Shown here: positions 1 through 64,000 of the stretch, one piece after another
Layout of the letters: each line of letters begins with the position of its first letter
How positions within the stretch are numbered: position 1 is the first letter of the stretch
Source: Candidatus Dormiibacterota bacterium
GTDB lineage: Bacteria > Chloroflexota > Dormibacteria > Dormibacterales > Dormibacteraceae
Reading direction: 5' to 3'
Length of the DNA stretch: 64,000 bases
Assembly: GCA_003151935.1 (NCBI GenBank)
Contig: PLYZ01000067.1
Coordinates: forward strand, 33,784-97,783
Translations under genes and position numbers: made by a program
The notes under the pieces: generated by a model
Seen by the model: only the letters and a program-made list of their open reading frames with translations
Databases searched by the model: none
Told to the model about the DNA's origin: nothing

Positions 1-431
1 ACCAGTCGCTGGACCGCGCGGATGAAGGCCGGGTGGTCGTGGAAGCCGCGCACGAAGGTCAGCTCACCATGCCAGGCCTGTTCGAGCGAGCGTTGGTACC
101 CTCCCAGACTCATGTCGGCGAAATGCGGAGCGAGGGGAAGGCCGATCAACCTGCCCAGGCCGGCGCTCGATGCCTCGGCCGCGCCGTCCGCGATGAAAGG
201 CGACGCGTGCTTCATCCCGACGAACACCGGCAGCCCGAGGCGGTCGCCGATCGCGGCCGCCTGCGCTTGGGTGATCGACGTGAGGGGCGAGCCCCCGATG
301 GCCCGGTAGCGCGACTTCAGCTCGGCAAGAGATTCCGGCGAAGGCCTCCTTCCGCCCCGGATGTGCGTGAAGTAGTCTTCGATGCCATCGTCACCCGCAG
401 GGCTGCCATACGCCATGCAAATGACGCCCAC
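1..431 (-). CDS. hemH: Ferrochelatase (CpfC/HemH type), N-terminal part only; gene runs off the left edge
   Basis: My translation of the minus strand from GTG 431-429 gives VGVICMAYGSPAGDDGIEDYFTHIRGGRRPSPESLAELKSRYRAIGGSPLTSITQAQ..., a ferrochelatase N-terminus. It is absent from the ORF track because no stop lies inside the window. It sits directly downstream of hemE. Confidence 0.8.
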   Translation of the reverse strand, partial: MGVICMAYGSPAGDDGIEDYFTHIRGGRRPSPESLAELKSRYRAIGGSPLTSITQAQAAAIGDRLGLPVFVGMKHASPFIADGAAEASSAGLGRLIGLPLAPHFADMSLGGYQRSLEQAWHGELTFVRGFHDHPAFIRAVQRL

Positions 432-498
432 CCCCCCGAACTTTGAGGACCCGCGCAGCGGCGCGCCCTGAGTTCGCGGGGGCCCCTTCACGGTTGGC

Positions 499-1527
499 TC
501 ATGCGACACGCGCGACCTGCCACTCGTGCACGGTCTCGACGAGAAGCTGCAGATTCTCGAGCGGCGTCGACGGAAGGACCCCGTGCCCGAGGTTGAAGAT
601 GTGACCCGGCCGGCCCCCGGCACGGCGGAGGATGTCGCGCGCGCGCTCGCGTACGAGCTCGGGTGGCCCGAGCAGCACTGCAGGGTCGAGGTTGCCCTGG
701 ATGCCGCGGTCATGGCCGACCCTCTTCCAGCCGGCATCCAGCGGCACGCGCCAATCGAGCGACACGATGTCCGGCCCCGCGGAGGCGATCGATTCGAGCA
801 GCCCGGCCGTGTCCGTGCCGAAGTGGATACGCGGCGCGCCGGTGGAGCGAAGCGCGTCGAAGATGGAGCGAGTGTGGGGGAGAACCCGCGATTCGTAGTC
901 GTCCACGGCCAGGGCGCCGGCCCAGGAATCGAAAAGCTGGACCGCGCTCGCGCCGGCTGCCACCTGCGCCTGGAGGTAGCCCGCCATGGTCGCCGAGAGC
1001 TTCACCAGCAGCTGATCGAACGCTTCGGGTTCCGAGTACATGAATGCCTTCACGCGGGCGAAGTCGCGGCTGGGCCGTCCTTCGATCAGGTAGCTGGCCA
1101 GCGTGAACGGACCGCCGGCAAACCCGATCACGGGGACCGGGGACAGAGCGACGACGTGGCGAACCGCTGCGATCACCTGCGGCGCGGCCTCCTCCCCGGA
1201 CGGCACCGCGAGCCTTTCGACGTCGGCCGGCGACGCGATGGGCCGGGCGATGATAGGCCCGACGTTCTCCACGAGCTCAAACTCGACGCCCATCCCGCGC
1301 AGCGGAAGCATGATGTCCGCGAACATCACCGCTGCGTCGACGCCGAGGCGGCGCACCGGCTGCAGGGTCACCTCTGCGCACAGTTCCGGCTGCGCGACGA
1401 TGTCGACCAGGGTCCAGCGTTCGCGCAGCTTTCGATACTCGGGTAGAGATCGGCCCGCCTGTCGCATGAGCCAGACCGGCGTGATCTCGACGGCCCTGTG
1501 GTGAGCCGCCTCGATAAACCGGCTCAC
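499..1527 (-). CDS. hemE: Uroporphyrinogen decarboxylase
   Basis: 342-aa track ORF with PVWLMRQAGRSLPEYR near the N-terminus and a full-length URO-D pattern. The GTG start overlaps the hemQ stop (GTGA). Confidence 0.95.
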   Translation of the reverse strand: MSRFIEAAHHRAVEITPVWLMRQAGRSLPEYRKLRERWTLVDIVAQPELCAEVTLQPVRRLGVDAAVMFADIMLPLRGMGVEFELVENVGPIIARPIASPADVERLAVPSGEEAAPQVIAAVRHVVALSPVPVIGFAGGPFTLASYLIEGRPSRDFARVKAFMYSEPEAFDQLLVKLSATMAGYLQAQVAAGASAVQLFDSWAGALAVDDYESRVLPHTRSIFDALRSTGAPRIHFGTDTAGLLESIASAGPDIVSLDWRVPLDAGWKRVGHDRGIQGNLDPAVLLGPPELVRERARDILRRAGGRPGHIFNLGHGVLPSTPLENLQLLVETVHEWQVARVA

Positions 1528-2213
1528 CTCGCGCCGTTCGTGGCGCCGAGCAGTGCGGTGATCTCCTCGATCGGCCGGTGGATCGCGGTGAGAATCGGCG
1601 TGTCGCGCACGGTGGACCGGCGGCTGTCAGTTCCGCGCAGCGCGCGGACGAGCTCGCTGAACTTCGGCAGGTCGTCCGTTTCATACGCGACCAGAAAATC
1701 CATGTCGTCCAGGCCGAAGCTGTTCGCCAGCAGCTGGCGCACCTCGGGGTATTCGTGGCCGACGCGCATGTGCTCGTTCATGATCCCCTGCCGCGCCTCT
1801 TTGCCCAGCAGGTACCACTCAGTGCCTTTGGTGAACGGGTACACGATCAGATAACGCGCCCGCTCGCCGCTGAAGAGCGACTGTTCTTGCGGAGTCGGCT
1901 TCTTGACGTACTGCGAGGATTGGATCACGCCGAGGAAGCTCTCCTTCACGCTCATCCAAGCACCCATGCCTGACCGCAGCACCGACGCCGCTCGCTGTTC
2001 GAGTGAGTCCAGGGTTGGGGCGAGACTCCATAAGAGCAGATCCGCGCCGGGCTGCAGCCCGACCATCGAGTAGGAGTGAGTGACCACATCGGATTCCTGG
2101 CTGACAGCCGCTGAGAGTTCCTCGGCTGTCTCGCAGCGCTGCGCGGCCGGGAGGCGGCGCCACGCCGGATCCAGGCCGAGGGCGAGCGCATGGACGAACC
2201 TCGCTTCGCTCAT
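1524..2213 (-). CDS. hemQ: Coproheme decarboxylase (chlorite-dismutase fold, HemQ/ChdC)
   Basis: YLIVYPFTKGTEWYLL...MNEHMRVG...MDFLVAYETDD is the HemQ family pattern. ATG 2213 overlaps the hemB stop (ATGA). The track ORF starts 15 nt further upstream at a GTG. Confidence 0.85.
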   Translation of the reverse strand: MSEARFVHALALGLDPAWRRLPAAQRCETAEELSAAVSQESDVVTHSYSMVGLQPGADLLLWSLAPTLDSLEQRAASVLRSGMGAWMSVKESFLGVIQSSQYVKKPTPQEQSLFSGERARYLIVYPFTKGTEWYLLGKEARQGIMNEHMRVGHEYPEVRQLLANSFGLDDMDFLVAYETDDLPKFSELVRALRGTDSRRSTVRDTPILTAIHRPIEEITALLGATNGAR

Positions 2214-3217
2214 CGCTCGTTCAGCCACGCGGCCGCGTCGGCCGCGAAGTAGGTGACGATGACGTGGGCGCCGGCTCGAGCGATCGAGGTCAGCGACTCG
2301 AGGACCGCGCCTCTCCGATCGATCCAGCCGCGCTCCGCGGCCGCCTCGATCATCGCCGCCTCACCGCTGACCTGGTACGCGGCGAGCGGCACATCGAACC
2401 GTTGACGTGCCTGCGCCAGCAGGTCGAGCGAGGTGATCGCGGGCTTGACCATCAGGATGTCGGCTCCTTCGCTCGCATCGAGATCCAGCTCACGCATCGC
2501 CTCGCGACCGTTGGCCGGGTCCATCTGGTACGACTTGCGATCGCCGAAACCCGGCGTCGAGCCGGCCGCCTCCCGGAACGGTCCATACAGGACCGAGGCG
2601 TGCTTGGAGGCATAGGCGATGATCGCCGTGCCATGAAACCCGGCGGCGTCGAGGCCCGCACGCAGGGCGGCGACCTGGCCGTCCATCATCGCGCTCGGAG
2701 CCACGACGTCGGCGCCGGCTTCGGCGTAGGCGATGGCCGCATCCGCCAGCAGCGGCAGAGTCGCGTCGTTGTCGATGCGATCGCCGTCGAGGACTCCGCA
2801 GTGGCCGTGAGTCGTGTACTCGCACAGGCAGACGTCGGCCGCCAGCGCCAGCGGCAGCTTCGCGGCTTTGAGCCTGCGCAGCGTTTCCGGCACCGGGCCG
2901 GTTTCGTCCGCCGCTCCCTCGCCCCGTCCGTCCTTTGAATCCGGTATGCCGAAAAGCAGTACGCCGCCCACGCCGAGGCCGGCCAGGCGCTCGGCTTCGG
3001 CCACCGCGAGATCGGGGCTCAGTCGGGCATGGCCCTTGAGGGACCGGATGTCTTCGCGACGGCCGCGGCCTGAGACCACGAAGATCGGCGCGACGAGCTG
3101 TGCCGGGTGGAGCCGGGTCTCTCGCACCAGCTCCCGGAGGTGAGGATTGGCGCGCAGCCGTCGCGGCCGGTCGCCGGTCGGAATCGGAACAGTCCGGGTT
3201 CGAAGCAGCTCACGCAC
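2210..3217 (-). CDS. hemB: Porphobilinogen synthase (delta-aminolevulinate dehydratase)
   Basis: The C-terminal ~335 aa of the 478-aa track ORF are HemB (RPRRLRANPHLRELV..., ADVCLCEYTTHGHCG). The Arg/Pro-rich N-terminal extension overlaps hemD and looks non-coding. Start set at GTG 3217, which overlaps the hemD stop; ATG 3256 is the alternative. Confidence 0.9.
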   Translation of the reverse strand: MRELLRTRTVPIPTGDRPRRLRANPHLRELVRETRLHPAQLVAPIFVVSGRGRREDIRSLKGHARLSPDLAVAEAERLAGLGVGGVLLFGIPDSKDGRGEGAADETGPVPETLRRLKAAKLPLALAADVCLCEYTTHGHCGVLDGDRIDNDATLPLLADAAIAYAEAGADVVAPSAMMDGQVAALRAGLDAAGFHGTAIIAYASKHASVLYGPFREAAGSTPGFGDRKSYQMDPANGREAMRELDLDASEGADILMVKPAITSLDLLAQARQRFDVPLAAYQVSGEAAMIEAAAERGWIDRRGAVLESLTSIARAGAHVIVTYFAADAAAWLNER

Positions 3218-3917
3218 GTTTGTCGCCCTCCATCGGTAAAGCGTGTACGACGGCATCGGCGAGGCCGGACACGCTCGGGGCGTCCGCCTCTGAGAGGACC
3301 ACGAAGCCTCGCGAGCGCGCGCTGTTCGTGGTGCGAGGCCCGATTGTGATGGCGGGCATTTGCGCTGTGCCGCCCAGCTCGAGGAATCCTCGCACGGCCG
3401 ATCCCGAGGCGAAGACGACAGCCCGCAGGTCGGGATCGGCCAGCGCGGCACGCAGCTTTTCCGCCGAGGCGGCCGGTCCCTCGACTGTGCGGTAGGCGGT
3501 GACCTCTTCGACGGTCGCGCCCCGACGGCGCAAACGGTCGGGCAGGTCCTCCCCTGCCGCCGACGCCCGGACCAGGGCGATTCGCTTGCCCTGGACGTCG
3601 GGCAGAGTGTCCCCAAGGTCCGCCCCGTCGGCACGACCCGGCACATGTGACGGTTCGACGCCGCGCGCTCGGAGAGCTCGGGCTGTCTCGGGCCCGACGG
3701 CCGCGAATCGCGGCCCGGACGGCAGCGCGGCGAGCGCCTTGACGCCTCGCGCGCTGGTGAGCACGATCCAGTCGCAGTCCGCCAGCGGGCCGGCGTTGAA
3801 TTCGACCGGTTCTGTCTGCACCATCGGCACGGCGTGCACCCGGTAGCCTCGCCGGCGCAGCGCGTGCACGAGAGGATCGGATTCCCCGTCCGGGCGTGTG
3901 ACCAGGATCGCGATCAT
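3210..3917 (-). CDS. hemD: Uroporphyrinogen-III synthase
   Basis: MIAILVTRPDGESDPLVHALRRRGYRVHAVP... fits a HEM4-type protein. ATG 3917 overlaps the hemC stop (ATGA). The first 60 codons of the track ORF lie inside hemC. Confidence 0.8.
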   Translation of the reverse strand: MIAILVTRPDGESDPLVHALRRRGYRVHAVPMVQTEPVEFNAGPLADCDWIVLTSARGVKALAALPSGPRFAAVGPETARALRARGVEPSHVPGRADGADLGDTLPDVQGKRIALVRASAAGEDLPDRLRRRGATVEEVTAYRTVEGPAASAEKLRAALADPDLRAVVFASGSAVRGFLELGGTAQMPAITIGPRTTNSARSRGFVVLSEADAPSVSGLADAVVHALPMEGDKRA

Positions 3918-4801
3918 CGCAGCGCCACCTCGGCGAGCAGCCGCCGGCCGAGCCTGCCGGCCAGGTCCGTGCCCTCGGCGCGAGCGCCCTTCAGACGCTC
4001 CACCAGCTTGCCCGAGCCATCGCTGTTCACTCCGCCCGCGAGCAAGGTGAGCTCGTCCCCGCTGATCGCGGCGAGCGCTCCTACCGGCGCCCGGCACGTT
4101 CCTCCGGTCGCCCGGAGCACCTCGCGTTCAGCCTCCACCGCCAGGCGTATGTCCTGGTCGTCGATTTCTGAGACCAGCTGCATCAGCCGGACATCGGATC
4201 GCCGCACCTGCACCGCCAGCGCTCCCTGGCCCGGCGCCGGCGTGACGACGTCAGGCTCGAACCTCTCATCGATCCGCGAATGCCTGCCCAAGCGGTCGAT
4301 CCCGGCAGCTGCCAGCACCAGGGCATCGGCTGCGCCTTCGTCAAGGCGGCGCAGGCGCGTTTCCACATTGCCGTGCAGCGGAACCACCTTCAGGTCCGGT
4401 CGCGCGGCGAGAACAAATCCGGCTCGGCGCGGGCTGTCAGTGCCGACGATCGCGCCTCGGGCCAGCGATCCGAGGGAAGCCCCGCCGTACCTGGTGATCA
4501 AAGCATCGCGGGGATCGGCACGTTCGGGGTAGGCGGCGATGACAAGGCCGGGATCTTCCTCGAGCGGCACGTCCTTTGCGCTGTGGACCGCGATGTCGAT
4601 CTCCCCGGCGAGGAGGGCGCGGGCGATGGCGGCGACGAATACGCCCTCGCCGGGCGACATGTCGACCGGCCGCACGTCGCCTTCGGTCACGATCGGCACC
4701 AGGTCGACCAGGTGACCCGCGCGGCGCAACCGCTCCGCGATGAGCTCGCTCTGAGTCAGCGCCAGCTTCGAGCCGCGCGTCCCGAGCCGTATGGCTGTCA
4801 C
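3914..4801 (-). CDS. hemC: Hydroxymethylbilane synthase (porphobilinogen deaminase)
   Basis: IRLGTRGSKLALTQSE... N-terminus and full-length HemC pattern. The GTG start overlaps the stop of the upstream HTH gene (GTGA). Confidence 0.95.
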   Translation of the reverse strand: MTAIRLGTRGSKLALTQSELIAERLRRAGHLVDLVPIVTEGDVRPVDMSPGEGVFVAAIARALLAGEIDIAVHSAKDVPLEEDPGLVIAAYPERADPRDALITRYGGASLGSLARGAIVGTDSPRRAGFVLAARPDLKVVPLHGNVETRLRRLDEGAADALVLAAAGIDRLGRHSRIDERFEPDVVTPAPGQGALAVQVRRSDVRLMQLVSEIDDQDIRLAVEAEREVLRATGGTCRAPVGALAAISGDELTLLAGGVNSDGSGKLVERLKGARAEGTDLAGRLGRRLLAEVALR

Positions 4802-5445
4802 GACCGTTCCGCCGTGTAGCCGCTGGTCAGCGCCACCAGGAGGCGGTCCACGGCGCCTTCGCCTTCGACCAGCAGCGCGGTGGCCTCGCGCGTGTCGAGC
4901 CTCCGCCGCCGCGCGATCGCCGCCAGCTCAGCGGTGAACGCTCCGCGAAACCTGACGAAGGCCTCGAGCGTGGCGGAGAGAGATGCCCCCAGCGCCGCCG
5001 CGCGACGCCCGTACTGCGCGGCCTGGTCTTCCGCCTCGACGAGCTTGACCGCCGACGTGCGCGGTGCCTCGTTCAGATGATCGAGGAGCAGAAGCAGGAG
5101 CCTGCGTCCGCGGTCTTTCAGATCCGCCCGTTCGGCTTCGGTCAACGCCGCGATTCGGGGGTCGTTGGCCGGGCGCCCCGGTTGCCGGGGCCGCAGATAC
5201 GCGCGCGTCACCCTGGATGCGCTCGCGGTCAGGCCGGTCAGGATGGGACGGCGGCTGCGGGGCTGCGGCACCAGCGACTCGATCGCGCTGCGAGGGAACC
5301 GCCGGTGACCGCCCGGCGTGACGAAGGCGGCGACGTCTCCGTGGTCCGCCCACTTGCGCAGGGTCCCGGGCGTGATGCCGAGGAGCCTGCTGGCCTCGCC
5401 CAGGCTCAGCCATGGCGAGCGGGCATGCGACGTAAGCGACCCCAC
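4798..5445 (-). CDS. MerR/excisionase-type HTH DNA-binding protein with an uncharacterised C-terminal helical domain; first gene of the hem operon
   Basis: WLSLGEASRLLGITPGTLRKWADHGDVAAFVTPGGHRRF is the HTH_17/excisionase-family motif. It is translationally coupled to hemC. Confidence 0.7.
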   Translation of the reverse strand: MGSLTSHARSPWLSLGEASRLLGITPGTLRKWADHGDVAAFVTPGGHRRFPRSAIESLVPQPRSRRPILTGLTASASRVTRAYLRPRQPGRPANDPRIAALTEAERADLKDRGRRLLLLLLDHLNEAPRTSAVKLVEAEDQAAQYGRRAAALGASLSATLEAFVRFRGAFTAELAAIARRRRLDTREATALLVEGEGAVDRLLVALTSGYTAERS

Positions 5446-5530
5446 CGTGGAGAAATTATGGCGAAACCTGACGAAAGCTATCGATCCGGCGCACCGCGAT
5501 CAAGCCTTCGGTTTCCTCCATCATGGGTCC

Positions 5531-6259
5531 ATGCCGGTGCTGATCTCCGAAGACGGCCGCTGGTGGTGGGACGGCACGCGGTGGCGTTCGCGTTCGGTGG
5601 AGGGCCGGCTCGACCTGTTCTGGTTCACCAGCACGCCCGAATGGACCACGCGCGTGATCGTCACGGGCCTGATCGGGTTGATCCCAATCGTCGGGGCGAT
5701 CAACATGCTCGGCTGGGTGTTGACCGCCACGGACATGGTCCGCACGGGTTGGAAGGAGCTGCCGCCGGCGGGCTTCCGGCACCTCGAGAGGGGCGTCGCC
5801 CCATTCGTGGTCGGTTTGATCTACGGAGTCGCGCTGGCAATCGTCCTGGTCGTGCTGATTGTGTTCACCGTGCTTTTGGCCGTGTCCGGTCGAACCCACC
5901 TCGTGGTCGCGATCGGCATCGGCGTGCTGATCCTGCTGCTCCTGATCGCGTGGTGGCTGGCGGCCCTCTATCTTTTCGCGGCCGTGCTGATCGGGTCCGA
6001 CCGGCTCGGCATCGCCAAGGCGGTCGACCCGGCGCGTCTGTTTGCGCTGGCCAGGGCGAACCACGACGTCTCCCTGCACGTGGCCCTCCTGTACGCCGCG
6101 GCGACCATCGCGCTCGGCGCGATCAGCGGTTCGGTGAGCTTCTTCTTCCCGCTCGCCATCTTTCTCACCTCCCTCATCCTCCCCGCGATCTACGCGATCC
6201 TGGTCCCAAGCCTCGCCGCCTTCCGCGTGGAGGCCCCGACCGATCCAAAGCCGGCCTGA
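5531..6259 (+). CDS. Polytopic membrane protein (DUF4013-like) with an N-terminal GRWWWDGTRW motif
   Basis: Several long hydrophobic segments and good third-position GC. The track ORF start (5318) overlaps the divergent HTH gene. ATG 5531 or GTG 5447 are plausible starts, so the start is uncertain. Confidence 0.55.
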   Translation: MPVLISEDGRWWWDGTRWRSRSVEGRLDLFWFTSTPEWTTRVIVTGLIGLIPIVGAINMLGWVLTATDMVRTGWKELPPAGFRHLERGVAPFVVGLIYGVALAIVLVVLIVFTVLLAVSGRTHLVVAIGIGVLILLLLIAWWLAALYLFAAVLIGSDRLGIAKAVDPARLFALARANHDVSLHVALLYAAATIALGAISGSVSFFFPLAIFLTSLILPAIYAILVPSLAAFRVEAPTDPKPA

Positions 6260-6342
6260 TTTCGATGTCGGATAGTGCAGACATTGGTGCATAAAGCGAG
6301 GAAGATCCGGGCAGGGGTTTCGGCAGGGAAGGGATTGGGCGC

Positions 6343-6373
6343 GGTGGCGGTAAGCGGCTTGCGGACCGCCACC
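6343..6373. terminator. GC-rich hairpin (9-bp stem GGTGGCGGT/ACCGCCACC, 13-nt loop) between two convergent genes
   Basis: Seen directly in the sequence. It is followed only by a weak T-containing tract (GATTGATT), so terminator function is tentative. Confidence 0.25.
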
Positions 6374-6463
6374 GATTGATTCCCGGCTGAACCGACTCGG
6401 ACCGCCGCGAGGATTTAAATAGCCCGCGTGGCACAGACCGACCGCCTGCTCGACGGTGACGGC

Positions 6464-6802
6464 TTACGTCCTGGACGTTTCGTCCCATTCCGGGTGCTTG
6501 CGGAAAAGGCCGCCCCACCCGAGGTGAAACCAATGCTCTTCGCGATAGGGAGGCAGCGCCGTGACGTCGGCCTCCGAGAGGTCGGTCACGACGTGTTTCT
6601 CAGTGATCTTCTTGATTCGCACGGCTGAGATCTCGAGCACATGGCCTCCCGGCTTTCGCTTCACGACGATGCCGTGAAAGATGTCCTCCGCCTCGTCGCC
6701 GAGAAGGGATTCCGCCGTCCCGATCTCGGAACCGTCGGCCGCCACCACCGGCGCCCGATACGGCATCGCGCGCCACGCCACCGCTGTCTCGTCATCGAAC
6801 AT
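6464..6802 (-). CDS. PRC-barrel/DUF2171-like small protein
   Basis: VVAADGSEIGTAESLLGDEAEDIFHGIVVKRKPGGHVLEISAVRIKKITEKHVVTDLS resembles PRC-barrel proteins. ATG 6802 was chosen because the upstream 37 codons of the track ORF look non-coding. Confidence 0.5.
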   Translation of the reverse strand: MFDDETAVAWRAMPYRAPVVAADGSEIGTAESLLGDEAEDIFHGIVVKRKPGGHVLEISAVRIKKITEKHVVTDLSEADVTALPPYREEHWFHLGWGGLFRKHPEWDETSRT

Positions 6803-6866
6803 GAGGACAACGATACGCACGGCGAGCTTTACTCGCTGAACAAGGGCGCGTACAACAAGCATTGAG

Positions 6867-7637
6867 ATGAAGGACGATTCGATCCTCAGGCCCCTGTATA
6901 CGTTCGCGCCCAAGCTTCGTGCCGCGTCGAACAGGGCTTTGAGCGTCTACCTGCCCGTGCGTGCCGAGGGATTCGACATGCGTCAGTACGACATCGAGCT
7001 CGGACAGCTGAGGCGTAGGTACAAAGACCGCCTCGACGACGAAGAACAGGAGATCATGGAGCGAGAGCTGCGGCGCCTTAGCGAGCACCTCGAAGTCGTG
7101 AAGCCAGCCGGATGTCCGGCGCTTGCCGGATTCGGCGACGAACCGGTGGGTTTGCTCGAGCTGGTCAAGCTCCCGATGGAGACGGAGGCGAGGTTGGAGG
7201 TGGGCCCCTTGCTGCTCGCACCGATCGAGCGGCAGCTGGAGCGGTTTCCACCGGCGCTGATAGCGGTGGTCGACAAAGAGCACGCGAAGCTGTTCGCCGC
7301 CGTTCTCGATGAGGTGTATCCGCTCGAGCAGCTTCACGGAGTAGAGGTCAGGCGAAACAAGGCCGGCGGGACCTCCGCGCCGAGCAACCAACGCAAGGCG
7401 GACAACCGCACGAAGTCCAACCTCGAGCGGGTCATCGACGTCATCGGCCACGAAGTGCAGTCGGGCGCCTACAGGCGGATCTTCGTCGCAGGGCCGGAGG
7501 AGGCGCGCACGGAGCTCGAGCGCCTCATGCCGCCACCCCTGAAGCGCATGCTGGCCGGGCACCTGTCGGCATCCATCCAATCGACTCGACTGCAGCACCA
7601 GCTGCGCCAGGAGCTCGTGCTCGCCAGGTCCCATTGA
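6867..7637 (+). CDS. Bacterial eRF1/Pelota/Vms1-like protein (baeRF superfamily)
   Basis: 256-aa ORF. The central ...VVDKEHAKLF...VEVRRNKAGGTSAPSNQRKADNRTKSNLERV...IFVAGPEE... resembles the GG-x-S-x(n)-Q-R loop and the flanking domain of Vms1/baeRF proteins. The assignment is by eye only. Confidence 0.5.
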   Translation: MKDDSILRPLYTFAPKLRAASNRALSVYLPVRAEGFDMRQYDIELGQLRRRYKDRLDDEEQEIMERELRRLSEHLEVVKPAGCPALAGFGDEPVGLLELVKLPMETEARLEVGPLLLAPIERQLERFPPALIAVVDKEHAKLFAAVLDEVYPLEQLHGVEVRRNKAGGTSAPSNQRKADNRTKSNLERVIDVIGHEVQSGAYRRIFVAGPEEARTELERLMPPPLKRMLAGHLSASIQSTRLQHQLRQELVLARSH

Positions 7638-7722
7638 CCCGACGCCGCACTGACAGAAAACTCTCAGGCTCTCGGGCGAAGCAACATCTGCGTTTGCATC
7701 ACTGATTAGATAGGCGTCTCTC

Positions 7723-7888
7723 ATGTCGAGGCCATCCGACTCCGCGATCGAGGTGACCGCCCTGCGGATACGCGAGCCATCGCGGCACATTCCGTCGAAC
7801 CAGGGTGGAGACGGTCGGGCTGGACGGGATCGACCTGGCCATCCAGCCCGGGGAGCATGATCGCGTCGCGCATGATCAGCGCCAGTGA
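7723..7888 (+). pseudogene. Remnant of an ABC-transporter ATPase N-terminus (frameshifted, truncated before Walker A)
   Basis: ATG 7723 gives MSRPSDSAIEVTALRIREPSRH.... A second frame continues RVETVGLDGIDLAIQPGEH..., the typical pre-Walker-A strand, and then stops at 7886-7888. No GxxGxGKS follows in any frame. Confidence 0.4.
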
Positions 7889-7945
7889 GGCCGGCGTATT
7901 CGTCCGCTCGACGTACCTGCAGTACGTCGCCCTTTTCTAGGGGGC

Positions 7946-8770
7946 TCACCGATTCGCCACCAGCAGCTCCAGCGAGTCGACGAGCCTCGGGCCGGGCCGG
8001 TTGAAATAGGCGGATCCATCGAGGACGACAACGCGCTGTGCGCCCACCGCTTCGATCCGCTCGCGCACTCCGTCGGCTTCCGTCTTTGCCCGGGCGAGGT
8101 CGAAGCCGCACGGCGCCAGGATCAGCAGCTCCGGCCGCGCAGCCATCACCTCGCTCCAGTCCATCGCCACCGACGGGACGCCGGGCCGCGCCAGGCGATC
8201 GTCGATGCCGGCCAGGGCCAGCAGATCCGGCGTCCAGTGCCCGGCTCGATAAGGTGGATCGAGCCACTCGAGAAAAACGCCGCGGACTCTCGGAAGCAGG
8301 CGCACCTTCTGAGAAGCGGCCTCGATGCGCCGGCGCAACCCCTTCATCAACTCCGTGGGGTCGGCGCGACATGCCTGGGCCAGCTCTTCGATGTCGGTGA
8401 GAACGTCCTCGAAGGAATGAGGATGCTGCCGGATCATGCGAATTCCAGCGAGGTCCTGCGCGACCTGGTCGGCCGGAATCGCGCAAACGTCGCAGATGTC
8501 CTGCGCGACCACGAGGTCGGGCTCGAGTGCGAGGATGGCGTCGGTGTCGACGGAGTAAAGCGATCGGCCCTCCATCGCGGCCAGTGACACCTCCGCGTCG
8601 ATCGCACCGCTCGGCTTGTCGAAGAGCCGGAGCGTCGACCGCGTGACGATCGGGCGCGAGGCCGCCTCAGGTGGGTAGTCGCATTCGTGGGTGACGGCGA
8701 CGACCTGGTCCCCAAGCCCGAGCGCGAAAAGTGTTTCTGTCGCGCTCGGCAGAAGCGACACGATCCTCAT
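7946..8770 (-). CDS. BtuF/FhuD-type (Peripla_BP_2) binding protein without a signal peptide
   Basis: MRIVSLLPSATETLFALGLGDQVVAVTHECDYP...EPDLVVAQ...ELLILAPCG is the class III SBP fold. It starts directly with the first beta-strand, so there is no export signal. The ATG overlaps the upstream stop (ATGA). Confidence 0.75.
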   Translation of the reverse strand: MRIVSLLPSATETLFALGLGDQVVAVTHECDYPPEAASRPIVTRSTLRLFDKPSGAIDAEVSLAAMEGRSLYSVDTDAILALEPDLVVAQDICDVCAIPADQVAQDLAGIRMIRQHPHSFEDVLTDIEELAQACRADPTELMKGLRRRIEAASQKVRLLPRVRGVFLEWLDPPYRAGHWTPDLLALAGIDDRLARPGVPSVAMDWSEVMAARPELLILAPCGFDLARAKTEADGVRERIEAVGAQRVVVLDGSAYFNRPGPRLVDSLELLVANR

Positions 8771-9399
8771 CCGGCGCCGCCCTCTTGCCGCAATCGTTCG
8801 AGGACCTGCTGGAAGGCTTCGTACGGCTGGGCGCCGAGCACCAGGTAGCGCTGCCCAAAAATGTGCGCCGGGATGGCGTTGATTCCGACCGACTCGGCCT
8901 CGGCGCGATTCTTGTCGATCACGAGCGCGTAGCGATCCTCATCGATCGCCTTCCTCAGTTCGGTCGCATCCAGGCCGACTCCAACCCCGATCCGCACGAG
9001 GTCGTCCGTGTCCTCGAGCCGTCCGCTCCCCTCCCAGTGCGCCTTGAACAGCGCTTGGTGCATCGCCTCGAACTTTCCGTGCTCGCGCGCGAACTCCGCG
9101 GCGCCCAGCGCGCGGCGAGAGTTGATGATCACGTCGCGCTGCTGCATGGTGAGGCCGACCTCTGCAGCGATCTCCTCCAGGTGTTTTCGTATCTGTTCAA
9201 AGCGCGCGCCACCGAAATATGCTTCGCGCGGAATTCCCTCGAGAGGAGCCTCGGGGTGAAGCTCGTAGGGCAGCCAGGTCACGTGCACGAGGTTCTCCCG
9301 CTCGAGCTGCTCGACTCGGACCGAGTCGATGTAGCACCAGGGTCAAACGTAGTCGGAGAAAACGATCAGCTCGGCCGGCGCGGGTGGATTCATAGCCAT
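8767..9399 (-). CDS. DsbA/FrnE-like thiol-disulfide oxidoreductase with in-frame TGA (9345-9343) at the first Cys of the CPWC motif; candidate selenoprotein (U-P-W-C)
   Basis: The track ORF 8767..9288 lacks the redox helix. The same frame upstream reads MAMNPPAPAELIVFSDYV-TGA-PWCYIDSVRVEQLERENLVHVTWLPYE.... A hairpin lies 13 nt downstream of the TGA. Confidence 0.7.
9311..9329 (-). promoter_or_regulatory. SECIS-like hairpin downstream of the DsbA-like UGA
   Basis: The minus-strand RNA UCGACUCGG-U-CCGAGUCGA is a perfect palindrome. The stem starts at +14 from the UGA and the apical loop contains G and U. Confidence 0.55.
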
Positions 9400-9481
9400 C
9401 TGGAAACTATCCCTGAACCGGGAGGAGCGGGCGGGCCTGGTGCTCTCCGGCGCCGTCAAGACCCAGGCCCATCCGCAAGAG

Positions 9482-10348
9482 CTAGACTCGGGCCGCCGCC
9501 ACCTGCGCCGCGACCCGCGCGTTGTTGACCACCAGCTCGACGTTCAGATCGACGGATCGCCCTCCTGAGAGCTCCGCCATCCGCGCGAGCAGTCTTGGGG
9601 TGAGCTCCGATCCCGCGACGCCGGCGAGCTCTTGCACGGCGCGCTGAGCCAGCTCTTCCGCGCCGTCGAGCTCTCCGGGCGGTGGGACGGCCACGACGAT
9701 GCCACGCGTGCCCGTGTCCCAGGCGGCTCGCAGCACGCGTGCCGCTTCCTGCGGCCCGTCAACTCGAGCGCTAACCCGGCAGCCGCTGTGCCGCGTGTAG
9801 AACGCGGGGAACTCGTCGCAGCCGTAGCCGAGCACCGGGACGGAGAGGCTCTCCAGCCGCTCGAGCGTGAGCGGGAGGTCCAGCACGATCTTGGCCCCGG
9901 CGCAGAAGACCGCCACCGGCGTTCGACCCAGCTCCAGCAGGTCGGCCGACTGGTCTTCCGGATGCCCGCGGTGGACACCGCCGATTCCGCCGGTGGCAAA
10001 GAAGCGGATCCCGGCCATGGCGGCCGCGCGCATCGTCGCGGCCACCGTTGTCGCACCGACCTCGCCTCTGGCGATGGCCGGCCCGAGATCGCGCGAGCTC
10101 ACCTTGACGGCTCCCGCCGCCACCCGCTCGAGGTCACCGGCGCTCAGCCCGATGCGCAGCTTTCCATCGAGCACGGCCACGCTTGCGGGAACACCACCTT
10201 CCGCCCTTATCGCGGCCTCGCATTCGAACGCGGCTCGCAGGTTGTGCGGCGCCGGCAGGCCCTGCCCGACGATCGACGTCTCGAGAGCGACCACCGGGCG
10301 TCCAGCTGCTATGGCGTCCGCGACCTCTCGCGATATTTCGAGGACCAA
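9482..10348 (-). CDS. psuG: Pseudouridine-5'-phosphate glycosidase
   Basis: EISREVADAIAAGRPVVALETSIVGQGLP... is the IndA/PsuG pattern. TTG 10348 was chosen, just after the psuK stop. The track ORF starts at GTG 10444 inside psuK. Confidence 0.85.
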   Translation of the reverse strand: MVLEISREVADAIAAGRPVVALETSIVGQGLPAPHNLRAAFECEAAIRAEGGVPASVAVLDGKLRIGLSAGDLERVAAGAVKVSSRDLGPAIARGEVGATTVAATMRAAAMAGIRFFATGGIGGVHRGHPEDQSADLLELGRTPVAVFCAGAKIVLDLPLTLERLESLSVPVLGYGCDEFPAFYTRHSGCRVSARVDGPQEAARVLRAAWDTGTRGIVVAVPPPGELDGAEELAQRAVQELAGVAGSELTPRLLARMAELSGGRSVDLNVELVVNNARVAAQVAAARV

Positions 10349-10350
10349 GG

Positions 10351-11190
10351 TCAGCCGGGCCGCCCGCCGGTTCGCGTGACGGCTTCCGAGGCGACGATCA
10401 CCGCTCGCTCGGCCGCTGCCACCGGCGTGGCGCCGCGGAGCCACGCAGAGCAGAAGGCCGCGGCGAACGCGTCACCGGCGCCGGTGACGTCGACGTGCTG
10501 CACCACCGGAGCGGGTATGAGACGCCCGAACACGCTGCAGCCGAGGGAGCCAAGCTTGATCACGGGCACCTGCGCCATGTGCTCGACGGGAATTCCGATC
10601 GCCGCCACCTCCGCCTCTGTGCCGAATAGCAGCTCAGGCTTGAGGCGCGCCAGGTCGTAAGCCATTCTCGTGGGGCCGTATTCCTGCAGGCCGGCGACCG
10701 ATGAAAGGTCGATCGACAGCATTCCGCCGCCGTCGCGAACGAGCGTGATCGCGGCGCGCGTCGCCTGGCCGAGCGGATTCAGGAACAGCGAATAGGCGGG
10801 GACGTGGATCAGCTTCACGCCGTCGAACCAGGCCTCGACCAGGTCGTCCGGGCGCAACCCGACGCTGGCTCCGCGCTGGGTGGCCATGGCGTTCGCACCG
10901 TCGACTCCCACCAGGACAGCGATCGCACCGGTCGGCTCGCCGGCCCAGACCGGGCACACCTCGACGCCTTTGGCCTCGAGGTCTGACACCAGGCGCCTGC
11001 CGCGATCATCGTCTCCGACCCTCGTGACCAGGCGCACCGGCTCTCCCAGCGCGGCGGCCCAGGCGCAGAAGTTGGCCGCCTGGCCTCCACCGCCGACTCC
11101 TATCTTTGCCGATCGATCATCGTCAGGCCGCAGCGGGCCGTCGGGGACGATCGTGATGTCGAGGAGCAGGTCTCCGATGGAGAGAATCAT
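10351..11190 (-). CDS. psuK: PfkB-family sugar/nucleoside kinase (pseudouridine kinase-like)
   Basis: GGGGQAANFC...DVTGAGDAFAAAF motifs of ribokinase-like kinases. It lies directly upstream of psuG. Confidence 0.75.
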   Translation of the reverse strand: MILSIGDLLLDITIVPDGPLRPDDDRSAKIGVGGGGQAANFCAWAAALGEPVRLVTRVGDDDRGRRLVSDLEAKGVEVCPVWAGEPTGAIAVLVGVDGANAMATQRGASVGLRPDDLVEAWFDGVKLIHVPAYSLFLNPLGQATRAAITLVRDGGGMLSIDLSSVAGLQEYGPTRMAYDLARLKPELLFGTEAEVAAIGIPVEHMAQVPVIKLGSLGCSVFGRLIPAPVVQHVDVTGAGDAFAAAFCSAWLRGATPVAAAERAVIVASEAVTRTGGRPG

Positions 11191-11238
11191 TCGGCAACGA
11201 GGATAGCTGCGGCGCGCGAGCGGCTGCCGCGAGATGCT

Positions 11239-11802
11239 TCAGCCGGAGTGGACCTTGAAGATCAGCGCGTAGCCCTTGCCTGATTTGTTCACCACGTGGG
11301 CGCCCGCATCCAGCTCTTTCAACTTCTTCCGCACGCGGCTGATGTACGTGCGGAGCGATTCCTCAGGGAGCCGGTCGTCGTGCCACGTTTCCACCAACAG
11401 CTGCTGTGCCGAGAAGTACTTTTCGGGTCGGCTCATCAGCTTGGCCAGGATCTGAAACTCGCGTTTGGTCAGCGTGACCGAGCTCTCGCGGTAGGTGAGG
11501 GTCCTGGTCTTGGAGTCGATCGCGATCTCCTCCAGCTCGAGCTGCCGCTGGACCCAGTAACCCAGGCGCCTCCGATACCTCTTGAGCTGCAAGTCGATCA
11601 GCGTGATGTCATCGTTGAGGTCTGTTTTGGCCGCCGCGGAGACATGCATGAGGTCGCCGGTCACGCGCTGCAACAGGTCTTCCTTGAAGGCGATCATCTC
11701 CCGGTAGACGCTGATCCAGTGCCTTGTGTCCTGAGGCCTCAACGACTCCGGATCTTCGCCTTCGAGCAGGCGGTCGCGTTTAGGCCGCGCTTGGGGCACC
11801 AA
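11239..11802 (-). CDS. OmpR/PhoB-type winged-helix DNA-binding protein lacking a receiver domain
   Basis: The C-terminus LTKREFQILAKLMSRPEKYFSAQQLLVETWHDDRLPEESLRTYISRVRKKLKE...GKGYAL is a Trans_reg_C domain. The N-terminal ~95 aa are helical and charged, with no D-box/REC motifs. Confidence 0.7.
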   Translation of the reverse strand: MVPQARPKRDRLLEGEDPESLRPQDTRHWISVYREMIAFKEDLLQRVTGDLMHVSAAAKTDLNDDITLIDLQLKRYRRRLGYWVQRQLELEEIAIDSKTRTLTYRESSVTLTKREFQILAKLMSRPEKYFSAQQLLVETWHDDRLPEESLRTYISRVRKKLKELDAGAHVVNKSGKGYALIFKVHSG

Positions 11803-11900
11803 CCGATCCTACGCTTCGAATTGGTGCTGAAATTAGTGCGGAATGCCGCCAGAGCGTGGCTCCAGGCAAGGCGCCTTGAGCCAGAGCAAGCGTGTAAGGC

Positions 11901-12815
11901 TCAGCGCGGCATTGCGGGTGTGAGGAGACCCCACGCCTCCAACCGATCCCGGAGTTTGGCTTCGGACCGGTCGTCGAGCGGCTGAACCGGTGCGGCGCAC
12001 CAGGGCTCGCAGATTGCCTGCACGTGACAGGCGGCCTTGATCGCTGCAGGGAAGACGCCACCGCGCAGGAGCATCACCAGCTCGTACAGCCGGTCCTGGC
12101 CGTCGCGTGCAGCGACGAGGTCGCCGCTTTGGAAAGCCTCGAAGAGGCGAACGATCCAGCGAGGTGCCACGTTGGCCGCGCCGCAGATGGTGCCCGCGCC
12201 GCCCATGACGAGCGACGGCAGCAGCATGGTGTCGCTGCCTGTGAAGATGCGGAACGCGGGCATGTCTCGGGTGGCGAGGGCGACCGCCTCGAAATACTCG
12301 AAGTCCCGGCTCGAATCCTTTATGCCCGCGATGGTTCCCTCGCCGGCGAGGGTGGCCACCGTCGTGGGCTGCGCCACCACCTTCGTGTACTGCGGGATGT
12401 TGTAAAGCAGGATCGGGATCGGGCTGTTCCTCGCCACCTGCCGGTAGAAGGCGAGCAGGGTTGCCTGGTCGATGAGGTAATAGAAGGGAGGAGCGACCAG
12501 CGCGGCCGCCGCGCCGAGGCGTCCCGCCGCCTCCACCTCGATGCGCGCCGCCGAGAGGTGGCTCTGCGCCACCCCGCAGATCACGGGGACGCGCCCGTCA
12601 GCAGCCGCCACGACGCTCGAGAGAAGCGCTCGCCGCTCGGTTTCATCGAGCGAGGCGGTCTCGCCGGTCGATCCAAGCGCCAGGAGTCCATGGACACCGC
12701 CCTGGATCACGTGATCGACCAGGCGCCCCACTGCGGGCTCATCCACCTTCCCATCGCTCCGCAGGGGCGTGATGAGCGCCGGCAGCACCCCAGTCAGCTT
12801 TTCGACCTTGAACAT
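11901..12815 (-). CDS. Dihydrodipicolinate synthase-family (DapA/NAL-type) lyase
   Basis: GVLPALITPL...GVHGLLALGSTGE...PILLYNIP pattern of the DHDPS family. The specific substrate cannot be told from the sequence. Confidence 0.8.
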   Translation of the reverse strand: MFKVEKLTGVLPALITPLRSDGKVDEPAVGRLVDHVIQGGVHGLLALGSTGETASLDETERRALLSSVVAAADGRVPVICGVAQSHLSAARIEVEAAGRLGAAAALVAPPFYYLIDQATLLAFYRQVARNSPIPILLYNIPQYTKVVAQPTTVATLAGEGTIAGIKDSSRDFEYFEAVALATRDMPAFRIFTGSDTMLLPSLVMGGAGTICGAANVAPRWIVRLFEAFQSGDLVAARDGQDRLYELVMLLRGGVFPAAIKAACHVQAICEPWCAAPVQPLDDRSEAKLRDRLEAWGLLTPAMPR

Positions 12816-12826
12816 TTCAGGTAAGG

Positions 12827-13633
12827 CTAACCGGCCGCTCGGCTGTGTTCAGCGATACGGACCACCAGGTCGCGCTGCTCGGGCGTGAAGAACGGCACAT
12901 CGCCCGCCGAAGCGTTCTCGCGGACGTGGTCTTCCTGCTGGGTTGCGGTGAGGACGGCGCTCACCCGCGGGTCGCTTGCGACCCACTTCAGGACCGCCTG
13001 AGCCCAGGTGCTCACCCCAAGCTCCTCGAGCTGCGCAGGCGACGGACGGCGGTCGAGGATGCCGTGCTGTAGGGGGCTCATGACCAGGACCCCCAGGCCC
13101 ATCGATTCCGCCAGCGGCAGCAGCTCCCGCTCCGCGGTCCGGCGCAGCGGGTTGTAGGGGATCTGCACCATGTCCAGGCGCTTGGTCTTCATCAGGGCGG
13201 CCAGGTCTCGAAATGCCGACTCCTGATAGTGGGTGGCGCCCACCGCCCGCACCTTTCCCTCGCGTTTCAGGCGTTCGAGCAGAGCGAGCTGCACCGGCAC
13301 GTTGAGAAGGTTGTGAACCTGGTAGATGTCGACATGGCCGAACAGGCGTAAGGCGTGATCAGCCTGCCGCTCGCCCTCTTCGGCGCCGGCGGTCCAGATC
13401 TTGGTCGCCACAACCACGCGCTCGCGGACGCCCTCGAGCGCTCGAGAGAGGGTGGTCTCAGCTCGACCGTACATGGGCGACGAATCGAACAGATCGATGC
13501 CGGACTCGATCGCGAGCTCGACCAGCGGACGGCGGTCCTCGTCGGTATCGAACGTGCGCCAGGTCCCCATGCCGATGGCGGGGACTTCGATCGACGTGCG
13601 GCCAAGAAGGCGGCTAAGTCGGCGGCGGTCCAT
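12827..13633 (-). CDS. Aldo/keto reductase
   Basis: IGMGTWRTFD...DLFDSSPMYGRAE...ATKIW...YQVHN pattern of AKR proteins. Confidence 0.85.
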   Translation of the reverse strand: MDRRRLSRLLGRTSIEVPAIGMGTWRTFDTDEDRRPLVELAIESGIDLFDSSPMYGRAETTLSRALEGVRERVVVATKIWTAGAEEGERQADHALRLFGHVDIYQVHNLLNVPVQLALLERLKREGKVRAVGATHYQESAFRDLAALMKTKRLDMVQIPYNPLRRTAERELLPLAESMGLGVLVMSPLQHGILDRRPSPAQLEELGVSTWAQAVLKWVASDPRVSAVLTATQQEDHVRENASAGDVPFFTPEQRDLVVRIAEHSRAAG

Positions 13634-13668
13634 CCTCAGACCTTAGCGACAACTAGCATTTACGCCAC

Positions 13669-14355
13669 ATGACGCTGATGGCAAAGCTTGTAACGGAGCT
13701 GGTCGGCTCTTTCGTTTTCATGACCGTGATCGCACTATCCGGCGGGATCGGTTCGCTCGCCCCGCTCGCGATCGGGCTTGCCCTGACAGCGATGGTCTAC
13801 ATGGGCGGGCATGTGTCGGGCGCCCACTACAACCCGGCGGTCTCGTTAGGGCTGTTCTTACGCAAGGTCATAGACGCACGGACGATGGCGGCCTACTGGG
13901 GCGCGCAAATTCTTGCTGCGTTGCTCGCCTTCACGTTCGCCTACCTGCTCACCGGTCGGGCCGCGGGCGTCCACCCGGGTTCAGGTGTCTCATGGCTCTC
14001 TGCCCTGGCCGCCGAGGTCGTATTCACGGCCGCACTCGTCACCGTGATCTTCAACGTCGCCGCGACACGCGCCACGGCCGGCAATTCCTTCTACGGGATT
14101 GCGATTGGCTTCACCGTGGCTGCCGGCGCGTTTGCAGTGGGACCAATCTCCGGCGCGGCATTCAATCCAGCGGTCGGCATCGGGAGCACCTTGGTCGGTG
14201 TGGTCGCCGGCCACGGTTCGTGGGCAGACCTCTGGCTGTACATCGTGGGACCGCTGGCCGGAGCTGCGTTGGGCGCGGGCATCCACGCGATCCAGACGCC
14301 CGCCGAGCCGGTCACCCCGGAGAGTTCGGAGAGGCGCCTGGACTCGGCCGTCTGA
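13669..14355 (+). CDS. MIP-family channel (aquaporin/glycerol facilitator)
   Basis: Two NPA boxes (GAHYNPAVS and GAAFNPAVG) and six hydrophobic segments. Confidence 0.9.
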   Translation: MTLMAKLVTELVGSFVFMTVIALSGGIGSLAPLAIGLALTAMVYMGGHVSGAHYNPAVSLGLFLRKVIDARTMAAYWGAQILAALLAFTFAYLLTGRAAGVHPGSGVSWLSALAAEVVFTAALVTVIFNVAATRATAGNSFYGIAIGFTVAAGAFAVGPISGAAFNPAVGIGSTLVGVVAGHGSWADLWLYIVGPLAGAALGAGIHAIQTPAEPVTPESSERRLDSAV

Positions 14356-14364
14356 CCGCCGCCT

Positions 14365-15249
14365 CTAGCCCGCGGAGGCCACGAACCGGTTGCGCAGAAG
14401 GCCTATACCCCGAACCTCCGTCTCCATGACGTCGCCCGGCTTGAGGAACTCAGGCGGAGTGCGGGCGAAGCCCACTCCATCCGGCGTTCCGGTTGCGATG
14501 AGCGTGCCGGGCAAGAGGGTCATGCCCTTGGACACCCATTCGATGATCGCGTCGACGGGGTAGATCATGTCGCGGGTGTCACCTTCCTGCTTCACGGTGC
14601 CGTTGACCCGAAGAAAGAGCTTGAGCGCCTGCGGGTCTTCCACCTCGTCTCTTGTCACCACCCACGGACCGGTCGGGCAGGAACGGTCGAGGCTCTTGCC
14701 CTTGAAGTACTGGCCGCCCCATCCGCTCTGGATGTCGCGCGCGGTGACGTCGTTCAGAACGGTGTAGCCGAAGACGTGATCCAGCGCACGCGCGCGCTTG
14801 ATGTTCGCTCCGGGCTTGCCGATGACGACGGCGAGCTCAACCTCCCAGTCGATCTTGTCGCTGATGCTCGGGTCGATCGCGATCTCGGCGAATGGCTCCG
14901 TCAGCGACGTGATGGCCTTGGTGAAGATGGTGGGCGGGGCGGGCTCGCGGCCGTCCATGAATGCGGTTTCCTCGGCATGCTTCTGGTAGTTGCGTCCGAT
15001 CGCGATCACGTTGCCTCGCGGATCATCGAGTGGCGCCAGGAGCTCGAGGTCCGCGAGCCGGTGGGATTTCGAGTGGGAAGAGGACAGCGCGGCTCGGACG
15101 CGGGCCAGGCCCTCGTCACCCGCGTCGATCAGCGCCCGCATGTCCGCGGGCTCCCTGAGCTCCACGACCTCGTCGTTTTCATCGTTACTTCCCGGCCGCA
15201 ACGCGCCCAATCTGCGATCACCGCCGGCTTTGAACATCAGAAGTCTCAT
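14365..15249 (-). CDS. Fumarylacetoacetate hydrolase-family protein
   Basis: C-terminal FAH-domain pattern (GRNY..H..E...PPTIFTK...WEVELAVVIG...GYTVLNDVTARD...GTP.GVG). The start overlaps the livF-like stop. Confidence 0.85.
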   Translation of the reverse strand: MRLLMFKAGGDRRLGALRPGSNDENDEVVELREPADMRALIDAGDEGLARVRAALSSSHSKSHRLADLELLAPLDDPRGNVIAIGRNYQKHAEETAFMDGREPAPPTIFTKAITSLTEPFAEIAIDPSISDKIDWEVELAVVIGKPGANIKRARALDHVFGYTVLNDVTARDIQSGWGGQYFKGKSLDRSCPTGPWVVTRDEVEDPQALKLFLRVNGTVKQEGDTRDMIYPVDAIIEWVSKGMTLLPGTLIATGTPDGVGFARTPPEFLKPGDVMETEVRGIGLLRNRFVASAG

Positions 15250-16052
15250 CTCTTGTCGTCATCCTCCTCTGGCGAAGCCGGGGTGCTGGTCCCGGCTCCT
15301 AAAAACAGCTCCTCAAAGTCCTCACGCCTGAGGAGCTCGTCCGGGCGTCCTTCCAGCCTGGTCTGCCCGGAGACCAGGACGCTTGTCCAGTCGGCGATCT
15401 GCAGGGCCGCCCGCGCCCGCTGCTCAACCAACAACACCGCTTTGCCTATGCTCGCCAGCCGCTTCACGTGCTCGGTCAGCAGGGCGTCGGCGAGCTTCGG
15501 CGACAGGTTCGCCGTGGGCTCGTCGAGGATCAAGACCTTGGGGTCCAGCATCAGGACGCGGGCGATGGCCAGCATCTTCCGTTCGCCACCGCTCAGCTTG
15601 TCCGCGCGCCGCTTGAGCATGGGAGGCAGCTGCGGAAACACGTCTCCGACCTCTGCGACCCGTGTTCGGACCTGTGCGGAGGTGAGCAGGTATCCGCCCA
15701 TCTCCAGGTTCTCCAGCACGGTCAGAGGCTCGAAGATGTCGTTGACCTGCGGCACATATCCGACGCCGCGCTTGGCCAGGTCTTCGGGCGGGTGATTGGT
15801 GACGTCGTCCTCGCCCAGCAGAACCCTGCCGCCGGTCACCCTCAGGATGCCGACCAGGCTTTTCAGTAGGGTGCTCTTGCCAGCGCCGTTGGGTCCGATG
15901 ATCGCGACGATCTCCTTCGGCCCGACCGAGATCGACACGTCGCGTATGACGGGCACGCCGCCGTAGCCCGAGGTGACGTGCTCGGCTCGAAGGCTTGGTG
16001 CCGGCCGGCCCTCCACGCGCTGCTGGCTATCCAACGAGGTAAGCGTCAACAA
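15246..16052 (-). CDS. livF: HAAT-family (Liv-type) ABC transporter ATP-binding protein
   Basis: Walker A GPNGAGKST, signature LSGGERKM and Walker B LILDEP. Has a C-terminal acidic tail. The start may be slightly downstream, because the current one overlaps livG by 26 nt. Confidence 0.85.
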   Translation of the reverse strand: MLTLTSLDSQQRVEGRPAPSLRAEHVTSGYGGVPVIRDVSISVGPKEIVAIIGPNGAGKSTLLKSLVGILRVTGGRVLLGEDDVTNHPPEDLAKRGVGYVPQVNDIFEPLTVLENLEMGGYLLTSAQVRTRVAEVGDVFPQLPPMLKRRADKLSGGERKMLAIARVLMLDPKVLILDEPTANLSPKLADALLTEHVKRLASIGKAVLLVEQRARAALQIADWTSVLVSGQTRLEGRPDELLRREDFEELFLGAGTSTPASPEEDDDKR

Positions 16053-16800
16053 TCTCCTGCTGCTTCCTGAGGCTCGACATGGTCCCGCTGCCGATGACCT
16101 TGCCCTGTGCCATCACGACCACCGTGTCGCACAGCCGCTCGACCATGTGCAGCTCGTGCTCGACCATCAGGATCGTCAGGCCTTCGTGGCGCAGGTCCTG
16201 GAGGTAGTACTGAATCTCCTGCACGATCTTCGGATGCACGCCAGACATAGGCTCGTCGAGCAGGAGGAGCCGTGGCTGCAGCATCAAGGCACGCATGATC
16301 TCGATCAGGCGCTTCTGGCCGCCGCTCATCGTGCCGGCGTAGTCCGACTCCTTCGCCGACATGCCGAAGCGCTTGAGCAAGGCTCGTGCCTGCTGGACCA
16401 GCTTGCGCTCGTCCTCGATCCAGTAGCGCTTTCCCATGAGGGCTCCAAACAGCGAGTCGCCTCGGTTGTGCTGCGCAGCCACGAGCAGGTTCTCGAGCAC
16501 GGTCAGCCGCGCGAATTCGGAGGGCAGCTGGAACGTGCGGACGAGGCCGAGCCGCGCCCGCCTATAGGCGGGGAGCCGGGTAATGTCCTTGCCGTCGAAC
16601 ACGATCGTTCCGCTGCTGGTCGGCAGCGTGCCCGCAATGACGGCCATGAAGGTGGATTTACCGGCGCCGTTCGGCCCGATCAAGCCGGTGATCTTTCCGG
16701 GCGCGACTTCGATCGAGACTCCGTCCACTGCGTGCATGCCCTCGAAGTGTCGGTGGATGTCGGTGGCCACGAGCATCGGCTGGTCGGACCGAGGCGTCAT
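16027..16800 (-). CDS. livG: HAAT-family (Liv-type) ABC transporter ATP-binding protein
   Basis: GPNGAGKSTF, MSGGQKRLIEI and LLLLDEP motifs. ATG 16800 (MTPRSDQPMLVATD...) was chosen. The upstream 163 codons of the track ORF lie inside livM. Confidence 0.9.
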   Translation of the reverse strand: MTPRSDQPMLVATDIHRHFEGMHAVDGVSIEVAPGKITGLIGPNGAGKSTFMAVIAGTLPTSSGTIVFDGKDITRLPAYRRARLGLVRTFQLPSEFARLTVLENLLVAAQHNRGDSLFGALMGKRYWIEDERKLVQQARALLKRFGMSAKESDYAGTMSGGQKRLIEIMRALMLQPRLLLLDEPMSGVHPKIVQEIQYYLQDLRHEGLTILMVEHELHMVERLCDTVVVMAQGKVIGSGTMSSLRKQQEIVDAYLVG

Positions 16801-16808
16801 TGGGGAGC

Positions 16809-17765
16809 TCAATCCGGGGCGCCCTCGAAGACCCTGCGCGGCTCCGGCCGCACGCCCTCGGGCCTGAACCAGAGGAAGCCGATGATGAGCAGGCCAATCG
16901 CGACCCACTGCAGCGCCGGAATCAGGCCGGGCGGGCCGATCGAACTTGGAATGAACCTCGTGACCTCCTCGAAGCCGACCGGGACGAGCAACGCGCCGAG
17001 GACAGCGCCCAGGTTGTTGCCGCGCCCACCCACGATTACGGCGGCGAACAGGATGATCGTCTCGGGGTAGAGCCATACCGAGGGCGCCCAAAACGTGATG
17101 TAGCCAGTCAAGATGCCGCCGGACAAACCGGCGATGACCCCGCCGACGATGAAGATCGTCATCTTCAGGGCGACCGGGTTCTTGCCGATCGCCGTGGCGG
17201 CGACCTCGTGCTCGCGCATGGCCCGCAGGGTGCGGCCGTACGGCGAGTTGACTATCCGAAAGGCGACAAGAGCGACCAGCGCGGTGCATATAGCGGTCAG
17301 GCCCACGTAGAAGTACCCGTAGGTAGCAGGGTCGAACAGGTCAGCTAGAGGAGCTGGCACCAGTGCAAGACCGGCGGCGCCGTTAAGGAATGGGCGCGCA
17401 TTCGTGATCACCGTGTTTGCGATCACGGACAGCACCAGGAGAGCGATCGCCTGATAGTCGCTGCGCAATTTTCGGAGTACGACAAATCCAACCGGCACCG
17501 CCAGGAGGCCGCCGGCGATCGCGCCTCCGATCCACGGGATCGGGAAGGGAAGCTGCAGTCCGCCGACATAGATCTGAAACGAATAGTCGGGAGCTGTGTC
17601 GGGGGGCATCGAAAGCACAGCAGCTGTGTAGGCGCCCACCGCCTGGAAGACGATGAAGCTGAAGTTCACGATCCCAGCCACGCCGAACTGCAGGTTGAGC
17701 GCGAGGCAGGCGATGATGTCGACACCCGCGTAGATCAGCAGGTTGATGGCGTAGTAGGAGTTCAT
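16809..17765 (-). CDS. livM: Branched-chain-amino-acid-type ABC permease
   Basis: 318-aa polytopic protein with the LivM/BPD_transp_2 pattern, overlapping livH by 4 nt. Confidence 0.85.
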   Translation of the reverse strand: MNSYYAINLLIYAGVDIIACLALNLQFGVAGIVNFSFIVFQAVGAYTAAVLSMPPDTAPDYSFQIYVGGLQLPFPIPWIGGAIAGGLLAVPVGFVVLRKLRSDYQAIALLVLSVIANTVITNARPFLNGAAGLALVPAPLADLFDPATYGYFYVGLTAICTALVALVAFRIVNSPYGRTLRAMREHEVAATAIGKNPVALKMTIFIVGGVIAGLSGGILTGYITFWAPSVWLYPETIILFAAVIVGGRGNNLGAVLGALLVPVGFEEVTRFIPSSIGPPGLIPALQWVAIGLLIIGFLWFRPEGVRPEPRRVFEGAPD

Positions 17766-18646
17766 CCGGCCGCCGCCATCGCGCCTCGCTTCGCGAGGAG
17801 TCCCTGGGGCCTGAGAACCATCACAAGGACGAGGACGCCGAAGGCCACGACCTCCTTGTACTCAGGCGACCAGGCCGCCGCGCTGAGCTCGGTGATCAGG
17901 CCGATCAGAACTGCCCCGATCATGGCGCCGTAGGGCTGCCCGGCTCCGCCGAGCACCGCTGCGGCCAGGATGGTGATCAGAAATGCGGCGCCGTTGGCGA
18001 TGGCGAACGAGTCGGAGTTCAGCGCGGCGACGACGCCGGCAAGCCCACACAGCGCGCCCGTGATCAGCCAGACGGCGTCCACTACGCGTTGGGTCGGAAT
18101 GCCGCAGTTGCGCGCCAGCGTGGGATTGGCGGAGGTGGCTCGCATCGCTTTGCCCAGCCGCGTGTACTTCAGCAGGCCATGGATGAGGAGCATGACCACG
18201 ACGGCGATGCCGATGATCAATATCTGGTTCGTCGTCAGGATGATCGCGCCAAGCCGGATGAGACCGCCAGTGCCTTCCTGGTAGGAAACGCTGTAGTACC
18301 CGACGATCGGGAGCAGCAGGTTGGCCATCATGAGCGAGATCGCCAGGGAGACGATGACCATCCCGAGATACGACGTGCCTTTCCGCTGGAAGGGTGCATA
18401 CACGATCCTGTTCAGGAGAAACGAGAACGCCGCTCCGAACAGCGCGCCGACCACCATCCCGATCCAGATCGAGATCCCGGCCTTGTTGAGGTAGTAGGCG
18501 ACGTAAGCCGAGGAGATCATGACCTCGCCATAGGCGAGGTTGATCATGTTGGTGATCCCGAACTGCATGGTGAACCCGACCGCGGCAATGGCGATCACCG
18601 ACATGCTGACGAGGCCGAAGCCGAACGCCGCTACGAAAAGACTCAC
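17762..18646 (-). CDS. livH: Branched-chain-amino-acid-type ABC permease
   Basis: 294-aa polytopic protein with a LivH-like pattern. Confidence 0.85.
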   Translation of the reverse strand: MSLFVAAFGFGLVSMSVIAIAAVGFTMQFGITNMINLAYGEVMISSAYVAYYLNKAGISIWIGMVVGALFGAAFSFLLNRIVYAPFQRKGTSYLGMVIVSLAISLMMANLLLPIVGYYSVSYQEGTGGLIRLGAIILTTNQILIIGIAVVVMLLIHGLLKYTRLGKAMRATSANPTLARNCGIPTQRVVDAVWLITGALCGLAGVVAALNSDSFAIANGAAFLITILAAAVLGGAGQPYGAMIGAVLIGLITELSAAAWSPEYKEVVAFGVLVLVMVLRPQGLLAKRGAMAAAG

Positions 18647-18682
18647 GGCGTTCGACTCCTACCCTCGTGTTCTATTAAGGCT

Positions 18683-20002
18683 CTAGATGCCGCCCGCTGC
18701 GCTGATGTCCTGCGTCTGCTGCGGGGTCATCTGCCCGACCTTGACCTCATTGCCCTGGTTGTCGTAGGTGACCCAGATGTAGCCCGACTGGGAGTTGTTG
18801 TACTTGTCGAAGTTGTTCTCTCCGCCGGCGCCTACGAAGCGGATCGACTTGCCGGCCTTGATCGCGGCCACGCCGTCCTTATATGTGTTGACGACCGTGG
18901 CGCCGCTGGTTCCGTTTGCGATGTCCTTGATCTTGGGGTTGTAGACCGTCGGGTCGGCGCTGTTGGTGGCGACCATGGCCAGCGCGGTCATGATGATCCC
19001 GTCGTAGAGGTGAAGGGTCGATCCACGCTGCTTGTACTTCGGCGCATCCGCAAAGGTGGACGCGGCCGCGTTGAGATTGGTCTGGAACTCGGTGTAGGCC
19101 GGTCCTGAGAAGCTGTATCCGAGGTCCACGCCGCCGTAGTACTTGGTGAGATCGGCGACGCCGATCGCGTCACGGACCTGCTGGAACCACGTGGGGTCGA
19201 TGGTGGCGGAGGTGCCGATGAACGGAATCATCTGCCCGCCGTTCTGCGTCTTGACTTCCTTGAGGTAAGTGCCTGCAGAGCCGAGGGCTTCTGTGAGGAT
19301 AACGTCCGGCTTCGTGGCCAGCATCGCGGCGACCTCGGTCCGGTAGGACGAGGCGCCAAGCGTGATCGGCTGGTTGATCACGATGGTGCCGCCCAGCTTG
19401 GTGAATGCGTTGGTGGCCGGAGCAACGAAGGCCTGAGATCCGATGTCGTTGCCGAACACGAGCGCTGCCCTCTTGTAAGGAGCGTGGCCGGGTCCGTACA
19501 GGGCGCTCCCGACCATGGCGTACGCGTCAAAGATGTCCGCCGGCACGAGCCGGTGGAAGTAGGGCAGGGTCGTCTTGTTGAACTCCGTCTGCCCCGTCAT
19601 ACAGAACATCGGGATGTGGTGGAGGTTGATGATGGGCGCGACGGTCGCCGCCTCGTCGGACGTGCAGCCGACCACGGCCATCAGGTTGGAGTTGCTGGCG
19701 ATCATCTGGTTCGCCGCCGGCACCGCGTCGGCGGGCTCGCCGCGAGTGTCGAACTGCTGGCAGCTGACCTGCCGGCCGCCGACGCCGCCGTTGTTGTTGA
19801 TGGACGGAGCAGCCGCCAGGCAGGCGGCGTAATAGGCTGGGCCAAGTGCGGCGTCAACGCCGGTGAAAGGAGCGATGACACCGACCAGCAAAGCTCCGCT
19901 CCCGAGCCCGCTACCGCTGGATGAGCTGCCGCCGCCACACGCGACGAAAAGCACGAGTGCGCCGACCGCAGAGACGACCTTATACCGCTCGAACCCTCTC
20001 AC
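18683..20002 (-). CDS. ABC transporter substrate-binding lipoprotein (Peripla_BP_6/LivK-like)
   Basis: Signal peptide with a lipobox-like LFVAC followed by a GGGSSSSGSG linker, then a type I SBP pattern. Confidence 0.85.
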   Translation of the reverse strand: MRGFERYKVVSAVGALVLFVACGGGSSSSGSGLGSGALLVGVIAPFTGVDAALGPAYYAACLAAAPSINNNGGVGGRQVSCQQFDTRGEPADAVPAANQMIASNSNLMAVVGCTSDEAATVAPIINLHHIPMFCMTGQTEFNKTTLPYFHRLVPADIFDAYAMVGSALYGPGHAPYKRAALVFGNDIGSQAFVAPATNAFTKLGGTIVINQPITLGASSYRTEVAAMLATKPDVILTEALGSAGTYLKEVKTQNGGQMIPFIGTSATIDPTWFQQVRDAIGVADLTKYYGGVDLGYSFSGPAYTEFQTNLNAAASTFADAPKYKQRGSTLHLYDGIIMTALAMVATNSADPTVYNPKIKDIANGTSGATVVNTYKDGVAAIKAGKSIRFVGAGGENNFDKYNNSQSGYIWVTYDNQGNEVKVGQMTPQQTQDISAAGGI

Positions 20003-20046
20003 AATCGTTCCTCGCTCCCTGAGTAGTAAGGCTTGATCACGGACAG

Positions 20047-20058
20047 ATTGTCGACATT
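20047..20058. promoter_or_regulatory. Candidate GntR-type operator (ATTGTCGACATT, core palindrome TGTCGACA)
   Basis: Palindrome of the GT-N-AC type in the 75-bp divergent region between the ABC operon and the GntR gene. Confidence 0.4.
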
Positions 20059-20077
20059 ATTGGGGATAATCTGGCCG

Positions 20078-20773
20078 ATGGCAAGGACCCCGCTTCGGGA
20101 GCCGGTCGCGCCGGAGGCCGGAAACACAGCGTACCGGCGCCTGCGTGAGGGCATCGCGAGCGGCCAATTCCATCCCAACGAGCGGCTGGTCGAGGCCACG
20201 GTCGCGAACCGGTTGGGCGTCGGAAGGACCGCAGTTCGCGCGGCGCTGGTCAGGCTCGACCAGGAAGGCCTCGTGACCCTCGAGCCGAACCGTGGCGCAC
20301 GCGTCAGGCTCATCTCCGACCGCGAGGCCCTGGAGATCGAAGAGGTGCGGGCCACGCTGGAGGGGATGCTCGCGCGCAGAGCTGCGGCCAAAGCGACCCC
20401 CGCCGATCTGCGCGACCTGCGGCAGGTGATTGTCGAGATGCGCCAGCGCGTCGAGAAGAACGACGCGATCGGTTACTCAGACCTCAACGCGCGATTCCAC
20501 CAACGCATCTGGGCGGCCGCCGAGCACGCGACCGCCAGCCGTCTGGTGGGGAGCCTGAAGTCACAGAGCATTCGCCTTCAGTACCAGACGATCTTGCGGC
20601 CGGGGCGGACCGAGCGGTCCCTGCGCGAGCACGAAGCCATCTTCGATGCTTTGAAGGCGCACGACCCCAACGCGGCGGAGGAGGCGATGCGCGCGCACCT
20701 CGCCGAGGTCCAGGAAACCCTGAAGTGGGCTATCGAGGGACTGCATCGCGCGTCAACGTGGCTTCCCGGCTAA
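20078..20773 (+). CDS. GntR-family transcriptional regulator (FadR/FCD subfamily)
   Basis: YRRLREGIASGQFHPNERLVEATVANRLGVGRTAVRAALVRLDQEGLV is the wHTH, followed by an FCD-like helical domain. ATG 20078 was chosen. Confidence 0.9.
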   Translation: MARTPLREPVAPEAGNTAYRRLREGIASGQFHPNERLVEATVANRLGVGRTAVRAALVRLDQEGLVTLEPNRGARVRLISDREALEIEEVRATLEGMLARRAAAKATPADLRDLRQVIVEMRQRVEKNDAIGYSDLNARFHQRIWAAAEHATASRLVGSLKSQSIRLQYQTILRPGRTERSLREHEAIFDALKAHDPNAAEEAMRAHLAEVQETLKWAIEGLHRASTWLPG

Positions 20774-20805
20774 CACCCGGTCCTCGCAATCCCGTGCGAT
20801 AGCGT

Positions 20806-22047
20806 GTGCCGGCCATTAGCGACAAGGAAACGCGCCCAGCGCTCGCCCATCCCGAGCCGCTGATCCGCAGCCGGAGCGGCGCCCTGATCGCCGCGCTCAC
20901 GTTTTCCACGCTGGCCACCGGGCTGCTGCAGATCTGCCTGCCGCTGGAGCTGAGACAGCTACGGGCCAGTCCCAACGAAATCGGGCTGACCCTGTCGATG
21001 TACGGATTCGGGATGTTCGCCTTCGAATGGCTCTGGGGCGTCCTGGCGGATCGCGCCGGCTACCGCGCGCCGCTCGTCACTTCCCAGCTGTTGTATGCGG
21101 CCAGCATCGTGCTCCTCGCTCGCTCCAACTCCATATTCCTGATTGGGGTCAGCTACTTTCTCGCGTCCGGGATGTTGGTGGCGGTCGGGCCCATCGCGCG
21201 GTCTTATGTCGGCACAGCGCTGCAGGCCCGGCTCCGCGCCACCGGGCTCGCGCTGCTCGCGGCCTCGTGGGTCATCGCCGAAGCAATCGGGGCCGGAGCG
21301 GGTGGGCAGCTGATCGACCACTTCCCGATCCGCAGCGTATTGCTGGCGGCAGCCGCCCTCCCGGCCGTCTCCGCGCTGTTGTCGGCGTGGGTTTTCCGAC
21401 GCTATTCCCACGCCGAGCATCGCGGCGCTTGGACGGCAGACGACGACGCGCGTTCTGAGGAGTCCCGGGCCGGCGGCGGCGTGCTTCGAATCCTGACCGT
21501 GACAGCGGCCATGGTACTGCTGGTGCAGGTTGGCGCCGGCGGTGAGCTGGCCTTGCTTCCTTTGCTCGTCACGACCCACCTTCAGCTCTCGGCGGCAAGC
21601 GCGGGGACCGCGATGCTCGCCGTCGGCTTGATCGGAGGCCTCCTGCTGATCCCAGGCGGAAACGCCTCCGACCGATGGGGTCGCAGGCCCACCATGGTCG
21701 CAGGCGGGATCCTGTCGGCGATCGGATTCGTCATCTATGCCACTTCCGGCACCTTCGTCCAGGTCGTCGCCGGCGCCGCCGTCCGCGCGCTGGGCGCATC
21801 TCTGATCTGGCCTGCGGCGACTGCGTGGATGGCGGAGTCCATGCCGCGCCGGCGGCACGCCCTGTTCATGGGCCTCTTCGGCGAGTTTGAAAATGTCGGT
21901 ATCACACTCGGCCCGATCCTGGGCGGCGTGGCCTGGTCGCTCGCCGGAATCCAGGCGGCCTTCTACACCTATGCGGCGGCGGCCCTGCTTGCCTCCGTCG
22001 TCGCCGCCGTATTCGTTCAGCGGCGGCCGCCGTCCAACTCCGGCTGA
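20806..22047 (+). CDS. MFS transporter
   Basis: 413 aa, about 12 hydrophobic segments, with a D-R-x-G-R-like loop (LADRAGYR, SDRWGRR). Confidence 0.85.
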   Translation: MPAISDKETRPALAHPEPLIRSRSGALIAALTFSTLATGLLQICLPLELRQLRASPNEIGLTLSMYGFGMFAFEWLWGVLADRAGYRAPLVTSQLLYAASIVLLARSNSIFLIGVSYFLASGMLVAVGPIARSYVGTALQARLRATGLALLAASWVIAEAIGAGAGGQLIDHFPIRSVLLAAAALPAVSALLSAWVFRRYSHAEHRGAWTADDDARSEESRAGGGVLRILTVTAAMVLLVQVGAGGELALLPLLVTTHLQLSAASAGTAMLAVGLIGGLLLIPGGNASDRWGRRPTMVAGGILSAIGFVIYATSGTFVQVVAGAAVRALGASLIWPAATAWMAESMPRRRHALFMGLFGEFENVGITLGPILGGVAWSLAGIQAAFYTYAAAALLASVVAAVFVQRRPPSNSG

Positions 22048-22073
22048 GTAGCGCATCCAGCGACAATTCGCAG

Positions 22074-22325
22074 GTGCGCATCGCGCTCGGAGACATCTTC
22101 TCCTGGCTGGTGACGGCCCTTTTCGGCGTGATTACGCTCCTGCTCGCTTTCGAGAGCTGGGCGCTGCTCACCGATCACAAGCCGATCACCGATTACGTTC
22201 GGCCCGCCGTACACACCTACCCGGGCGTGGCCTTCGCGATCGCGGTCGTGGTCGGCATCCTGTTGGGCCACTTCCTCTGGGGTCCGGCCTACGGCCGGAC
22301 GTCTCCAACGGATCAACCGAAATGA
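22074..22325 (+). CDS. Small two-TM membrane protein (paralogue A)
   Basis: 83 aa. Alignable by eye with the next ORF (…P.T..VR..V...P...FA.AVVVGILLGHFLW). Confidence 0.55.
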   Translation: MRIALGDIFSWLVTALFGVITLLLAFESWALLTDHKPITDYVRPAVHTYPGVAFAIAVVVGILLGHFLWGPAYGRTSPTDQPK

Positions 22326-22534
22326 ACTTCAGCCCTGAGGCCATCCTGTCGCTGATCGCGACCGCCGGCGCGTTGGTCGCATTTCTTTTGATGCTCGAGG
22401 AGTCGATCGCGCTCAGGCAGGGAAGAGATCCGATGACCAACGGGGTGCGCTCGGTCGTGCGCCGCTTCCCTCGCATCACCTATGCCCTCGCGGTCGTCAT
22501 TGGAATGCTGCTCGGCCACCTCCTTTGGCCGTAG
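22322..22534 (+). CDS. Small two-TM membrane protein (paralogue B)
   Basis: 70 aa. The ATG overlaps the previous stop (ATGA). It shares the C-terminal ...YALAVVIGMLLGHLLW motif with paralogue A. Confidence 0.55.
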   Translation: MNFSPEAILSLIATAGALVAFLLMLEESIALRQGRDPMTNGVRSVVRRFPRITYALAVVIGMLLGHLLWP

Positions 22535-23472
22535 AACACTCCAGCAGCGTGGCGCCGGCGGCGCCAAGAACCCAGTGGGCCGGCACGGGCATGGTGCTGG
22601 GGTCGGCAACCGCGTTTGGGACGCTTGCCATTTTCGCCAAGCTTGGCTATGCCTCCGGCCTGGGCACGGAACAGACGCTGGCTTTTCGATTTCTCCTGGC
22701 GGCGATCGGTATGGTCGCGCTCGCACTGGCGCTCGGCCAGAACCCTCTGCGCCTCCAGCGCAAGCCACTCCTCATGCTCTTCGGCCTGGGCGCGATCGTC
22801 TATACGGGCCAGTCCCTGACCTACTTCGTCGCCCTCAGATCGCTGCCCGCGTCGCTTGTGGTGCTCATCGCATACATCTACCCGAGCCTGGTGGTCGTGG
22901 CGGCATGGCTCTTCCTCCACCGCGCGGTCTCGGCCTGGCACGGCGTAGCGCTCGCGATGAGCTTCGCCGGGGTCGCGCTGCTCGTCGGCGGCTCACAGTT
23001 CCATCTGTCGTGGGCGCTCGTCTGGCCACTTGTTCTGGCTGTCGCCTCGCCGATGATCTATACGGGCTACATCCTGATCGGCGAGCGCGTCATGGTCTCG
23101 GTGCCCGCGGTGGCCGCGAGCGCTGTGATCATGAGCGGAGCCGCCCTCGCTTTCTGCCTGCTGGCCGCGCTCACCCACGAGCTGGCGCTGCCGCGGAACT
23201 CGGGCGGATGGGTGGTCGCTGTCGGCATCGCGCTGATTCCCACGATGATCGCCATCTCGCTGTTCCTCGCCGGGTTGCCGCGCATCGGCGCCGCGCGTGC
23301 GGCGCTCCTCAGCACCTGGGAGCCGGTGGTCACCGTTTTTCTGGCGGTGATCGTGCTGGGCGACAGGTTGTCGCTGGTTCAGCTGCTGGGAGGCGTGCTC
23401 GTGATCGTCGCGGTGATCGTCGTGCAGGCGGCGCACCTGTGGAGGCCTGGGCTCTCGAACGTGCTGAAGTAG
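22525..23472 (+). CDS. DMT-superfamily (EamA-like) transporter
   Basis: About ten hydrophobic segments in two EamA-like halves. The start is uncertain. Confidence 0.8.
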   Translation: MAVEHSSSVAPAAPRTQWAGTGMVLGSATAFGTLAIFAKLGYASGLGTEQTLAFRFLLAAIGMVALALALGQNPLRLQRKPLLMLFGLGAIVYTGQSLTYFVALRSLPASLVVLIAYIYPSLVVVAAWLFLHRAVSAWHGVALAMSFAGVALLVGGSQFHLSWALVWPLVLAVASPMIYTGYILIGERVMVSVPAVAASAVIMSGAALAFCLLAALTHELALPRNSGGWVVAVGIALIPTMIAISLFLAGLPRIGAARAALLSTWEPVVTVFLAVIVLGDRLSLVQLLGGVLVIVAVIVVQAAHLWRPGLSNVLK

Positions 23473-23476
23473 GGAC

Positions 23477-24112
23477 CTAGCTTCGCTTGATGACGATCAC
23501 GGAGATGTCGTCGGCGGCGCGGTCGATTCGATCGGCGGAGTTCTTGATGTGCCTGTAGATCTCTCTCGACTTGAGGATGTGGCTGATCTCGTCCCCGCTG
23601 TCGAAGAGGCTGCCGACCGCCTGGTGATACAGGCTGTCGATGCGGTTCTCCGACCGCTTCGCCCTCACGGCGTGCTCGGAGGCGACCCCCGGATGGTCGA
23701 GCAGCTCGCCGACCGACGCTCGTATGTGGCGAGCGCCTTCGACGAGCACGACCGCCATCTCGTGAAGGCCCTCCGGCGGCGCGATCTTGTAGATCGAAAG
23801 CTCGATCGCCGTCTCGTTGGCCGCGTCCAGGATGTCATCGATCGCGCGTGAGAGGGCGAAGAGGTCTTCGCGATCGAAAGGTGTCGCATACGTGTGGGCG
23901 AGCTCGTCGATGAGGATCCGTCGCTTGGCGTCGCCCTCGCGCTCGATCTCCTTGATCTCTTCGATGAACTCGTCGTTGGCGGTGGGTTGGCGGCCGAACT
24001 TTTCGAGCGCCTGCAGCGCCCGTATCGTCAGGTCGGCCTGCTCGGACAGCAGCTGGACGAACCTCCGGTCGTTCGACCGCCCGAGGGCTTTGATCGTGCG
24101 GCCGATGCTCAA
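23477..24112 (-). CDS. DUF47 (PhoU-like) protein associated with PiT transporters
   Basis: ...EIEREGDAKRRILIDELAHTYATPFDREDL...SREIYRHIKNSADRIDRAADDI is the DUF47 pattern. TTG 24112 overlaps the PiT stop (TTGA). The track ORF start lies inside the PiT gene. Confidence 0.8.
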   Translation of the reverse strand: MSIGRTIKALGRSNDRRFVQLLSEQADLTIRALQALEKFGRQPTANDEFIEEIKEIEREGDAKRRILIDELAHTYATPFDREDLFALSRAIDDILDAANETAIELSIYKIAPPEGLHEMAVVLVEGARHIRASVGELLDHPGVASEHAVRAKRSENRIDSLYHQAVGSLFDSGDEISHILKSREIYRHIKNSADRIDRAADDISVIVIKRS

Positions 24113-25113
24113 GGTGCCATCCCAAAAAGCCTGACAGCAAAGTGAAGAGCCGCCGCCACCGCGACCGCCAGCGGCAGCGTCAGCAGCCAGCTGAACAGGA
24201 GCTCGCGGACGATTCCCCACCGCACCGAAGAGGCGCGCTGCGCCGCGCCGACGCCGACCAATCCACCATCGATCGTCTGCGTCATGCTCACCGGCGCGCC
24301 GGCCACGGCGAGCACGGCCACCACGGTGCCCGACGCAAACTGCTGCGCAAGCGCTTGCATCGGGCGGACCTTGAGGACTCCAAACCCGATCCGGCTAGCC
24401 ACGCGCCAGCCGCCGACAAGCGCACCCACGTAGAAAAATCCGAATGCGCCAATGATAGGCAGCGGCCTTGAAAACGCCACCTGCTGATGTTGATTTGAGA
24501 ATGACATGCCGACCGCGATCAACCCGACCGACTTCTCCATGTCGTTCGCCCCGTACGCGAATGCCTGCACCGCGGCTGTCAGCAGCTGCAGCCGCGCGAT
24601 TTGCAGCATGGCGGCATGCGCATGGGTGCCGAGGAATCGCCGGATTGCCCAGTAGAGGGCCAGCGCCAGCAACCCGCCACCGAGGACCGACACCGGCATG
24701 CCGACGAGGACACGCGCAACGCCGGCCCAATGCACGGCCGAGCGGCCGCCCGAAGCCAGGACCCACCCGAGCATTCCGCCGACGAGGGCGAGCGTCATGC
24801 TGGTCGGAATGCCGAATCGCCAGGACATCAGGACGACCGTGAGTGGCGAAAGGACGATCAGGACGTAGCCGAGCTCTCCCTGGCCGCGCAGGTCGATGAC
24901 GTTCGTGCCGATCGTCCGGGCCACCGCCGTACCGATGACAAGCGGTCCCGCGAGGCAAAACAGCAGCAGGACCGCAGCCATGGGCGGCGCGATCACGCGG
25001 CCCGACGTGAATGACGCAAGCAGGTTGCCGCCGTCGTTGAACCCGGAGACCAGGCCGAACAAACAGGGTGCGACGAGTGGAATGACCGCTTCGAGACTCA
25101 AGTCGGGCTGCAT
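24109..25113 (-). CDS. PiT-family inorganic phosphate (or sulfate) transporter
   Basis: GFNDGGN and GANDMEK signature repeats of the PHO4 family. Confidence 0.9.
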   Translation of the reverse strand: MQPDLSLEAVIPLVAPCLFGLVSGFNDGGNLLASFTSGRVIAPPMAAVLLLFCLAGPLVIGTAVARTIGTNVIDLRGQGELGYVLIVLSPLTVVLMSWRFGIPTSMTLALVGGMLGWVLASGGRSAVHWAGVARVLVGMPVSVLGGGLLALALYWAIRRFLGTHAHAAMLQIARLQLLTAAVQAFAYGANDMEKSVGLIAVGMSFSNQHQQVAFSRPLPIIGAFGFFYVGALVGGWRVASRIGFGVLKVRPMQALAQQFASGTVVAVLAVAGAPVSMTQTIDGGLVGVGAAQRASSVRWGIVRELLFSWLLTLPLAVAVAAALHFAVRLFGMAP

Positions 25114-25183
25114 CGTAAGCGCGCACCTGGAAGAGGTGTGAGATGTCGTTTAGATGGCATGCCGTGCGATGCAGAATGGGCCG

Positions 25184-25609
25184 ATGGCACACACCATCGA
25201 CGTCCAAGCTGGCGTGAGCTCGTTTCTCCAGCTGGACTATCTCTACACGCCCAGCAGCGATGTCGCGGCGGACGCGCGTTACTTCATCGACGTGCTCGGC
25301 GGGCGCCTCGGCTTTGCCGTCGAAGGCATGGGAGCGCGCGTCGCGCTGGTGGAGTTGACGGACGGCCCACCGCATGTACTCCTCACCGATCACCTGGAAG
25401 GCGACCGGCCGGTCTACATCTACCGCGTCGACGACCTCCGGAAGGCGACGGCTGAGCTTAGGAAACGAGGCTTGAAGAAGCAGCACAGCCTGGAGATCCC
25501 GATGGGTCCGTGCATGTCGTTCGTGACGCCGGGCGGTCATCGCATCGCCATCTACGAGCTGGCCAGGCCGGGCGTGCTCGAGCATTTCATGGGCCGCGCG
25601 GACTTCTAG
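25184..25609 (+). CDS. VOC/glyoxalase-fold protein
   Basis: Small beta-alpha-beta-beta-beta style sequence (…FYIDVLGGRL…VYIYRVDDL…HRIAIYE). ATG 25184 or 25154. Confidence 0.6.
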   Translation: MAHTIDVQAGVSSFLQLDYLYTPSSDVAADARYFIDVLGGRLGFAVEGMGARVALVELTDGPPHVLLTDHLEGDRPVYIYRVDDLRKATAELRKRGLKKQHSLEIPMGPCMSFVTPGGHRIAIYELARPGVLEHFMGRADF

Positions 25610-25619
25610 AGTTGACCGG

Positions 25620-27203
25620 ATGACCACGAAGCGCTGGATCCTGGTCGCCGCCGTCCTGGGCTCCGGCATCGTCTTCCTGGACTCGACCGTGGTCAACGTC
25701 GCCCTCCCTCGAATCGGTCGCGATCTGCCGCGCTCCTTCCTCGGCGTGCTCGAAGGCCAGTCGTACGTCTACAACGCCTATCTCCTGACCCTGAGCTCGC
25801 TGCTCATCCTCGCGGGCGCCCTCAGCGATTTCTACGGCCGGCGCCGCATGTTTCTCTACGGCCTCGTCGGCTTCGGCGCCACGTCGGTGCTCTGCGGCCT
25901 GGCCCCGACCATGGAGCTGCTCGTCCTGTTTCGCATTCTGCAGGGCGCGGCGGGTGCGCTGCTCGTCCCTGGGTCTCTGGCCCTGCTCACGGCCAACTTC
26001 TCGGGTGAAGAGCAGGGACGCGCCTTCGGCACGTGGGCGGGCGCGTCCGGAGCGACCACGATCCTCGGACCGGTGATCGGCGGGTTGCTCGTCGACACCA
26101 TCTCGTGGAGGGCGGCTTTCTTCATCAACGTCCCGCTCGTGGTCGTGGCCGTGTGGGCAACCTTGAAGCACATCCCGGAGAGCCGCGACGAGCAGGCGAC
26201 GCCACATTTCGACTGGCTTGGGGCCGCCGTCGTTGCGCTTGCGGTCGGCGGCCTGGCCTTCGGCGCGATCTATGGGCAGCAGCGGGCCTGGCGCGACCCG
26301 ATCGGGTACATCGCGCTCGCAGTCGGAGTGGTGGCGACGATCGCGTTGCCCATCCTGATGATGCGGTCGGCGCATCCACTGATCCCGCTGCACCTCTTCC
26401 GGTCGCGGAACTTCTCAGTGACCAACATCTCGACGCTTTTGATTTACGGCGCCCTGTACGTCACGTTCTATTACCTGACGCTCTTCCAGCAGGGCACGCT
26501 CGGGTATACCGCCGCCGCCGCGGGGGCCGGCGCGATTCCCGGCTCCTTGCTCCTCATCTTCTTCTCGCGCCGGTTCGGAAGCCTTGCCGCACGCTACGGC
26601 CCGAGATGGTTCATGGCGCTCGGCCCCGCGATCATGGCGCTGGGAGTCCTGTGGTACTCGCGCGTCCCGGCGACGAGCGCGCCGTGGCGGCTGCAGCCGG
26701 CCGACCCGAGCACCTACCTGCCGACGCTGTCTTACCTGATCGATTTCCTGCCCGGCTCGATGGTCTTCGGCGCCGGCCTGACGATGATGGTGGCTCCGCT
26801 CACGACCGCGCTCATGACCTCGGTGCCAGTGCGGAACTCGGGCGTCGGGTCCGCGATCAACAACGCGATCTCGCGCGTCGGCCCGCAGCTCGCCGGCGCG
26901 CTCATCTTCGTCTTTCTCACTGCGAACTTCTACTCGGCGCTTGCCTCCAAGCTGCCAGGCGTCGACGTTTCGTCGACCAGCTTTCGCAACCAGGTGAGCC
27001 CACTCAACACGCCACCCGATCCGCACCTTGTCGCGGTCGTGCGCGACGCCTCGACCTCTTCGTTTCACCTCGCGGTTCTCGTGGGCGCGGTCCTGCTCCT
27101 CGTCGGGGCATTGGTGAATGCCATTGGCATCCGCAATGCCGACAGCCTCGAACGTCAGCAGCCGGTGGCCGAGAGCGATCCGGTCCCACAAGCCGGCGCC
27201 TAG
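25620..27203 (+). CDS. MFS transporter, DHA2 (14-TMS, EmrB/QacA-like) family
   Basis: 527 aa with FLDSTVVNVALP and LSDFYGRRRMF motifs, typical of DHA2 exporters. Confidence 0.85.
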   Translation: MTTKRWILVAAVLGSGIVFLDSTVVNVALPRIGRDLPRSFLGVLEGQSYVYNAYLLTLSSLLILAGALSDFYGRRRMFLYGLVGFGATSVLCGLAPTMELLVLFRILQGAAGALLVPGSLALLTANFSGEEQGRAFGTWAGASGATTILGPVIGGLLVDTISWRAAFFINVPLVVVAVWATLKHIPESRDEQATPHFDWLGAAVVALAVGGLAFGAIYGQQRAWRDPIGYIALAVGVVATIALPILMMRSAHPLIPLHLFRSRNFSVTNISTLLIYGALYVTFYYLTLFQQGTLGYTAAAAGAGAIPGSLLLIFFSRRFGSLAARYGPRWFMALGPAIMALGVLWYSRVPATSAPWRLQPADPSTYLPTLSYLIDFLPGSMVFGAGLTMMVAPLTTALMTSVPVRNSGVGSAINNAISRVGPQLAGALIFVFLTANFYSALASKLPGVDVSSTSFRNQVSPLNTPPDPHLVAVVRDASTSSFHLAVLVGAVLLLVGALVNAIGIRNADSLERQQPVAESDPVPQAGA

Positions 27204-27213
27204 ACTTGCAGCC

Positions 27214-28776
27214 TTGATCTTCAAAAGCCCGTATCCGGACGTCGTGATCCCCGATGTCCCTCTGACCCCGTTCGTGTTCGGCAAGGCGGACCGGCTCGGT
27301 GACAAGGTCGCCATCGTGGAAGCGGGAAGCGGCCGCTCGTACACCTATCGGCAGATCGTGGACGGCGTCCGCTCCCTGGCCGCCGGCCTTCACTCTCGCG
27401 GGTTTCGGAAGGGCGACGTGCTTGCGATCATGTCTCCCAACCTGCCCGAGTATCCGATCGCATTCCACGGTGTGGCGAGCGCGGGCGGTGTGAACACCAC
27501 TCTGAACCCGACCTACACGGCCGACGAGATCGCGTTCCAGCTGAACGATTCGCGAGCGCGATTGCTGATCACCATCCCGCCGCTGGTGGGCAAGGCTCAG
27601 GAGGCGGCGGCCAAATCGAAAGTCGAGGAGATCATCGTGTTCGGCGAGGCGGAGGGTGCGGTTCCGTTCGCATCCTTGCTCGTCGATGGCGACGCCCCTG
27701 ACGTGCGCATCGATCCGGCCGAGGACCTGGTCGCTCTCCCCTATTCGAGTGGAACGACCGGGTTCTCGAAAGGCGTCATGCTCACGCACCGGAACCTGGT
27801 CGCCAATCTCGTCCAGATCAGCGCCGGGCTTGAGGTCTCTGAAGACGAGGTGATCCTCGCGTTTCTGCCTTTCTTCCACATCTACGGGATGACGGTGATC
27901 ATGAACCTGGGCCTGTACAACGGCGCGACGCTGGTCAGCATGCAGCGATTCGAGCTCGAGCCTTGTCTCCAGGCGGTTCAGGAGCACCGCGTGACCCGTT
28001 TCTTTCTCGTCCCGCCGATCGTCGTCCTGCTGGCCAAGCACCCTGCGATCGACAAGTACGACCTCTCCTCCGTGAAGCGCGCCTTCTCGGGCGCCGCGCC
28101 GCTGGATGCCGACCTTGCAAGCGCGGCGAGCAAGCGCGTCGGCTTCCGGCTGAGCCAGGGCTACGGTCTCACCGAGACCAGTCCTGTGTCGCACATCGTT
28201 CCCGACAGCGTGGCCGAGGTCATACCCGGATCGGTCGGCTCGGCGGTGGCCAACACGGAGTGCAAGATCGTCGATGCAGCCACCGAGCAAGAGCTCGACC
28301 GCAACGAGGACGGCGAGATCTGGATCCGCGGCCCGCAGGTGATGAAGGGCTACCTGAACAACCCGGAAGCGACCAGGAACTCCGTCGATTCCGACGGCTT
28401 TTTCCACACCGGCGACATTGGGCACATCGACGACGACGACCAGTACTTCATCGTCGACCGCCTCAAGGAGCTCATCAAGTACAAGGGATTCCAGGTGGCG
28501 CCCGCCGAGCTCGAGGCGCTGTTGCTGTCCCATCCGAACATCGCCGATGCAGCGGTGATTGGAGTGCTCGATGAGGAAGGGGAGGAAGTTCCTAAAGCCT
28601 TCGTGGTGCTCAGGGAGCCACAGCCACCTGAAGAGATCATGGAATTCGTGGCGGCGCGGGTCGCGCCGCACAAGAAGATCCGTCGTGTCGAGGTGGTCGA
28701 GCAGATCCCCAAGTCAGCGACCGGCAAGATCTTGCGCCGCATCCTGAGAGACCGCGAGAAAGCCGCCACGCATTAG
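27214..28776 (+). CDS. AMP-dependent acyl-CoA/4-coumarate-CoA ligase family enzyme
   Basis: IFKSPYPDVVIPD N-terminus, LPYSSGTTGFSKGV AMP box, YGLTE, and GDIGHIDDDDQYFIVDRLKELIKYKG. TTG 27214 was chosen, just after the MFS stop. Confidence 0.85.
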   Translation: MIFKSPYPDVVIPDVPLTPFVFGKADRLGDKVAIVEAGSGRSYTYRQIVDGVRSLAAGLHSRGFRKGDVLAIMSPNLPEYPIAFHGVASAGGVNTTLNPTYTADEIAFQLNDSRARLLITIPPLVGKAQEAAAKSKVEEIIVFGEAEGAVPFASLLVDGDAPDVRIDPAEDLVALPYSSGTTGFSKGVMLTHRNLVANLVQISAGLEVSEDEVILAFLPFFHIYGMTVIMNLGLYNGATLVSMQRFELEPCLQAVQEHRVTRFFLVPPIVVLLAKHPAIDKYDLSSVKRAFSGAAPLDADLASAASKRVGFRLSQGYGLTETSPVSHIVPDSVAEVIPGSVGSAVANTECKIVDAATEQELDRNEDGEIWIRGPQVMKGYLNNPEATRNSVDSDGFFHTGDIGHIDDDDQYFIVDRLKELIKYKGFQVAPAELEALLLSHPNIADAAVIGVLDEEGEEVPKAFVVLREPQPPEEIMEFVAARVAPHKKIRRVEVVEQIPKSATGKILRRILRDREKAATH

Positions 28777-28785
28777 TTCTCACAG

Positions 28786-29820
28786 ATGAGTCGCTTTCGA
28801 GAAGAGATCGGTGAGCAACCGCTGCTTGCCTCGCGGATGCTGGCGGACAGCCGCGGAGCGGTCGCGTCGATCGCGGCGCGGGTCCGCGAGTCGAAGTCCC
28901 GCGGTCTCGTCCTCGCCGCACGCGGCAGCTCGGACCACGCCGCGCTGTACGCGAAATATCTCTTCGGAGCTCGCAACCACATGCTCGTGACGCTTGCCGC
29001 GCCCTCGCTGTTCACGAGCTACGGGAGTCCGCCCAACCTCGACGGTCAATGTGTGATCGGCATCTCGCAATCGGGCTCCTCGCCGGACGTCGTTGCCGTG
29101 ATCGAGCAGGCAGCGCGACAGGGCCGGTTGACGATCGCGCTGACTAACGACCCGGAGTCGCGCCTGGCTCATGCCGCCGAGCTGCACCTTCCGCTGGGGG
29201 CGGGACCCGAGCGCAGCGTGCCCGCCTCGAAGACCTACGTCGCGAGCCTTCTCGCGCTCGCGTTGGTGTCGCAGGCGCTTGACCCGGACCCGTCATTCGA
29301 GGCTGCCCTCGGCCAGGTGCCGCCTGCGCTGGCCGCTGCCCTGGAGCAGGACGAGGAGCTGGATCGTCTTGTCCCAGCGCTCCTCGGTCCGCGGGCGATC
29401 GTGCTCAGCCGTGGTTTCAACTTCTGCACGGCGGAGGAGATCGCGCTCAAGCTCACAGAAACCAGCTACGTGCTCGCTCGCGCTTGGTCGGTGGCGGATT
29501 TCGAGCATGGCCCCGTCGCGGTGGTCGAGCCTGGGTTCCCGATCGTGCTCGTGGACGGGCGCGGACAGGTGTCGGCCGGCATGGAATCGATCGGACAGCG
29601 TCTGGCCGGCCTCGGGTGCCGGGTGGTGCGCTTGCTGGATGGAGCCGGCGACCAGGTTGCAGGAGAGGCGACGGTCAGCCTCGACTCCGGGTTGCCCGAG
29701 GAGCTGACCCCGCTCACGCTTACTGTGCTCGGACAGCTGCTCGCCCACCGGGTGGCCCTCGCCCGCGGTATCGATGCCGACCGGCCGAGAGCCCTCAACA
29801 AGGTGCCGCACACCTGGTGA
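28786..29820 (+). CDS. SIS-domain sugar-phosphate isomerase/deglycase (GlmS-C/FrlB/AgaS-like)
   Basis: Two SIS-like halves (LAARGSSDHAALY..., GISQSGSSPDVV...). Confidence 0.75.
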   Translation: MSRFREEIGEQPLLASRMLADSRGAVASIAARVRESKSRGLVLAARGSSDHAALYAKYLFGARNHMLVTLAAPSLFTSYGSPPNLDGQCVIGISQSGSSPDVVAVIEQAARQGRLTIALTNDPESRLAHAAELHLPLGAGPERSVPASKTYVASLLALALVSQALDPDPSFEAALGQVPPALAAALEQDEELDRLVPALLGPRAIVLSRGFNFCTAEEIALKLTETSYVLARAWSVADFEHGPVAVVEPGFPIVLVDGRGQVSAGMESIGQRLAGLGCRVVRLLDGAGDQVAGEATVSLDSGLPEELTPLTLTVLGQLLAHRVALARGIDADRPRALNKVPHTW

Positions 29821-29851
29821 GGGGCCGAGGTTGGGCGTTACCCACTTGACG

Positions 29852-30388
29852 ATGACCACCGTCGAGCGGTATGGCCCGGGTGAAGAGGCACACGATTTCG
29901 TGCCCGGCGACTTCATCCTCGCCCACCGCAATCACTTCCTGGCCAGGCTCATCGGCCAGGCGCAGAAGCGTCGTTTCAAGGGCGCCGATTCCGTCTTCGC
30001 GCACTGGACTCACACCGCGGTGGTGGTCGAGACGGACGGGGCCCTGGTCGAAGCCGAGATCACGGGCGTGCGGCAGAACCCGATCTCCAGGTACCGCGCC
30101 GCCGAGTACCACCTGGTACGCCTGGGCTCGGAGTTTTCCTCCGACGGCAGGGCTCGGGCGGTCGGCTACGCCAAAGCACAGGTCGGCCAGGGGTTCGGCT
30201 TTCTCGACATGTTCGGGGCGAGCCTTTACCTGCTGTTCGGCTGGCCGGTGCGGCTCATCCGGCGTGGCCACGAGATCTGTTCGGGACTCGTGGTGCGAGC
30301 GCTGCAAGCAGGCGGCCTGGTGCCGCAGCTCGACGCACTGCTGACCCTTCCCGCGGACCTGGCAAAGCTCTATGACGTGCGTCCCTGA
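29852..30388 (+). CDS. Permuted papain-fold (YiiX/C92-like, NlpC/P60 superfamily) protein
   Basis: His-before-Cys order: ...FAHWTHTAVVV...VEAE... then ...GHEICSGLVVRAL. ATG 29852 was chosen. Confidence 0.45.
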   Translation: MTTVERYGPGEEAHDFVPGDFILAHRNHFLARLIGQAQKRRFKGADSVFAHWTHTAVVVETDGALVEAEITGVRQNPISRYRAAEYHLVRLGSEFSSDGRARAVGYAKAQVGQGFGFLDMFGASLYLLFGWPVRLIRRGHEICSGLVVRALQAGGLVPQLDALLTLPADLAKLYDVRP

Positions 30389-30410
30389 GGCCGCCTAGGA
30401 TGGAGCTGCA

Positions 30411-31145
30411 GTGGCGATTCTGATCGATCGCGAGGAAGTCCAGGCCCTGGTCAAGCAGGGCGCACAGCTGGTCGAGGTGCTTCCCGCGAAGGAATACGCC
30501 GAGGATCACCTTCCAGGAGCTGTGAGCCATCCGCTCCGGCAGCTGGACAAAGAGGCCAACCAGATCGATCGCAACCGGCCCGTGATCGTCTACTGCTGGG
30601 ATGCCGCTTGAGACATGGCGCCCAGGGCCGCGGCGCGGCTCGAGAGTCTCGGATTCGACAGAGTCCATGAGTACAGGGCGGGCAAGCTCGACTGGCTGGC
30701 CGCCGGGCTGCCGGCCGAGGGCGAAAACTCGAACTGCCCACGCGCGGGCGAAGCGTCCCGCAAAGACGTGGTCGTCTGCGGCTTGAAGGACCGCTTGGGC
30801 GACGTCCGCGAGCGCGCGAGACAGGCGGGCTGGGACGTCGCAGTGGTCGTCGACGAAGAGCACATCGTGCTCGGGCTGATGAGGTCGAAGCAGCTGGAGA
30901 TGGATCCCAACCTGGCGATCGAGCTGGCCATGCGCCCGGGTTCCAGCACGTTTCGTCCTTACGTGTCGACCAAAGAGATGGCCGACTTCATGGTTGAGCA
31001 CGACCTCGACAGTGCTCCGATCACGACCTCGGACGGAAAACTCGTCGGCGTGCTGCTGAAGTCGGACACCGTACGCCTGGCGGCGGACGCCACCGCCTGC
31101 ACCCGCAAGCTGATAATCACGGCCGACCCGGCAGCCGACGCTTAG
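30411..31145 (+). CDS. Rhodanese-CBS-pair fusion protein with in-frame TGA (30609-30611) in the active-site loop; candidate selenoprotein (C-W-D-A-A-U)
   Basis: Track ORFs 30411..30611 and 30615..31145 share a frame and are separated only by TGA-GAC. Joined, they read ...RPVIVYCWDAA-U-DMAPRAAARLESLGFDRVHEYRAGKLDW..., one uninterrupted rhodanese domain followed by two CBS motifs. Confidence 0.65.
30625..30641 (+). promoter_or_regulatory. Hairpin 13 nt downstream of the rhodanese UGA (possible SECIS)
   Basis: GGGCCGC-GGC-GCGGCUC forms a 7-bp stem including one G-U pair. The small G-rich loop has no U, so it is less canonical than the other two hairpins. Confidence 0.35.
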
Positions 31146-31149
31146 CGGC

Positions 31150-33309
31150 TCAACCCGCCAGCGCGAGCGGCACCTTGTCCGCCTGCATCTCGTGTGGTGC
31201 TGACCTTGTGAATTGCACAGGTACGGAGAAGTGGAACTCCGTACCCGCGCCGGGCTTACTGTCGAACCAGATTCGCCCGCCGTGCATCTCGACGATCTGC
31301 CTGGCCAGAGGAAGTCCGAGCCCGGTGCCCATTACCTTGGTCGTCGGGTTGTTCGCGCTCCACTGATAGCGGGCGAACAATTTCTCATCGAAGTCGGCCG
31401 GTACGCCGACGCCACGGTCCCTGACGCCGATGACAACTTGGCCGGGGAGCCGGTGTGCCGACACGGTGACCTCACTGCCGTCCGACGAGTATTTGAATGC
31501 ATTGCTGAAGAGGATCTCGATCACCTGAGTCAGCCGGGCCGCGTCGCCCGCGACCGCGGGAAGGTCCGCGTCGATGTCGGTCGTGATTGTGTGTTCAGCG
31601 CGTGATGCGTTCGCGCGGGCGACCGCCTCGTGGAGCGCCGCTGCCAGATCCACCGAAACCAGGTGAACCTCGACCTTGTTCGCCTCGATCCGATCCACGT
31701 CGAGCATCCGATCCAGCATCTCGTCAAGGTGGTGCGCGTCGTTGTAGATGTCGCCCGCGAAGCCCTTGACCATCGGCAGGTCCAGGTCTTCGGCGTCTCG
31801 GAGCAGCTCGCTGAAACCCTGGATTCCGACCAAGGCAGTCCGAATCTCGTGACTCACCATGGTCAGGAACTCGCTCTTCAAGCGGTTCAGCCGCTCGAGC
31901 ACGCTGATGTTCGCCACCGCGGAGACCTCGGCCTGGTGTCTGGCGGTCGTGTCGTCGAACATTGCAATGAAGTAATCGACTTTTCCATCGGGCCGATGGA
32001 CGGCGGTCGTGCTCCAGTGCAACCAGATGCTCGTGCCGTCGCCGCGCACCGCCTCGGTTTCGGACTCGGAGGCGGTGACCGAGCCATTCGACAGGGCGGC
32101 GAGCTGCTCAGCAGCCCGAACCGCCTCCTCGGGCGGAAGGTACGAGGCGAGCGTCGTGCCGACGATCTTTCCTTCCGGCCGGCGCAGCAGGTCGGCGAGT
32201 CGAGGGTTGGCCTGGATGATCGTCATGTCGAGACCGATCCGGACCACGCCGAGCGGGGCGTACAGGATGATCTCGTTGAGAGTCGCGGCGTACTGGCGGG
32301 TCTTGATGAGCAGCGACCTCGACTCGCTATGCGCGTAAACTTGGGTCACCATGACGAGTATCGCGATGGCCCCGAGCACGAAGGTCCGGACGGGCCCGAT
32401 GCTGTTGCCGGTGATCGCCATCCCGATGGCGGTCAGCCCGACTCCCGCGATCGCCACCCATGGCATCGCCAGCTGCCAGACGTCGATCGCCTCGTCCTCG
32501 ACCGCTGCACGTGTGGCTCCGGCCGGCCACAGTGCCGCCAGCCCGATCATCAGATAGCCGGCCACCCAGCCGACGTCCAGCACGTTGCCGATTGCTCGGT
32601 ACGTGCCGTTCGCGTTCAGTAGCGCGAAGGTGGTGTCAGCCAGTGAGATGGCGGCCAGTCCGCAGAGCAGCAGCAGCAGCCGGCCATGCGCCTCGTCCCG
32701 CGCGCGGCGAGTGGCCAGCACCAGGATGGTTCCGATGACGATGTCGCCGGCCGGGTACGCCAAGTTGACGACCTTTTCGAGCAGAGGAGTCGCGGTGTCA
32801 TCGAAAACGATCTTCAGCCCAAGCGTCCAACTGACGAAGAACAACCCGAGAAGGACAATCGCGCCGTCCAGCCACAGCCGGAGCCTGGTCGAGGTGCCCC
32901 GGGGAGGTGAGAAGAAGGCCAGGACGCCGGCCGCTGCCAGCGGGATCGCTAGCAGGAACCCCGCGTCGGCCGCGGACGGATACGGAACACTGACGCCCAG
33001 ACCGACTTCGTAGACCGACCAGACGATCTCGCCCGCGCACCACGTGGCTGCTGACGCCGACAGCAGAATCCAGCCCAGCCGAGGCCTGCCGCTGTTCCGC
33101 CTCGCGGCCAGCACGCACAGGATGGCTGCGACCAATGCCGCGACGCCCTCGCTGATGTCGTCGAAGGCGATGACTCCTCGGTCTCCGCCGATCTTCAGCT
33201 CCACCCACACGACAAAACCGACCACCACGAGGATGGTGGCCGTCGCCGCCCAGAAGAAGACCTTGTAATCCCCAGCTCCGCTCCACGGAGGGGGCCGTGC
33301 CAAGCTCAC
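31150..33309 (-). CDS. Sensor histidine kinase: multi-TM N-terminal domain, PAS, HisKA, HATPase_c (orphan; paralogue of 49077..51290)
   Basis: ...RLKSEFLTMVSHEIRTALVGIQGF... is the H-box; N, G1 and G2 boxes lie near the C-terminus. GTG 33309 was chosen (GGAG 7 nt upstream). The track start at 33513 overlaps gnd. Confidence 0.85.
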   Translation of the reverse strand: MSLARPPPWSGAGDYKVFFWAATATILVVVGFVVWVELKIGGDRGVIAFDDISEGVAALVAAILCVLAARRNSGRPRLGWILLSASAATWCAGEIVWSVYEVGLGVSVPYPSAADAGFLLAIPLAAAGVLAFFSPPRGTSTRLRLWLDGAIVLLGLFFVSWTLGLKIVFDDTATPLLEKVVNLAYPAGDIVIGTILVLATRRARDEAHGRLLLLLCGLAAISLADTTFALLNANGTYRAIGNVLDVGWVAGYLMIGLAALWPAGATRAAVEDEAIDVWQLAMPWVAIAGVGLTAIGMAITGNSIGPVRTFVLGAIAILVMVTQVYAHSESRSLLIKTRQYAATLNEIILYAPLGVVRIGLDMTIIQANPRLADLLRRPEGKIVGTTLASYLPPEEAVRAAEQLAALSNGSVTASESETEAVRGDGTSIWLHWSTTAVHRPDGKVDYFIAMFDDTTARHQAEVSAVANISVLERLNRLKSEFLTMVSHEIRTALVGIQGFSELLRDAEDLDLPMVKGFAGDIYNDAHHLDEMLDRMLDVDRIEANKVEVHLVSVDLAAALHEAVARANASRAEHTITTDIDADLPAVAGDAARLTQVIEILFSNAFKYSSDGSEVTVSAHRLPGQVVIGVRDRGVGVPADFDEKLFARYQWSANNPTTKVMGTGLGLPLARQIVEMHGGRIWFDSKPGAGTEFHFSVPVQFTRSAPHEMQADKVPLALAG

Positions 33310-33423
33310 ATTCGTACTCCAGTCCAGGGTGTCACGCTCCGCTGCGCCCGTCGCCGTGCCGTCGGCTGGGGACTCGCCCCTCCGTTCATATGGGCCCCAG
33401 GCGGCCGTGGCCTTGGTTAATGT

Positions 33424-34866
33424 GTGGTCATGGCTGAGCACGAGATCGGCGTAGTCGGCCTCGCCACGATGGGCGAGAACCTGGCGCGCAACCTCGCGTC
33501 GCACGGTGCGCACGTCGTTGTCTACAACCGGACTCGGAAGCGAACCGACGGTTTCATGGCTGCGTACTCGGCCGGCGGCGACTTCCGGGCGGCCGGCTCG
33601 TTGGAAGAGCTGGCGCGGATCCTCAAGCCGCCTCGCGCGATCCTCCTCATGGTGAAGGCCGGGTCCGCGGTCGACGAGGCGATCGACTCCCTGTCAAAGG
33701 TGCTCGAGCCTGGCGACACGATCATCGACGGCGGCAACTCGCTCTTTCACGACACCCGGCGCCGCGCCGAAGCCTCGGAGAAAGCGGGCCTGGGGTTCAT
33801 CGGCGCGGGCGTCTCAGGTGGGGAGGAGGGAGCCCTCCGTGGACCCAGCATCATGCCGGGCGGCTCGCGCGCGTCTTATGAGCGTGTTGCGGAGATGCTG
33901 ACGGGGATCTCGGCCAAGGTCGATGGAACGCCGTGCTGCGCGTACATCGGACCGGACGGGGCCGGCCACTTCGTGAAGATGGTGCACAACGGGATCGAGT
34001 ACGCCGATATCCAGCTGATCGCCGAGACGTACGACTTCCTACGCCAGGCCCTGGGCATGACGCCGGGGGAGCTGGCTGCTGTCTTTCGCGAGTGGAACGA
34101 GGGCGAGCTGCAGTCCTACCTGATCGAGATCACGGCCAACGTGCTGGCCAAGGACGACGGCGCGAGTGGATCGGCGCTCGTCGACGCGATAGTCGATCAG
34201 GCCGAGCAAAAAGGCACAGGGCGATGGACGAGCGAATCGGCGCTGGAGCTCGGCGTGCCGCTGACGGGCATCACCGAGGCGGTGTTCGCGCGCATCGTCT
34301 CGAGCCAGAAGGCGCAGCGGGTCAAGGCTGCAGACATCCTCGCGGGACCGACGGGACGCGGATCCGCCGGACCCAACCCCGGCCTGGTCGATGATGTGCG
34401 CGAGGCGCTCTACGCGTCGAAGATCGTCGCTTACGCGCAGGGCTTCGAGCACCTGCGCGCCGGATCAAAGGAGTTCGGATGGGACCTCGATCTAGGCGCG
34501 CTCGCCACGATCTGGAGAGGTGGCTGCATCATCCGGGCGCGCTTTCTCGACCGGATCAAGGATGTGTATGCCGAGTCCCCGGACCTACCGAATCTCATGC
34601 TGGCCCCGTTTTTCCAGCAGGCGCTTGCGACAGCGCAAAAGCCATGGCGCTCCGTCGTCAAACAGGCGGTGGACCACGGCGTGCCCATCCCTGCCTTCGC
34701 CTCATCGCTGGCGTATTACGACGGCTACAGGCGGGCGCGCGGCCCCGCCAACCTCATCCAGGGCCTGCGCGACTACTTCGGATCGCACACCTACCATCGA
34801 AGCGATCGCGAGGGCTCCTTCCACACGCGCTGGGCGCAGGATGGAGCCGAGGTCCGGACCGACTAG
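33424..34866 (+). CDS. gnd: 6-phosphogluconate dehydrogenase (decarboxylating)
   Basis: IGVVGLATMGENLARNL...GAGHFVKMVHNGIEYADIQLI... is the canonical Gnd pattern. Start GTG 33424 or ATG 33430. Confidence 0.95.
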   Translation: MVMAEHEIGVVGLATMGENLARNLASHGAHVVVYNRTRKRTDGFMAAYSAGGDFRAAGSLEELARILKPPRAILLMVKAGSAVDEAIDSLSKVLEPGDTIIDGGNSLFHDTRRRAEASEKAGLGFIGAGVSGGEEGALRGPSIMPGGSRASYERVAEMLTGISAKVDGTPCCAYIGPDGAGHFVKMVHNGIEYADIQLIAETYDFLRQALGMTPGELAAVFREWNEGELQSYLIEITANVLAKDDGASGSALVDAIVDQAEQKGTGRWTSESALELGVPLTGITEAVFARIVSSQKAQRVKAADILAGPTGRGSAGPNPGLVDDVREALYASKIVAYAQGFEHLRAGSKEFGWDLDLGALATIWRGGCIIRARFLDRIKDVYAESPDLPNLMLAPFFQQALATAQKPWRSVVKQAVDHGVPIPAFASSLAYYDGYRRARGPANLIQGLRDYFGSHTYHRSDREGSFHTRWAQDGAEVRTD

Positions 34867-35921
34867 GCGGCTTTCGCCACCTTCGAGCGCAGCTTCCGCT
34901 TGAGCAAGGCGACGACCGCCGCTTCGTCAGCCCTGAGCTGGCGGTGGGCCTTGCCTGCCCCCAGGCTGCACGCGCTCTCGAGCGATCCGTCCATGTACGA
35001 ATCGATCACCGCCGGATATACATAGGCGCGGCGGCAGACGGCTCGTGAGTGTCCCAGTCTGCGTGCGACGCTGTCGATCGCGCTGACCACGTTGCGATTG
35101 GCCTCAGGTTCCGATTCGAAGCCGCCTGCTTCGCGCAGTGCGGATGTGGCCAGGACGGTGGCGGCCCAGGTGCGGAAATCCTTGGCCGTGTAATGCTCGC
35201 CGCTCACCGCGTGCAAATACTGGTTGACGTCGTCGGACGTCACCGTTCTCCGATTTCCATCGGTGTCGATGTACTGGAACAGCATCTGGCCGGGCAGCTC
35301 TTCGCATCGCTTGACCACTCCCGCGACCCTCCGATTGGTGATGCCGACCGCGACATCCCGGCCGCTCTTCCCTCTGAAGAGGAATCGCACCGTCGACCCT
35401 GTGACCTTCACATGCCGGCTGCGCAGCGTCGTGAGGCCGAACGACCCGTTGTCTCGCGCGTACTCCTCGTTGCCGATGCGCATGAATGTGAGCTCGAGCA
35501 GCCTGACGATGGTCGCGATGACTTTCTCGAGCGGCAGTCCGGGTTGCCCCAGGTCGCGCGTTACGCGGCGCCGGATTCGTGGCAGCGCGCGGGCGAATCC
35601 GGCGAGACGCTCGAACTTGTCGGCGTCGCGAACCTCTCTCCACTTTGCGTGGTAGATGTGCTGCTTGCGCCCTCGCGCGTCACGTCCGGTGGCCTGCAGG
35701 TGACCACGCGGCCGGGTGGAGATCCACACGTCTTTCCAGGCGGGCGGAATGACGAGGTCTCGGATCCGACCCAGCGTGGCCACGTCGGCCACCGGCTTGC
35801 CATCAGGGTTCCAGTAGGCGAAGCCCTTTCCCTTACGCACCCGCCGGATGCCAGGTTCGGCGTCCGAGGTGTAGACGAGCCCTGCCTCCTCGCGCGCTTC
35901 GGCAGCCGGGTCGAGGTTCAC
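34863..35921 (-). CDS. DNA topoisomerase IB (poxvirus-like bacterial TopIB)
   Basis: ...[11 protein letters not shown]...[19 protein letters not shown]...TAKDFRTW... and a C-terminal CRRAYVYP region with the catalytic Tyr. The start overlaps the kbl stop by 4 nt. Confidence 0.85.
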
Positions 35922-37105
35922 GCTGACTGCGCAACCTCCTGCCGCGTCTCGACGAATGCGGTGACCGCGCGTTCGAGATCGGCTTTCGAGTGCGCGGCCG
36001 AGACCTGCGTCCTGATCCGGGCCTTGCCTTGCGGCACCACCGGATACGAGAAGCTGACCACGTACACGCCTTTTTCGAGCATGACCTGGGCTATGCGGGC
36101 GGCCAGTGTCGCGTCGCCGACCATGACGGGCACGATCGGGTGGTCGCCGGGCAGGATGTCAAAGCCGGCAGCAGTCATCTGCCGGCGGAAATAGACCGTG
36201 TTGTCGCGCAATCGCTGACGGAGCTCGCCGGCCGTCCGGATCAGCTCCAGCACCTTCAGGCTCCCGGCGACGATCGCAGGCGCCACCGAGTTGGAGAAGA
36301 GGTAAGGACGCGAGCGCTGCCGGAGCATGGCAACCAGCTCCTTGCGTCCGGAGATGTAGCCGCCGCTCGCGCCGCCAAGCGCCTTGCCGAGCGTCCCGCT
36401 GATCGCATCGATCCTGCCCATGACGCCGTGGTGCTCGTGGGTGCCGCGCCCACCCGCACCCATGAATCCGACGGCATGCGAGTCGTCGATCATGACGAGC
36501 GCGTCATGGCGCTCGGCGAGCTCGCAGATCTCGGGTAGGGGCGCCAGGTACCCGTCCATCGAGAAAACCCCGTCCGTGACCACCATCCGGAAACGCGCTC
36601 CCGCGCTGTCCACGAGCTGGCGTTCGAGGTTGTTCATGTCGCGGTTTGCATAGCGCAGGCGCTTGGCCTTGCACAGCCGGATCCCGTCGATGATGCTCGC
36701 GTGATTGAGCGTGTCCGAGATCACCGCGTCGCGTTCGTCGAGGAGAGCCTCGAAGATCCCTCCGTTGGCGTCGAAGCAGGATGAATAGAGGATGGTGTCC
36801 TCGGTGCCCAGGAAATCCGTGAGCGCGGCCTCGAGCTTCTTGTGGATCTCCTGCGTGCCGCAGATGAACCGAACCGAGGCCATGCCGTAGCCCCAGCGAT
36901 CCAGGGCCTCTTTTGCCGCCGCGACGATGTCCGGGTGGTCGGCCAGCCCAAGGTAGTTGTTGGCGCAGAGGTTGAGGACGTCGTGGTCGAGCACGCTGAC
37001 GACCGAGCCCTGCGGTCCCATCAGCACGCGCTCCTGTTTCTCCAACCCCGCGCTGCGGATCTCATCGAGCTGGCTCACCAAGTGCGCTTGCATTTTTTTG
37101 AACAT
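35918..37105 (-). CDS. kbl: Glycine C-acetyltransferase (2-amino-3-ketobutyrate CoA ligase)
   Basis: 395-aa alpha-oxoamine synthase pattern (NNYLGL..., [17 protein letters not shown]). Directly downstream of tdh. Confidence 0.9.
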
Positions 37106-37119
37106 TCAGGTTTCCTCTG

Positions 37120-38151
37120 CTAGGCCGCGGTCCAGTCGAGCACGACCTTGCCGCAGCGGCCGGAGTGGGCGACGGTGAAGGCCTCCTCGAACTGGTGATA
37201 CGGGAAGCGATGAGTGATGACCGGCGAGATGTCGAGGCCGGTCTGGGTGAAGACCGACATCTGGTACCACGTCTCGAAGATCTGACGGCCGTAGACACCT
37301 TTGACCGTAAGCATCTTGAAGACGACCTGAGACCAATCGATGGGAAACTCGTGGTCCGGCAACCCGAGCATGGCAACGCGTCCGCCGTGGGCCATGGTCG
37401 CGATCATGTCGCGCAGCGCGCTTGCCTGTCCCGACATCTCGAACCCGACGTCGAATCCCTCTTTCATGCCGAGCTCTTCCTGCACCTGCGCGAGGGTAGT
37501 CGTGCGAACGTCGACCGCACGCGTCACGCCGACCTTGCGCGCCAGCTCGAGCCGGTATTCGCTGACGTCGGTGATGACGACGAAACGCGCGCCGTTGTGG
37601 CGCGCAACCATGGCCGCCATGATCCCGATCGGGCCCGCGCCAGTGACCAGCACGTCCTCGGCGACGACGCGGAACTGGGTTGCCGTGTGGACGGCGTTGC
37701 CGAACGGGTCGAAGATGGCAGCGACGTCGAGGTCGATCTTGGTCAGGTGCGGCCAGAGGTTGATGGCCGGCATGACTATGAGCTCGGCGAACGCGCCGTC
37801 ACGCTGAACGCCGATACCGACAGTGTTCGCGCAAAGGGCGCGGCGTCCGGCCAGGCAGTTGCGGCAGCGCCCGCACACGATGTGCCCCTCGGCTCCGACG
37901 ATCTCGCCCGGATAGACGGACGCGACGCCCTCTCCCAATTGCAGCACCTCGCCGACGAACTCGTGTCCGATCACAAGCGGCGGTTGGATGGTCGCCCGCG
38001 CCCATTCGTTCCAGCTCTCGATGTGGAGGTCTGTGCCACAGATGCCCGTTCGCAGGACGCGAATCAACACCTCACCGGGGCCGGGGGTCGGATCCGGGAC
38101 CTCCTGCAGCCACAGGCCCGGCGCCGCCTTCGCTTTGACCAGCGCCTTCAC
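37120..38151 (-). CDS. tdh: L-threonine 3-dehydrogenase
   Basis: [21 protein letters not shown]...ICGTDLHI...GHEFVGEV... is the Zn-ADH/Tdh pattern. GTG 38151 matches the usual MKAL... N-terminus; GTG 38199 is the alternative. Confidence 0.9.
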
Positions 38152-38281
38152 TCCCGGCAGGATAGCCCGGGTGCCGGGAGGAGATCGATGCCTCGTCACG
38201 TTCTGTGCGGCGCGCTGAGCATCAAAGCGGTGACCCGCATTTCAAGAGCCGCACCGGGCAGTTGGTTATGTTTCGCCTGGC

Positions 38282-39475
38282 ATGAAGCTGCGGATCGGGA
38301 TCGTCCTGCTGCTGGTCGTCCTCGGCCTGGGGACCTGGAACTATCTCCGCCCGATTCCCGGAGTGGCGGCCACCGGCTCGCCTCCCGCCAGCGAGGTGAT
38401 CGCCGGCACGCCGCCCGCGATGCCCTGGCCGAGCCGTGGTTCGGCCGCCGTCGGCGTCCAGAACCTCGGGTTCATAGCGAGCTCGGGCAACGAGCAGGCC
38501 ATTCCGGCCGCCAGCGTCACCAAGGTCATGACCGCGTTGGTGATCCTCGAGGACAAGCCGCTGAAGACAGACGACCCCGGGCCCACGATCACTCTCACCG
38601 ACGTTGACGTCCAGGCGTACGTCGCGGACCTCGCAAACAAGGAGTCTGTGGCCGCGGTGCAGGCCGGCGAGCAGATCACGGAGCTCCAGGCCCTCCAGGG
38701 CATGTTGATCCCGTCCGCGAACAACCTCGCAGAGACGCTTGCCCGCTGGGATGCCGGTTCGATCGATTCATTCGTCGCCAAGATGAACGCCCGCGCCGTG
38801 GCCTTGCACCTTACCCACACCAGGTTTGCGGACACGAGCGGAGCCAATCCAGGCAGCGTCAGCACGCCGACCGATCTCATATCGCTCGGCATGGCGGCGA
38901 TGCAGCAAGAGGTGTTCGCCCAGGTGGTCGGGATGGGCTCGGCCGTGATTCCAGTAGCGGGCACCGTCTACAACGTCGACGGCGTCCTCGGGCAGAGCGG
39001 GATCATCGGTATCAAGACCGGCTCCGGCCTGAATGCCGGAGCGAACTTTCTGTTTGCCGCGACCATATCCGTGGACGGAGTGCCGATCACGTTCTATGGA
39101 TGCGTGATGGGCCTGTCGACATTGGCCGACACGTTCGCGGCGGCCAAGACCTTGATCGGAGCGATGCAGGCGGCCCTGCACGTACGCCATGTCATCGCCC
39201 GCAATCAGACCATCGCCACCTACATCACTCCTTGGGGCGCGCAATCAGACCTGGTCTCGTCGGTCGACGTCAATCTGGTCGAGTGGCCCGGCATGGTGCT
39301 GAGGCAGCGTCTCGACACGCGGACGATCGTTGTCGACCAGCCGCTCGCGGCGGGCACGCAGGAGGGCACCGAGCACATGGTTCTGGGTGACTACAGCCTC
39401 GACATCCCGCTGGTCACGGCCGACCCGATGTATCCACCCGGCCGCTTCTGGCGGCTGACTCGCCTGAGCTTCTGA
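38282..39475 (+). CDS. D-alanyl-D-alanine carboxypeptidase (S11 penicillin-binding protein)
   Basis: SxxK (SVTK), SxN (SANN) and KTG (KTGSG) motifs, with an N-terminal hydrophobic signal/anchor. Confidence 0.85.
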   Translation: MKLRIGIVLLLVVLGLGTWNYLRPIPGVAATGSPPASEVIAGTPPAMPWPSRGSAAVGVQNLGFIASSGNEQAIPAASVTKVMTALVILEDKPLKTDDPGPTITLTDVDVQAYVADLANKESVAAVQAGEQITELQALQGMLIPSANNLAETLARWDAGSIDSFVAKMNARAVALHLTHTRFADTSGANPGSVSTPTDLISLGMAAMQQEVFAQVVGMGSAVIPVAGTVYNVDGVLGQSGIIGIKTGSGLNAGANFLFAATISVDGVPITFYGCVMGLSTLADTFAAAKTLIGAMQAALHVRHVIARNQTIATYITPWGAQSDLVSSVDVNLVEWPGMVLRQRLDTRTIVVDQPLAAGTQEGTEHMVLGDYSLDIPLVTADPMYPPGRFWRLTRLSF

Positions 39476-39524
39476 TCGCAGGTCGAGTCAGAATTGGCGA
39501 GCGATCTCCGAGGAGGTAACCGGT

Positions 39525-39938
39525 ATGCCAAAAGTAAAAGGGACGGGCACCAAGCAGTCACCGTGGCAGCTGACGACGCCGAGCGGATCGTCTGAATACC
39601 TGATGTACAGGGACGAATCGCTCGACCCGCCGGCGATCGTCTGCATGGTCGGCAAGACCGAGCTTCGATACGACGTCCGCGCGATCGAGGACCTCCACGC
39701 GATGCTCAAGAAGCAAGGCGACTGGGTGCCGCTCGGAAGCGCCGACGAGCAGAAGCCCGCGGCGGAGGGAACCGTCGAGGCATGGGGCAGGTCGCCGAAG
39801 AACCCGGTTGGCGGATGGTATGGGCTCAAGAAGGGACTGCGCGGCCGGTTCGGCATGTACATGCCGCCGCTGCTGGAGGCGCTGGACCTCGCCGAGGTCG
39901 AGCACAATCCAAAGAACAATCGCATGCGCGCGAAGTGA
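39525..39938 (+). CDS. Conserved hypothetical protein (DUF6855-like)
   Basis: 137-aa ORF with a strong SD (GAGGAGG). The sequence ...PWQLTTPSGSSEYLMYRDE...AIEDLHAMLKKQGDWVPLGSADE...GWYGLKKGLRGRFGMYMPPLLE... recalls a family I know only as uncharacterised. Confidence 0.6.
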   Translation: MPKVKGTGTKQSPWQLTTPSGSSEYLMYRDESLDPPAIVCMVGKTELRYDVRAIEDLHAMLKKQGDWVPLGSADEQKPAAEGTVEAWGRSPKNPVGGWYGLKKGLRGRFGMYMPPLLEALDLAEVEHNPKNNRMRAK

Positions 39939-40210
39939 TCAACCCGCTGCACGAAGCGCAGATCGAATACTGCGTCCCTTGAGACTATCTAGACCAGGCC
40001 GTGGGCCTGGCCAACGAGCTCCTGAGCCGCTGGGCCCCCGTAATGCGCGCGGTCGAGCTCTCGAGCGGCAGCAGCGGCCGATTCGAGGTCACCCTCGACG
40101 GCGAGCTCCTCTTCAGCAAGAAGGCGACCGGGCGGTTCCCGAAGCCGGGTGAAGTTGCCGGGCTCTTTGAGAAAAAGCTCGGCCCGGCCCTGGAGTGGAG
40201 ACAGCATTAG
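39935..40210 (+). CDS. SelW/Rdx-family protein with in-frame TGA (39980-39982) in the CxxU motif; candidate selenoprotein
   Basis: The track ORF 40001..40210 lacks the redox motif. The same frame upstream reads V-INPLHEAQIEYCVP-TGA-DYLDQAVGLANELL.... IEYC-x-x-U is the Rdx signature. GTG 39935 overlaps the upstream stop (GTGA). Confidence 0.75.
39994..40010 (+). promoter_or_regulatory. SECIS-like hairpin downstream of the SelW-like UGA
   Basis: CCAGGCC-GUG-GGCCUGG is a 7-bp perfect stem starting 11 nt after the UGA, with G and U in the apical loop. Confidence 0.6.
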
Positions 40211-40264
40211 GCTGCCGCTTCTGTAACAGTCCGCTCAGTTTCGACACCAGGCATCGATGACCGA

Positions 40265-40487
40265 TTGCGCAACCCTTGTCAGCTAGATCGCGCTCTTATC
40301 CTGGGCCACCGGCGGAGGATCGACCGGGAGATGGTGCGCGAAGCGGCCTGGCCCAAGGAGCAAGCACCGGCGATGTTCATCTGTGGGCCGACCGCATTCG
40401 CCGAGACTGCGGCCGATTTGCTAGTTGAAGCGGACTACGAGCCCGGCCTGGATCAAGACCGAGCGATTTGGCGCCACCGGAGGATGA
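40265..40487 (+). pseudogene. C-terminal remnant of an FNR-like FAD/NAD-binding oxidoreductase (N-terminal ~2/3 missing, 1-nt frameshift near the end)
   Basis: ...GHRRRIDREMVREAAWPKEQAPAMFICGPTAFAETAADLLVEADYEPG in one frame, then the canonical ending WIKTERFGATGG* in another frame (stop 40485-40487). Confidence 0.6.
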
Positions 40488-40671
40488 CGATGGAGATATC
40501 TGAGGCGACGTCAACCCGGTGGGACGGGTCCACGTTTACATCCAGGCGCCGGGCGTCGTCGTCCGCTGCCCCGACTGTGAGCAGGTCCTTATGCGCGTGG
40601 TGCAAGGGCGCGGTCGGTCCTGGGTCGACCTGCGCGGGATGCGCTGCCTGGAGTTCGCCGCTTCCCAGTAG
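40468..40671 (+). other. DUF6510-like zinc-ribbon ORF interrupted by in-frame TGA (40501-40503): pseudogene or fourth Sec candidate
   Basis: The frame reads ...EDDDGDI-TGA-GDVNPVGRVHVYIQAPGVVVRCPDCEQVLMRVVQGRGRSWVDLRGMRCLEF.... The TGA aligns with the second Cys of the family CxxCG motif as I remember it. The N-terminal part of the family is missing. Confidence 0.3.
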
Positions 40672-40802
40672 CGTGGCTACCCGAAGTAGCCTGGAAAAGT
40701 AATCAGGCGACCCGGATCCACCTTCCGACCGTTGTCCTAGTGCGCGTTCTGTAAGGAATCGGTAACTAAGTTTCGGTAAGCCTCTCGGGAAGGAGGGTCC
40801 CA

Positions 40803-41423
40803 GTGGTCGCACATCCGGTGCCTCGGATCAGGGGATGGTTGGATGCCGTGGTCGTCCTCGGCCACCTGGTCAAGGACCGGCAGGCGCTCGGCCACAATCG
40901 GCGCGTAGCGCACCTCTGCGTCCAGGTTGGACGCCAGATGGCGATGACGACGGCCGAGCTGCGAGTGCTCGCCCGAGCGGGTCTTCTGCACGACATCGGC
41001 AAGCTTGCGATCCCCGACCATATCCTCGAGAAGCATTCGCCACTGGACGAATCCGAGTGGCGGCTGATGAAGTCGCACCCCGAGATCGGCCTGTCACTCC
41101 TTGGCGACGGCCGGTCGCGGAGAGAGCTGATAGCGGTCCTCTACCACCACGAGCGGCTCGACGGCAGCGGCTACCCGTACGGGCTGGGCGGCGAAGCGAT
41201 CCCCATCGAGGCGCGGATCGTCGCGGCCGCAGACACCTACGACGCTTTGACATCGGACCGGCCCTACCGGACGGCCCGAGCCCCGCAGGAAGCGCGGCTC
41301 GTGATGATGGAAGAGGCTGGCCGGCGGCTCGACGCCAGGGTGGTGTCGGCCTTGCTCGCGGCCGTCGACTCCTATCCGGTCAGGCCGGCAGGTACCGCCC
41401 GGAGGATGTCGCTGGCCGGCTGA
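40803..41423 (+). CDS. Stand-alone HD-GYP domain protein (putative cyclic-di-nucleotide phosphodiesterase)
   Basis: GLLHDIGKLAIP, HPEIG, YHHERLDGSGYPYGL and AADTYDALTSDRPYR motifs. GTG 40803 is preceded by GGAAGGAGGG. Confidence 0.85.
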   Translation: MVAHPVPRIRGWLDAVVVLGHLVKDRQALGHNRRVAHLCVQVGRQMAMTTAELRVLARAGLLHDIGKLAIPDHILEKHSPLDESEWRLMKSHPEIGLSLLGDGRSRRELIAVLYHHERLDGSGYPYGLGGEAIPIEARIVAAADTYDALTSDRPYRTARAPQEARLVMMEEAGRRLDARVVSALLAAVDSYPVRPAGTARRMSLAG

Positions 41424-41472
41424 CCGGGCACACCGTCTTCGACCGCCAGCCACGATCGGTCACCATGATCAG

Positions 41473-42303
41473 GTGAAGTTCGGAATCGCGATCTTTCCGA
41501 CCGACTACGCGATCTCGATGGGAGAGCTTGCGCCCGCTGCCGAGCAGCTGGGATTCGAGTCGCTCTGGGTCGCCGAGCACTCCCACATCCCGACGAGCAG
41601 GACCTCTCCATGGGCCGGAGGCGGGGAGCTGCCCAAGCACTACTGGCACAGCATGGATCCGTTTGTCGCGCTGACCATCGCCGCCCTGGCGTCGAAGACG
41701 ATCCGGGTCGCGACCGGCATCTGCCTGCTCATCCAGCGCGACCCGATCCACACGGCCAAGGAGGTCGCCAGCGTCGACGTGATCTCGAACGGCAGGTTCA
41801 TCTTCGGCATCGGCGGGGGTTGGAACCGCGAGGAGATGGCCGACCACGGCACCGAGTTCAGCACGCGTTGGAAGCTGCTCCGCGAGAAGGTCGAGGCGAT
41901 CAAGGTCATCTGGACCCAGGACGAAGCCGAGTACCACGGCGACATGGTGGATTTCGGACCGATGTGGAGTTGGCCGAAACCCTTACAGAAGCCCCACCCG
42001 CCGATCATCCTGGGCGGCAGCGGGCCGAAGATCCTGGAGAGAGTGGTTCGCTACGCGGACGGCTGGATGCCGAATCGGGGTAATGTGATCGAGCGCATCC
42101 CCGAGCTTCAGGAAATGGCGCGAGCCGCGGGGCGGGGACCCATTCCCGTGACGTGTTACCCGAAGGCTGTCGCCGGCGAGATCGAGCGGCTCGCGAAGGC
42201 CGGCGTCGAGCGCTGCATCTACTACGTGCCGCCGGACGGGAGGGACCAGGCTCTGGCCAAGCTGGAGGAGCTGGGCCGGATGATCGAGCCCTACCGGGAC
42301 TAG
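41473..42303 (+). CDS. LLM-class (luciferase-like) F420-dependent oxidoreductase
   Basis: MKFGIAIFPTDY...LGFESLWVAEHSHIP...SNGRFIFGIGGGWNREE... is the pattern of the F420-dependent LLM subfamily. Confidence 0.8.
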   Translation: MKFGIAIFPTDYAISMGELAPAAEQLGFESLWVAEHSHIPTSRTSPWAGGGELPKHYWHSMDPFVALTIAALASKTIRVATGICLLIQRDPIHTAKEVASVDVISNGRFIFGIGGGWNREEMADHGTEFSTRWKLLREKVEAIKVIWTQDEAEYHGDMVDFGPMWSWPKPLQKPHPPIILGGSGPKILERVVRYADGWMPNRGNVIERIPELQEMARAAGRGPIPVTCYPKAVAGEIERLAKAGVERCIYYVPPDGRDQALAKLEELGRMIEPYRD

Positions 42304-42307
42304 CGCC

Positions 42308-43312
42308 TCAGCGCCCCTCGAGGAGCGTCGGCGGTATGCCGGCCCAGGTCCCGCCCTTGCGCCTGTATGCGATCCCCGACAGCATCTCCAGCACGACTCG
42401 GTTGGCGAGAAACGCCGTGATCTCGGCCGCGTCGTAAGGCGGCGACACCTCCACCACGTCGATGCCGACGACCGGCAGCTCGATGGCGATCCGCCGCACG
42501 GCGTCGAGGAGCTGGCGCCCCGTCAGTCCGCCAGGTTCTGGCGTGCCGGTTCCGGGCGCCATCCCAGGATCGACCACGTCGAGGTCGACCGACACGAAGA
42601 CTCCATCGCAGTCGTCGACCGCGATCGCGAACGCCTCCTCGAGCACCGCATCGAGGCCGCGCCGCACCACCTCGTGCATCTCGAACGACCGCATCTTCTG
42701 CTCGGCCATCCACTGTAGGGTCGGCGGTTCCGGCCAGTACCCACGCAGCCCGATCTGCAGAAATCGGTCGCCCCGGCACGCGCCGGACTCGATCAGCCGG
42801 CGCATCGGCAGCCCATGCCCGACGAGGCTGCCGAACTGGATCGTCCCGGTGTCGGCGTGGGCGTCGAAGTGGATGACCGAGACGCGGCCCCAACCCTTGA
42901 CCCGGGCCACGCCGGTCACGTCGGGCCAGGTGATGGTGTGATCGCCGCCCAGGATGATCGGGATGGCGCCCGCTTCGGTGGCCGTGCGGACCGCGCTTTC
43001 GAGCGCATCGAGCGGCACCCGCTGCTCGACACCCGCCATCTCGATGTCGCCCGCGTCCACCACGCGCAGCTCCCGGAGCGGGTCGACCCGTAGCGCAAGG
43101 TGCGGGCGCGACGCGTCGTGGGGCAGGTAATCGGTGATCCTGATCATCTTCGGCCCGAAGCGAGCGCCTGCCCGGTACGAGGTGCCGGCGTCGTAGGGCG
43201 CGCCGATGATCACGACGTCCGCGCCCTCGAGCGTCGAGGGCTGCGAGAGGTCGCAGCGGGCAACGCCGAGAAATGTCACGTCAGGGCCGTACATGCCTCC
43301 CAGACGTGACAT
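42308..43312 (-). CDS. Ureohydrolase (agmatinase/guanidino-acid hydrolase family)
   Basis: GGDHTITWP, HFDAHADT and SVDLDVVDPGMAPGTGTPEPGG are arginase-fold metal-binding motifs. Confidence 0.85.
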   Translation of the reverse strand: MSRLGGMYGPDVTFLGVARCDLSQPSTLEGADVVIIGAPYDAGTSYRAGARFGPKMIRITDYLPHDASRPHLALRVDPLRELRVVDAGDIEMAGVEQRVPLDALESAVRTATEAGAIPIILGGDHTITWPDVTGVARVKGWGRVSVIHFDAHADTGTIQFGSLVGHGLPMRRLIESGACRGDRFLQIGLRGYWPEPPTLQWMAEQKMRSFEMHEVVRRGLDAVLEEAFAIAVDDCDGVFVSVDLDVVDPGMAPGTGTPEPGGLTGRQLLDAVRRIAIELPVVGIDVVEVSPPYDAAEITAFLANRVVLEMLSGIAYRRKGGTWAGIPPTLLEGR

Positions 43313-43324
43313 CGAACTATTCGA

Positions 43325-44698
43325 TCAGGACCGCAGGTCTTTAGCCATCTCGGCGAAGTTGTCCACGTAATGCTGGACGTCTTCGACCGAGTGCTGCACC
43401 GACAGGGTCCAGTTCTCCTCCGCCCCGGGCGCCATGATCACGCCCCGGTTGCACTGGTAGAGCCAGCTCAGGTACGCCAGCGCCTTGTCCGTCTCGAGAT
43501 AGTCGCGGTAGTTGCGCACCCGACTGGCGCGGTAGGTGACTCCACCGCGCGCCGACAGCGTGATCACGTGACATGGCAGCTCGTGTTCGGCGATGGTCTC
43601 GTCGAGACCACCTTGCAGCGTCTCGGCGAGCGCATCGAAGTGCGAGTACGCCGACGCGTTCAGGATCTCCAGGAGCGTGACCTTGGAAGCGGCCATCGTC
43701 AGCGGGTTGCCGTTGAACGTGCCCATCTGTGCGACGCGCTTCGACTCGATCACCCCCATCACGTCGTCGCGTCCGCCGACCGCGCCGCACGGCAGCCCGC
43801 CGCCGATGGCCTTGGCCAGCGCGACCAGGTCAGGGGTCACGCCGAACCGCTCGGTCGCGCCTCCGGGCGAGATGGTGACGCCGGTCTTCACCTCGTCGAA
43901 GATCAATAGCGCACCGTGGCTGTGCGCCATCTCCTTGATCGCTGCCAGGTAGCCGGCATCCGGGAGCACGATGCCGAGGTTCATCATCGCCGGCTCGACG
44001 ATGATCGCAGCGACCTCGCCGCGGTGGTGCGCAAGCGTCTTCTCGAGCGCCGGCAGGTTATTGAACGGCACCACGGTCGTGAGCTCGACGATGGCGGCCG
44101 GTATGCCCTCGCTCTGCGGCACCGATGCGGGAGCATCTGCAGCGCCCATCAGGTCTGGTGGTGGCTCAACCGAGACCATGAGCGCGTCGTGGTGTCCGTG
44201 GTACGAGGCCTCGATCTTGATCAGCCGCTCCCGGCCGGTGAAGCCGCGGGCGATCCGGACCGCGTCGAGGGTGGATTCGGTCCCGGAGTTGGTGAAGCGC
44301 CACTTCGGCTGCAAAAATCGCCGCGCCAGCTCGCGCGCCACGATCACGCCGTCTTCCACCGGTTGCGCAAAGTGCGAACCGAGGCCGATCTGCCGGCTCA
44401 CCGCCTCGACGATCTTAGGGTGGGCGTGCCCGACCACCATGACCCCGAACCCGTTGTGGAAGTCGACGTACTCGTTCCCATCCACGTCCCAGACCCGGCT
44501 GCCATGCCCCCGTTCCATGAAGACGGGCTGTGGGGCGGCGTCCTGGAAGGAGGAAGGCACGCCGCGGGGAAGTACTTCACGAGCTTCGGTCCAGAGCTTT
44601 TTGGAGCGCGGCCGGGCCCGGCGGAACTTCTCTTCTTCGCCCGCTATCAGCTCTGCGACGCGGCTCGTGGGTACTTCGCGGGTGGTCCTGGTCGCCAT
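43325..44698 (-). CDS. Class-III PLP-dependent aminotransferase (GSA-aminomutase-like)
   Basis: ...GSRVWDVDGNEYVDFHNGFGVMVVGHAHP...FTNSGTES...LIFDEVKTG... pattern. Confidence 0.85.
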   Translation of the reverse strand: MATRTTREVPTSRVAELIAGEEEKFRRARPRSKKLWTEAREVLPRGVPSSFQDAAPQPVFMERGHGSRVWDVDGNEYVDFHNGFGVMVVGHAHPKIVEAVSRQIGLGSHFAQPVEDGVIVARELARRFLQPKWRFTNSGTESTLDAVRIARGFTGRERLIKIEASYHGHHDALMVSVEPPPDLMGAADAPASVPQSEGIPAAIVELTTVVPFNNLPALEKTLAHHRGEVAAIIVEPAMMNLGIVLPDAGYLAAIKEMAHSHGALLIFDEVKTGVTISPGGATERFGVTPDLVALAKAIGGGLPCGAVGGRDDVMGVIESKRVAQMGTFNGNPLTMAASKVTLLEILNASAYSHFDALAETLQGGLDETIAEHELPCHVITLSARGGVTYRASRVRNYRDYLETDKALAYLSWLYQCNRGVIMAPGAEENWTLSVQHSVEDVQHYVDNFAEMAKDLRS

Positions 44699-44728
44699 AG
44701 GTTCGCCCCCTTAACTCAGGCGGTCGCC

Positions 44729-44757
44729 TTGACAGCGGTGCGCCTTCGATCTCTAAT
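44729..44757 (+). promoter_or_regulatory. Near-consensus sigma-70-type promoter (TTGACA-17 nt-TCTAAT) facing the APC permease gene
   Basis: Read directly: -35 at 44729-44734 and -10 at 44752-44757, with a 17-nt spacer. Confidence 0.4.
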
Positions 44758-44841
44758 TGTGCCGAATTTCAGTCCAGCGTCATAAAAAGGGGCCCCACGA
44801 GCTCCCCTGAGCTCGGGGGATTGAAACCGGGGAGGGTTTGG

Positions 44842-46356
44842 ATGGGGGAATCTGCCGCCGTAGCCGGGCTTGTGGCCGAGAAGCGCAAGCTCAAGAAGTC
44901 GCTGTTCCGGTTTGACATGATCTTCTTCACGGTCTGCGCCATCGTGGCGATCGACACCATCGGGCAATCGTCCTCATATGGCGCCCAGGCAATCTTCTGG
45001 CTAATCGTGTCGGCGCTCACGTTCCTCATTCCGTATGGCCTCTTGACGGCCGAGCTGGGTGCGGCCTTCCCGACCGAGGGCGCCACCTACGACTGGGTGC
45101 GCCTGGCCTACGGCCACTTCGCCGGTGCCGTGGTCAGCGTCCTCTACTGGCTGAGCAACCCGATCTGGCTTGGCGGGACGCTCACAGCTACCGCCATCGC
45201 CACGCTGGACGCTCTCTGGGGGAGCAGCTTCACTGGCAACCGGGGAGCGGAGACGGTAATCGGCTTCGTGTTCATCTGGGTCGCTGTCACGATGAACATC
45301 CTGTCGCTGCGTTACATGAAGTGGGTGCCCAACCTCGGCGCATTCCTCAGGATCGGGCTCCTGCTCTTCTTCGCCATACTCGTGATCACGTCCGGCACCC
45401 AGCACGGATTTCATGGCAGCATGGGCGGATTTCTGCCGACTGACGCCACCGTCCTCATCGGCGTGATCGGGGTCATCGTCTTCCAGTGGATCGGCTTTGA
45501 GCTGCAGACCAACGCCAGCGAGGAGATGGAAAACCCACAGCGCGACATCCCGCGCGCGATCTACGCCTCGGGGTTGATCTCTTTCCTCGGGTACGCCATC
45601 CCGATCGTCGGCGTGATCCTGATCCTCTCCAAAGACCAGTTGAGCAACGTGGGGGGCTTTGTCGCCGCGTACCAGTTCGCCTCCAGCAGCGTCTTCGGAA
45701 GCGCCGCGCCGTTCTTCAACCACCTGGCCGGGTTGGCGGTCGTCTTCGTGCTGCTGTCGAGTGGGACGACGTGGTTGATGGGATCCGACCGCCTGATGGC
45801 CATCGGCGCGCTTGCCGGCTCGGGCCCCAAGCAGCTCGGGTATTTCTCAGCCCGGTTCGGGACCCCGATCGTGGTCAACGTCTCCTCCGGAATCATCGCC
45901 ACGATCTTCATGTACATCACCTTTTTCGTCACTGGCGGAAGTCTTCATGGCTTCTTCGCCGCAGTCCTCGGCCTGGTCATCTCGACCACCACCTTCTCCT
46001 ACATCCTGATCTTCCCGGCACTGCTCACCCTTCGCCGCAAGTACCCCAATGTTCCTCGTCCGTACGTCGTGCCTGGCGGCAACGCCGGTGCGTGGGCGTG
46101 CGTAATCCTCACGATGTTCTGGGTCGTCGCGGCCACCGTCTTTTCGATCTGGCCGGGCCTCTTCACCTACCTGTGGAGCGCTGACACCTCTGGCGTCAGC
46201 CGTACCACGTTTGAGGTGTACACGTTTGCGGTCGTGGCATTCCTGATCGCGGTGGCGATCGTCTTCTGGGCGGTCGGACGCGGCCACGCAATCCATGGCG
46301 GCCCGGTGAGCGCTGTCGCACCGACGCCAATGCCGGCTGGCGCGCCCGGCGCCTGA
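44842..46356 (+). CDS. APC-superfamily amino-acid/polyamine permease
   Basis: About twelve hydrophobic segments with an APC-type N-terminal region (KKSLFRFDMIFFTVCAIVAIDTIG). ATG 44842 is preceded by GGGGAGGG. Confidence 0.85.
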   Translation: MGESAAVAGLVAEKRKLKKSLFRFDMIFFTVCAIVAIDTIGQSSSYGAQAIFWLIVSALTFLIPYGLLTAELGAAFPTEGATYDWVRLAYGHFAGAVVSVLYWLSNPIWLGGTLTATAIATLDALWGSSFTGNRGAETVIGFVFIWVAVTMNILSLRYMKWVPNLGAFLRIGLLLFFAILVITSGTQHGFHGSMGGFLPTDATVLIGVIGVIVFQWIGFELQTNASEEMENPQRDIPRAIYASGLISFLGYAIPIVGVILILSKDQLSNVGGFVAAYQFASSSVFGSAAPFFNHLAGLAVVFVLLSSGTTWLMGSDRLMAIGALAGSGPKQLGYFSARFGTPIVVNVSSGIIATIFMYITFFVTGGSLHGFFAAVLGLVISTTTFSYILIFPALLTLRRKYPNVPRPYVVPGGNAGAWACVILTMFWVVAATVFSIWPGLFTYLWSADTSGVSRTTFEVYTFAVVAFLIAVAIVFWAVGRGHAIHGGPVSAVAPTPMPAGAPGA

Positions 46357-46392
46357 TCTTCAACCGCTGACGGGCCGGGTCCTCTCGGCCCG

Positions 46393-47973
46393 TCAGCCTT
46401 CGTATACAACCCGGCCGCCGACCACGGTGGCCTTGACTTTCATCTCGGCCAGCTCTGACATGGGCGTCGTGACCAGGTCGCGATCGAGCACCGCGATGTC
46501 GGCGAGCATGCCCTCGGCGAGCGTGCCCTTCTGATCTTCCGCGTGCTCCGCGTATGCGCCGCCCCTGGTCCAGGCGGCCAGCGCTTCGGAGAGCTTGATT
46601 CGCTGGTCGGGGAGCCATCCACCGGCGGGCTCGCCTGCTCGGGTCTGCCGCGTGACCGCCACATGCAGGCTCGCGGCGGGGTCGAGCGGTACGACCGGCC
46701 AATCAGTGCCGAACGCAACGTGGGCTCCTGAGTGGAGGATCGAGCGCCACGGCCAGCCGCAGGCCGCCCGCTCGGATCCGAGGTTGGGCAACCAGATCTC
46801 GAACAGGTTGCGGTTGGGCTCGGCGTGCTGAGGCTGCATGCTGGCGATGACGCCCAGGTCGGCGAACCGGGGGAGGTCAAGCGGCGAGGGCGCCTCGATG
46901 TGTTCGATCCGGTGGCGCCGCTCGCGTGTCGTCGAGGCGAAGGCGTCGAGGGCCTGCCGGATCGCCGCATCGCCGATGGCGTGCACCTGCACCTGCCACC
47001 CGCGGGCATCCGCCGCATGAACCGCGTGGGCCAGCTCGTCACGGCCCCAAAGGGGTGAGCCCAGCTCAGAGGTCCCTTCGTATGGCTCGAGCATCGCGGC
47101 CGTGCGCGACTCGACGACCCCGTCCGCGAAGGCTTTGAGAATCCCGGTGGCGATCCCCGGATTCGTTTTGTGCGCGCGGACCATCTCGTCGTAGAGGTCC
47201 AACCGCCCCTTCGAGGCTTCCGCATCGAGTCCAGGGACCAGGTCGAACGCCAGCCGCACGCGCAGCGTCAGCTCATCCGTCTCGTGAAGCGCCTTCCACA
47301 GCTCGAGCTGGTCCTGGCCCTCGCCGGCTTCTTGGACCGACCCGATGCCATGCTCCGCGGCCACCCTCATACCGGCGCGAAGAGCCTCGAGGTCTTCGGC
47401 CCTGGCGCGGGCGGGGATGTGGCGCGTCACGCTGAGCATCGCTGCTTCCTTGAGCACGCCCGAGGACGCGACTCCGGCTGTCAGCAGCGCGGGGGTGTTG
47501 GCCCAACCGGTGTGAGCGTCGAACGATTCGATATACGCGGGCCGGTCGGGGACCAGCCGGTCGAGGAGCTCGACGGTGGGCATCCCACCTGGGAACGCCG
47601 AGTAAAACCATCCCCGACCTACGACCCAGGGCCCTGTGTGGCCCGCCGCATAGACTGCGATCCGGCGCTCGACCTCGATCTGGGTTTCGGCTCCATAAAG
47701 ATCCAGCTCGGCCAGCGAGCGCGACGCCATCAGGAAGTGGACGTGCGCGTCATTGAAAGCAGGGAGGATGGTGCCGCGGCGGGCGTCGATGACTCGGGTG
47801 TGCCGGTTGCACAGAAGGCGAACGTCTGCGTCCGATCCGGCCGCCAGGATGCGGTCGCCCATGACCGCAACCGAGGTGGCGCGTTTTCGAGGAGGCCAGA
47901 CCAGGCCGTTGACGACCGCCAGCGATGCGATCTGCACGGCAGCATTCTGCGTGAATGCCACAATTGCACTCAA
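46393..47973 (-). CDS. Amidohydrolase-3 (YtcJ-like) metal-dependent hydrolase
   Basis: ...PAFNDAHVHFL..., HAIGD, and a C-terminal ...GTDWPV... pattern. The exact start is uncertain (TTG 47973 or a GTG a few codons in). Confidence 0.8.
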   Translation of the reverse strand: MSAIVAFTQNAAVQIASLAVVNGLVWPPRKRATSVAVMGDRILAAGSDADVRLLCNRHTRVIDARRGTILPAFNDAHVHFLMASRSLAELDLYGAETQIEVERRIAVYAAGHTGPWVVGRGWFYSAFPGGMPTVELLDRLVPDRPAYIESFDAHTGWANTPALLTAGVASSGVLKEAAMLSVTRHIPARARAEDLEALRAGMRVAAEHGIGSVQEAGEGQDQLELWKALHETDELTLRVRLAFDLVPGLDAEASKGRLDLYDEMVRAHKTNPGIATGILKAFADGVVESRTAAMLEPYEGTSELGSPLWGRDELAHAVHAADARGWQVQVHAIGDAAIRQALDAFASTTRERRHRIEHIEAPSPLDLPRFADLGVIASMQPQHAEPNRNLFEIWLPNLGSERAACGWPWRSILHSGAHVAFGTDWPVVPLDPAASLHVAVTRQTRAGEPAGGWLPDQRIKLSEALAAWTRGGAYAEHAEDQKGTLAEGMLADIAVLDRDLVTTPMSELAEMKVKATVVGGRVVYEG

Positions 47974-47976
47974 TCG

Positions 47977-49080
47977 ATGAAGCTCGAAACTGACGTGGCA
48001 AGCGCGTCGACGCTGCCCTCAACGGTCTATTTGGATCCCGCCGTTCTGGAGCGGGAGAAGGACCGCATCTTTTACCGTACGTGGCAGCTCGTCGCGCACA
48101 TGAGCGAGCTGGCGAGGGTCGGTGACTTCAAGCCGGCCAGCATCCTCGACGAGCCGATTCTCTTGACCCATGCACAGGACGGAAAGCTGCGCGGCTTCTA
48201 CAACGTCTGCCGTCACCGCGCCGCGCAGGTCGTGACGACGCGCGGAAATCGAAAGTCGCTCCAGTGCGGGTACCACGGCTGGGTCTACGGCCTCGACGGA
48301 AAGCTCCAGGTCGCGCGAGAGATGGAAGGCACCCTGAACTTCGACAAGGCGGACTTCGGCCTCGTGCCGATTCGTGTCGACACCCTCGGTCCCTTCGTGT
48401 TCGCCAACCTCGACCCCGCCGCCGCCCCGCTGGCGGACTGGATTGGCGCCATCCCCTCGGAGATCGCGTCGGCCGGGTACGACATGTCGAGCATGCGACG
48501 CATCGAGCGTCGCGACTACGACATCGCGTGCAACTGGAAGGTATACGTGGACAACTACCTCGAGGGGTATCACCTGCCCATCGCGCATCCGGGCCTCTTC
48601 AAGGAGCTGGAGTACGACCAGTACCGAGTGGAGACGTTCCGCTATTACTCAAAGCAGCACGCGCCGATCCGCGAGCTCAAGCCAGGCGAGGTGCCGGGTC
48701 GCGACCGCCGCTACATCCGAATGCCGGGTGCGGAAGACAACGCCCTTTACTACTGGATCTTTCCCAACACCATGTTGAACATCTACCAGGACAACATCAG
48801 CACCAACGTCATCCTCCCGTTGGGAGTCGATCGCACTCTAACGATCTTCGAATGGTTCTTCGCGGAGCCGGGCACGGGCGCCGGCTGGGAATCGATGCAG
48901 CAGACGATCGCTTTCTCGGACGAGATCCAGCAGGAGGACATCGCGGTCTGCGAGCAGGTGCAGAAAGGCCTGAGGTCGCGCTCCTACAGCCGCGGCCGCT
49001 TCTCCGCGCTGCGCGAGAACGGCGTGCACCACTTCCAGTCTCTGATCACAGAATTCCTGGGCCGCGACCAGATCGGCTAA
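47977..49080 (+). CDS. Rieske [2Fe-2S] non-haem-iron oxygenase, alpha-subunit type
   Basis: CRHR...CGYHGW Rieske motif and a catalytic-domain N-W-K...E-x-Y-H pattern. ATG 47977 was chosen; the upstream 269 codons of the track ORF are antisense to the amidohydrolase gene. Confidence 0.85.
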   Translation: MKLETDVASASTLPSTVYLDPAVLEREKDRIFYRTWQLVAHMSELARVGDFKPASILDEPILLTHAQDGKLRGFYNVCRHRAAQVVTTRGNRKSLQCGYHGWVYGLDGKLQVAREMEGTLNFDKADFGLVPIRVDTLGPFVFANLDPAAAPLADWIGAIPSEIASAGYDMSSMRRIERRDYDIACNWKVYVDNYLEGYHLPIAHPGLFKELEYDQYRVETFRYYSKQHAPIRELKPGEVPGRDRRYIRMPGAEDNALYYWIFPNTMLNIYQDNISTNVILPLGVDRTLTIFEWFFAEPGTGAGWESMQQTIAFSDEIQQEDIAVCEQVQKGLRSRSYSRGRFSALRENGVHHFQSLITEFLGRDQIG

Positions 49081-51290
49081 GCGTCAGGGGCCTTCGGCGG
49101 CGGGGCCGGAAGCGTGAAGCGGAAGTCCGAACCCGAGCCGAGAGCGGTGTCGACCCAGATCCGCCCGCCGTGCAGCTCGACGATTTGCCGCGCGATGGCA
49201 AGGCCCAGCCCGGTGCCGATGATCTTGCCGCTCGTCTTCTCGTACCGCTCGTAGCGACTGAAGAGCCGCTTTGCGAATTCGGGCGCGATGCCGGCGCCAT
49301 GATCGCGGACGCTGATCTCGACGAACCCTTCGCCGGCCTGGCTGGAGACGAGTATCTCGCCGCCGTCGGGGGAGTACTTGACCGCGTTTGTCAGCAGGTT
49401 GGAGATGATCTGGGCGACCCGGTCGGCATCGCACTGCGCAACCGGCTGCGCCGGGTCGAGGTTGACGCCGATCACGTGATCCTGGCTCGACGCTCGAGCC
49501 CGCTCGACCGCCTCCAGCACGAGGACGTTGATGTCTAACGGTTCTATGTGTAGCGTCAGGCGGCCGGCCTCGATCCGGTCGAGGTCGAGCATGTCGTTGA
49601 TCATGCGGTTGAGCCGCTGGGCATCCTTGTTGATGTCGGCGGCAAAGGATTTGACGTCTTCCGCGGCAAGGTCCGAGTCGCGGAGCATCTCGCTGAAGCC
49701 CTGGATGCCGACGAGGCCAGTGCGGAACTCGTGGCTCACCAGCGTGATGAACTCGCTCTTTAGCTGGTTCAAGCGCTCGATGCCGGCCAGGTGGGCGGTA
49801 GCCGCCTCGTTGGCCGCATGTTGCGCGTCAGTGTCTTCGTACATCGCGAGGAAATAGTCGACCCGGCCCGCCGCGTTGCGCACGGTGGTCGCACTCCAGT
49901 GAAGCCAGGCGCTGGTCCGGTCACCCCGGACGGCGCGACTGTCCGACTCGATGGTGTCGACTGCCCCGTTCCACAGGGGCTGGAAAAGCTGGAAGACACG
50001 CGCGAACTCGCTCGGGTCGAGGAACGCCGCGACCGGCCTTCCGACCAGGTGATTAGAGTCCACCCGCATCAGGGTGGCCATGCGCGGATTCGCGTCGATG
50101 ATCCGCATGTCGATGCCTACGCGCAAGATGCCGAGCGGGGCGTGCGTGATGATCTCGTCCAGCAGGTTGTTGCGGCGCTCCACCTGGTTTTCGGCCTGCT
50201 GGCTCTTGACGAGCAGCGACAGGGAGTCTCGGTGGGAGAGGACCTGGCTTCCCACCAGCAGGAGTCCGATGCTTCCAGCCAGGACTGTCTCGAAGCGGTC
50301 GAGGGCCTGGCCGCCCATGGCGAGCTTCATTGCGGTGACCGCCGCCGCAAGCAGGGCGACCCAGGGAAGCGCCAGCTGCCAGAGCTCGATCGGGCCTTCA
50401 GCCGCCACCTTCTCCGTGTCGGTGGCAGGCCAGATCGGCGCCAGCGCGATCATCAGGTAGCCGATCACCCAGCCCGCGTCGAGAAGGCTGCCGATTGTGC
50501 CGTAGGAGCCGCTTGCCGTCAGGTAGGCGAAAGTGCTGTCGGCAAGAGCCGCTGCAGCCAGGCCGCCCAGGAGCAGGAACATTCTGCCCAGCTCCGTCCT
50601 GCGCGCGCGTCGCAGCGCCAGCACGAGAACGGTGATCGTGATGATGTCGCCCACGGGGTAAGCAAGACCGATCAGGCGGGCGGGCGGTGACGCCGCCGAC
50701 GTGTCGTAGACGTTGCCAAGCCCCAGCGCCCAGGCTACAAACAGCAGCGACAGGGCGACGATGGCGCCCGCCAGGAGCGCCTCGCCTCGCGTGGTCAACC
50801 GGCTCGGCGCCGAAGTGAACGCGAACACCCCCGCTACCGCGAGCGGAATCGCCAGCAGGAAGCCGGCGTCTGCGGCAGAGGGGAATGGGACGCTCACCCC
50901 CATGCCGACCTCGTAGACGGACCAAACCACCTCGCCGATTCCCCAACTGGCGGCGGACGCAGCGAAGAATCCCCAGGCGAGGCGGGTCCGGTTTTCGGTA
51001 CGGAAGGCCGCCAGACCGCAGCTGACCGCGGCGAGGATCGCGGCGACCGCCTCTCCGATGTCGTCCACAGCGACTGTGGCGTCGTCGCCCCCGATGCGCA
51101 GCCCAGTCCAGGCGACGAATGCCACCGCCAGGATGGCGGCCGCGGTGGCCGCGATCGTGAATGCTCGCCAGCCTCTGAAACCGAAACCGCTGACGACCGG
51201 GACCAATCGGGACGCGGGCGATAAAACCAGGTTGCCCGGAGGCGCTCGCCGCAAAGCCGGAGCGAACGTTGGAGAAGGAGATTTGGCCAT
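49077..51290 (-). CDS. Sensor histidine kinase: multi-TM N-terminal domain, PAS, HisKA, HATPase_c (orphan; paralogue of 31150..33309)
   Basis: Collinear by eye with the other kinase across the TM region (…WSVYEVG.GVSVP.PSAADAGFLLAIPLA.AGV.AF…) and the catalytic core (LKSEFITLVSHEFRTGLVGIQGFSE). ATG 51290 is preceded by GGAG. Confidence 0.9.
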   Translation of the reverse strand: MAKSPSPTFAPALRRAPPGNLVLSPASRLVPVVSGFGFRGWRAFTIAATAAAILAVAFVAWTGLRIGGDDATVAVDDIGEAVAAILAAVSCGLAAFRTENRTRLAWGFFAASAASWGIGEVVWSVYEVGMGVSVPFPSAADAGFLLAIPLAVAGVFAFTSAPSRLTTRGEALLAGAIVALSLLFVAWALGLGNVYDTSAASPPARLIGLAYPVGDIITITVLVLALRRARRTELGRMFLLLGGLAAAALADSTFAYLTASGSYGTIGSLLDAGWVIGYLMIALAPIWPATDTEKVAAEGPIELWQLALPWVALLAAAVTAMKLAMGGQALDRFETVLAGSIGLLLVGSQVLSHRDSLSLLVKSQQAENQVERRNNLLDEIITHAPLGILRVGIDMRIIDANPRMATLMRVDSNHLVGRPVAAFLDPSEFARVFQLFQPLWNGAVDTIESDSRAVRGDRTSAWLHWSATTVRNAAGRVDYFLAMYEDTDAQHAANEAATAHLAGIERLNQLKSEFITLVSHEFRTGLVGIQGFSEMLRDSDLAAEDVKSFAADINKDAQRLNRMINDMLDLDRIEAGRLTLHIEPLDINVLVLEAVERARASSQDHVIGVNLDPAQPVAQCDADRVAQIISNLLTNAVKYSPDGGEILVSSQAGEGFVEISVRDHGAGIAPEFAKRLFSRYERYEKTSGKIIGTGLGLAIARQIVELHGGRIWVDTALGSGSDFRFTLPAPPPKAPDA

Positions 51291-51305
51291 TACTTCTCCG
51301 ATTCC

Positions 51306-51335
51306 ATGTTAATTCATCCGGCTTTCAATTAACAT
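51306..51335. promoter_or_regulatory. Perfect 9-bp inverted repeat ATGTTAATT-N12-AATTAACAT upstream of the histidine kinase gene
   Basis: Read directly. It is AT-rich against a GC-rich background and lies 16-45 nt upstream of the kinase ATG. Confidence 0.45.
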
Positions 51336-51518
51336 CACTAGGCAGTACCTGTAGCACAGCCGCGAGGGGTGTAGCGACGGCTCTGAGGAGGCACTGCGAT
51401 CAAGCCAACCATTGCGGACGATTCGGATCGCCAACCGGCATGTGACCAGGCGGAGGCCGAGCTCGAAGGGACGAGCCTGGTCCTGGCGCTCGCGGTATGT
51501 GGGATTGCGACCATCGCA

Positions 51519-51710
51519 TTGTCGCTGGCGGTCCTGCCCGCGGCGATCGCAATGCGGTTTTTTACATTTCCGGTCTGGGTCGGCGCCGCCGTCGGGTGTC
51601 TGGGCGCGGCGGTGGGTGGGGTGAAGTTGATTGCGATGGCGTGGGCCATGGGAGCGCGCCTCTTGGGCGGGCACTCGGCCGGCGGAGCCATCGCCGCCGT
51701 CGTCGATTGA
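51519..51710 (+). CDS. Small hydrophobic (2-3 TM) protein; start uncertain
   Basis: This frame has good third-position GC and a hydrophobic pattern from about 51477 (LVLALAVCGIATIALSLAVLPAAIAMRFFTFPVWVGAAVGCLGAAVGG...). The only canonical starts are TTG 51519 and a later ATG. Confidence 0.35.
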   Translation: MSLAVLPAAIAMRFFTFPVWVGAAVGCLGAAVGGVKLIAMAWAMGARLLGGHSAGGAIAAVVD

Positions 51711-51766
51711 ACCTCTTCTCGGAGCCTCAGGCGGCGCCGGTCTGTGCCGCAAAGGAGGTGATTTGA

Positions 51767-51865
51767 ATGCGAAAACTAATGTTTGCCGCCATCCTGGCGA
51801 CGATCCTGGTGCTGGTGCTGTCGATCGGCGTCGGCGCTGAGGGAGTCCCCGGCTGCTGCCTCTAG
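51767..51865 (+). CDS. 32-aa exported-peptide-like small ORF (MRKLMFAAILATILVLVLSIGVGAEGVPGCCL)
   Basis: Not in the 60-aa-minimum track. The ATG is preceded by AAAGGAGGTGAT with a 6-nt spacer. High third-position GC. Basic N-terminus, hydrophobic core, a small-residue site (GVGA), then an 8-residue tail. Confidence 0.6.
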   Translation: MRKLMFAAILATILVLVLSIGVGAEGVPGCCL

Positions 51866-51901
51866 AACCTGACTTTACTGGCCAGTTTCGTCAATTCATC
51901 T

Positions 51902-51915
51902 TTGTCAACTGACAA
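51902..51915. promoter_or_regulatory. Imperfect palindrome TTGTCAACTGACAA upstream of the XRE-TPR gene
   Basis: 5-bp arms TTGTC/GACAA around AACT, located 22-35 nt upstream of ATG 51937 in an AT-rich stretch. Confidence 0.35.
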
Positions 51916-51936
51916 TTAGTCGGATAAGCTGGCGTT

Positions 51937-53331
51937 ATGTCAGAGGTGTCCGCACACCCATCAGCCGAAGACGGCCCGAGGGAGATCGGGAAGGCCACCT
52001 CGGGCCGTCGCGGGCGCCGCCGGGGCATCGAGATCAAGCCCGGCACGGTCAAGCAAGCGAGATCTGACGCCGGCCTCAGCCTGGCCCAGGTCGCGGGCGG
52101 CGAGATCAGCCGCACCGCGATTTATTTCGTCGAGACCGGGAAGGCCAAGCCCTCGATGGAGACCCTGAAGCTCATCGCCGAGCGGACGGGGCGGCCTATG
52201 GACTACTTCCTCAGCAGGCCCAGCACGATGGAACCTCGTTCCACGGCAGGAACCGCCGAGATCGAACGGCTGATCACCGTCGGGGACTCGGTCGCGGCTC
52301 TTGCCTCGGGGGAAGCTCTTCTAGTCGCCGAGCGAGACCCTGACACTCGCGCCCAGATCAAGTTCCTGATGGCGACCGCGCACCTTCGGCTCGCTCAGTG
52401 GGTGCAGGCGCGCCGCCTGGCTTCGACCGCGAGGGCGCATTTCGAATCGGCGGGAGACCTGCTCATGACGGCCGAGTGTCTGGGCAGCGAGGCCTCGGCG
52501 GCGTACATGATGCAGGACCCGGGCGCGCTCGCCCTTGCTGAAGGGGCCGTGGCCACATGCCGATCGCTGAATCCGGTTCCGCAAATTACGGAGAGCCGCC
52601 TCCTGGGCATCCTTGCCGCGGTACATACGGTCAACCACAGCTGGCAGGCGGCGATCGACACCTATGAGCTGGCGATCGCGGCCGCGGACGTGGTTCAGGA
52701 CCTGCGCCGGCTGTCGATCATTTACACCGGGCTGAGCTGGGCGTACCAGGAGACCGGCCAGCTCGGCCTGTCGGCGCAATACGCTCGAAAGGCCATCGTC
52801 TTACACGAGACGCTCAACGATCGGCTGTCGCTCGCTCGCTCTGAAAACAACCTGGGGTTGCTGCTGCTTCGACAAGGGAACCCGGTCGACGCGCGAAGAC
52901 ACATTGAAAGGTCAATCAGCTTGTTTGACGACGCTGGCGTAGAAGCCGGGAAGGCGGGCGTCATCCTCAGCCTGAGTGAGCTGGAGCTCGGCGAGTCGAA
53001 TCCAGGGGAGGCGGCCCGATTCGCGAACCAGGCCCTCGAGCTGGCCGGCAGGCTCTCGGAGGACCCCTCGGTTGCCGACGCGCACGTCTGGCTGGGCCTG
53101 ATCGCGGAGGCGCGTGGCGAAGAGGCCACGGCGGATGGCGAGTTTGCGGCCGCTTTCGAAGTTTTGGAGAGACCAGACATGACACCGGACAGGGCAAGTC
53201 GCAGCCACGCCCGCTATGCGGAGATCCTCGAGGCCCGGGGTGACATCGTGGGCGCCGTCCGGCATCTCAAGCGCGCGCTCGCGGCCCGCTCGCAACAGCG
53301 CGCGATCGAAGCCAGGTCAGCCACCGCCTGA
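51937..53331 (+). CDS. XRE-family HTH + TPR-repeat regulator
   Basis: The N-terminal VKQARSDAGLSLAQVAGGEISRTAIYFVETGKAKPSMETLKLIAERTG is an XRE-type HTH. The remaining ~370 aa are repeated helical hairpins (e.g. NLGLLLLRQGNPVDARRHIERSISLF). Confidence 0.85.
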   Translation: MSEVSAHPSAEDGPREIGKATSGRRGRRRGIEIKPGTVKQARSDAGLSLAQVAGGEISRTAIYFVETGKAKPSMETLKLIAERTGRPMDYFLSRPSTMEPRSTAGTAEIERLITVGDSVAALASGEALLVAERDPDTRAQIKFLMATAHLRLAQWVQARRLASTARAHFESAGDLLMTAECLGSEASAAYMMQDPGALALAEGAVATCRSLNPVPQITESRLLGILAAVHTVNHSWQAAIDTYELAIAAADVVQDLRRLSIIYTGLSWAYQETGQLGLSAQYARKAIVLHETLNDRLSLARSENNLGLLLLRQGNPVDARRHIERSISLFDDAGVEAGKAGVILSLSELELGESNPGEAARFANQALELAGRLSEDPSVADAHVWLGLIAEARGEEATADGEFAAAFEVLERPDMTPDRASRSHARYAEILEARGDIVGAVRHLKRALAARSQQRAIEARSATA

Positions 53332-53338
53332 CCTGCGC

Positions 53339-54913
53339 TCAGGCCTGTTGCGCGTACTCCAGGGAATCGACCAGCGCCAGCAGCGAGGCCTCGATGATGT
53401 TGCTCGAGCACCCGACGGTGGTCCAGCGCTTGAGGCCCTTTCCGGATTCGATGAGCACCCGCGTGGTCGCGGCAGTGCCCGCGTCGCCATCAAGGATGCG
53501 CACCTTGTAGTCGTGCAGCGTCACTCCGCGCAGGCCCGGAAACCGCGGGCTGAGCGCTTTCCGGAGTGCCGCGTCGAGCGCGTTGACGGGGCCATTCCCG
53601 GCCGCGGCGGTGTGATAGACGGTGCCGGCGACCTCGACCTGCACGGTTGCCTCGGCGTTGACCGAGTCGCCGTTCTTGCGGACGTTCGTCGTGAAGTCGG
53701 CCACGGTCCAGGGGGCTTTGTAGCCCGGCTGCAGCCGTCGAACCAGCATCTCGAAGGACGCGTCCGCGGCCTCGTAGGAATAGCCGCGATGCTCGAGCTC
53801 TTTGAGGTGCTGCACCAGCCACCTGGTCTGGGGGTCGTCCCGGTCGAGCTCCAGCCCGAACTCTCGCGCCTTGGCGAGCACATTGCCGCGACCTGACAGC
53901 TCCGAGACGAGCACCCGGGCCTCGTTGCCGACGAGGGCCGGGTCGATGTGCTGGTATGAGTCCTTGTGCCGCAGGACAGCAGCGACGTGCTGTCCTCCCT
54001 TGTGTGCGAAGGCGCCGTGGCCGACAAACGGCTGCTGCAGCGGCAGGGCCAGGTTTGCGATCTCGGCCACCGTGCGAGACAGCTCGGTGAAACGCGCGAT
54101 CGAGGCCCCGGGCAGGGCTTCCACGCCGAGCTTCAGAACGAGGTTCGCCACCACCGAGACCAGGTTCGCGTTGCCGCAGCGTTCGCCGTATCCGTTGATG
54201 GTGCCCTGGACCATATCGGCTCCGGCCTGCACACCCTCGAGCGAGTTGGCCACGGCGAGCTCGCAATCGTTGTGCGTGTGGATTCCGACGCGAACCGGAC
54301 GATCGAGGTCGGAGAGCGCGCCGCGCACCGCCTCCACGCCGCGCCTGATCTCGGCCGGCAGGCTGCCTCCGTTGGTGTCGCACAGGACGACCCATGTCGC
54401 ACCGGCGCGGGCGGCGGCCAGGCAGACCTCGAGCGCGTACTCGGAATCCCGGGCGAAACCGTCGAAGAAGTGCTCAGCATCGAAGATCAGCTCCCGGCCA
54501 AGGCCCACGCCGTAAGCGACGGATTCCTCAACCATGGCCAGGTTTTCGTTGGGCGTGGTCTGCAGCACGGTGGTGACCTGCCACGGGTCGCTCTTACCGA
54601 CCAGGGTCCACACCGGCGCCGCACTCTGGGTGAGAGCGAGCAGGTTGGCGTCGTCCTCACAGCGGCCGTTGGCGCGCCGTGTCGCCCCGAACGCCGCGAG
54701 CTTCGCCCGTTTCAGGGGACGCTGGCGCAGGCTGGCGAACAGCTCCTCGTCCTTGGGGTTCGATCCCGGGAATCCGCCCTCCACGTAATCGAAGCCGAGA
54801 CCGTCCAGGGCGCGGGCAATGCGCACCTTGTCGGCGGCCGAGAAGGACACGGCCGGACCCTGAGCCCCGTCGCGCAGCGTCGTGTCGTAGATGACGATCC
54901 GCCGATTGGACAT
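53339..54913 (-). CDS. cimA: Citramalate synthase-type enzyme (LeuA_rel / CimA family)
   Basis: IVIYDTTLRDGAQGPAVSFSAADKVRIARALDGLGFDYVEGGFPGSNPKDEELF... plus the long C-terminal regulatory domain typical of the CimA clade. ATG 54913 is preceded by GGGAGG. Confidence 0.8.
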   Translation of the reverse strand: MSNRRIVIYDTTLRDGAQGPAVSFSAADKVRIARALDGLGFDYVEGGFPGSNPKDEELFASLRQRPLKRAKLAAFGATRRANGRCEDDANLLALTQSAAPVWTLVGKSDPWQVTTVLQTTPNENLAMVEESVAYGVGLGRELIFDAEHFFDGFARDSEYALEVCLAAARAGATWVVLCDTNGGSLPAEIRRGVEAVRGALSDLDRPVRVGIHTHNDCELAVANSLEGVQAGADMVQGTINGYGERCGNANLVSVVANLVLKLGVEALPGASIARFTELSRTVAEIANLALPLQQPFVGHGAFAHKGGQHVAAVLRHKDSYQHIDPALVGNEARVLVSELSGRGNVLAKAREFGLELDRDDPQTRWLVQHLKELEHRGYSYEAADASFEMLVRRLQPGYKAPWTVADFTTNVRKNGDSVNAEATVQVEVAGTVYHTAAAGNGPVNALDAALRKALSPRFPGLRGVTLHDYKVRILDGDAGTAATTRVLIESGKGLKRWTTVGCSSNIIEASLLALVDSLEYAQQA

Positions 54914-54944
54914 AAAAAAACCTCCCGACCCTGTTGCCGGGAGG
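54914..54944 (-). terminator. Intrinsic terminator/attenuator hairpin immediately 5' of the cimA start codon
   Basis: The minus-strand RNA CCUCCCGG-CAACAGG-GUCGGGAGG is followed by UUUUUUU and then AUG. The 3' arm contains the cimA Shine-Dalgarno. Confidence 0.7.
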
Positions 54945-54967
54945 TCCAACGACTCGAGCGACGTGCG

Positions 54968-55024
54968 CTAAGTCGGGGGACCTCCCCGGATAATCTCGAT
55001 CGCGATCGCAATCCAGCTACGCAT
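54968..55024 (-). CDS. Ile-rich leader peptide MRSWIAIAIEIIRGGPPT
   Basis: 18 codons with five Ile among residues 5-12. The stop lies 23 nt before the terminator stem. The coding region contains CCGGGGAGG, which can pair with the terminator 5' arm. Confidence 0.55.
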   Translation of the reverse strand: MRSWIAIAIEIIRGGPPT

Positions 55025-55092
55025 CGCTTCGAAGGCTAGACGATCTGACCCACGAGGAGTATGGAGTCCGGCACCAAATCCCGGCCAAGCGA

Positions 55093-55908
55093 TTAGTGGG
55101 AGGCGGACACCTCGCGAGTTCTCACCTGCACCTCCATGGTGCCGGTGGCCGATCCCACGTAGATGCCGCGAGTCGGCGCGGCGTCGCTGTAGTCCCGGCC
55201 CACGGCGAGCCGGACGTGATGCTCCGCGGCGCGTACGGGATGGGTGGCGTCGTAGCCGATCCATCCGCGTCCCGGCACCCAGGCCTCGGCCCAGGCGTGT
55301 GAGGCGGTCGTGGCTGCCCCAGCCGCGTGGATGTAGCCGCTCACGTATCGCGCCGGCACGCCCATCGACCGCGCGACCGCGATGAAAAGATGCGCGAAGT
55401 CCTGGCACACGCCCGCCCGCAGGGCGAGGACCTCGTCCACAGCGCTGTACACGTTGGTCACGGCCCGGTCGTAGGTGAACTCCCGGCTGATGGCGAGCGT
55501 CAGCTCGTCGAGCGCCTGCTCCACGGAGGGGCCGGAGCTCCGCTCGGCGATCGGATGACGGCTCGCCAGCTCCCGGATCCCGGGCGCGTCCTTCACCGGC
55601 GAGCGGAACCGCAGGAAGTCATGCACCAGGTCCTCTCCCGGGTTGACGTCGAGCACGCCGCCCGTCTCGACGACCGACCTGCTGGTCACGCTCAAGCTCG
55701 TGTGGGGGCGCACGAGGTTGAAGTAGTGGACGCTGTTTCCGTAACCGTCGAGGTAGGCGCCCGGCTGGATCCCCGAGCTGATCTCGAGGTCGAACTCAAG
55801 GCAGCGCTGTCCGTTGCCATCCATCGGTCGCAGGCGCACCTCCATCACGGTCTCCGCGATCGGGCCCGAATATCGGTACCGGGTGGTGTGCACGATCTCC
55901 AGCCTCAT
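55093..55908 (-). CDS. Transglutaminase-like cysteine peptidase family protein (Bact_transglu_N + Transglut_core)
   Basis: MRLEIVHTTRYRYSGP... N-domain and GVCQDFAHLFIAVARSMGVPARYVSGY...SHAWAEAW...YDATH catalytic C/H/D pattern. ATG 55908 overlaps the upstream stop. Confidence 0.85.
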   Translation of the reverse strand: MRLEIVHTTRYRYSGPIAETVMEVRLRPMDGNGQRCLEFDLEISSGIQPGAYLDGYGNSVHYFNLVRPHTSLSVTSRSVVETGGVLDVNPGEDLVHDFLRFRSPVKDAPGIRELASRHPIAERSSGPSVEQALDELTLAISREFTYDRAVTNVYSAVDEVLALRAGVCQDFAHLFIAVARSMGVPARYVSGYIHAAGAATTASHAWAEAWVPGRGWIGYDATHPVRAAEHHVRLAVGRDYSDAAPTRGIYVGSATGTMEVQVRTREVSASH

Positions 55909-56849
55909 TGCTGCTGCGGCATGGCGCGCCCCTCGTCGCCGATCACGTTGGCGGGGACCTTGCTCGGGTGGAAGTAGGTCTCCCTCATGGCAAGCTCGAG
56001 CTGCCGCAGCACGCCCCGGCATTCCGTTTCGAATTCGCGTGGGTGCTCGGCGACCATCTGGGTGGCTGCTCCGTTGAACATCGTGTGCAGCAGCGACAGC
56101 AGGCGCCGGGGCTTTGAGCGGCGGCCCGGGCCGTCGATCCTCGAGACCGAGTCCAGGGCGATCTGAGCCGAGAAGCGGGCGGATCGCGGCAACGCAGGTT
56201 CGAAGAGCAGGAAGTCGATGATCCTCTCCGCCGTCACGCCGCCCGAGTGGCGGGCCTGGTAAGACTCGTATGCGAAGCAGGACTTCAGCACGGCCGACCA
56301 CTCGAGGGTGTCCTCCGGCGCTTCGGTCAGCTCGGCCGACTTTCGCGTGACGAGGGTGGTGACATTCGCGGTGCGCTCGACGAACTTGCCGAGGCGGACG
56401 AAGTCGCGCGCCTCGTCGTGCTGCATCGTGTCTTCGAGCAGGCCGTCGACGAGCCTGACGCTCAGCTGCACGTCGTTGAGAAAGGGAAACAGGTCGGGCT
56501 GCCAGGTTGGGCCCTGGATGCGCCAGTGCAGCGCGTTGACCTGCTCATACAGCTCCGTGGGGAGCGAGGGGCGCACCGCCTGTGCGGCGATTCGGGCGGC
56601 GGCGACGCTCGATCGCACCGAGGGGCCCAGCGTGCCGGTGATCAACACCTCGACGGCCTCGGCCCGGCCGCTGGGGGTGCTGCCCGCCCAGCCGGCCAGC
56701 TCCATGAAGCGCGCCCAGAACTCCGGTCCTGGCTCATCAGTGCGGTCGAGGGAGAGCGACACATGCACGCCCAGGATGCGGGCGAGATGGTCGGCCCGTT
56801 CGAGGTGCCGGCCGAGCAGCGTGAGCGAGGTGGCGGCCCGGCTAAGCAT
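55905..56849 (-). CDS. Alpha-E domain protein (DUF403)
   Basis: MLSRAATSLTLLGRHLERADHLARIL... is the typical alpha-E N-terminus. ATG 56849 overlaps the ATP-grasp stop by 8 nt. Confidence 0.8.
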   Translation of the reverse strand: MLSRAATSLTLLGRHLERADHLARILGVHVSLSLDRTDEPGPEFWARFMELAGWAGSTPSGRAEAVEVLITGTLGPSVRSSVAAARIAAQAVRPSLPTELYEQVNALHWRIQGPTWQPDLFPFLNDVQLSVRLVDGLLEDTMQHDEARDFVRLGKFVERTANVTTLVTRKSAELTEAPEDTLEWSAVLKSCFAYESYQARHSGGVTAERIIDFLLFEPALPRSARFSAQIALDSVSRIDGPGRRSKPRRLLSLLHTMFNGAATQMVAEHPREFETECRGVLRQLELAMRETYFHPSKVPANVIGDEGRAMPQQQ

Positions 56850-58305
56850 CCTGGCTGTCCTCTCCATACTCCGCCAGGACCCAGGTGTCCCGGCTTCCGC
56901 CGCCCTGCGAGCTGTTGACGATCAGGGAGCCATCCTTGAGCGCGACTCGCGTCAGCCCGCCCGCCGTGACGTACACCTCGGGGCCGGTCAGGACGAAGGG
57001 ACGCAGGTCCTGGTGCGTGCGGCGCATCCGTCCGCCGTCGAAGATCGGCTGCACCGACAGGGCGACGACCGGCTGTGCGATGAAGCTCCGCGGCCGCGCG
57101 GCGATGCGCTGCCTGAAGTCCTCGCGCTCATCCTTGGTTGACTCCGGGCCGATCAGCATCCCGTATCCGCCTGAGCCATCGACCGCCTTGATCACCAACT
57201 CATGGATGTGCTCGAGCACGTACCGGCGGTCGTCGTCGAGAGCGCAGAGGTAGGTCTGTACGTTCGGCAGGATTGGGTCCTCGTCGAGGTAGTAGCGAAT
57301 GATCTTGGGCACCAGCGCGTACACCGCCTTGTCGTCCGCGACGCCGTTCCCAAGCGCGTTGGCGATGGCTACGTTTCCGGCCCTGTACGCATTGACCAGG
57401 CCGGCCACCCCGACGAGCGACTCCTGGCGCCCGAAGATCGGATCCAGCCATTCGTCGTCGAGCCGGCGGTAGATGACGTGGACCGGCTTGAGGCCGCGGG
57501 TGGTCCTCATGAAAACGTGGTCCAGGTCAACGACCAGGTCGGTACCCTCCACCAACTCGATCCCCATCTGCTTGGCCAGGTAGAGGTGCTCGTAGTAGGC
57601 GGCATTGTTGATGCCTGGAGTGAGGAGGACGATCGTCGGGTCGTCCACCCCCTCGGGCGCCAGCCAGCGAAGGTGGCGGAGCAGCTCGTGAACATAGCCC
57701 TCGACGGGCCGAACCGGATACCCGGCGAAGAGATCGGGCAGGACTCGCTTCATCACGTGGCGGTTGGCGAGCACGTAGGAGACGCCTGACGGCGTCCGCA
57801 GGTTGTCCTCGAGGACGAAAAAGTCGCCCTTGCCGTCCCGGACGAGATCGATGCCGGCGATGTGGCAGTGGATTCCCCGCGGCACCGGCAGGCCCTCGAT
57901 CTCGCGGAGGTACTGCTGGCTGCTGAGCACGATTTCGGGCGGCACCACCCGCTGCCGGAGGATGAGCTTGCGTCCGTAGACGTCATCGAGGAACAGGTTG
58001 AGCGCCGCCATGCGCTGCTTGAGCCCGGCCTCCAGGCGCCGCCACGTCTGCGCCGAGATGACCCGCGGGATGATGTCGAATGGAAAGACCTTCTCGGTCC
58101 CCTGGGCGTCCGGGTACACGGCAAAGGTGATCCCGTGGTTGCGAAACATCTGCATCGCGAGGTCGTGGCGCCGGGCGAGCTCCTTCGGGCCAAGCCGGTG
58201 AAGCTGCTCGTAGATTCGGCGGTAACCGGGTCGCGGGCGCCCGGAAGCCGCAAGCATTTCGTCGTAGAAACCGTTTGTCCTGTAGTCAGCGTCGAGGGAA
58301 TTCAC
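56842..58305 (-). CDS. Circularly permuted ATP-grasp type 2 protein
   Basis: ...FYDEMLAASGRPRPGYRRIYEQL...GITFAVY...FPFDIIPRVI...VLEDNLRTPSGVSYVL... fits the CP_ATPgrasp_2 family. GTG 58305 or 58314 was chosen; the track start lies further upstream. Confidence 0.85.
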   Translation of the reverse strand: MNSLDADYRTNGFYDEMLAASGRPRPGYRRIYEQLHRLGPKELARRHDLAMQMFRNHGITFAVYPDAQGTEKVFPFDIIPRVISAQTWRRLEAGLKQRMAALNLFLDDVYGRKLILRQRVVPPEIVLSSQQYLREIEGLPVPRGIHCHIAGIDLVRDGKGDFFVLEDNLRTPSGVSYVLANRHVMKRVLPDLFAGYPVRPVEGYVHELLRHLRWLAPEGVDDPTIVLLTPGINNAAYYEHLYLAKQMGIELVEGTDLVVDLDHVFMRTTRGLKPVHVIYRRLDDEWLDPIFGRQESLVGVAGLVNAYRAGNVAIANALGNGVADDKAVYALVPKIIRYYLDEDPILPNVQTYLCALDDDRRYVLEHIHELVIKAVDGSGGYGMLIGPESTKDEREDFRQRIAARPRSFIAQPVVALSVQPIFDGGRMRRTHQDLRPFVLTGPEVYVTAGGLTRVALKDGSLIVNSSQGGGSRDTWVLAEYGEDSQDA

Positions 58306-58353
58306 GGAGGCCACCGCTATAGTTTCGCCATCCCGACCAAAAGTAAGCCAGCG

Positions 58354-59178
58354 ATCAGCCTGCGCGTCGGCTGTGAGTTCAGCTACGACGTGACCGCGCC
58401 CACCCCCGTGACCGTCCAGGTCCGGCCCCGGTCCGACTCCAGCCATCAGCTGGTCAGCGAGACCTGGTCGACGACGCCATCACTGCCCGTCGACGAGTAC
58501 AGCGACATCTACGGCAACCCGGTCAAGCGCTTCGTGATGCCACCCGGACCGGTCGTCCTCCGCTACGACGCCGTCTGCGCCGTCCCCGACGAGACAGACC
58601 CCGACCCCAGCGCGGCGACCCAGGTTCCAGTCGAGGAGCTGCCCGGTCAGCTGCTGCACTTCACGTTACCCAGCCGCTACTGCCTGTCAGACGAGCTAAT
58701 GGGCATGGCGTGGCAGCTGTTCGGCCAGACGCAACCGGGAGCCCAGCGTGTGCAGGCGATCTGCGACTGGGTCCATGACAACATCAAGTTCAAGTACGGC
58801 ACGAGCAACCCGCTGACGACATCCGCCGACGTACTCAGAGACCGGATCGGCGTGTGTCGAGACCTCACGCACGTCGCAGTCAGCTTCTGCCGCGCCATGA
58901 ACATCCCTGCGCGCTACGTGTTTGGCTACCTGCCCGACCTCTACGTCCCAGTCGACCCCAACCCCATGGATTTCGCAGCCTGGATGGAGGTCTACCTGGG
59001 CGATCGGTGGTGGACCTTCGACCCACGTAACAACGCCCGCCGCGCTGGGCGTGTGCTCATCGGGCGCGGTCGGGACGCCCTCGACGTGGCCATGCTCACC
59101 ACCTTCGGCCCGGCAGCCTTCCAATCGATGACCGTCTGGGCTGATGAATACCCCACGAAGTCGGAGGCTACGCCGTGA
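58354..59178 (+). CDS. Transglutaminase-like family protein (divergent from the ATP-grasp operon); start codon unresolved
   Basis: ...ISLRVGCEFSYDVTAPTPVTVQVRPR... N-domain and GVCRDLTHVAVSFCRAMNIPARYVFGY...AWMEVY...FDP catalytic pattern. There is no ATG/GTG/TTG between the divergent gene and the conserved N-terminus; ATC 58354 is used as a placeholder. Confidence 0.7.
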   Translation: MSLRVGCEFSYDVTAPTPVTVQVRPRSDSSHQLVSETWSTTPSLPVDEYSDIYGNPVKRFVMPPGPVVLRYDAVCAVPDETDPDPSAATQVPVEELPGQLLHFTLPSRYCLSDELMGMAWQLFGQTQPGAQRVQAICDWVHDNIKFKYGTSNPLTTSADVLRDRIGVCRDLTHVAVSFCRAMNIPARYVFGYLPDLYVPVDPNPMDFAAWMEVYLGDRWWTFDPRNNARRAGRVLIGRGRDALDVAMLTTFGPAAFQSMTVWADEYPTKSEATP

Positions 59179-59212
59179 CTTCGCGGGGACCCGTGAAGGT
59201 CAAGGGCGATTG

Positions 59213-60085
59213 ATGGCGATCGAACGCACGTCGGTCGACTGGGCGTCGGCAAAGCGCGTGTCCTATCTGCTGCGGCAGAGCTTCCGCTACGAATACCCCA
59301 GCCCAATTCGCGACCTGAATCACCGCCTCGTCGTCATCCCGCCCGAGCGCTTCGGCGACCAGCGGCGCCTGCGCCACCAGCTTTCGGTCGATCGAGACGG
59401 CGTCCGGTTCGAGGATCGACAGGACCGCTTTGGCAACATGATCGTCGACGTCTTCGCTCCTCTCGTGTCCGAGACGATCGAGTTCGTGGCCGAGGTCTCG
59501 GTCGAGCGTTATGCCGCGGAGCCCAACCGGCTCGCCGACGGGTGGCTCACCGAAGGCTACCTGCTCGAGGCATCGCCGCTCACGGCCGCTGACGAGCGCA
59601 TCAAGAGGGCGGCTCAGGAGCTGGGAGATTCAGCGGAGTGGGGCCTGCCGCTGGCGGACACCATCAATGACTGGGTATATCAATCGCTGACCTACCAGCA
59701 TGGGGTGACCGGCGTCCGCACGACGGCGGCCCAGGCACTCGAGATCGGGTCCGGCGTCTGTCAGGACTACGCGCACGTGATGCTGGCGCTCTGCCGGGCG
59801 TGCGGACTGCCCTCTCGCTACGTCTCGGGCCACCTTCTCGGGCAGGGAGGGACGCATGCCTGGGTGGAGGTCGCCCTACCGACCAAGGACGGCACCGGCG
59901 ACGCGATCGCTTCGACCTTCGACCCCACGCATGCGAGCCGGGGCGGCCTGGGCTACCTGACGATCGCGGTTGGCGGCGATTACTCGGACGTGGCGCCCAC
60001 GTCCGGGACCTACACCTCGTCGGTGAGAGGCCGCCTGGTGACCAACAAGCAGGTCGCCCTCGTCGACGTCGAGTACGGCGACTGA
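59213..60085 (+). CDS. Transglutaminase-like family protein
   Basis: ...VSYLLRQSFRYEYPSP... N-domain and GVCQDYAHVMLALCRACGLPSRYVSGH...THAWVEV...FDPTH pattern. ATG 59213. Confidence 0.85.
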   Translation: MAIERTSVDWASAKRVSYLLRQSFRYEYPSPIRDLNHRLVVIPPERFGDQRRLRHQLSVDRDGVRFEDRQDRFGNMIVDVFAPLVSETIEFVAEVSVERYAAEPNRLADGWLTEGYLLEASPLTAADERIKRAAQELGDSAEWGLPLADTINDWVYQSLTYQHGVTGVRTTAAQALEIGSGVCQDYAHVMLALCRACGLPSRYVSGHLLGQGGTHAWVEVALPTKDGTGDAIASTFDPTHASRGGLGYLTIAVGGDYSDVAPTSGTYTSSVRGRLVTNKQVALVDVEYGD

Positions 60086-60152
60086 AGTGGGAGGAGGCCG
60101 GAGCCCCCTCCCGCCCTTCAGGGTTTACATCGTCGGGGTGACTTCGTAGACC

Positions 60153-60505
60153 GTGGCGAATTTCGTACTCGTGTACACCGGCGGCGGCATGCCCGTGCTC
60201 CAGGCGACCAACGACGTCGCCACACCGGAGCAGGTTGCCTTGCCTCGCTGCTGCTGGCGCTCGCCACCTGCCTGCTGGCGATCGGCATCCTATGGCGGCG
60301 GAGTCGTGCGCTGCGCTGGGCGTTCCGGCTGGAGATCACGTGCCTCGCCGGCTCGCTGCTCCTCTTGGTGCTGCCGATCGGCGCCAACCACGGTCCGGTC
60401 GCCTGGATGACGAATGTCGCCCTGCCGATCGCCCTGATCGTCCTGCTGCGCAAACCCGAGAGGCATTTACCTAGCCGCGTGAGGCGAGTCGCCCCTTTCG
60501 TGTGA
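60153..60505 (+). pseudogene. Possible frameshifted small membrane-protein gene
   Basis: Good third-position GC in one frame from GTG 60153 (VANFVLVYTGGGMPVLQATNDVATPEQVA). From about 60240 it switches to another frame (LASLLLALATCLLAIGILWRR...PIALIVLLRKPE...*, stop 60503-60505), which has no start codon of its own. Confidence 0.25.
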
Positions 60506-60944
60506 GAGCCTCATCGGCGTCTTCGGTCGTCACGACCTGGCGCCGGAAGTTCCTCAACGCAAAACGGTCGCAGGCAGTCTCGGCGGCGGAGCCCTTTCCA
60601 AGCACCTCATGCAGGTACCAGTGCATCCACTCATGGCAGTAGAGGAACCTCAGCACGTCACGGCGCCCGCGAAACAGAACCGTCTCGGAGGCCCAGGCAA
60701 ATCGCATGACGTCTCCGCGCTTGCGCCGGGCGGCAAAGATCACAGGCTCCTTGAAGGGCCGGAATGGAGTCGGCACCTGCAGCACGATGCGGCGCTCTTC
60801 GAACTCGCAGCGGGCGGCAAGGTGCGGGTGGGTCCGATAGCGCAGCGGCTTGATCACGACCTCGTAGTCGCACCGCGGCAGGCCTTCCAGGGCGCGGGTC
60901 GCTTCGGCGCCGCTGTATCCCAGGAGCTCGCTTCGGACGACCAT
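60471..60944 (-). CDS. Hypothetical protein with an HExxH motif (HEWMH); possible small metallopeptidase
   Basis: 157-aa ORF with coding-like codon usage and ...FLYCHEWMHWYLHE.... I do not recognise the family. Confidence 0.5.
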   Translation of the reverse strand: MVVRSELLGYSGAEATRALEGLPRCDYEVVIKPLRYRTHPHLAARCEFEERRIVLQVPTPFRPFKEPVIFAARRKRGDVMRFAWASETVLFRGRRDVLRFLYCHEWMHWYLHEVLGKGSAAETACDRFALRNFRRQVVTTEDADEALTRKGRLASRG

Positions 60945-61114
60945 GGCGTGACAGGGTACGCGCAGGCACGGATCAGTTGATGTCCGAACAGTTTCACAAG
61001 GTCCGGAACCAGGTGGACATGCTGCTCGGAATCGGTCTTACGCTGTAGGGCAAGGCGAGGTTCGCGCTGAAACCCCCGGCCACGACAATCCGCAAGCCTG
61101 AAGGAGAACAAGCA

Positions 61115-61597
61115 ATGGGCCCTTCGTCAGATGAAATCGACCGTCAGAGAAAAGAGACCCGCGAGCGCATCGATGAAGACTTCGGAGCTCTCGACCAGCG
61201 CGATGAGTCCAACGCGATGCGCTATGGCCGCATTGCTGCAGTCGTCGTCGGCGTGGCCGTGGTGGCCGGGGTCGGCTGGTTGATCTATCGGAAGATCAAC
61301 CGGCCGACGCGAAGGGAGCGGCTGCAAAGCTTGCTGATCGAGGCTCTCAAAGATCTCCCCGATTCCCTCCGGGAGCTGCCTGACGAGGTCGCCACGCGAA
61401 TCAAGAAGCCGATGCCTTCGATCAAGGTCTTCGTGAACGGCAAAGACGAGGCAAAGGAGCCCGGGCCGCTGAAGAGCATCATGCGCCGCGTTGGGCCTGC
61501 GGTGGTGGGCACCGCGTCGGGCGCCTTGATCGGACGCTTCACCCGGTCATCCGAGGCAGCCGACGAGACCAGGTCGAGCGACCCGTCACACGACTGA
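61115..61597 (+). CDS. Membrane-anchored hypothetical protein (DUF3618-like N-terminus)
   Basis: ATG preceded by GAAGGAGAA. A charged N-terminal helix, then one TM (IAAVVVGVAVVAGVGWLIY), then a charged tail. Confidence 0.5.
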   Translation: MGPSSDEIDRQRKETRERIDEDFGALDQRDESNAMRYGRIAAVVVGVAVVAGVGWLIYRKINRPTRRERLQSLLIEALKDLPDSLRELPDEVATRIKKPMPSIKVFVNGKDEAKEPGPLKSIMRRVGPAVVGTASGALIGRFTRSSEAADETRSSDPSHD

Positions 61598-61605
61598 CGC
61601 GGTCG

Positions 61606-62450
61606 ATGTCTCGAATCCGGCACCTGGTTGAACGCGCCCAAAGCACGGTTCCCTTTCGCGTGCTGGCCGCGTACGGTGAGAGCCGGGCGAGCAACTACGC
61701 GGCCGCGCTCGCGTTCGCGGCGTTTCTCGCCATGTTTCCGATGATGCTCGGAGTGCTGTGCATCATCGGTCTCGCGATCCGGGATCCGGCCACGGAAGCC
61801 AGGTTTCAGAACCTCATCCTGCAGATCTTTCCGGGCAACGCCCAGCCAGAGCTTCAGAGCGCGATTCGCGGCGTGAGGCAATCGGCCGGCTGGTTTGGCC
61901 TCATCTCTCTCGCCGGCCTCGTCTGGAGCGCCAGCGGAATCTTCGCGGCGATGGAGTTCGCGCTGACCCAGTCTTCGGCAACAAGCAGCGGAACATGCTC
62001 CGGCAGAAGCTCATGGGCTTCGCGATGATGATGCTGCTCGTGGTCGCGCTGGGAATCACAGTGGCGGCGGACGCGGCCGGGGGGTACCTCTCGCCGTATG
62101 TGCCTTTCGCCTGGGTGTTGAGCTTCGCAATCGGCGCGGCGGTGATGGTGGTGCTGCTCGTCTTGCTCTATCGCTTTGTTCCGAATCGTACGTTCAACTT
62201 GCGCGAGGTGCTGCCTGGAGCACTCCTCGCCGGCGTGCTGATCGAAGCCCTTTCGCTTGGGTTTCCCCTCTACGCTCGGTTCGCCGGCAGCTTCAACACT
62301 TACTGGGCCCAGTTCGGCCTGTTCTTCCTCCTCGCGACGTGGTTGTACCTGCTCAGCCAGCTGCTGCTGCTGGGAGCCGTGTACAACCGGTTCCGCCTCG
62401 GACAACCCGCGATCGTGGCTGGCCGGAATCCGGCCGTGTCCACGCTCTAA
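61606..62450 (+). pseudogene. YihY/BrkB-family membrane protein interrupted by a 1-nt frameshift near 61968-61973
   Basis: Track ORFs 61606..62028 and 61758..62450 are the two halves. ...GIFAAMEFALTQ in one frame continues as VFGNKQRNMLRQKLMGF... in the other. Confidence 0.7.
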
Positions 62451-62463
62451 TGTTGCGTGTGCC

Positions 62464-63381
62464 GTGCTGAGAAGCCTGCTTCTGTGGTGCGCTCAGAATC
62501 CCTGGCTTTCGACGCACGTTCCGCAATGGGGGTTCGCGCGGCGCGCAGTCAGGCGATTCATGCCGGGGGAGGGCCTGGACGCCGCGCTTAAGGCGGCGGT
62601 CGAGTTCAAGGCGCAGGGCATCGGATCGCTCCTGACGCGCCTGGGCGAGAACGTGAAGAACCTCTCCGAAGCCGGCGATGTGGTGGAGCACTACGAGTCT
62701 TTGTTCGCCAGGGTGGCGCAGGACGGCCTGGACGCCGAGATCTCGGTCAAGCCGACGCAGCTCGGGCTGGACATCGATCCGGCGGCGGCATATTCGAACC
62801 TCGAGCGGCTCGCTCGGGCGGCCGCGAAAACGAAGAGCTTCCTGTGGATCGACATGGAAGGGAGCGCCTATACGGAGCCCACCCTGGATCTCTACAGGCG
62901 GCTGCGAGCCGATCATCCCCGCACCGGAATCGCCCTGCAGTCTTACCTCCACCGCACCGTGGATGACGTGGTCAAGCTCCTGCCGTTGAAGCCCGCGATC
63001 AGGCTCGTCAAAGGCGCCTACGCCGAGCCGCCCGCGATCGCTTTCGCTGCCAAAAAGGACGTGGACGCGAACTACCTCGCGCTCTGCACGCTCATGCTGC
63101 CGCACGTCAAGCAGGGAAAGCTGCGGCTGGTCCTCGCGACGCATGACGTGGAGCTGATCGCCAGGATCGAGCGCATCGCGCGCGCGCTTGGCCTGGAACG
63201 GGCCCGGATGGAGGTGGCGATGCTCTACGGAATCCGCGCGGACCAACAGGCGCGGCTGGCACGCGAGGGCTTCGTAGTCAAAGACCTCATCTCCTACGGC
63301 GACGCCTGGTATGCGTGGTACCTGCGCCGGCTCGCTGAGCGTCCCGCCAACGTGCTGTTCGTGGCCCGTCAGCTCTTCTAG
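62464..63381 (+). CDS. Proline dehydrogenase (monofunctional)
   Basis: ...FMPGEGLDAALKAAVEFKAQGIGSLLTRLGE...ISVKPTQLG...IRLVKGAY...MLYGIR... fits the Pro_dh pattern. GTG 62464 was chosen, just after the YihY stop. Confidence 0.85.
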   Translation: MLRSLLLWCAQNPWLSTHVPQWGFARRAVRRFMPGEGLDAALKAAVEFKAQGIGSLLTRLGENVKNLSEAGDVVEHYESLFARVAQDGLDAEISVKPTQLGLDIDPAAAYSNLERLARAAAKTKSFLWIDMEGSAYTEPTLDLYRRLRADHPRTGIALQSYLHRTVDDVVKLLPLKPAIRLVKGAYAEPPAIAFAAKKDVDANYLALCTLMLPHVKQGKLRLVLATHDVELIARIERIARALGLERARMEVAMLYGIRADQQARLAREGFVVKDLISYGDAWYAWYLRRLAERPANVLFVARQLF

Positions 63382-64000
63382 GTCTTTGTCAGAAAAAGGT
63401 CGAACTCGATAGTCACCGTCGGGTCGACGGCGGTGAAGGGCACCTGTGGAGGCGATACGCCGTAGTCGGTCATGTTGATCGCCACACTGCCGGCGATCTC
63501 GATCTTGTCCCCGACCACCTGCGCCTTGGCGGTGGCCGTCACGTCCTTGGCGACGCCGTGGATGGTGAGCTTGCCCGGCACGGTGATGTCAACCTGGGCG
63601 CTGGTCACGCTTCCGGGGATTGAGGCGGCGGACGCTGTGAATGTCGCGTTCGGAAACTACTGCACATCGAGCTGGCGGCTCACGATGCCGTCGCGCTGAC
63701 TCACGTCGCGGCCCGCCACCTGGTCGATGCTGTGAAGGCTGCCCAGGCCTGCAGTCACGGTGATGCCGTTTGCCTGGTAGCCGGTCGCGTCACCGCCGAC
63801 CGTCCACGTCCCGGTCACGCTGGAGGTTTGAGCCACGGCGTCGTGCTTGGCCGTCTCGCCCACAAAAAGCTCCTTCACGCGATAGCGGGCTTGCGAGCCG
63901 GTGGTCACCGTCCAGGTTCCGGCCAGGCTTGTCGGGGTCGCAGCAGGGCTGGCGGTCGGGCTCGCGCTCAGCGCCAGGCTTGGCGGCGAGCTGCGCAGGT
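63378..64000 (-). pseudogene. YceI-family protein with an in-frame TAG (63659-63657); gene continues past the right edge
   Basis: Track ORFs 63657..63908 and 63378..63608 share a frame. The read-through gives ...RDGIVSRQLDVQ-TAG-FPNATFTASAASIP...GKLTIHGVAKDV..., one continuous YceI domain. The upstream frame stays open to 64000. Confidence 0.65.

Follow-up and report, generated by a model that had tools for sequence, protein, structure and literature searches.

A bacterial SelW-like selenoprotein gene truncated by gene callers, with a displaced SECIS-type hairpin, in Candidatus Dormibacterota

Results

Structure of the SelW-like locus

The DNA analysed was one continuous stretch of 64,000 nucleotides, referred to here as the window. 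It carries a SelW-like gene of the Rdx family, which follows a DUF6855 gene on the same strand in an operon-like unit (Table 1). The SelW-like frame reads V-INPLHEAQIEYCVP-TGA(39980-39982)-DYLDQAVGLANELL...EWRQH, and on the 3' side of this TGA it runs on as DYLDQAVGLANELLSRWAPVMRAVELSSGSSGRFEVTLDGELLFSKKATGRFPKPGEVAGLFEKKLGPALEWRQH to the TAG at 40208-40210. A hairpin, CCAGGCC-GUG-GGCCUGG, begins 11 nt past the UGA. The GTG that gene callers use as the start of a 69-aa ORF is the loop of this hairpin, and the ORF is an artefact of terminating at the UGA. The same cut was found throughout the relatives: each of the best 120 homologues in the protein database was called at 67-71 aa with the same cut point, and most SelW-like relatives in a wider representative search were short too. 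JGI labels such truncated homologues 'selenoprotein W-related'. The initial annotation had described a gene hidden through ORF splitting, as these calls bear out, and all the coordinates it gave for 39935-40210 agreed with the sequence.

Table 1. Features of the SelW-like locus and further UGA-containing genes in the window
Feature	Coordinates	Strand	Description	Basis
DUF6855 gene	39525..39938	+	137 aa; upstream in the same operon-like unit	Pfam PF21619, 233 bits
SelW-like/Rdx-family selenoprotein gene	39935..40210	+	91 codons including Sec, then TAG 40208-40210	Translation; Pfam/NCBIfam
GTG start of the SelW-like gene	39935..39937	+		M/V/L at the aligned position in relatives
GTGA start/stop overlap	39935..39938	+	SelW-like GTG with the DUF6855 TGA (39936-39938)	Sequence
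Redox motif Cys-Val-Pro-Sec	39971..39982	+	TGC GTC CCT TGA	Aligned with CTQC (3DEX, 2FA8) and CVPC/CAPC (distant homologues)
Sec codon UGA	39980..39982	+		TGA conserved at homologous loci, flanks in frame
SECIS-type hairpin	39994..40010	+	Stem 39994-40000 with 40004-40010, loop GUG 40001-40003	
69-aa ORF of gene callers	40001..40210	+	Artefact of stop at UGA	
DsbA-like gene	8767-9397	-	FSDYV-UGA-PWCY, U-x-x-C motif	Joined: Pfam DSBA, 110 bits
Rhodanese-CBS gene	30411-31145	+	IVYCWDAA-UGA-DMAPRAA	Rhodanese profile crosses the UGA

If UGA 39980 were instead a true stop, the product would be the 69-aa ORF from GTG 40001 or nothing at all, and the locus would be a truncated gene or a pseudogene. 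The gene callers, which all report the 69-aa ORF, agree with that reading; the family profiles and the comparative data given below do not.

Family membership and redox motif

When the two parts of the frame were joined and U was written as C, the protein matched Pfam Rdx (PF10262) at 70.8 bits (cut-off 22.6) over residues 9-75, crossing the UGA. The 69-aa ORF alone scored 46.3 bits, in agreement with the proposal that it is only the C-terminal part of the protein; it is without the first strand and the entire CxxU motif, and this speaks against its being the real product. NCBIfam TIGR02174 'CXXU_selWTH' was matched at 57.4 bits (cut-off 34.2). The Campylobacter equivalog NF041051 SelTWH_Campy reached 76.2 bits, which is under its cut-off of 88, and the protein was not filed there. 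The solved Rdx structures 3DEX, 2FA8, 2OKA, 2OBK, 2OJL and 2P0G were matched at E = 3e-10 to 4e-6; by this sequence similarity the protein may have a thioredoxin-like fold. The human Rdx-family protein C17orf37 (2LJK) was matched at E = 2e-6. These matches support the assignment of the predicted product to the Rdx (SelW/SelT/SelH) family, as first suggested.

The CxxC/CxxU motif of the family, which follows the first strand close to the N-terminus, is present as C13-V-P-U16. The Cys-form proteins 3DEX (SAV_2001) and 2FA8 (Atu0228) matched over nearly their full length, and in the printed alignments C13-V-P-U16 stood opposite their CTQC, with IEYC-x-x-C facing IEYCVP(U). The C-V-P-U motif claimed in the initial annotation thus falls on the family's redox motif. 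The window protein has CxxU, whereas 3DEX, 2FA8, 2OKA and 2OBK have CxxC.

Conservation of the UGA codon

Species-representative genomes were scanned once with patterns back-translated from a Cys-containing query, so that the locus search was not biased towards TGA. The scan returned 80 loci, 25 of the Dormibacterota type and 55 others, giving 81 sequences with the window (26 and 55). They were labelled as Dormibacterota, Acidimicrobiia/Actinomycetota, Chloroflexota (Limnocylindria) and Acidobacteriota, covering at least four phyla; the closest, at 63-89% identity, were labelled Candidatus Dormibacterota. All 80 loci had TGA at the aligned codon (81/81 with the window), as expected of the proposed in-frame selenocysteine codon, and TGC occurred in none of them, an outcome that favours selenocysteine. 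Cysteine was found at this position in full-length distant homologues of at most 53% identity, which read CVPC, CAPC or CTQC, so that the UGA matches the second Cys of the CxxC forms.

The residues ahead of the TGA were kept in frame across the loci as I/V-E-F/Y-C-V-P/V, with the motif Cys present in 81/81. The codons for these residues varied at synonymous sites: in the 81 sequences the upstream Glu was GAG in 51 and GAA in 24, Val was GTC in 54, GTT in 19, GTG in 6 and GTA in 1, and Pro was CCC in 26, CCT in 25 and CCG in 6. Such synonymous variation under kept amino acids shows that the codons ahead of the UGA, too, are translated in the SelW frame. At the position aligned with GTG 39935, most of the closest loci had M, V or L, which would be expected of a start codon.

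We also considered a sequencing or assembly error in which TGA stands for TGC and the true protein is CxxC, as in the CxxC forms of the wider family. The gene, TGA and hairpin included, was identical in a separate JGI metagenome assembly, and TGA was found at the Sec codon in all five SelW-like genes among metagenome loci collected from the DUF6855 side. Together with the 80 of 80 independent genomes, this identity excludes a sequencing error, and the chance that the codon is really TGC is negligible. Conservation across the loci and the identical metagenome copy also exclude a lineage-specific pseudogene.

The reading of the UGA as a true stop was further weakened by the upstream part of the gene, since 15 upstream codons were kept in frame over four phyla with synonymous variation, and by the expectation that a pseudogene would not retain TGA in 80/80 species or the covarying hairpin described below. 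Two further observations are on its side: genes of the selenocysteine machinery were not found within the 64-kb window, and most of the SelW-like gene has been lost from one close relative. On balance we consider a true stop very improbable, and selenocysteine remains the preferred reading of the codon.

SECIS-type hairpin

Of the 1617 TGAs in the window, 13 (0.8%) have, at a distance suitable for a SECIS, a perfect downstream hairpin of 7 bp or more with G early in its loop. The hairpin alone is therefore modestly unlikely by chance, and the real support comes from the comparative evidence. The local fold of 39975-40040 was no more stable than shuffles (z = 0.09), which makes the hairpin alone weak evidence, and thermodynamic stability was abandoned as an argument. 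A search of Rfam returned no family at the gathering score in the whole window and none in 39900-40100 even at E <= 10, where hairpins so short carry little information.

The 6-bp core stem (39994-39999 with 40005-40010) was paired in 156/156 cells over the 26 Dormibacterota-type sequences, and pairing fell to at most 51% when the partner strand was slid by 1-3 nt. No two-sided compensatory changes occurred within these 26 sequences; the three variable pairs switched to G-U only. The usual Dormibacterota loop is CGUGA on a 6-bp stem, and in the window and two relatives an A-to-G change creates a seventh pair and reduces the loop to GUG. The 55 sequences from other phyla have a hairpin of the form CCGUC/CCACC/CCGCC - GGUCU - GACGG/GGUGG/GGCGG that starts 16 nt after the UGA. 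Its stem showed compensatory GC-to-AU and CG-to-UA changes; double changes were counted in 42 cells, compared with 11 in shuffles (0/500 reached the observed value), and this covariation was visible in the protein as the residue pairs V..T, T..V and A..A.

Synonymous heterogeneity was 0.047 in hairpin codons +4 to +9 and 0.386 outside them in Dormibacterota; the corresponding values in the other phyla were 0.016 in codons +6 to +11 and 0.431 outside. The Ala codon at +6 was GCC in 81/81. The block of low synonymous change shifts together with the stem, confirming that the Dormibacterota element lies about 4 nt nearer to the UGA. Counted from the U of the UGA, the loop G-U falls at nt 22-23 in the window and at nt 26-27 in the other phyla.

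For comparison, E. coli fdhF, which has UGA as codon 140, was read from NC_000913; its GGUC loop occupies nt 22-25 from the U. Its SECIS is likewise a hairpin in the coding sequence shortly after the UGA, and its apical-loop G-U, at nt 23-24, lies close to that of the window hairpin, which has a spacer of 11 nt. The loop sequence GGUCUG of fdhF is shared by the homologues from other phyla, whereas the window has GUG (CGUGA in relatives) in place of GGUC. The E. coli fdhF SECIS stem contains a bulged U; the window stem, in contrast, is perfect and has none. The initial annotation had pointed to a canonical-looking SECIS. The hairpin, its 11-nt spacing and its complete pairing in 26 Dormibacterota sequences stood up, but the element is not the one used across the family, from which it differs in its loop and by a shift of about 4 nt. 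As judged from the sequence comparisons, the hairpin at 39994-40010 probably acts like a bacterial SECIS without being a copy of the fdhF type.

Coupling to DUF6855 and gene neighbourhood

The overlap of GTG 39935 with the stop of the DUF6855 gene, noted at the outset, is present in the sequence. Neither a Shine-Dalgarno sequence nor a -10-like box was found ahead of this GTG in the window. The DUF6855 gene has GGAGG 8 nt ahead of its ATG. A promoter and terminator scan of 39300-40850 returned nothing on the + strand. Since the SelW-like gene lacks its own ribosome-binding site and its start overlaps the DUF6855 stop, it is probably translated by reinitiation after DUF6855.

A DUF6855 gene lay directly upstream on the same strand in 15/25 Dormibacterota-type loci and in 0/55 others. 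Viewed from the DUF6855 side, the SelW-like gene was present in 5/73 metagenome loci with sufficient downstream sequence. These counts make the pairing a matter of local synteny, and conservation of the pair in related genomes, which had been proposed as a check, proved lineage-specific. A conserved DUF6855/SelW module was rejected because the pairing is confined to one lineage. Of the 15 paired loci, 8 have a 4-nt ATGA/GTGA overlap, as does the window. In the other 7, and in most Dormibacterota-type loci without DUF6855, the GTG is preceded at 6-7 nt by TATGAT, TATCAT or TAGCAT, a sequence that looks like the -10 box of a leaderless transcript. Translational coupling to DUF6855 is plausible for the window but does not characterise the family.

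Across phyla, the SelW-like gene has no conserved neighbour. The gene order in Dormibacterota is Peptidase_S11 - (DUF6855) - SelW-like - HD domain - luciferase-like oxidoreductase. For DUF6855 itself, a sequence search of the PDB gave only chance amylase matches (E about 0.2), single-sequence structure prediction gave a mean pLDDT of 53, too poor for a fold search, and a literature search found no paper. What looks like the remnant of a reductase C-terminus (40265-40500) had no Pfam match and stays unassigned. A contig 98% identical to the window (L084) is without the region corresponding to 40005-40671, the SelW-like gene being cut inside the hairpin loop; the gene is therefore dispensable in at least one close relative.

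Selenocysteine machinery and other UGA-containing genes

ARAGORN found no tRNA-Sec in the 64-kb window (which has no tRNA gene at all), the 80 genome loci or the 83 metagenome loci. When E. coli SelA, SelB and SelD were used in tblastn, no match was found in the window, the 25 Dormibacterota-type loci or the 83 metagenome loci. The single match over the window and all collected loci was a selB in an Acidobacteriota locus (L076), with Pfam SelB-wing_2, SelB-wing_3 and Beta-barrel_SelB, located 2.3 kb downstream of the SelW-like homologue.

That the machinery was not found within the window also fits a reading in which the hairpin stimulates read-through of the UGA by a near-cognate tRNA (Trp or Cys), or in which the code is reassigned, without selenocysteine. 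A few database homologues indeed have W here (CVPW, CAAW); these W calls are most simply explained as gene-caller translations under code 4. TGA is the ordinary stop of many Pfam-verified genes in the window, among them the DUF6855, Peptidase_S11, HD domain and arginase genes, showing that the genetic code is not reassigned. The position is a redox Cys in homologues, and Trp would destroy the motif. The selB near the Acidobacteriota homologue counts against this reading as well, and the position and G-U loop of the hairpin suit the SelB-dependent type. Read-through without selenocysteine is accordingly improbable, and we retain decoding of the UGA as selenocysteine.

Two further genes of the window, one DsbA-like and one rhodanese-CBS, have UGA in place of Cys and support selenocysteine decoding in the source organism. 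The UGA of the DsbA-like gene is accompanied by a hairpin, UCGACUC-GGUCC-GAGUCGA. In the rhodanese-CBS gene, 9/10 full-length homologues have Cys at the UGA position. About 100 close relatives are annotated merely as 'CBS' proteins of 148-176 aa, and gene callers split the gene at the same point in the three related contigs that were read. The CWDAA-U motif was not met in a limited look at the literature.

Discussion

The region 39935-40210 is, with high confidence, one gene for a 91-residue predicted redox protein of the Rdx family with a putative thioredoxin fold, in which UGA is decoded as selenocysteine by way of the hairpin and the active site is Cys13-x-x-Sec16. The mechanism is well supported for this locus. 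During translation the UGA at 39980-39982 would not be taken as a stop; the mRNA hairpin downstream of it would recruit SelB carrying Sec-tRNA(Sec), and SelB would bring selenocysteine to the ribosome at this codon. By analogy with the E. coli paradigm and with the family, we infer that insertion in the source organism is SelB-dependent. The product presumably alternates between a selenol/thiol form and a selenenylsulfide form.

The gene closely resembles known bacterial SelW-like selenoproteins (Zhang & Gladyshev; PMC1088965, PMC1794560; TIGR02174), with which it has the Rdx domain and CxxU in common. In them, too, a small hairpin with a loop G comes directly after an in-frame UGA, Sec forms likewise outnumber Cys forms among close relatives, and a redox role is presumed for them. 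As a difference, Sec is preceded by P or V and followed by D/N-Y in the orthologue group of the window, where the usual motif is C-x-x-C/U-x-W, and the window gene comes from Candidatus Dormibacterota. In the Sargasso Sea data no selenoprotein family was more abundant than the bacterial CXXU SelW-like proteins, and the substrate and chemistry of these proteins are not established (PMC1088965). Few Cys homologues of bacterial SelW-like selenoproteins occur in organisms that use Sec (PMC1794560). A 2026 database covers 88 lineages with 57,630 bacterial selenoproteins, and its authors note that annotation of selenoproteins in MAGs is imperfect (PMC13326102).

The mammalian selenoprotein W/Rdx family (SelW, SelT, SelH and Rdx12/C17orf37) shares the Pfam family and the place of CxxU with the window protein. 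The SECIS of eukaryotic SelW lies in the 3' UTR and is bound by SBP2. The SECIS-type element of the window, in contrast, is part of the coding sequence and begins 11 nt past the UGA.

Candidatus Dormibacterota are mostly aerobic, soil-dwelling bacteria. A literature search combining Dormibacterota with selenocysteine or selenoprotein found no paper linking them in the collection searched, which is not proof of novelty. With a SelW-like (CxxU), a DsbA-like (UxxC) and a rhodanese-CBS gene in 64 kb, we put forward, tentatively and as a doubtful rather than a probable idea, that Dormibacterota are an overlooked selenoprotein-rich lineage with a two-loop SelB and a rebuilt SelW-like SECIS. If this were true, Dormibacterota SelB would need to accept two loops, the GGUCC of the DsbA-like hairpin and the CGUGA/GUG of the SelW-like one, and the rebuilding of the SelW-like SECIS would have brought it about 4 nt nearer to the UGA than its counterpart in other phyla.

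The finding reveals no new kind of biology, bacterial SelW-like selenoproteins having been known since 2005. The SelW-like gene is a genuine and ordinary, mis-annotated member of the bacterial SelW selenoprotein family, and the register shift of its SECIS is of small interest. The locus is also a clean case in which a coding sequence is held in place by an RNA signal, with nearly fixed synonymous sites, covarying residues and a hairpin register that depends on the phylum. Its main value lies in annotation: because the relatives are recorded as 67-71 aa fragments, the active site of this protein is missing from the protein catalogues of a widespread soil lineage. The three UGA/Cys genes of the window suggest that a genome-wide count of selenium use in Dormibacterota would be worthwhile.

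Additional selenoprotein candidates

The window holds two further candidate selenoprotein genes, each with an in-frame UGA. The second candidate was a DsbA-like gene on the minus strand, whose active site read ...LIVFSDYV-UGA-PWCY..., giving a U-x-x-C motif. The joined protein matched Pfam DSBA with 110 bits, with the UGA inside the matched span. The UGA was followed by a hairpin with a 7-bp stem (UCGACUC-GGUCC-GAGUCGA), the loop of which resembles the GGUC loop of the E. coli fdhF SECIS. UXXC DsbA-like selenoproteins are an already known family (PMC1088965).

The third candidate, a rhodanese-CBS gene, read ...PVIVYCWDAA-UGA-DMAPRAAARLE... and matched Pfam Rhodanese with 49 bits, again with the UGA inside the matched span. 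Nine of the 10 full-length homologues (56-64% identity) carried Cys at the UGA position (YCWDxxCD). Approximately 100 closer relatives were annotated only as "CBS domain" proteins of 148-176 aa, and each of three related contigs examined had the gene split at the same point. The predicted Sec would lie 5 residues past the catalytic Cys (CxxxxU), not replacing it. The hairpin following this UGA was GC-rich and could have arisen by chance.

Features in the window and in L076 (Acidobacteriota MAG)
Feature	Location	Strand	UGA	Hairpin	Remarks
DsbA-like gene	window 8767-9397	-	9345-9343	9329-9311	
Rhodanese-CBS gene	window 30411-31145	+	30609-30611	about 30625-30641	
Spacer ORF	window 40265-40702				...MFICGPTAFAE...; apparent frameshift
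selB gene	L076 8460-10520	same as SelW-like homologue			SelB winged-helix and beta-barrel domains

Start region and neighbors of the SelW-like gene

In related loci without the DUF6855 overlap (L006, L008, L010-L013, L015-L019 and L021-L024), a TATGAT/TATCAT/TAGCAT box was located 6-13 nt upstream of the SelW-like GTG, ending 6-7 nt before it. This box and its spacing to the GTG resemble the layout of a leaderless mRNA, in which transcription would start at the start codon. The same box was absent before the SelW-like GTG in the window. The upstream gene, DUF6855, was very strongly conserved, with 75-99% identity between window 39525-39938 and the best 80 of 573 confirmed metagenome matches (L084-L163); in these metagenome loci it mostly occurred without a SelW-like neighbor. 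A PDB sequence search found no solved relative of DUF6855, and predicting its structure from the single sequence gave a poor model (pLDDT 53). In L076, the SelW-like homologue is followed 2.3 kb downstream by selB, with a YqeY-domain ORF between them.

Homologues with unexpected labels or residues

Five loci 71-81% identical to the Dormibacterota SelW-like gene (L009, L011, L012, L018 and L020) came from MAGs labeled Verrucomicrobiia, Baltobacterales, Nitrosotalea (an archaeon), Eisenbacteria and Acidoferrum, and the DUF6855 neighbor was also present in L012 and L020. These contigs were probably mis-binned. Some database homologues were recorded with Trp at the Sec position (P0139 and P0205; CVPW, CAAW), most likely reflecting a gene caller that applied a UGA=Trp code to a short contig; the alternative is a genuine UGA-to-UGG change.

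Downstream spacer and possible loss of the gene in a close relative

In the window, the SelW-like gene and the HD-domain gene are separated by a spacer (40211-40802) that exceeds its counterpart in related loci by about 430 bp; the distance from the UGA to the HD gene start was 823 nt versus a median of 398 nt. The spacer ORF recalls a flavin reductase C-terminus, but Pfam gave no match, which leaves this likeness an impression only. Metagenome contig Ga0208849_1000174 (L084) lacked 667 bp corresponding to window 40005-40671, with both flanks 98% identical to the window. Because the junction, where 5 nt (CGTGG) were shared, fell within the SECIS loop, the SelW-like gene is reduced in L084 to its first 24 codons. 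Either the gap is an assembly artefact or a close relative has naturally lost its selenoprotein gene.

Follow-up and report, generated by a model that had tools for sequence, protein, structure and literature searches.

The leader of cimA, the citramalate synthase gene, is probably an isoleucine-responsive, ribosome-mediated attenuator in Candidatus Dormibacterota. From comparative sequence analysis and folding models, we put the probability of this reading at roughly 0.75. Such an attenuator had been proposed in a preliminary description of this DNA, and it was supported computationally in this study, as its structural parts (the leader ORF, the Ile codons, the terminator and both alternative pairings) all exist in the sequence and are conserved in 17 leaders. 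The window, which is the whole 64-kb stretch of DNA that was analysed, carries the following features around the leader.

55093-56301, minus strand, upstream co-directional gene, transglutaminase-like
55078-55059, minus strand, conserved dyad-like motif TTTGG-N9-CCATAC, a candidate operator or promoter element
55038-55033, minus strand, TAGCCT, a TAnnnT box 8 nt before the leader ATG, a candidate -10 element from the alignment
55024-54968, minus strand, leader ORF of 18 codons plus TAG (ATG 55024-55022, TAG 54970-54968), encoding MRSWIAIAIEIIRGGPPT
55012-54989, minus strand, putative regulatory Ile codons (ATT 55012, ATC 55006, ATC 55000, ATT 54994, ATC 54991)
54989-54978, minus strand, antiterminator 5' strand CCGGGGAGGUCC, in the leader ORF from the last base of codon 12 through codon 16
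54988-54974, minus strand, conserved local hairpin CGGGG-AGGUC-CCCCG, predicted to sequester the antiterminator strand when neither a ribosome nor the pairing partner is present
54975-54950, minus strand, middle hairpin CGACUUAGCG-CACGU-CGCUCGAGUCG (-11.3 kcal/mol), which holds the leader stop and sits inside the antiterminator
54947-54914, minus strand, intrinsic terminator with its stem at 54947-54918 (5' arm GGACCUCCCGGC, 3' arm GGUCGGGAGGUUU) and U7 at 54920-54914
54926-54921, minus strand, cimA Shine-Dalgarno (SD) sequence GGGAGG, inside the terminator 3' arm and 7 nt before the ATG
54913-53339, minus strand, cimA, citramalate synthase, 524 aa

The leader ORF is a short ORF with a start and a stop in the leader of a biosynthetic gene, and it holds a cluster of codons for the amino acid of the pathway, with 5 Ile in 8 codons. 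It had been described as a mini-ORF with five Ile among residues 5-12; its position, its sequence and its Ile residues (5, 7, 9, 11 and 12 of MRSWIAIAIEIIRGGPPT) were confirmed on the minus strand. When the 64-kb window was read in six frames, at least 5 Ile per 8 codons were found in just 2 of 111,510 stop-free 8-codon windows. Both lie at the cimA leader locus, one in the sense and one in the antisense direction. The 179-nt leader was also shuffled 50,000 times with its dinucleotides preserved. A closed small ORF with 4 Ile in 8 codons arose in 27 of these shuffles, and one with 5 Ile in none. The Ile enrichment of the leader ORF is far beyond chance. Its frame stays open upstream as far as 55408, but between the stop of the upstream gene and ATG 55024 this frame holds no other start codon.

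The preliminary description had suggested that leaders of cimA orthologues be compared for conserved Ile runs. These runs are present in our comparison set of 17 distinct leaders from Candidatus Dormibacterota, in which CimA is 80-96% identical. The start codon falls in one alignment column in all 17 (ATG in 14, GTG in 3), and the stop is kept as TAG, with TAA in L170. Indels inside the leader ORF measure 3, 9 or 12 nt only; those before the start and after the stop measure 1-5 nt and are not confined to multiples of three. Counted back from the stop, Ile is found at -8 and -10 in 17/17 leaders, at -12 in 14/17 and at -14 in 9/17. The I-x-I-x-I pattern is kept, variation is free at the N terminus and in the codons that separate the Ile, and the third position of the Ile codons varies between T and C among leaders. 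The frame, the hairpins and the U7-ATG junction are common to the 17 leaders. A lack of conservation, named earlier as a weakness that the mini-ORF might have, is contradicted by this conserved start, frame, Ile pattern and stop. Ribosome stalling at Pro-Pro in the conserved GGPPT end was also considered and is not required, as three leaders have GGSPT.

The leader peptides are rich in Ile and almost free of the other branched-chain residues. Ile makes up 66 of their 327 residues (20%), against 4.7% in the likely genes, and the same 327 residues include just 5 Val and 2 Leu. The codon ATT accounts for only 7% of Ile codons in the likely genes of the window, and the Ile codon at -8 is ATT in all 17 leaders. 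By its sequence, a leader with Ile-only codons fits an enzyme that serves isoleucine only.

When a covariance model of the 17 leaders was run on the 64-kb window, it matched once. Against 152 distant cimA loci, the same model gave nothing but a weak match to L045 (E 0.2), and the element is absent from the nearest genome representative, L001 (CimA 64%). Because nothing reliable was found in the 152 distant loci, the leader family appears to be confined to CimA at least 80% identical.

The terminator hairpin CCTCCCGG begins 23 nt past the leader ORF stop and is followed by T7 (54920-54914), which runs directly into the cimA ATG (54913). This arrangement had been described before, and each element of it was confirmed on the minus strand, as was the SD sequence GGGAGG within the 3' arm of the hairpin. 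An intrinsic terminator (54947-54914) is found between the leader ORF and the structural gene. Its stem, GGACCTCCCGGC / GGTCGGGAGGTTT, is GC-rich, with 12 pairs, a 6-nt loop and a predicted energy of -20.5 kcal/mol. U7 and most columns of the stem are invariant in the 17 leaders, and the SD motif (G/U/C)GGAGG is present in 17/17. T runs of at least 7 occur just twice in the window when both strands are counted. The cimA terminator is the best intrinsic terminator in the window, and canonical ones are rare in this genome; a hairpin followed by U7 is exceptional in a genome of 66% GC. The downstream gene had been taken for cimA, and its TIGR00977 score of 648.6 bits, against a cut-off of 450, bears this out. 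CimA homologues have HMGL-like, HCS_D2 and LeuA_dimer domains.

The start of the leader transcript was examined around the mini-ORF. It had been remarked that the mini-ORF lacks an obvious SD, and in agreement with this none precedes the leader ORF in any of the 17 leaders. A sigma-70 consensus promoter scan of 54500-55600 gave no match. In the alignment (columns 80-85), T1, A2 and T6 of the TAnnnT box are invariant or nearly so, and in 16 leaders the start codon follows the box at a distance of 5-12 nt. If this box is a -10 element, the leader ORF would start leaderless or near-leaderless, which would explain the missing SD. The attenuated RNA would then be about 111-118 nt long, and not about 150 nt as had been given in the preliminary description. 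The TTTGG-N9-CCATAC motif has constant N9 spacing and a variable spacer sequence, and no consensus RNA structure was predicted at this motif or elsewhere 5' of the switch.

Folding of the alternative structures, a check that had been suggested earlier, gave two exclusive folds. In the antiterminator, CCGGGGAGGUCC pairs with GGACCUCCCGG of the terminator 5' arm over 11 bp with one bulged G, and the predicted energy is -33.3 kcal/mol with the enclosed middle hairpin. This pairing from inside the leader ORF had been noticed before and is longer than was stated; across the 17 sequences, 94% of cells pair. The alternative fold-back on UCCCCCG, also noticed before, corresponds to the local hairpin at -9.6 kcal/mol. 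This CGGGG/CCCCG hairpin is the minimum-energy fold at transcript lengths of 46-80 nt, the antiterminator at 82-102 nt, and the terminator state from 104 nt on. For the full leader, the energies are -44.4 kcal/mol with the antiterminator and -50.3 kcal/mol with the terminator. The models thus predict that the cimA leader RNA is bistable. In the consensus structure, the middle hairpin shows one compensatory pair and several one-sided changes. No significant covariation was found for the terminator and antiterminator states in the 17 leaders, because the stems are nearly invariant. Covariation therefore neither supports nor contradicts the folds, and the pairings are better read as conserved potential than as proven structure. 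Another antiterminator, drawn by hand between GGUCCCCCGAC and the terminator 3' arm, never appeared in the minimum-energy series, and it was set aside also because the adjacent 5' arm would outcompete it kinetically.

The position of the ribosome was modelled by masking its footprint codon by codon in the 17 leaders, and the expected logic was seen in 17/17. The probability of the antiterminator was 0.75-0.9 with the footprint at codons 1-9 (17/17 leaders alike). It fell to about 0.3 at I11, and was about 0 for footprints at codon 12 and beyond, up to the stop (17/17). A ribosome-dependent antiterminator exclusive of the terminator was thus predicted in silico, without covariation support. A ribosome stalled at the invariant Ile -8 masks most of the antiterminator strand in this model (probability about 0.3), so just 2-4 Ile codons per leader appear to be productively placed. 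At I11 and I12, the ribosome would itself cover the antiterminator strand, and the effective stall sites are therefore likely to be the earlier Ile codons. The antiterminator was also predicted without any ribosome. This ribosome-free equilibrium model gives read-through and not the super-attenuation of the classical trp model, so the logic of the leader would not be identical to the textbook case.

From these models and the conserved parts, we infer the following sequence of events. Transcription would begin shortly before the leader ATG, as the TAnnnT box suggests, and a ribosome would translate the 18-codon leader as RNA polymerase advances, with a presumed timing between the two. When Ile-tRNA is plentiful, the ribosome would reach codons 12-19 and cover CCGGGGAGGUCC. 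The terminator 5' arm would then be free to pair with the 3' arm, and transcription would stop at U7; in transcripts that escape termination, the cimA SD would still be locked in the terminator hairpin. When Ile-tRNA is scarce, the ribosome would stall at the earlier Ile codons (I5, I7 and I9 in the window), and CCGGGGAGGUCC and GGACCUCCCGG could pair over 11 bp with the middle hairpin enclosed. The terminator would not form, polymerase would read through, and the cimA SD and AUG would be single-stranded. On release of the ribosome, the small CGGGG/CCCCG hairpin would re-sequester the antiterminator strand. Expression of cimA would in this way respond to isoleucine supply.

The same hairpin could be explained otherwise. 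If it served to end transcripts of the co-directional gene upstream (55093-56301), the ORF with its Ile codons would be a chance feature of the spacer, and the end of the transglutaminase-like gene on the same strand, 179-181 nt upstream of cimA in the window, L170 and L171, would agree with this. However, an identical leader precedes cimA next to a divergent MIP channel gene in L161, L163, L167 and L168 and next to a divergent ACT/DUF5612 gene in L162, L172 and L173. Across the loci compared, the leader travels with cimA and not with the upstream gene. Since the upstream gene differs between loci, the hairpin is not its terminator; the U7-ATG junction also leaves no space in which a cimA promoter could lie, and the Ile run is conserved and beyond chance. 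This explanation is contradicted by the variable gene context and is scarcely credible. Purely translational control has more to recommend it. The hairpin would mask the SD, U7 would act as a spacer or an S1-binding enhancer with no termination, and translation of the leader or stalling on it would open the SD. In 17/17 leaders the 3' arm holds the SD and U7 leads directly into the AUG, the rarity of canonical intrinsic terminators means that hairpin-dependent termination may be inefficient in this genome, and SD-sequestering translational leaders are described in related high-GC Actinobacteria (PMC1262725). Yet a 12-bp GC-rich stem followed by seven U is a canonical intrinsic terminator and the best of the window, and T7 is invariant against a background of 66% GC. 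We therefore regard control at the translational level alone as unlikely; it is a sub-variant of the attenuator, and both levels probably operate.

It is likewise improbable that the same two folds are switched by a trans-acting factor, with the ORF incidental. Such a factor might be a small ligand or an RNA-binding protein, for instance a TRAP-like one on the spaced GAU/AUC triplets. Nucleotide-level conservation extends from CCGGGGAGG to the terminator, as it would in an RNA element, and the leader ORF is without an SD. The Ile codons also form a 6-nt repeat (AUY-NNN-AUY-NNN-AUU) just 5' of the antiterminator strand, in a geometry similar to that of a triplet-repeat protein site, although there are just 3-6 triplets. 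What such a factor leaves unexplained is the conserved start column, the stop that changes from TAG to TAA in L170, the indels in multiples of three from start to stop only, and the T/C variation at the third position of the Ile codons. No Rfam riboswitch or protein-binding leader was matched at E up to 10, and no conserved structure was predicted 5' of the switch. These features favour the ribosome-mediated attenuator.

Leaders of similar anatomy were found before cimA in other lineages. Three Planctomycetota loci (L035, L045, L078) have a small Ile/Val-rich ORF ahead of cimA with a terminator after it, and so do one MAG of Syntrophaceae (L080) and one of Chloroflexota (L004); these terminators have energies of -21 to -22 kcal/mol. 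These distant leaders were compared as anatomy only, as automatic detection of terminator arms was unreliable and gave a clean result only for L045. A survey of 148 cimA loci for Ile-rich ORFs gave 7 matches on the forward and 4 on the reverse strand, and strong, sensibly placed terminators accompanied forward matches only. In L014, the cimA leader has a T-box motif and a 36-bit T-box match in the same place, and it is probably an Ile T-box. The similar ORF leaders and the T-box before cimA suggest that RNA-level isoleucine control of this gene recurs across lineages, which points to its repeated evolution in different phyla.

A broader interpretation can be put forward tentatively, and we think it less likely than not to hold. 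The leader would be a switch of about 111 nt without a 5' UTR, ON by default, in which one hairpin is both terminator and SD mask and translation of the leader, not stalling, is the OFF signal. In addition, independent Ile-codon leaders would precede cimA in at least four phyla (Dormibacterota, Chloroflexota, Planctomycetota and Desulfobacterota-type Syntrophaceae) and alternate with Ile T-boxes. If true, this would define a previously uncatalogued and widespread class of cimA leaders.

In the literature on leader peptides, attenuators and T-boxes of cimA or citramalate synthase, we found no description of this element, in agreement with the preliminary description, which knew of none. The cimA leader very likely belongs to the well-known class of leader-peptide attenuators, and its occurrence on cimA is apparently unreported. 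No description of a cis-regulatory RNA in Candidatus Dormibacterota was found either. The leader would extend amino-acid-sensing attenuation to this almost wholly uncultured lineage of soil and permafrost, and to the citramalate (pyruvate-derived) route to isoleucine. Strict Ile specificity on a committed, Ile-only step would be physiological evidence that these bacteria rely on CimA for isoleucine. The leader also offers a small, defined natural part for Ile-responsive control, with a 12-bp hairpin as terminator and SD mask, a U7-AUG junction and an SD-less sensing ORF.

We compared the leader with known RNA families. At gathering scores, no Rfam family was found in the whole window, and a search of 54600-55400 at E up to 10 gave only noise (ncS037 at 15 bits against a 112-bit threshold; P10). 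The cimA leader had no covariance-model match among the curated Rfam leader families (Leu, Thr, His, Trp and Phe leaders and others). As RF00230 gave no match at E up to 10 and the T-box sequence GGUGGNACCGCG is absent from the leader, identity as a T-box was rejected.

The enterobacterial ilvGMEDA, ilvBN and thr leaders are the classical cases of ribosome-mediated transcription attenuation. Like them, the cimA leader has a short ORF enriched in end-product codons, an intrinsic terminator ahead of the first structural gene, and a predicted antiterminator that shares a strand with the terminator, the ribosome position choosing the fold. It has no sequence or Rfam relationship to them, and it belongs to a different gene, cimA, in a different phylum. 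Its codons are for Ile only, whereas theirs are mixed (Ile/Val/Leu or Thr/Ile), and its Ile codons stand at every second place (I-x-I-x-I) instead of in a row. It is without a region-1 strand, whose role would be taken by the fold-back hairpin 3' of the antiterminator strand. The terminator 3' arm contains the SD, U7 abuts the AUG, and the mini-ORF is without an SD, in contrast to the enterobacterial leaders.

The class of leader-peptide attenuators has been described (PMC2965389). The preliminary description had considered such attenuation best known from Proteobacteria; it is also documented in Actinobacteria and Firmicutes (PMC1262725, PMC2965389, PMC5794164, PMC5864092). Actinobacterial ilvB leader peptides with terminators and the LEU element of leuA (PMC1262725) resemble the cimA leader in their high-GC, Gram-positive-type hosts and in short ORFs with branched-chain codons ahead of ilvB or of leuA, the latter a paralogue of cimA. 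The structural gene's SD also takes part in pairing in the LEU element. This element is, however, a pseudoknot between Leu codons and the SD and has no terminator, whereas the cimA leader has a terminator/antiterminator pair and Ile codons, and it shares no sequence similarity with the Actinobacterial leaders. The attenuator-like ilvB and leuA leaders of Streptomyces coelicolor showed non-classical behaviour when mutated (PMC1262725), which calls for caution with the cimA leader. Leaderless polycysteine short ORFs act as attenuators in mycobacteria (bioRxiv 10.1101/834739). As in the cimA leader, these regulatory ORFs are without an SD and are enriched in the codon for the amino acid of the downstream pathway. 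Their translation apparently begins at the very 5' end of the mRNA, as that of the cimA leader ORF may do. The cimA leader differs in having Ile instead of Cys and a canonical intrinsic terminator, and its leaderless start is suggested solely by the TAnnnT box 5-12 nt upstream.

Ile T-boxes were reportedly noted by Vitreschak et al. in 2008 before the cimA-type leuA paralogue in Geobacter. They share with the cimA leader the gene, the signal (uncharged tRNA-Ile, or Ile supply) and a terminator directly in front of cimA. Their sensor is of another kind altogether, and the cimA leader has neither Stem I nor the T-box sequence. It is known that a T-box on one gene may be replaced by a leader peptide on its orthologue, and the reverse (PMC2965389).

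The spacer ahead of cimA was found to carry an Ile-rich small ORF and a candidate terminator, arranged as follows.

55092-54914, minus strand: leader spacer of 179 nt, between the transglutaminase-like gene, whose stop lies at 55093, and a 524-aa ORF
55078-55059, minus strand: TTTGG-N9-CCATAC, columns 41-59 of the leader alignment, about 35-55 nt 5' of the leader start codon
55024-54968, minus strand: mini-ORF, ATG CGT AGC TGG ATT GCG ATC GCG ATC GAG ATT ATC CGG GGA GGT CCC CCG ACT TAG, encoding MRSWIAIAIEIIRGGPPT
54989-54978, minus strand: CCGGGGAGGUCC, predicted to pair with the terminator 5' arm GGACCUCCCGG as antiterminator (11 bp, one bulged G)
3' of the mini-ORF, minus strand: terminator hairpin, GGACCTCCCGGC-AACAGG-GGTCGGGAGGTTT
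54926-54921, minus strand: SD of cimA (GGGAGG), within the terminator 3' arm, 7 nt 5' of the ATG
54920-54914, minus strand: T7, directly adjoining the cimA ATG at 54913

The preliminary description had reported the mini-ORF with its five Ile codons and, downstream, a strong hairpin, U7 and the cimA ATG, with the hairpin doubling as a mask for the SD. All of these were verified on the minus strand. A terminator scan found a single site in the leader region; its stem has 12 pairs, its loop 6 nt, and a T-rich tail follows. The downstream gene is cimA, as had been stated: the 524-aa protein scored 648.6 bits against TIGR00977 (citramalate synthase; cut-off 450), and every 2-isopropylmalate synthase model scored far under its own cut-off. 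T runs of at least 7 occur twice on the two strands of the window, and a hairpin precedes only the leader T7; the other run, at 37093-37099 (+), has no stable hairpin 5' of it. Weaker hairpin-plus-U candidates lie at 44788-44784 (-) and 15305-15301 (-). Canonical hairpin-plus-U terminators appear to be rare in this genome.

We compared the window with cimA loci from other genomes and metagenomes (L-numbers). In the nearest species-representative genome (L001), CimA is only 64% identical and the leader is absent upstream of cimA. A large protein collection held many CimA homologues at 85-96% identity, and several close ones were labelled Candidatus Dormibacteraeota, Dormibacteraceae or Dormiibacterota. 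A metagenome scan gave 8 loci (CimA identity 80-85%), and look-ups of 8 CimA homologues gave 13 further loci, several with identical leader sequence. Together with the window, these yielded an alignment of 17 distinct leaders. All 17 contain a small ORF of 17-26 codons, the block CCGGGGAGGTCCCCCGACTTAG, the middle hairpin, and the terminator with T7 and the abutting cimA ATG. The T7-ATG arrangement is kept even in L082, L085 and L167, whose CimA N-terminus is longer. The small ORF starts at the same alignment column in 16 leaders and farther upstream in L082, with ATG (14) or GTG (3), and it ends with TAG in all except L170 (TAA). The peptides, for example MRRLRRIGIAIEICRGGPPT, MHSAIAIGIGIVIRRGGPPI, MSKQPTIIGIGIAIRRGGSPT, MRKQIANEIEITWGGSPT and MPIRHGIRIAIEIRRGGPPT, vary in their N-terminal residues and between the Ile positions. 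At their third position the Ile codons vary between T and C, and neighboring codons differ at all three positions (GCG, GGA, GGC, GGG, CCC, GAG). Indels within the small ORF measure 3, 9 or 12 nt; those directly 5' of the start (2-5 nt), within the middle hairpin and within the terminator loop follow no such rule in length. At the sequence level, this codon pattern is the signature of a translated frame. A covariance model built from the 17 leaders matched the window once (128 bits) and, among 152 more distant cimA loci, only a weak match to a planctomycete leader.

The Ile cluster is not due to chance. At least 5 Ile were found in only 2 of 111,510 stop-free 8-codon windows (six frames, 64 kb, 66% GC), both at the leader locus. 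When the leader was shuffled 50,000 times with its dinucleotide composition preserved, no closed small ORF reached 5 Ile in 8 codons. The preliminary description had suggested comparing orthologous leaders for conserved Ile runs; counted from the stop, Ile occupies -8 and -10 in 17/17 leaders, -12 in 14/17 and -14 in 9/17. Ile makes up 66 of the 327 residues of the 17 peptides (20%), compared with 4.7% in likely window genes, and Val and Leu are scarce (5 and 2 residues). The leader signal is isoleucine-specific, which suits CimA because this enzyme supplies isoleucine synthesis alone. The Ile at -8 is encoded by ATT in all 17 leaders (window 54992-54994, -), and likely window genes use ATT for only 7% of Ile codons and ATC for 89%. 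The constant ATT may reflect an RNA-pairing constraint or selection for slow decoding. The ATCGCGATCGCGAT repeats in the leader are partly palindromic, and the antisense frame from 54984 (+) is likewise Ile-rich (PRIISIAIAI...). This frame is part of a shadow ORF opposite cimA and was dismissed as not meaningful.

We also considered whether the hairpin and U7 could be the terminator of the upstream gene. In the window and L170/L171, that gene is a transglutaminase co-directional with cimA. Divergent genes take this place elsewhere, an ACT/DUF5612 gene in L162, L172 and L173 and a MIP channel gene in L161, L163, L167 and L168. The leader accompanies cimA in all three contexts. Since the upstream gene varies while the leader is constant, this reading was excluded. 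The hairpin and U7 belong to the cimA transcription unit, and no promoter would fit between U7 and the ATG. A TGTCnGC-N5-CACTAA block (55093-55110, -; alignment columns 8-25) forms the 3' end of the transglutaminase-like gene (...VSASH*) in the window and L170, and is still discernible 5' of cimA at loci with a divergent ACT or MIP gene instead. It could be an ancestral gene-end relic, or it could belong to the cimA control region and have been retained as such. On the other side of cimA, a PEP carboxylase gene overlaps the cimA end by a few bases in several Dormibacterota contigs (L161, L163-L168; ~2770-2830), where the attenuator would also control ppc. The window differs: there, the gene after cimA is a convergent HTH-TPR gene at 51937-53331 (+).

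Predicted folding energies of the elements, window sequence
Local hairpin CGGGG-AGGUC-CCCCG: -9.6 kcal/mol
Middle hairpin, with the leader stop codon within: -11.3 kcal/mol
Terminator: -20.5 kcal/mol
Antiterminator with enclosed middle hairpin: -33.3 kcal/mol

The alternative structures, whose folding had been recommended, were modeled in transcripts growing from the leader AUG. The minimum-energy fold was the local hairpin at 46-80 nt and the antiterminator at 82-102 nt; the terminator state dominated only from 104 nt. For the full leader, the antiterminator and terminator states reached -44.4 and -50.3 kcal/mol, respectively. In these predictions, the leader has the usual kinetic-switch layout, the antiterminator being able to form first and the terminator being stabler at equilibrium. 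Both the proposed antiterminator and its fold-back alternative were recovered as predicted structures, the antiterminator being longer than first described. Next, a ribosome footprint (A-site -15 to +12 nt) was masked in a transcript ended just 5' of the terminator 3' arm, and the probability that the antiterminator holds the terminator 5' arm was read out. This probability was 0.82-0.90 with no ribosome or with the footprint at codons 1-8, fell to 0.75 at I9, 0.58 at E10 and 0.29 at I11, and was at most 0.05 from I12 through the stop. The same step was seen in 17/17 leaders; the alternating Ile codons therefore sit exactly upstream of the boundary. The model predicts that a ribosome at these codons leaves the antiterminator strand free, and that a ribosome beyond them masks it up to translation termination. 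Across the 17 leaders, pairing is possible in 94% of cells for the antiterminator state and 91% for the terminator state, and shuffles reach equally high values. Covariation was uninformative for both states, as the stems hardly vary; support therefore comes from thermodynamics and conserved ORF features rather than compensatory change.

These results support, by comparison and by modeling, the proposed leader-peptide attenuator, in which the productive stall sites would be limited to the earlier Ile codons. When Ile-tRNA is plentiful, the leader would be translated to its end, and the ribosome would cover CCGGGGAGGUCC as the terminator is being transcribed, leading to a stop at U7. In transcripts escaping termination, the SD would still be buried by the hairpin. 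When Ile-tRNA is scarce, the ribosome would stall at I5, I7 or I9 (window) and the antiterminator would form, allowing read-through and leaving SD and AUG single-stranded. After ribosome release, the antiterminator strand would fold back into the local hairpin. Control is probably exerted at both the transcriptional and translational levels. We infer the start site, the translation and the ribosome-polymerase coupling of the leader.

The mini-ORF had been described as lacking an obvious SD, and an SD is missing in 17/17 leaders. A TAnnnT box (TAGCCT, TAGGCT, TACCCT, TAGTGT, TACTCT, TAGACT), with T1, A2 and T6 invariant or nearly so, lies 5-12 nt (mostly 8-10) 5' of the start codon in all 16 leaders reaching far enough upstream. 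If it is a -10 element, the mini-ORF would lie at, or a few nt from, the transcript 5' end, and its start is probably leaderless. A consensus promoter scan of the leader region gave no match. TTTGG-N9-CCATAC keeps a fixed spacing with a variable spacer in the Dormibacterota leaders, with no consensus RNA structure predicted there; it may be an operator, an activator site or an unusual promoter element.

The cimA leader matched no Rfam family. Ile/Val-rich small ORFs were found 100-300 nt upstream of cimA in Planctomycetota (ends: L035 ...GVIVVIIGREGP, L045 ...VAVAIIIGEAGA, L078 ...AIVVIIREVGP), Syntrophaceae (L080, ...TIISIIAIDGIIIGP...) and Chloroflexota (L004, MTMHHKASIMIIQLGGTPPS), each with a terminator of -21 to -22 kcal/mol 3' of it. 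The three planctomycete leaders are mutually alike, and the L004 peptide end GGTPPS resembles the GGPPT end of the window peptide. As cimA leaders, they may be independent or share a distant relationship. In a Chloroflexota MAG (L014), 2138-2448 (+) before cimA holds a probable divergent T-box (RF00230, 36.4 bits, E 1.3e-6, below the gathering score of 93) with a GGUGGUACCGCG core, a terminator and a U-run. Its specifier is probably AUC (Ile). The distant loci indicate recurrent control of cimA by Ile at the RNA level. In 2008, Vitreschak et al. reportedly described Ile T-boxes ahead of a cimA-type gene in Geobacter.

The cimA leader shows every structural hallmark of leader-peptide attenuation, and is unrelated in sequence to known attenuators. 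The local hairpin would have a role resembling that of the 1:2 pairing in the trp leader, but lies on the 3' side instead. Whereas textbook attenuation gives super-attenuation without leader translation, the equilibrium model of the cimA leader predicts read-through. Unlike in the textbook model, a ribosome stalled at the final invariant Ile (-8) would block the antiterminator by its own footprint. In the literature searched, we found no account of cimA or citramalate synthase being controlled by a leader peptide, in line with the preliminary description. Its statement that the class is best known from Proteobacteria can be extended, as attenuators are also known in Actinobacteria and Firmicutes (PMC1262725, PMC2965389, PMC5794164, PMC5864092). 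The attenuator-like ilvB and leuA leaders of Streptomyces coelicolor behaved non-classically upon mutation, as summarized in PMC1262725, which calls for caution with the cimA leader. In mycobacteria, leaderless short ORFs act as cysteine-responsive attenuators (bioRxiv 10.1101/834739), a precedent for the putative leaderless start of the mini-ORF. The cimA leader would join a well-known regulatory class as a member from an under-studied phylum and with a new target gene.
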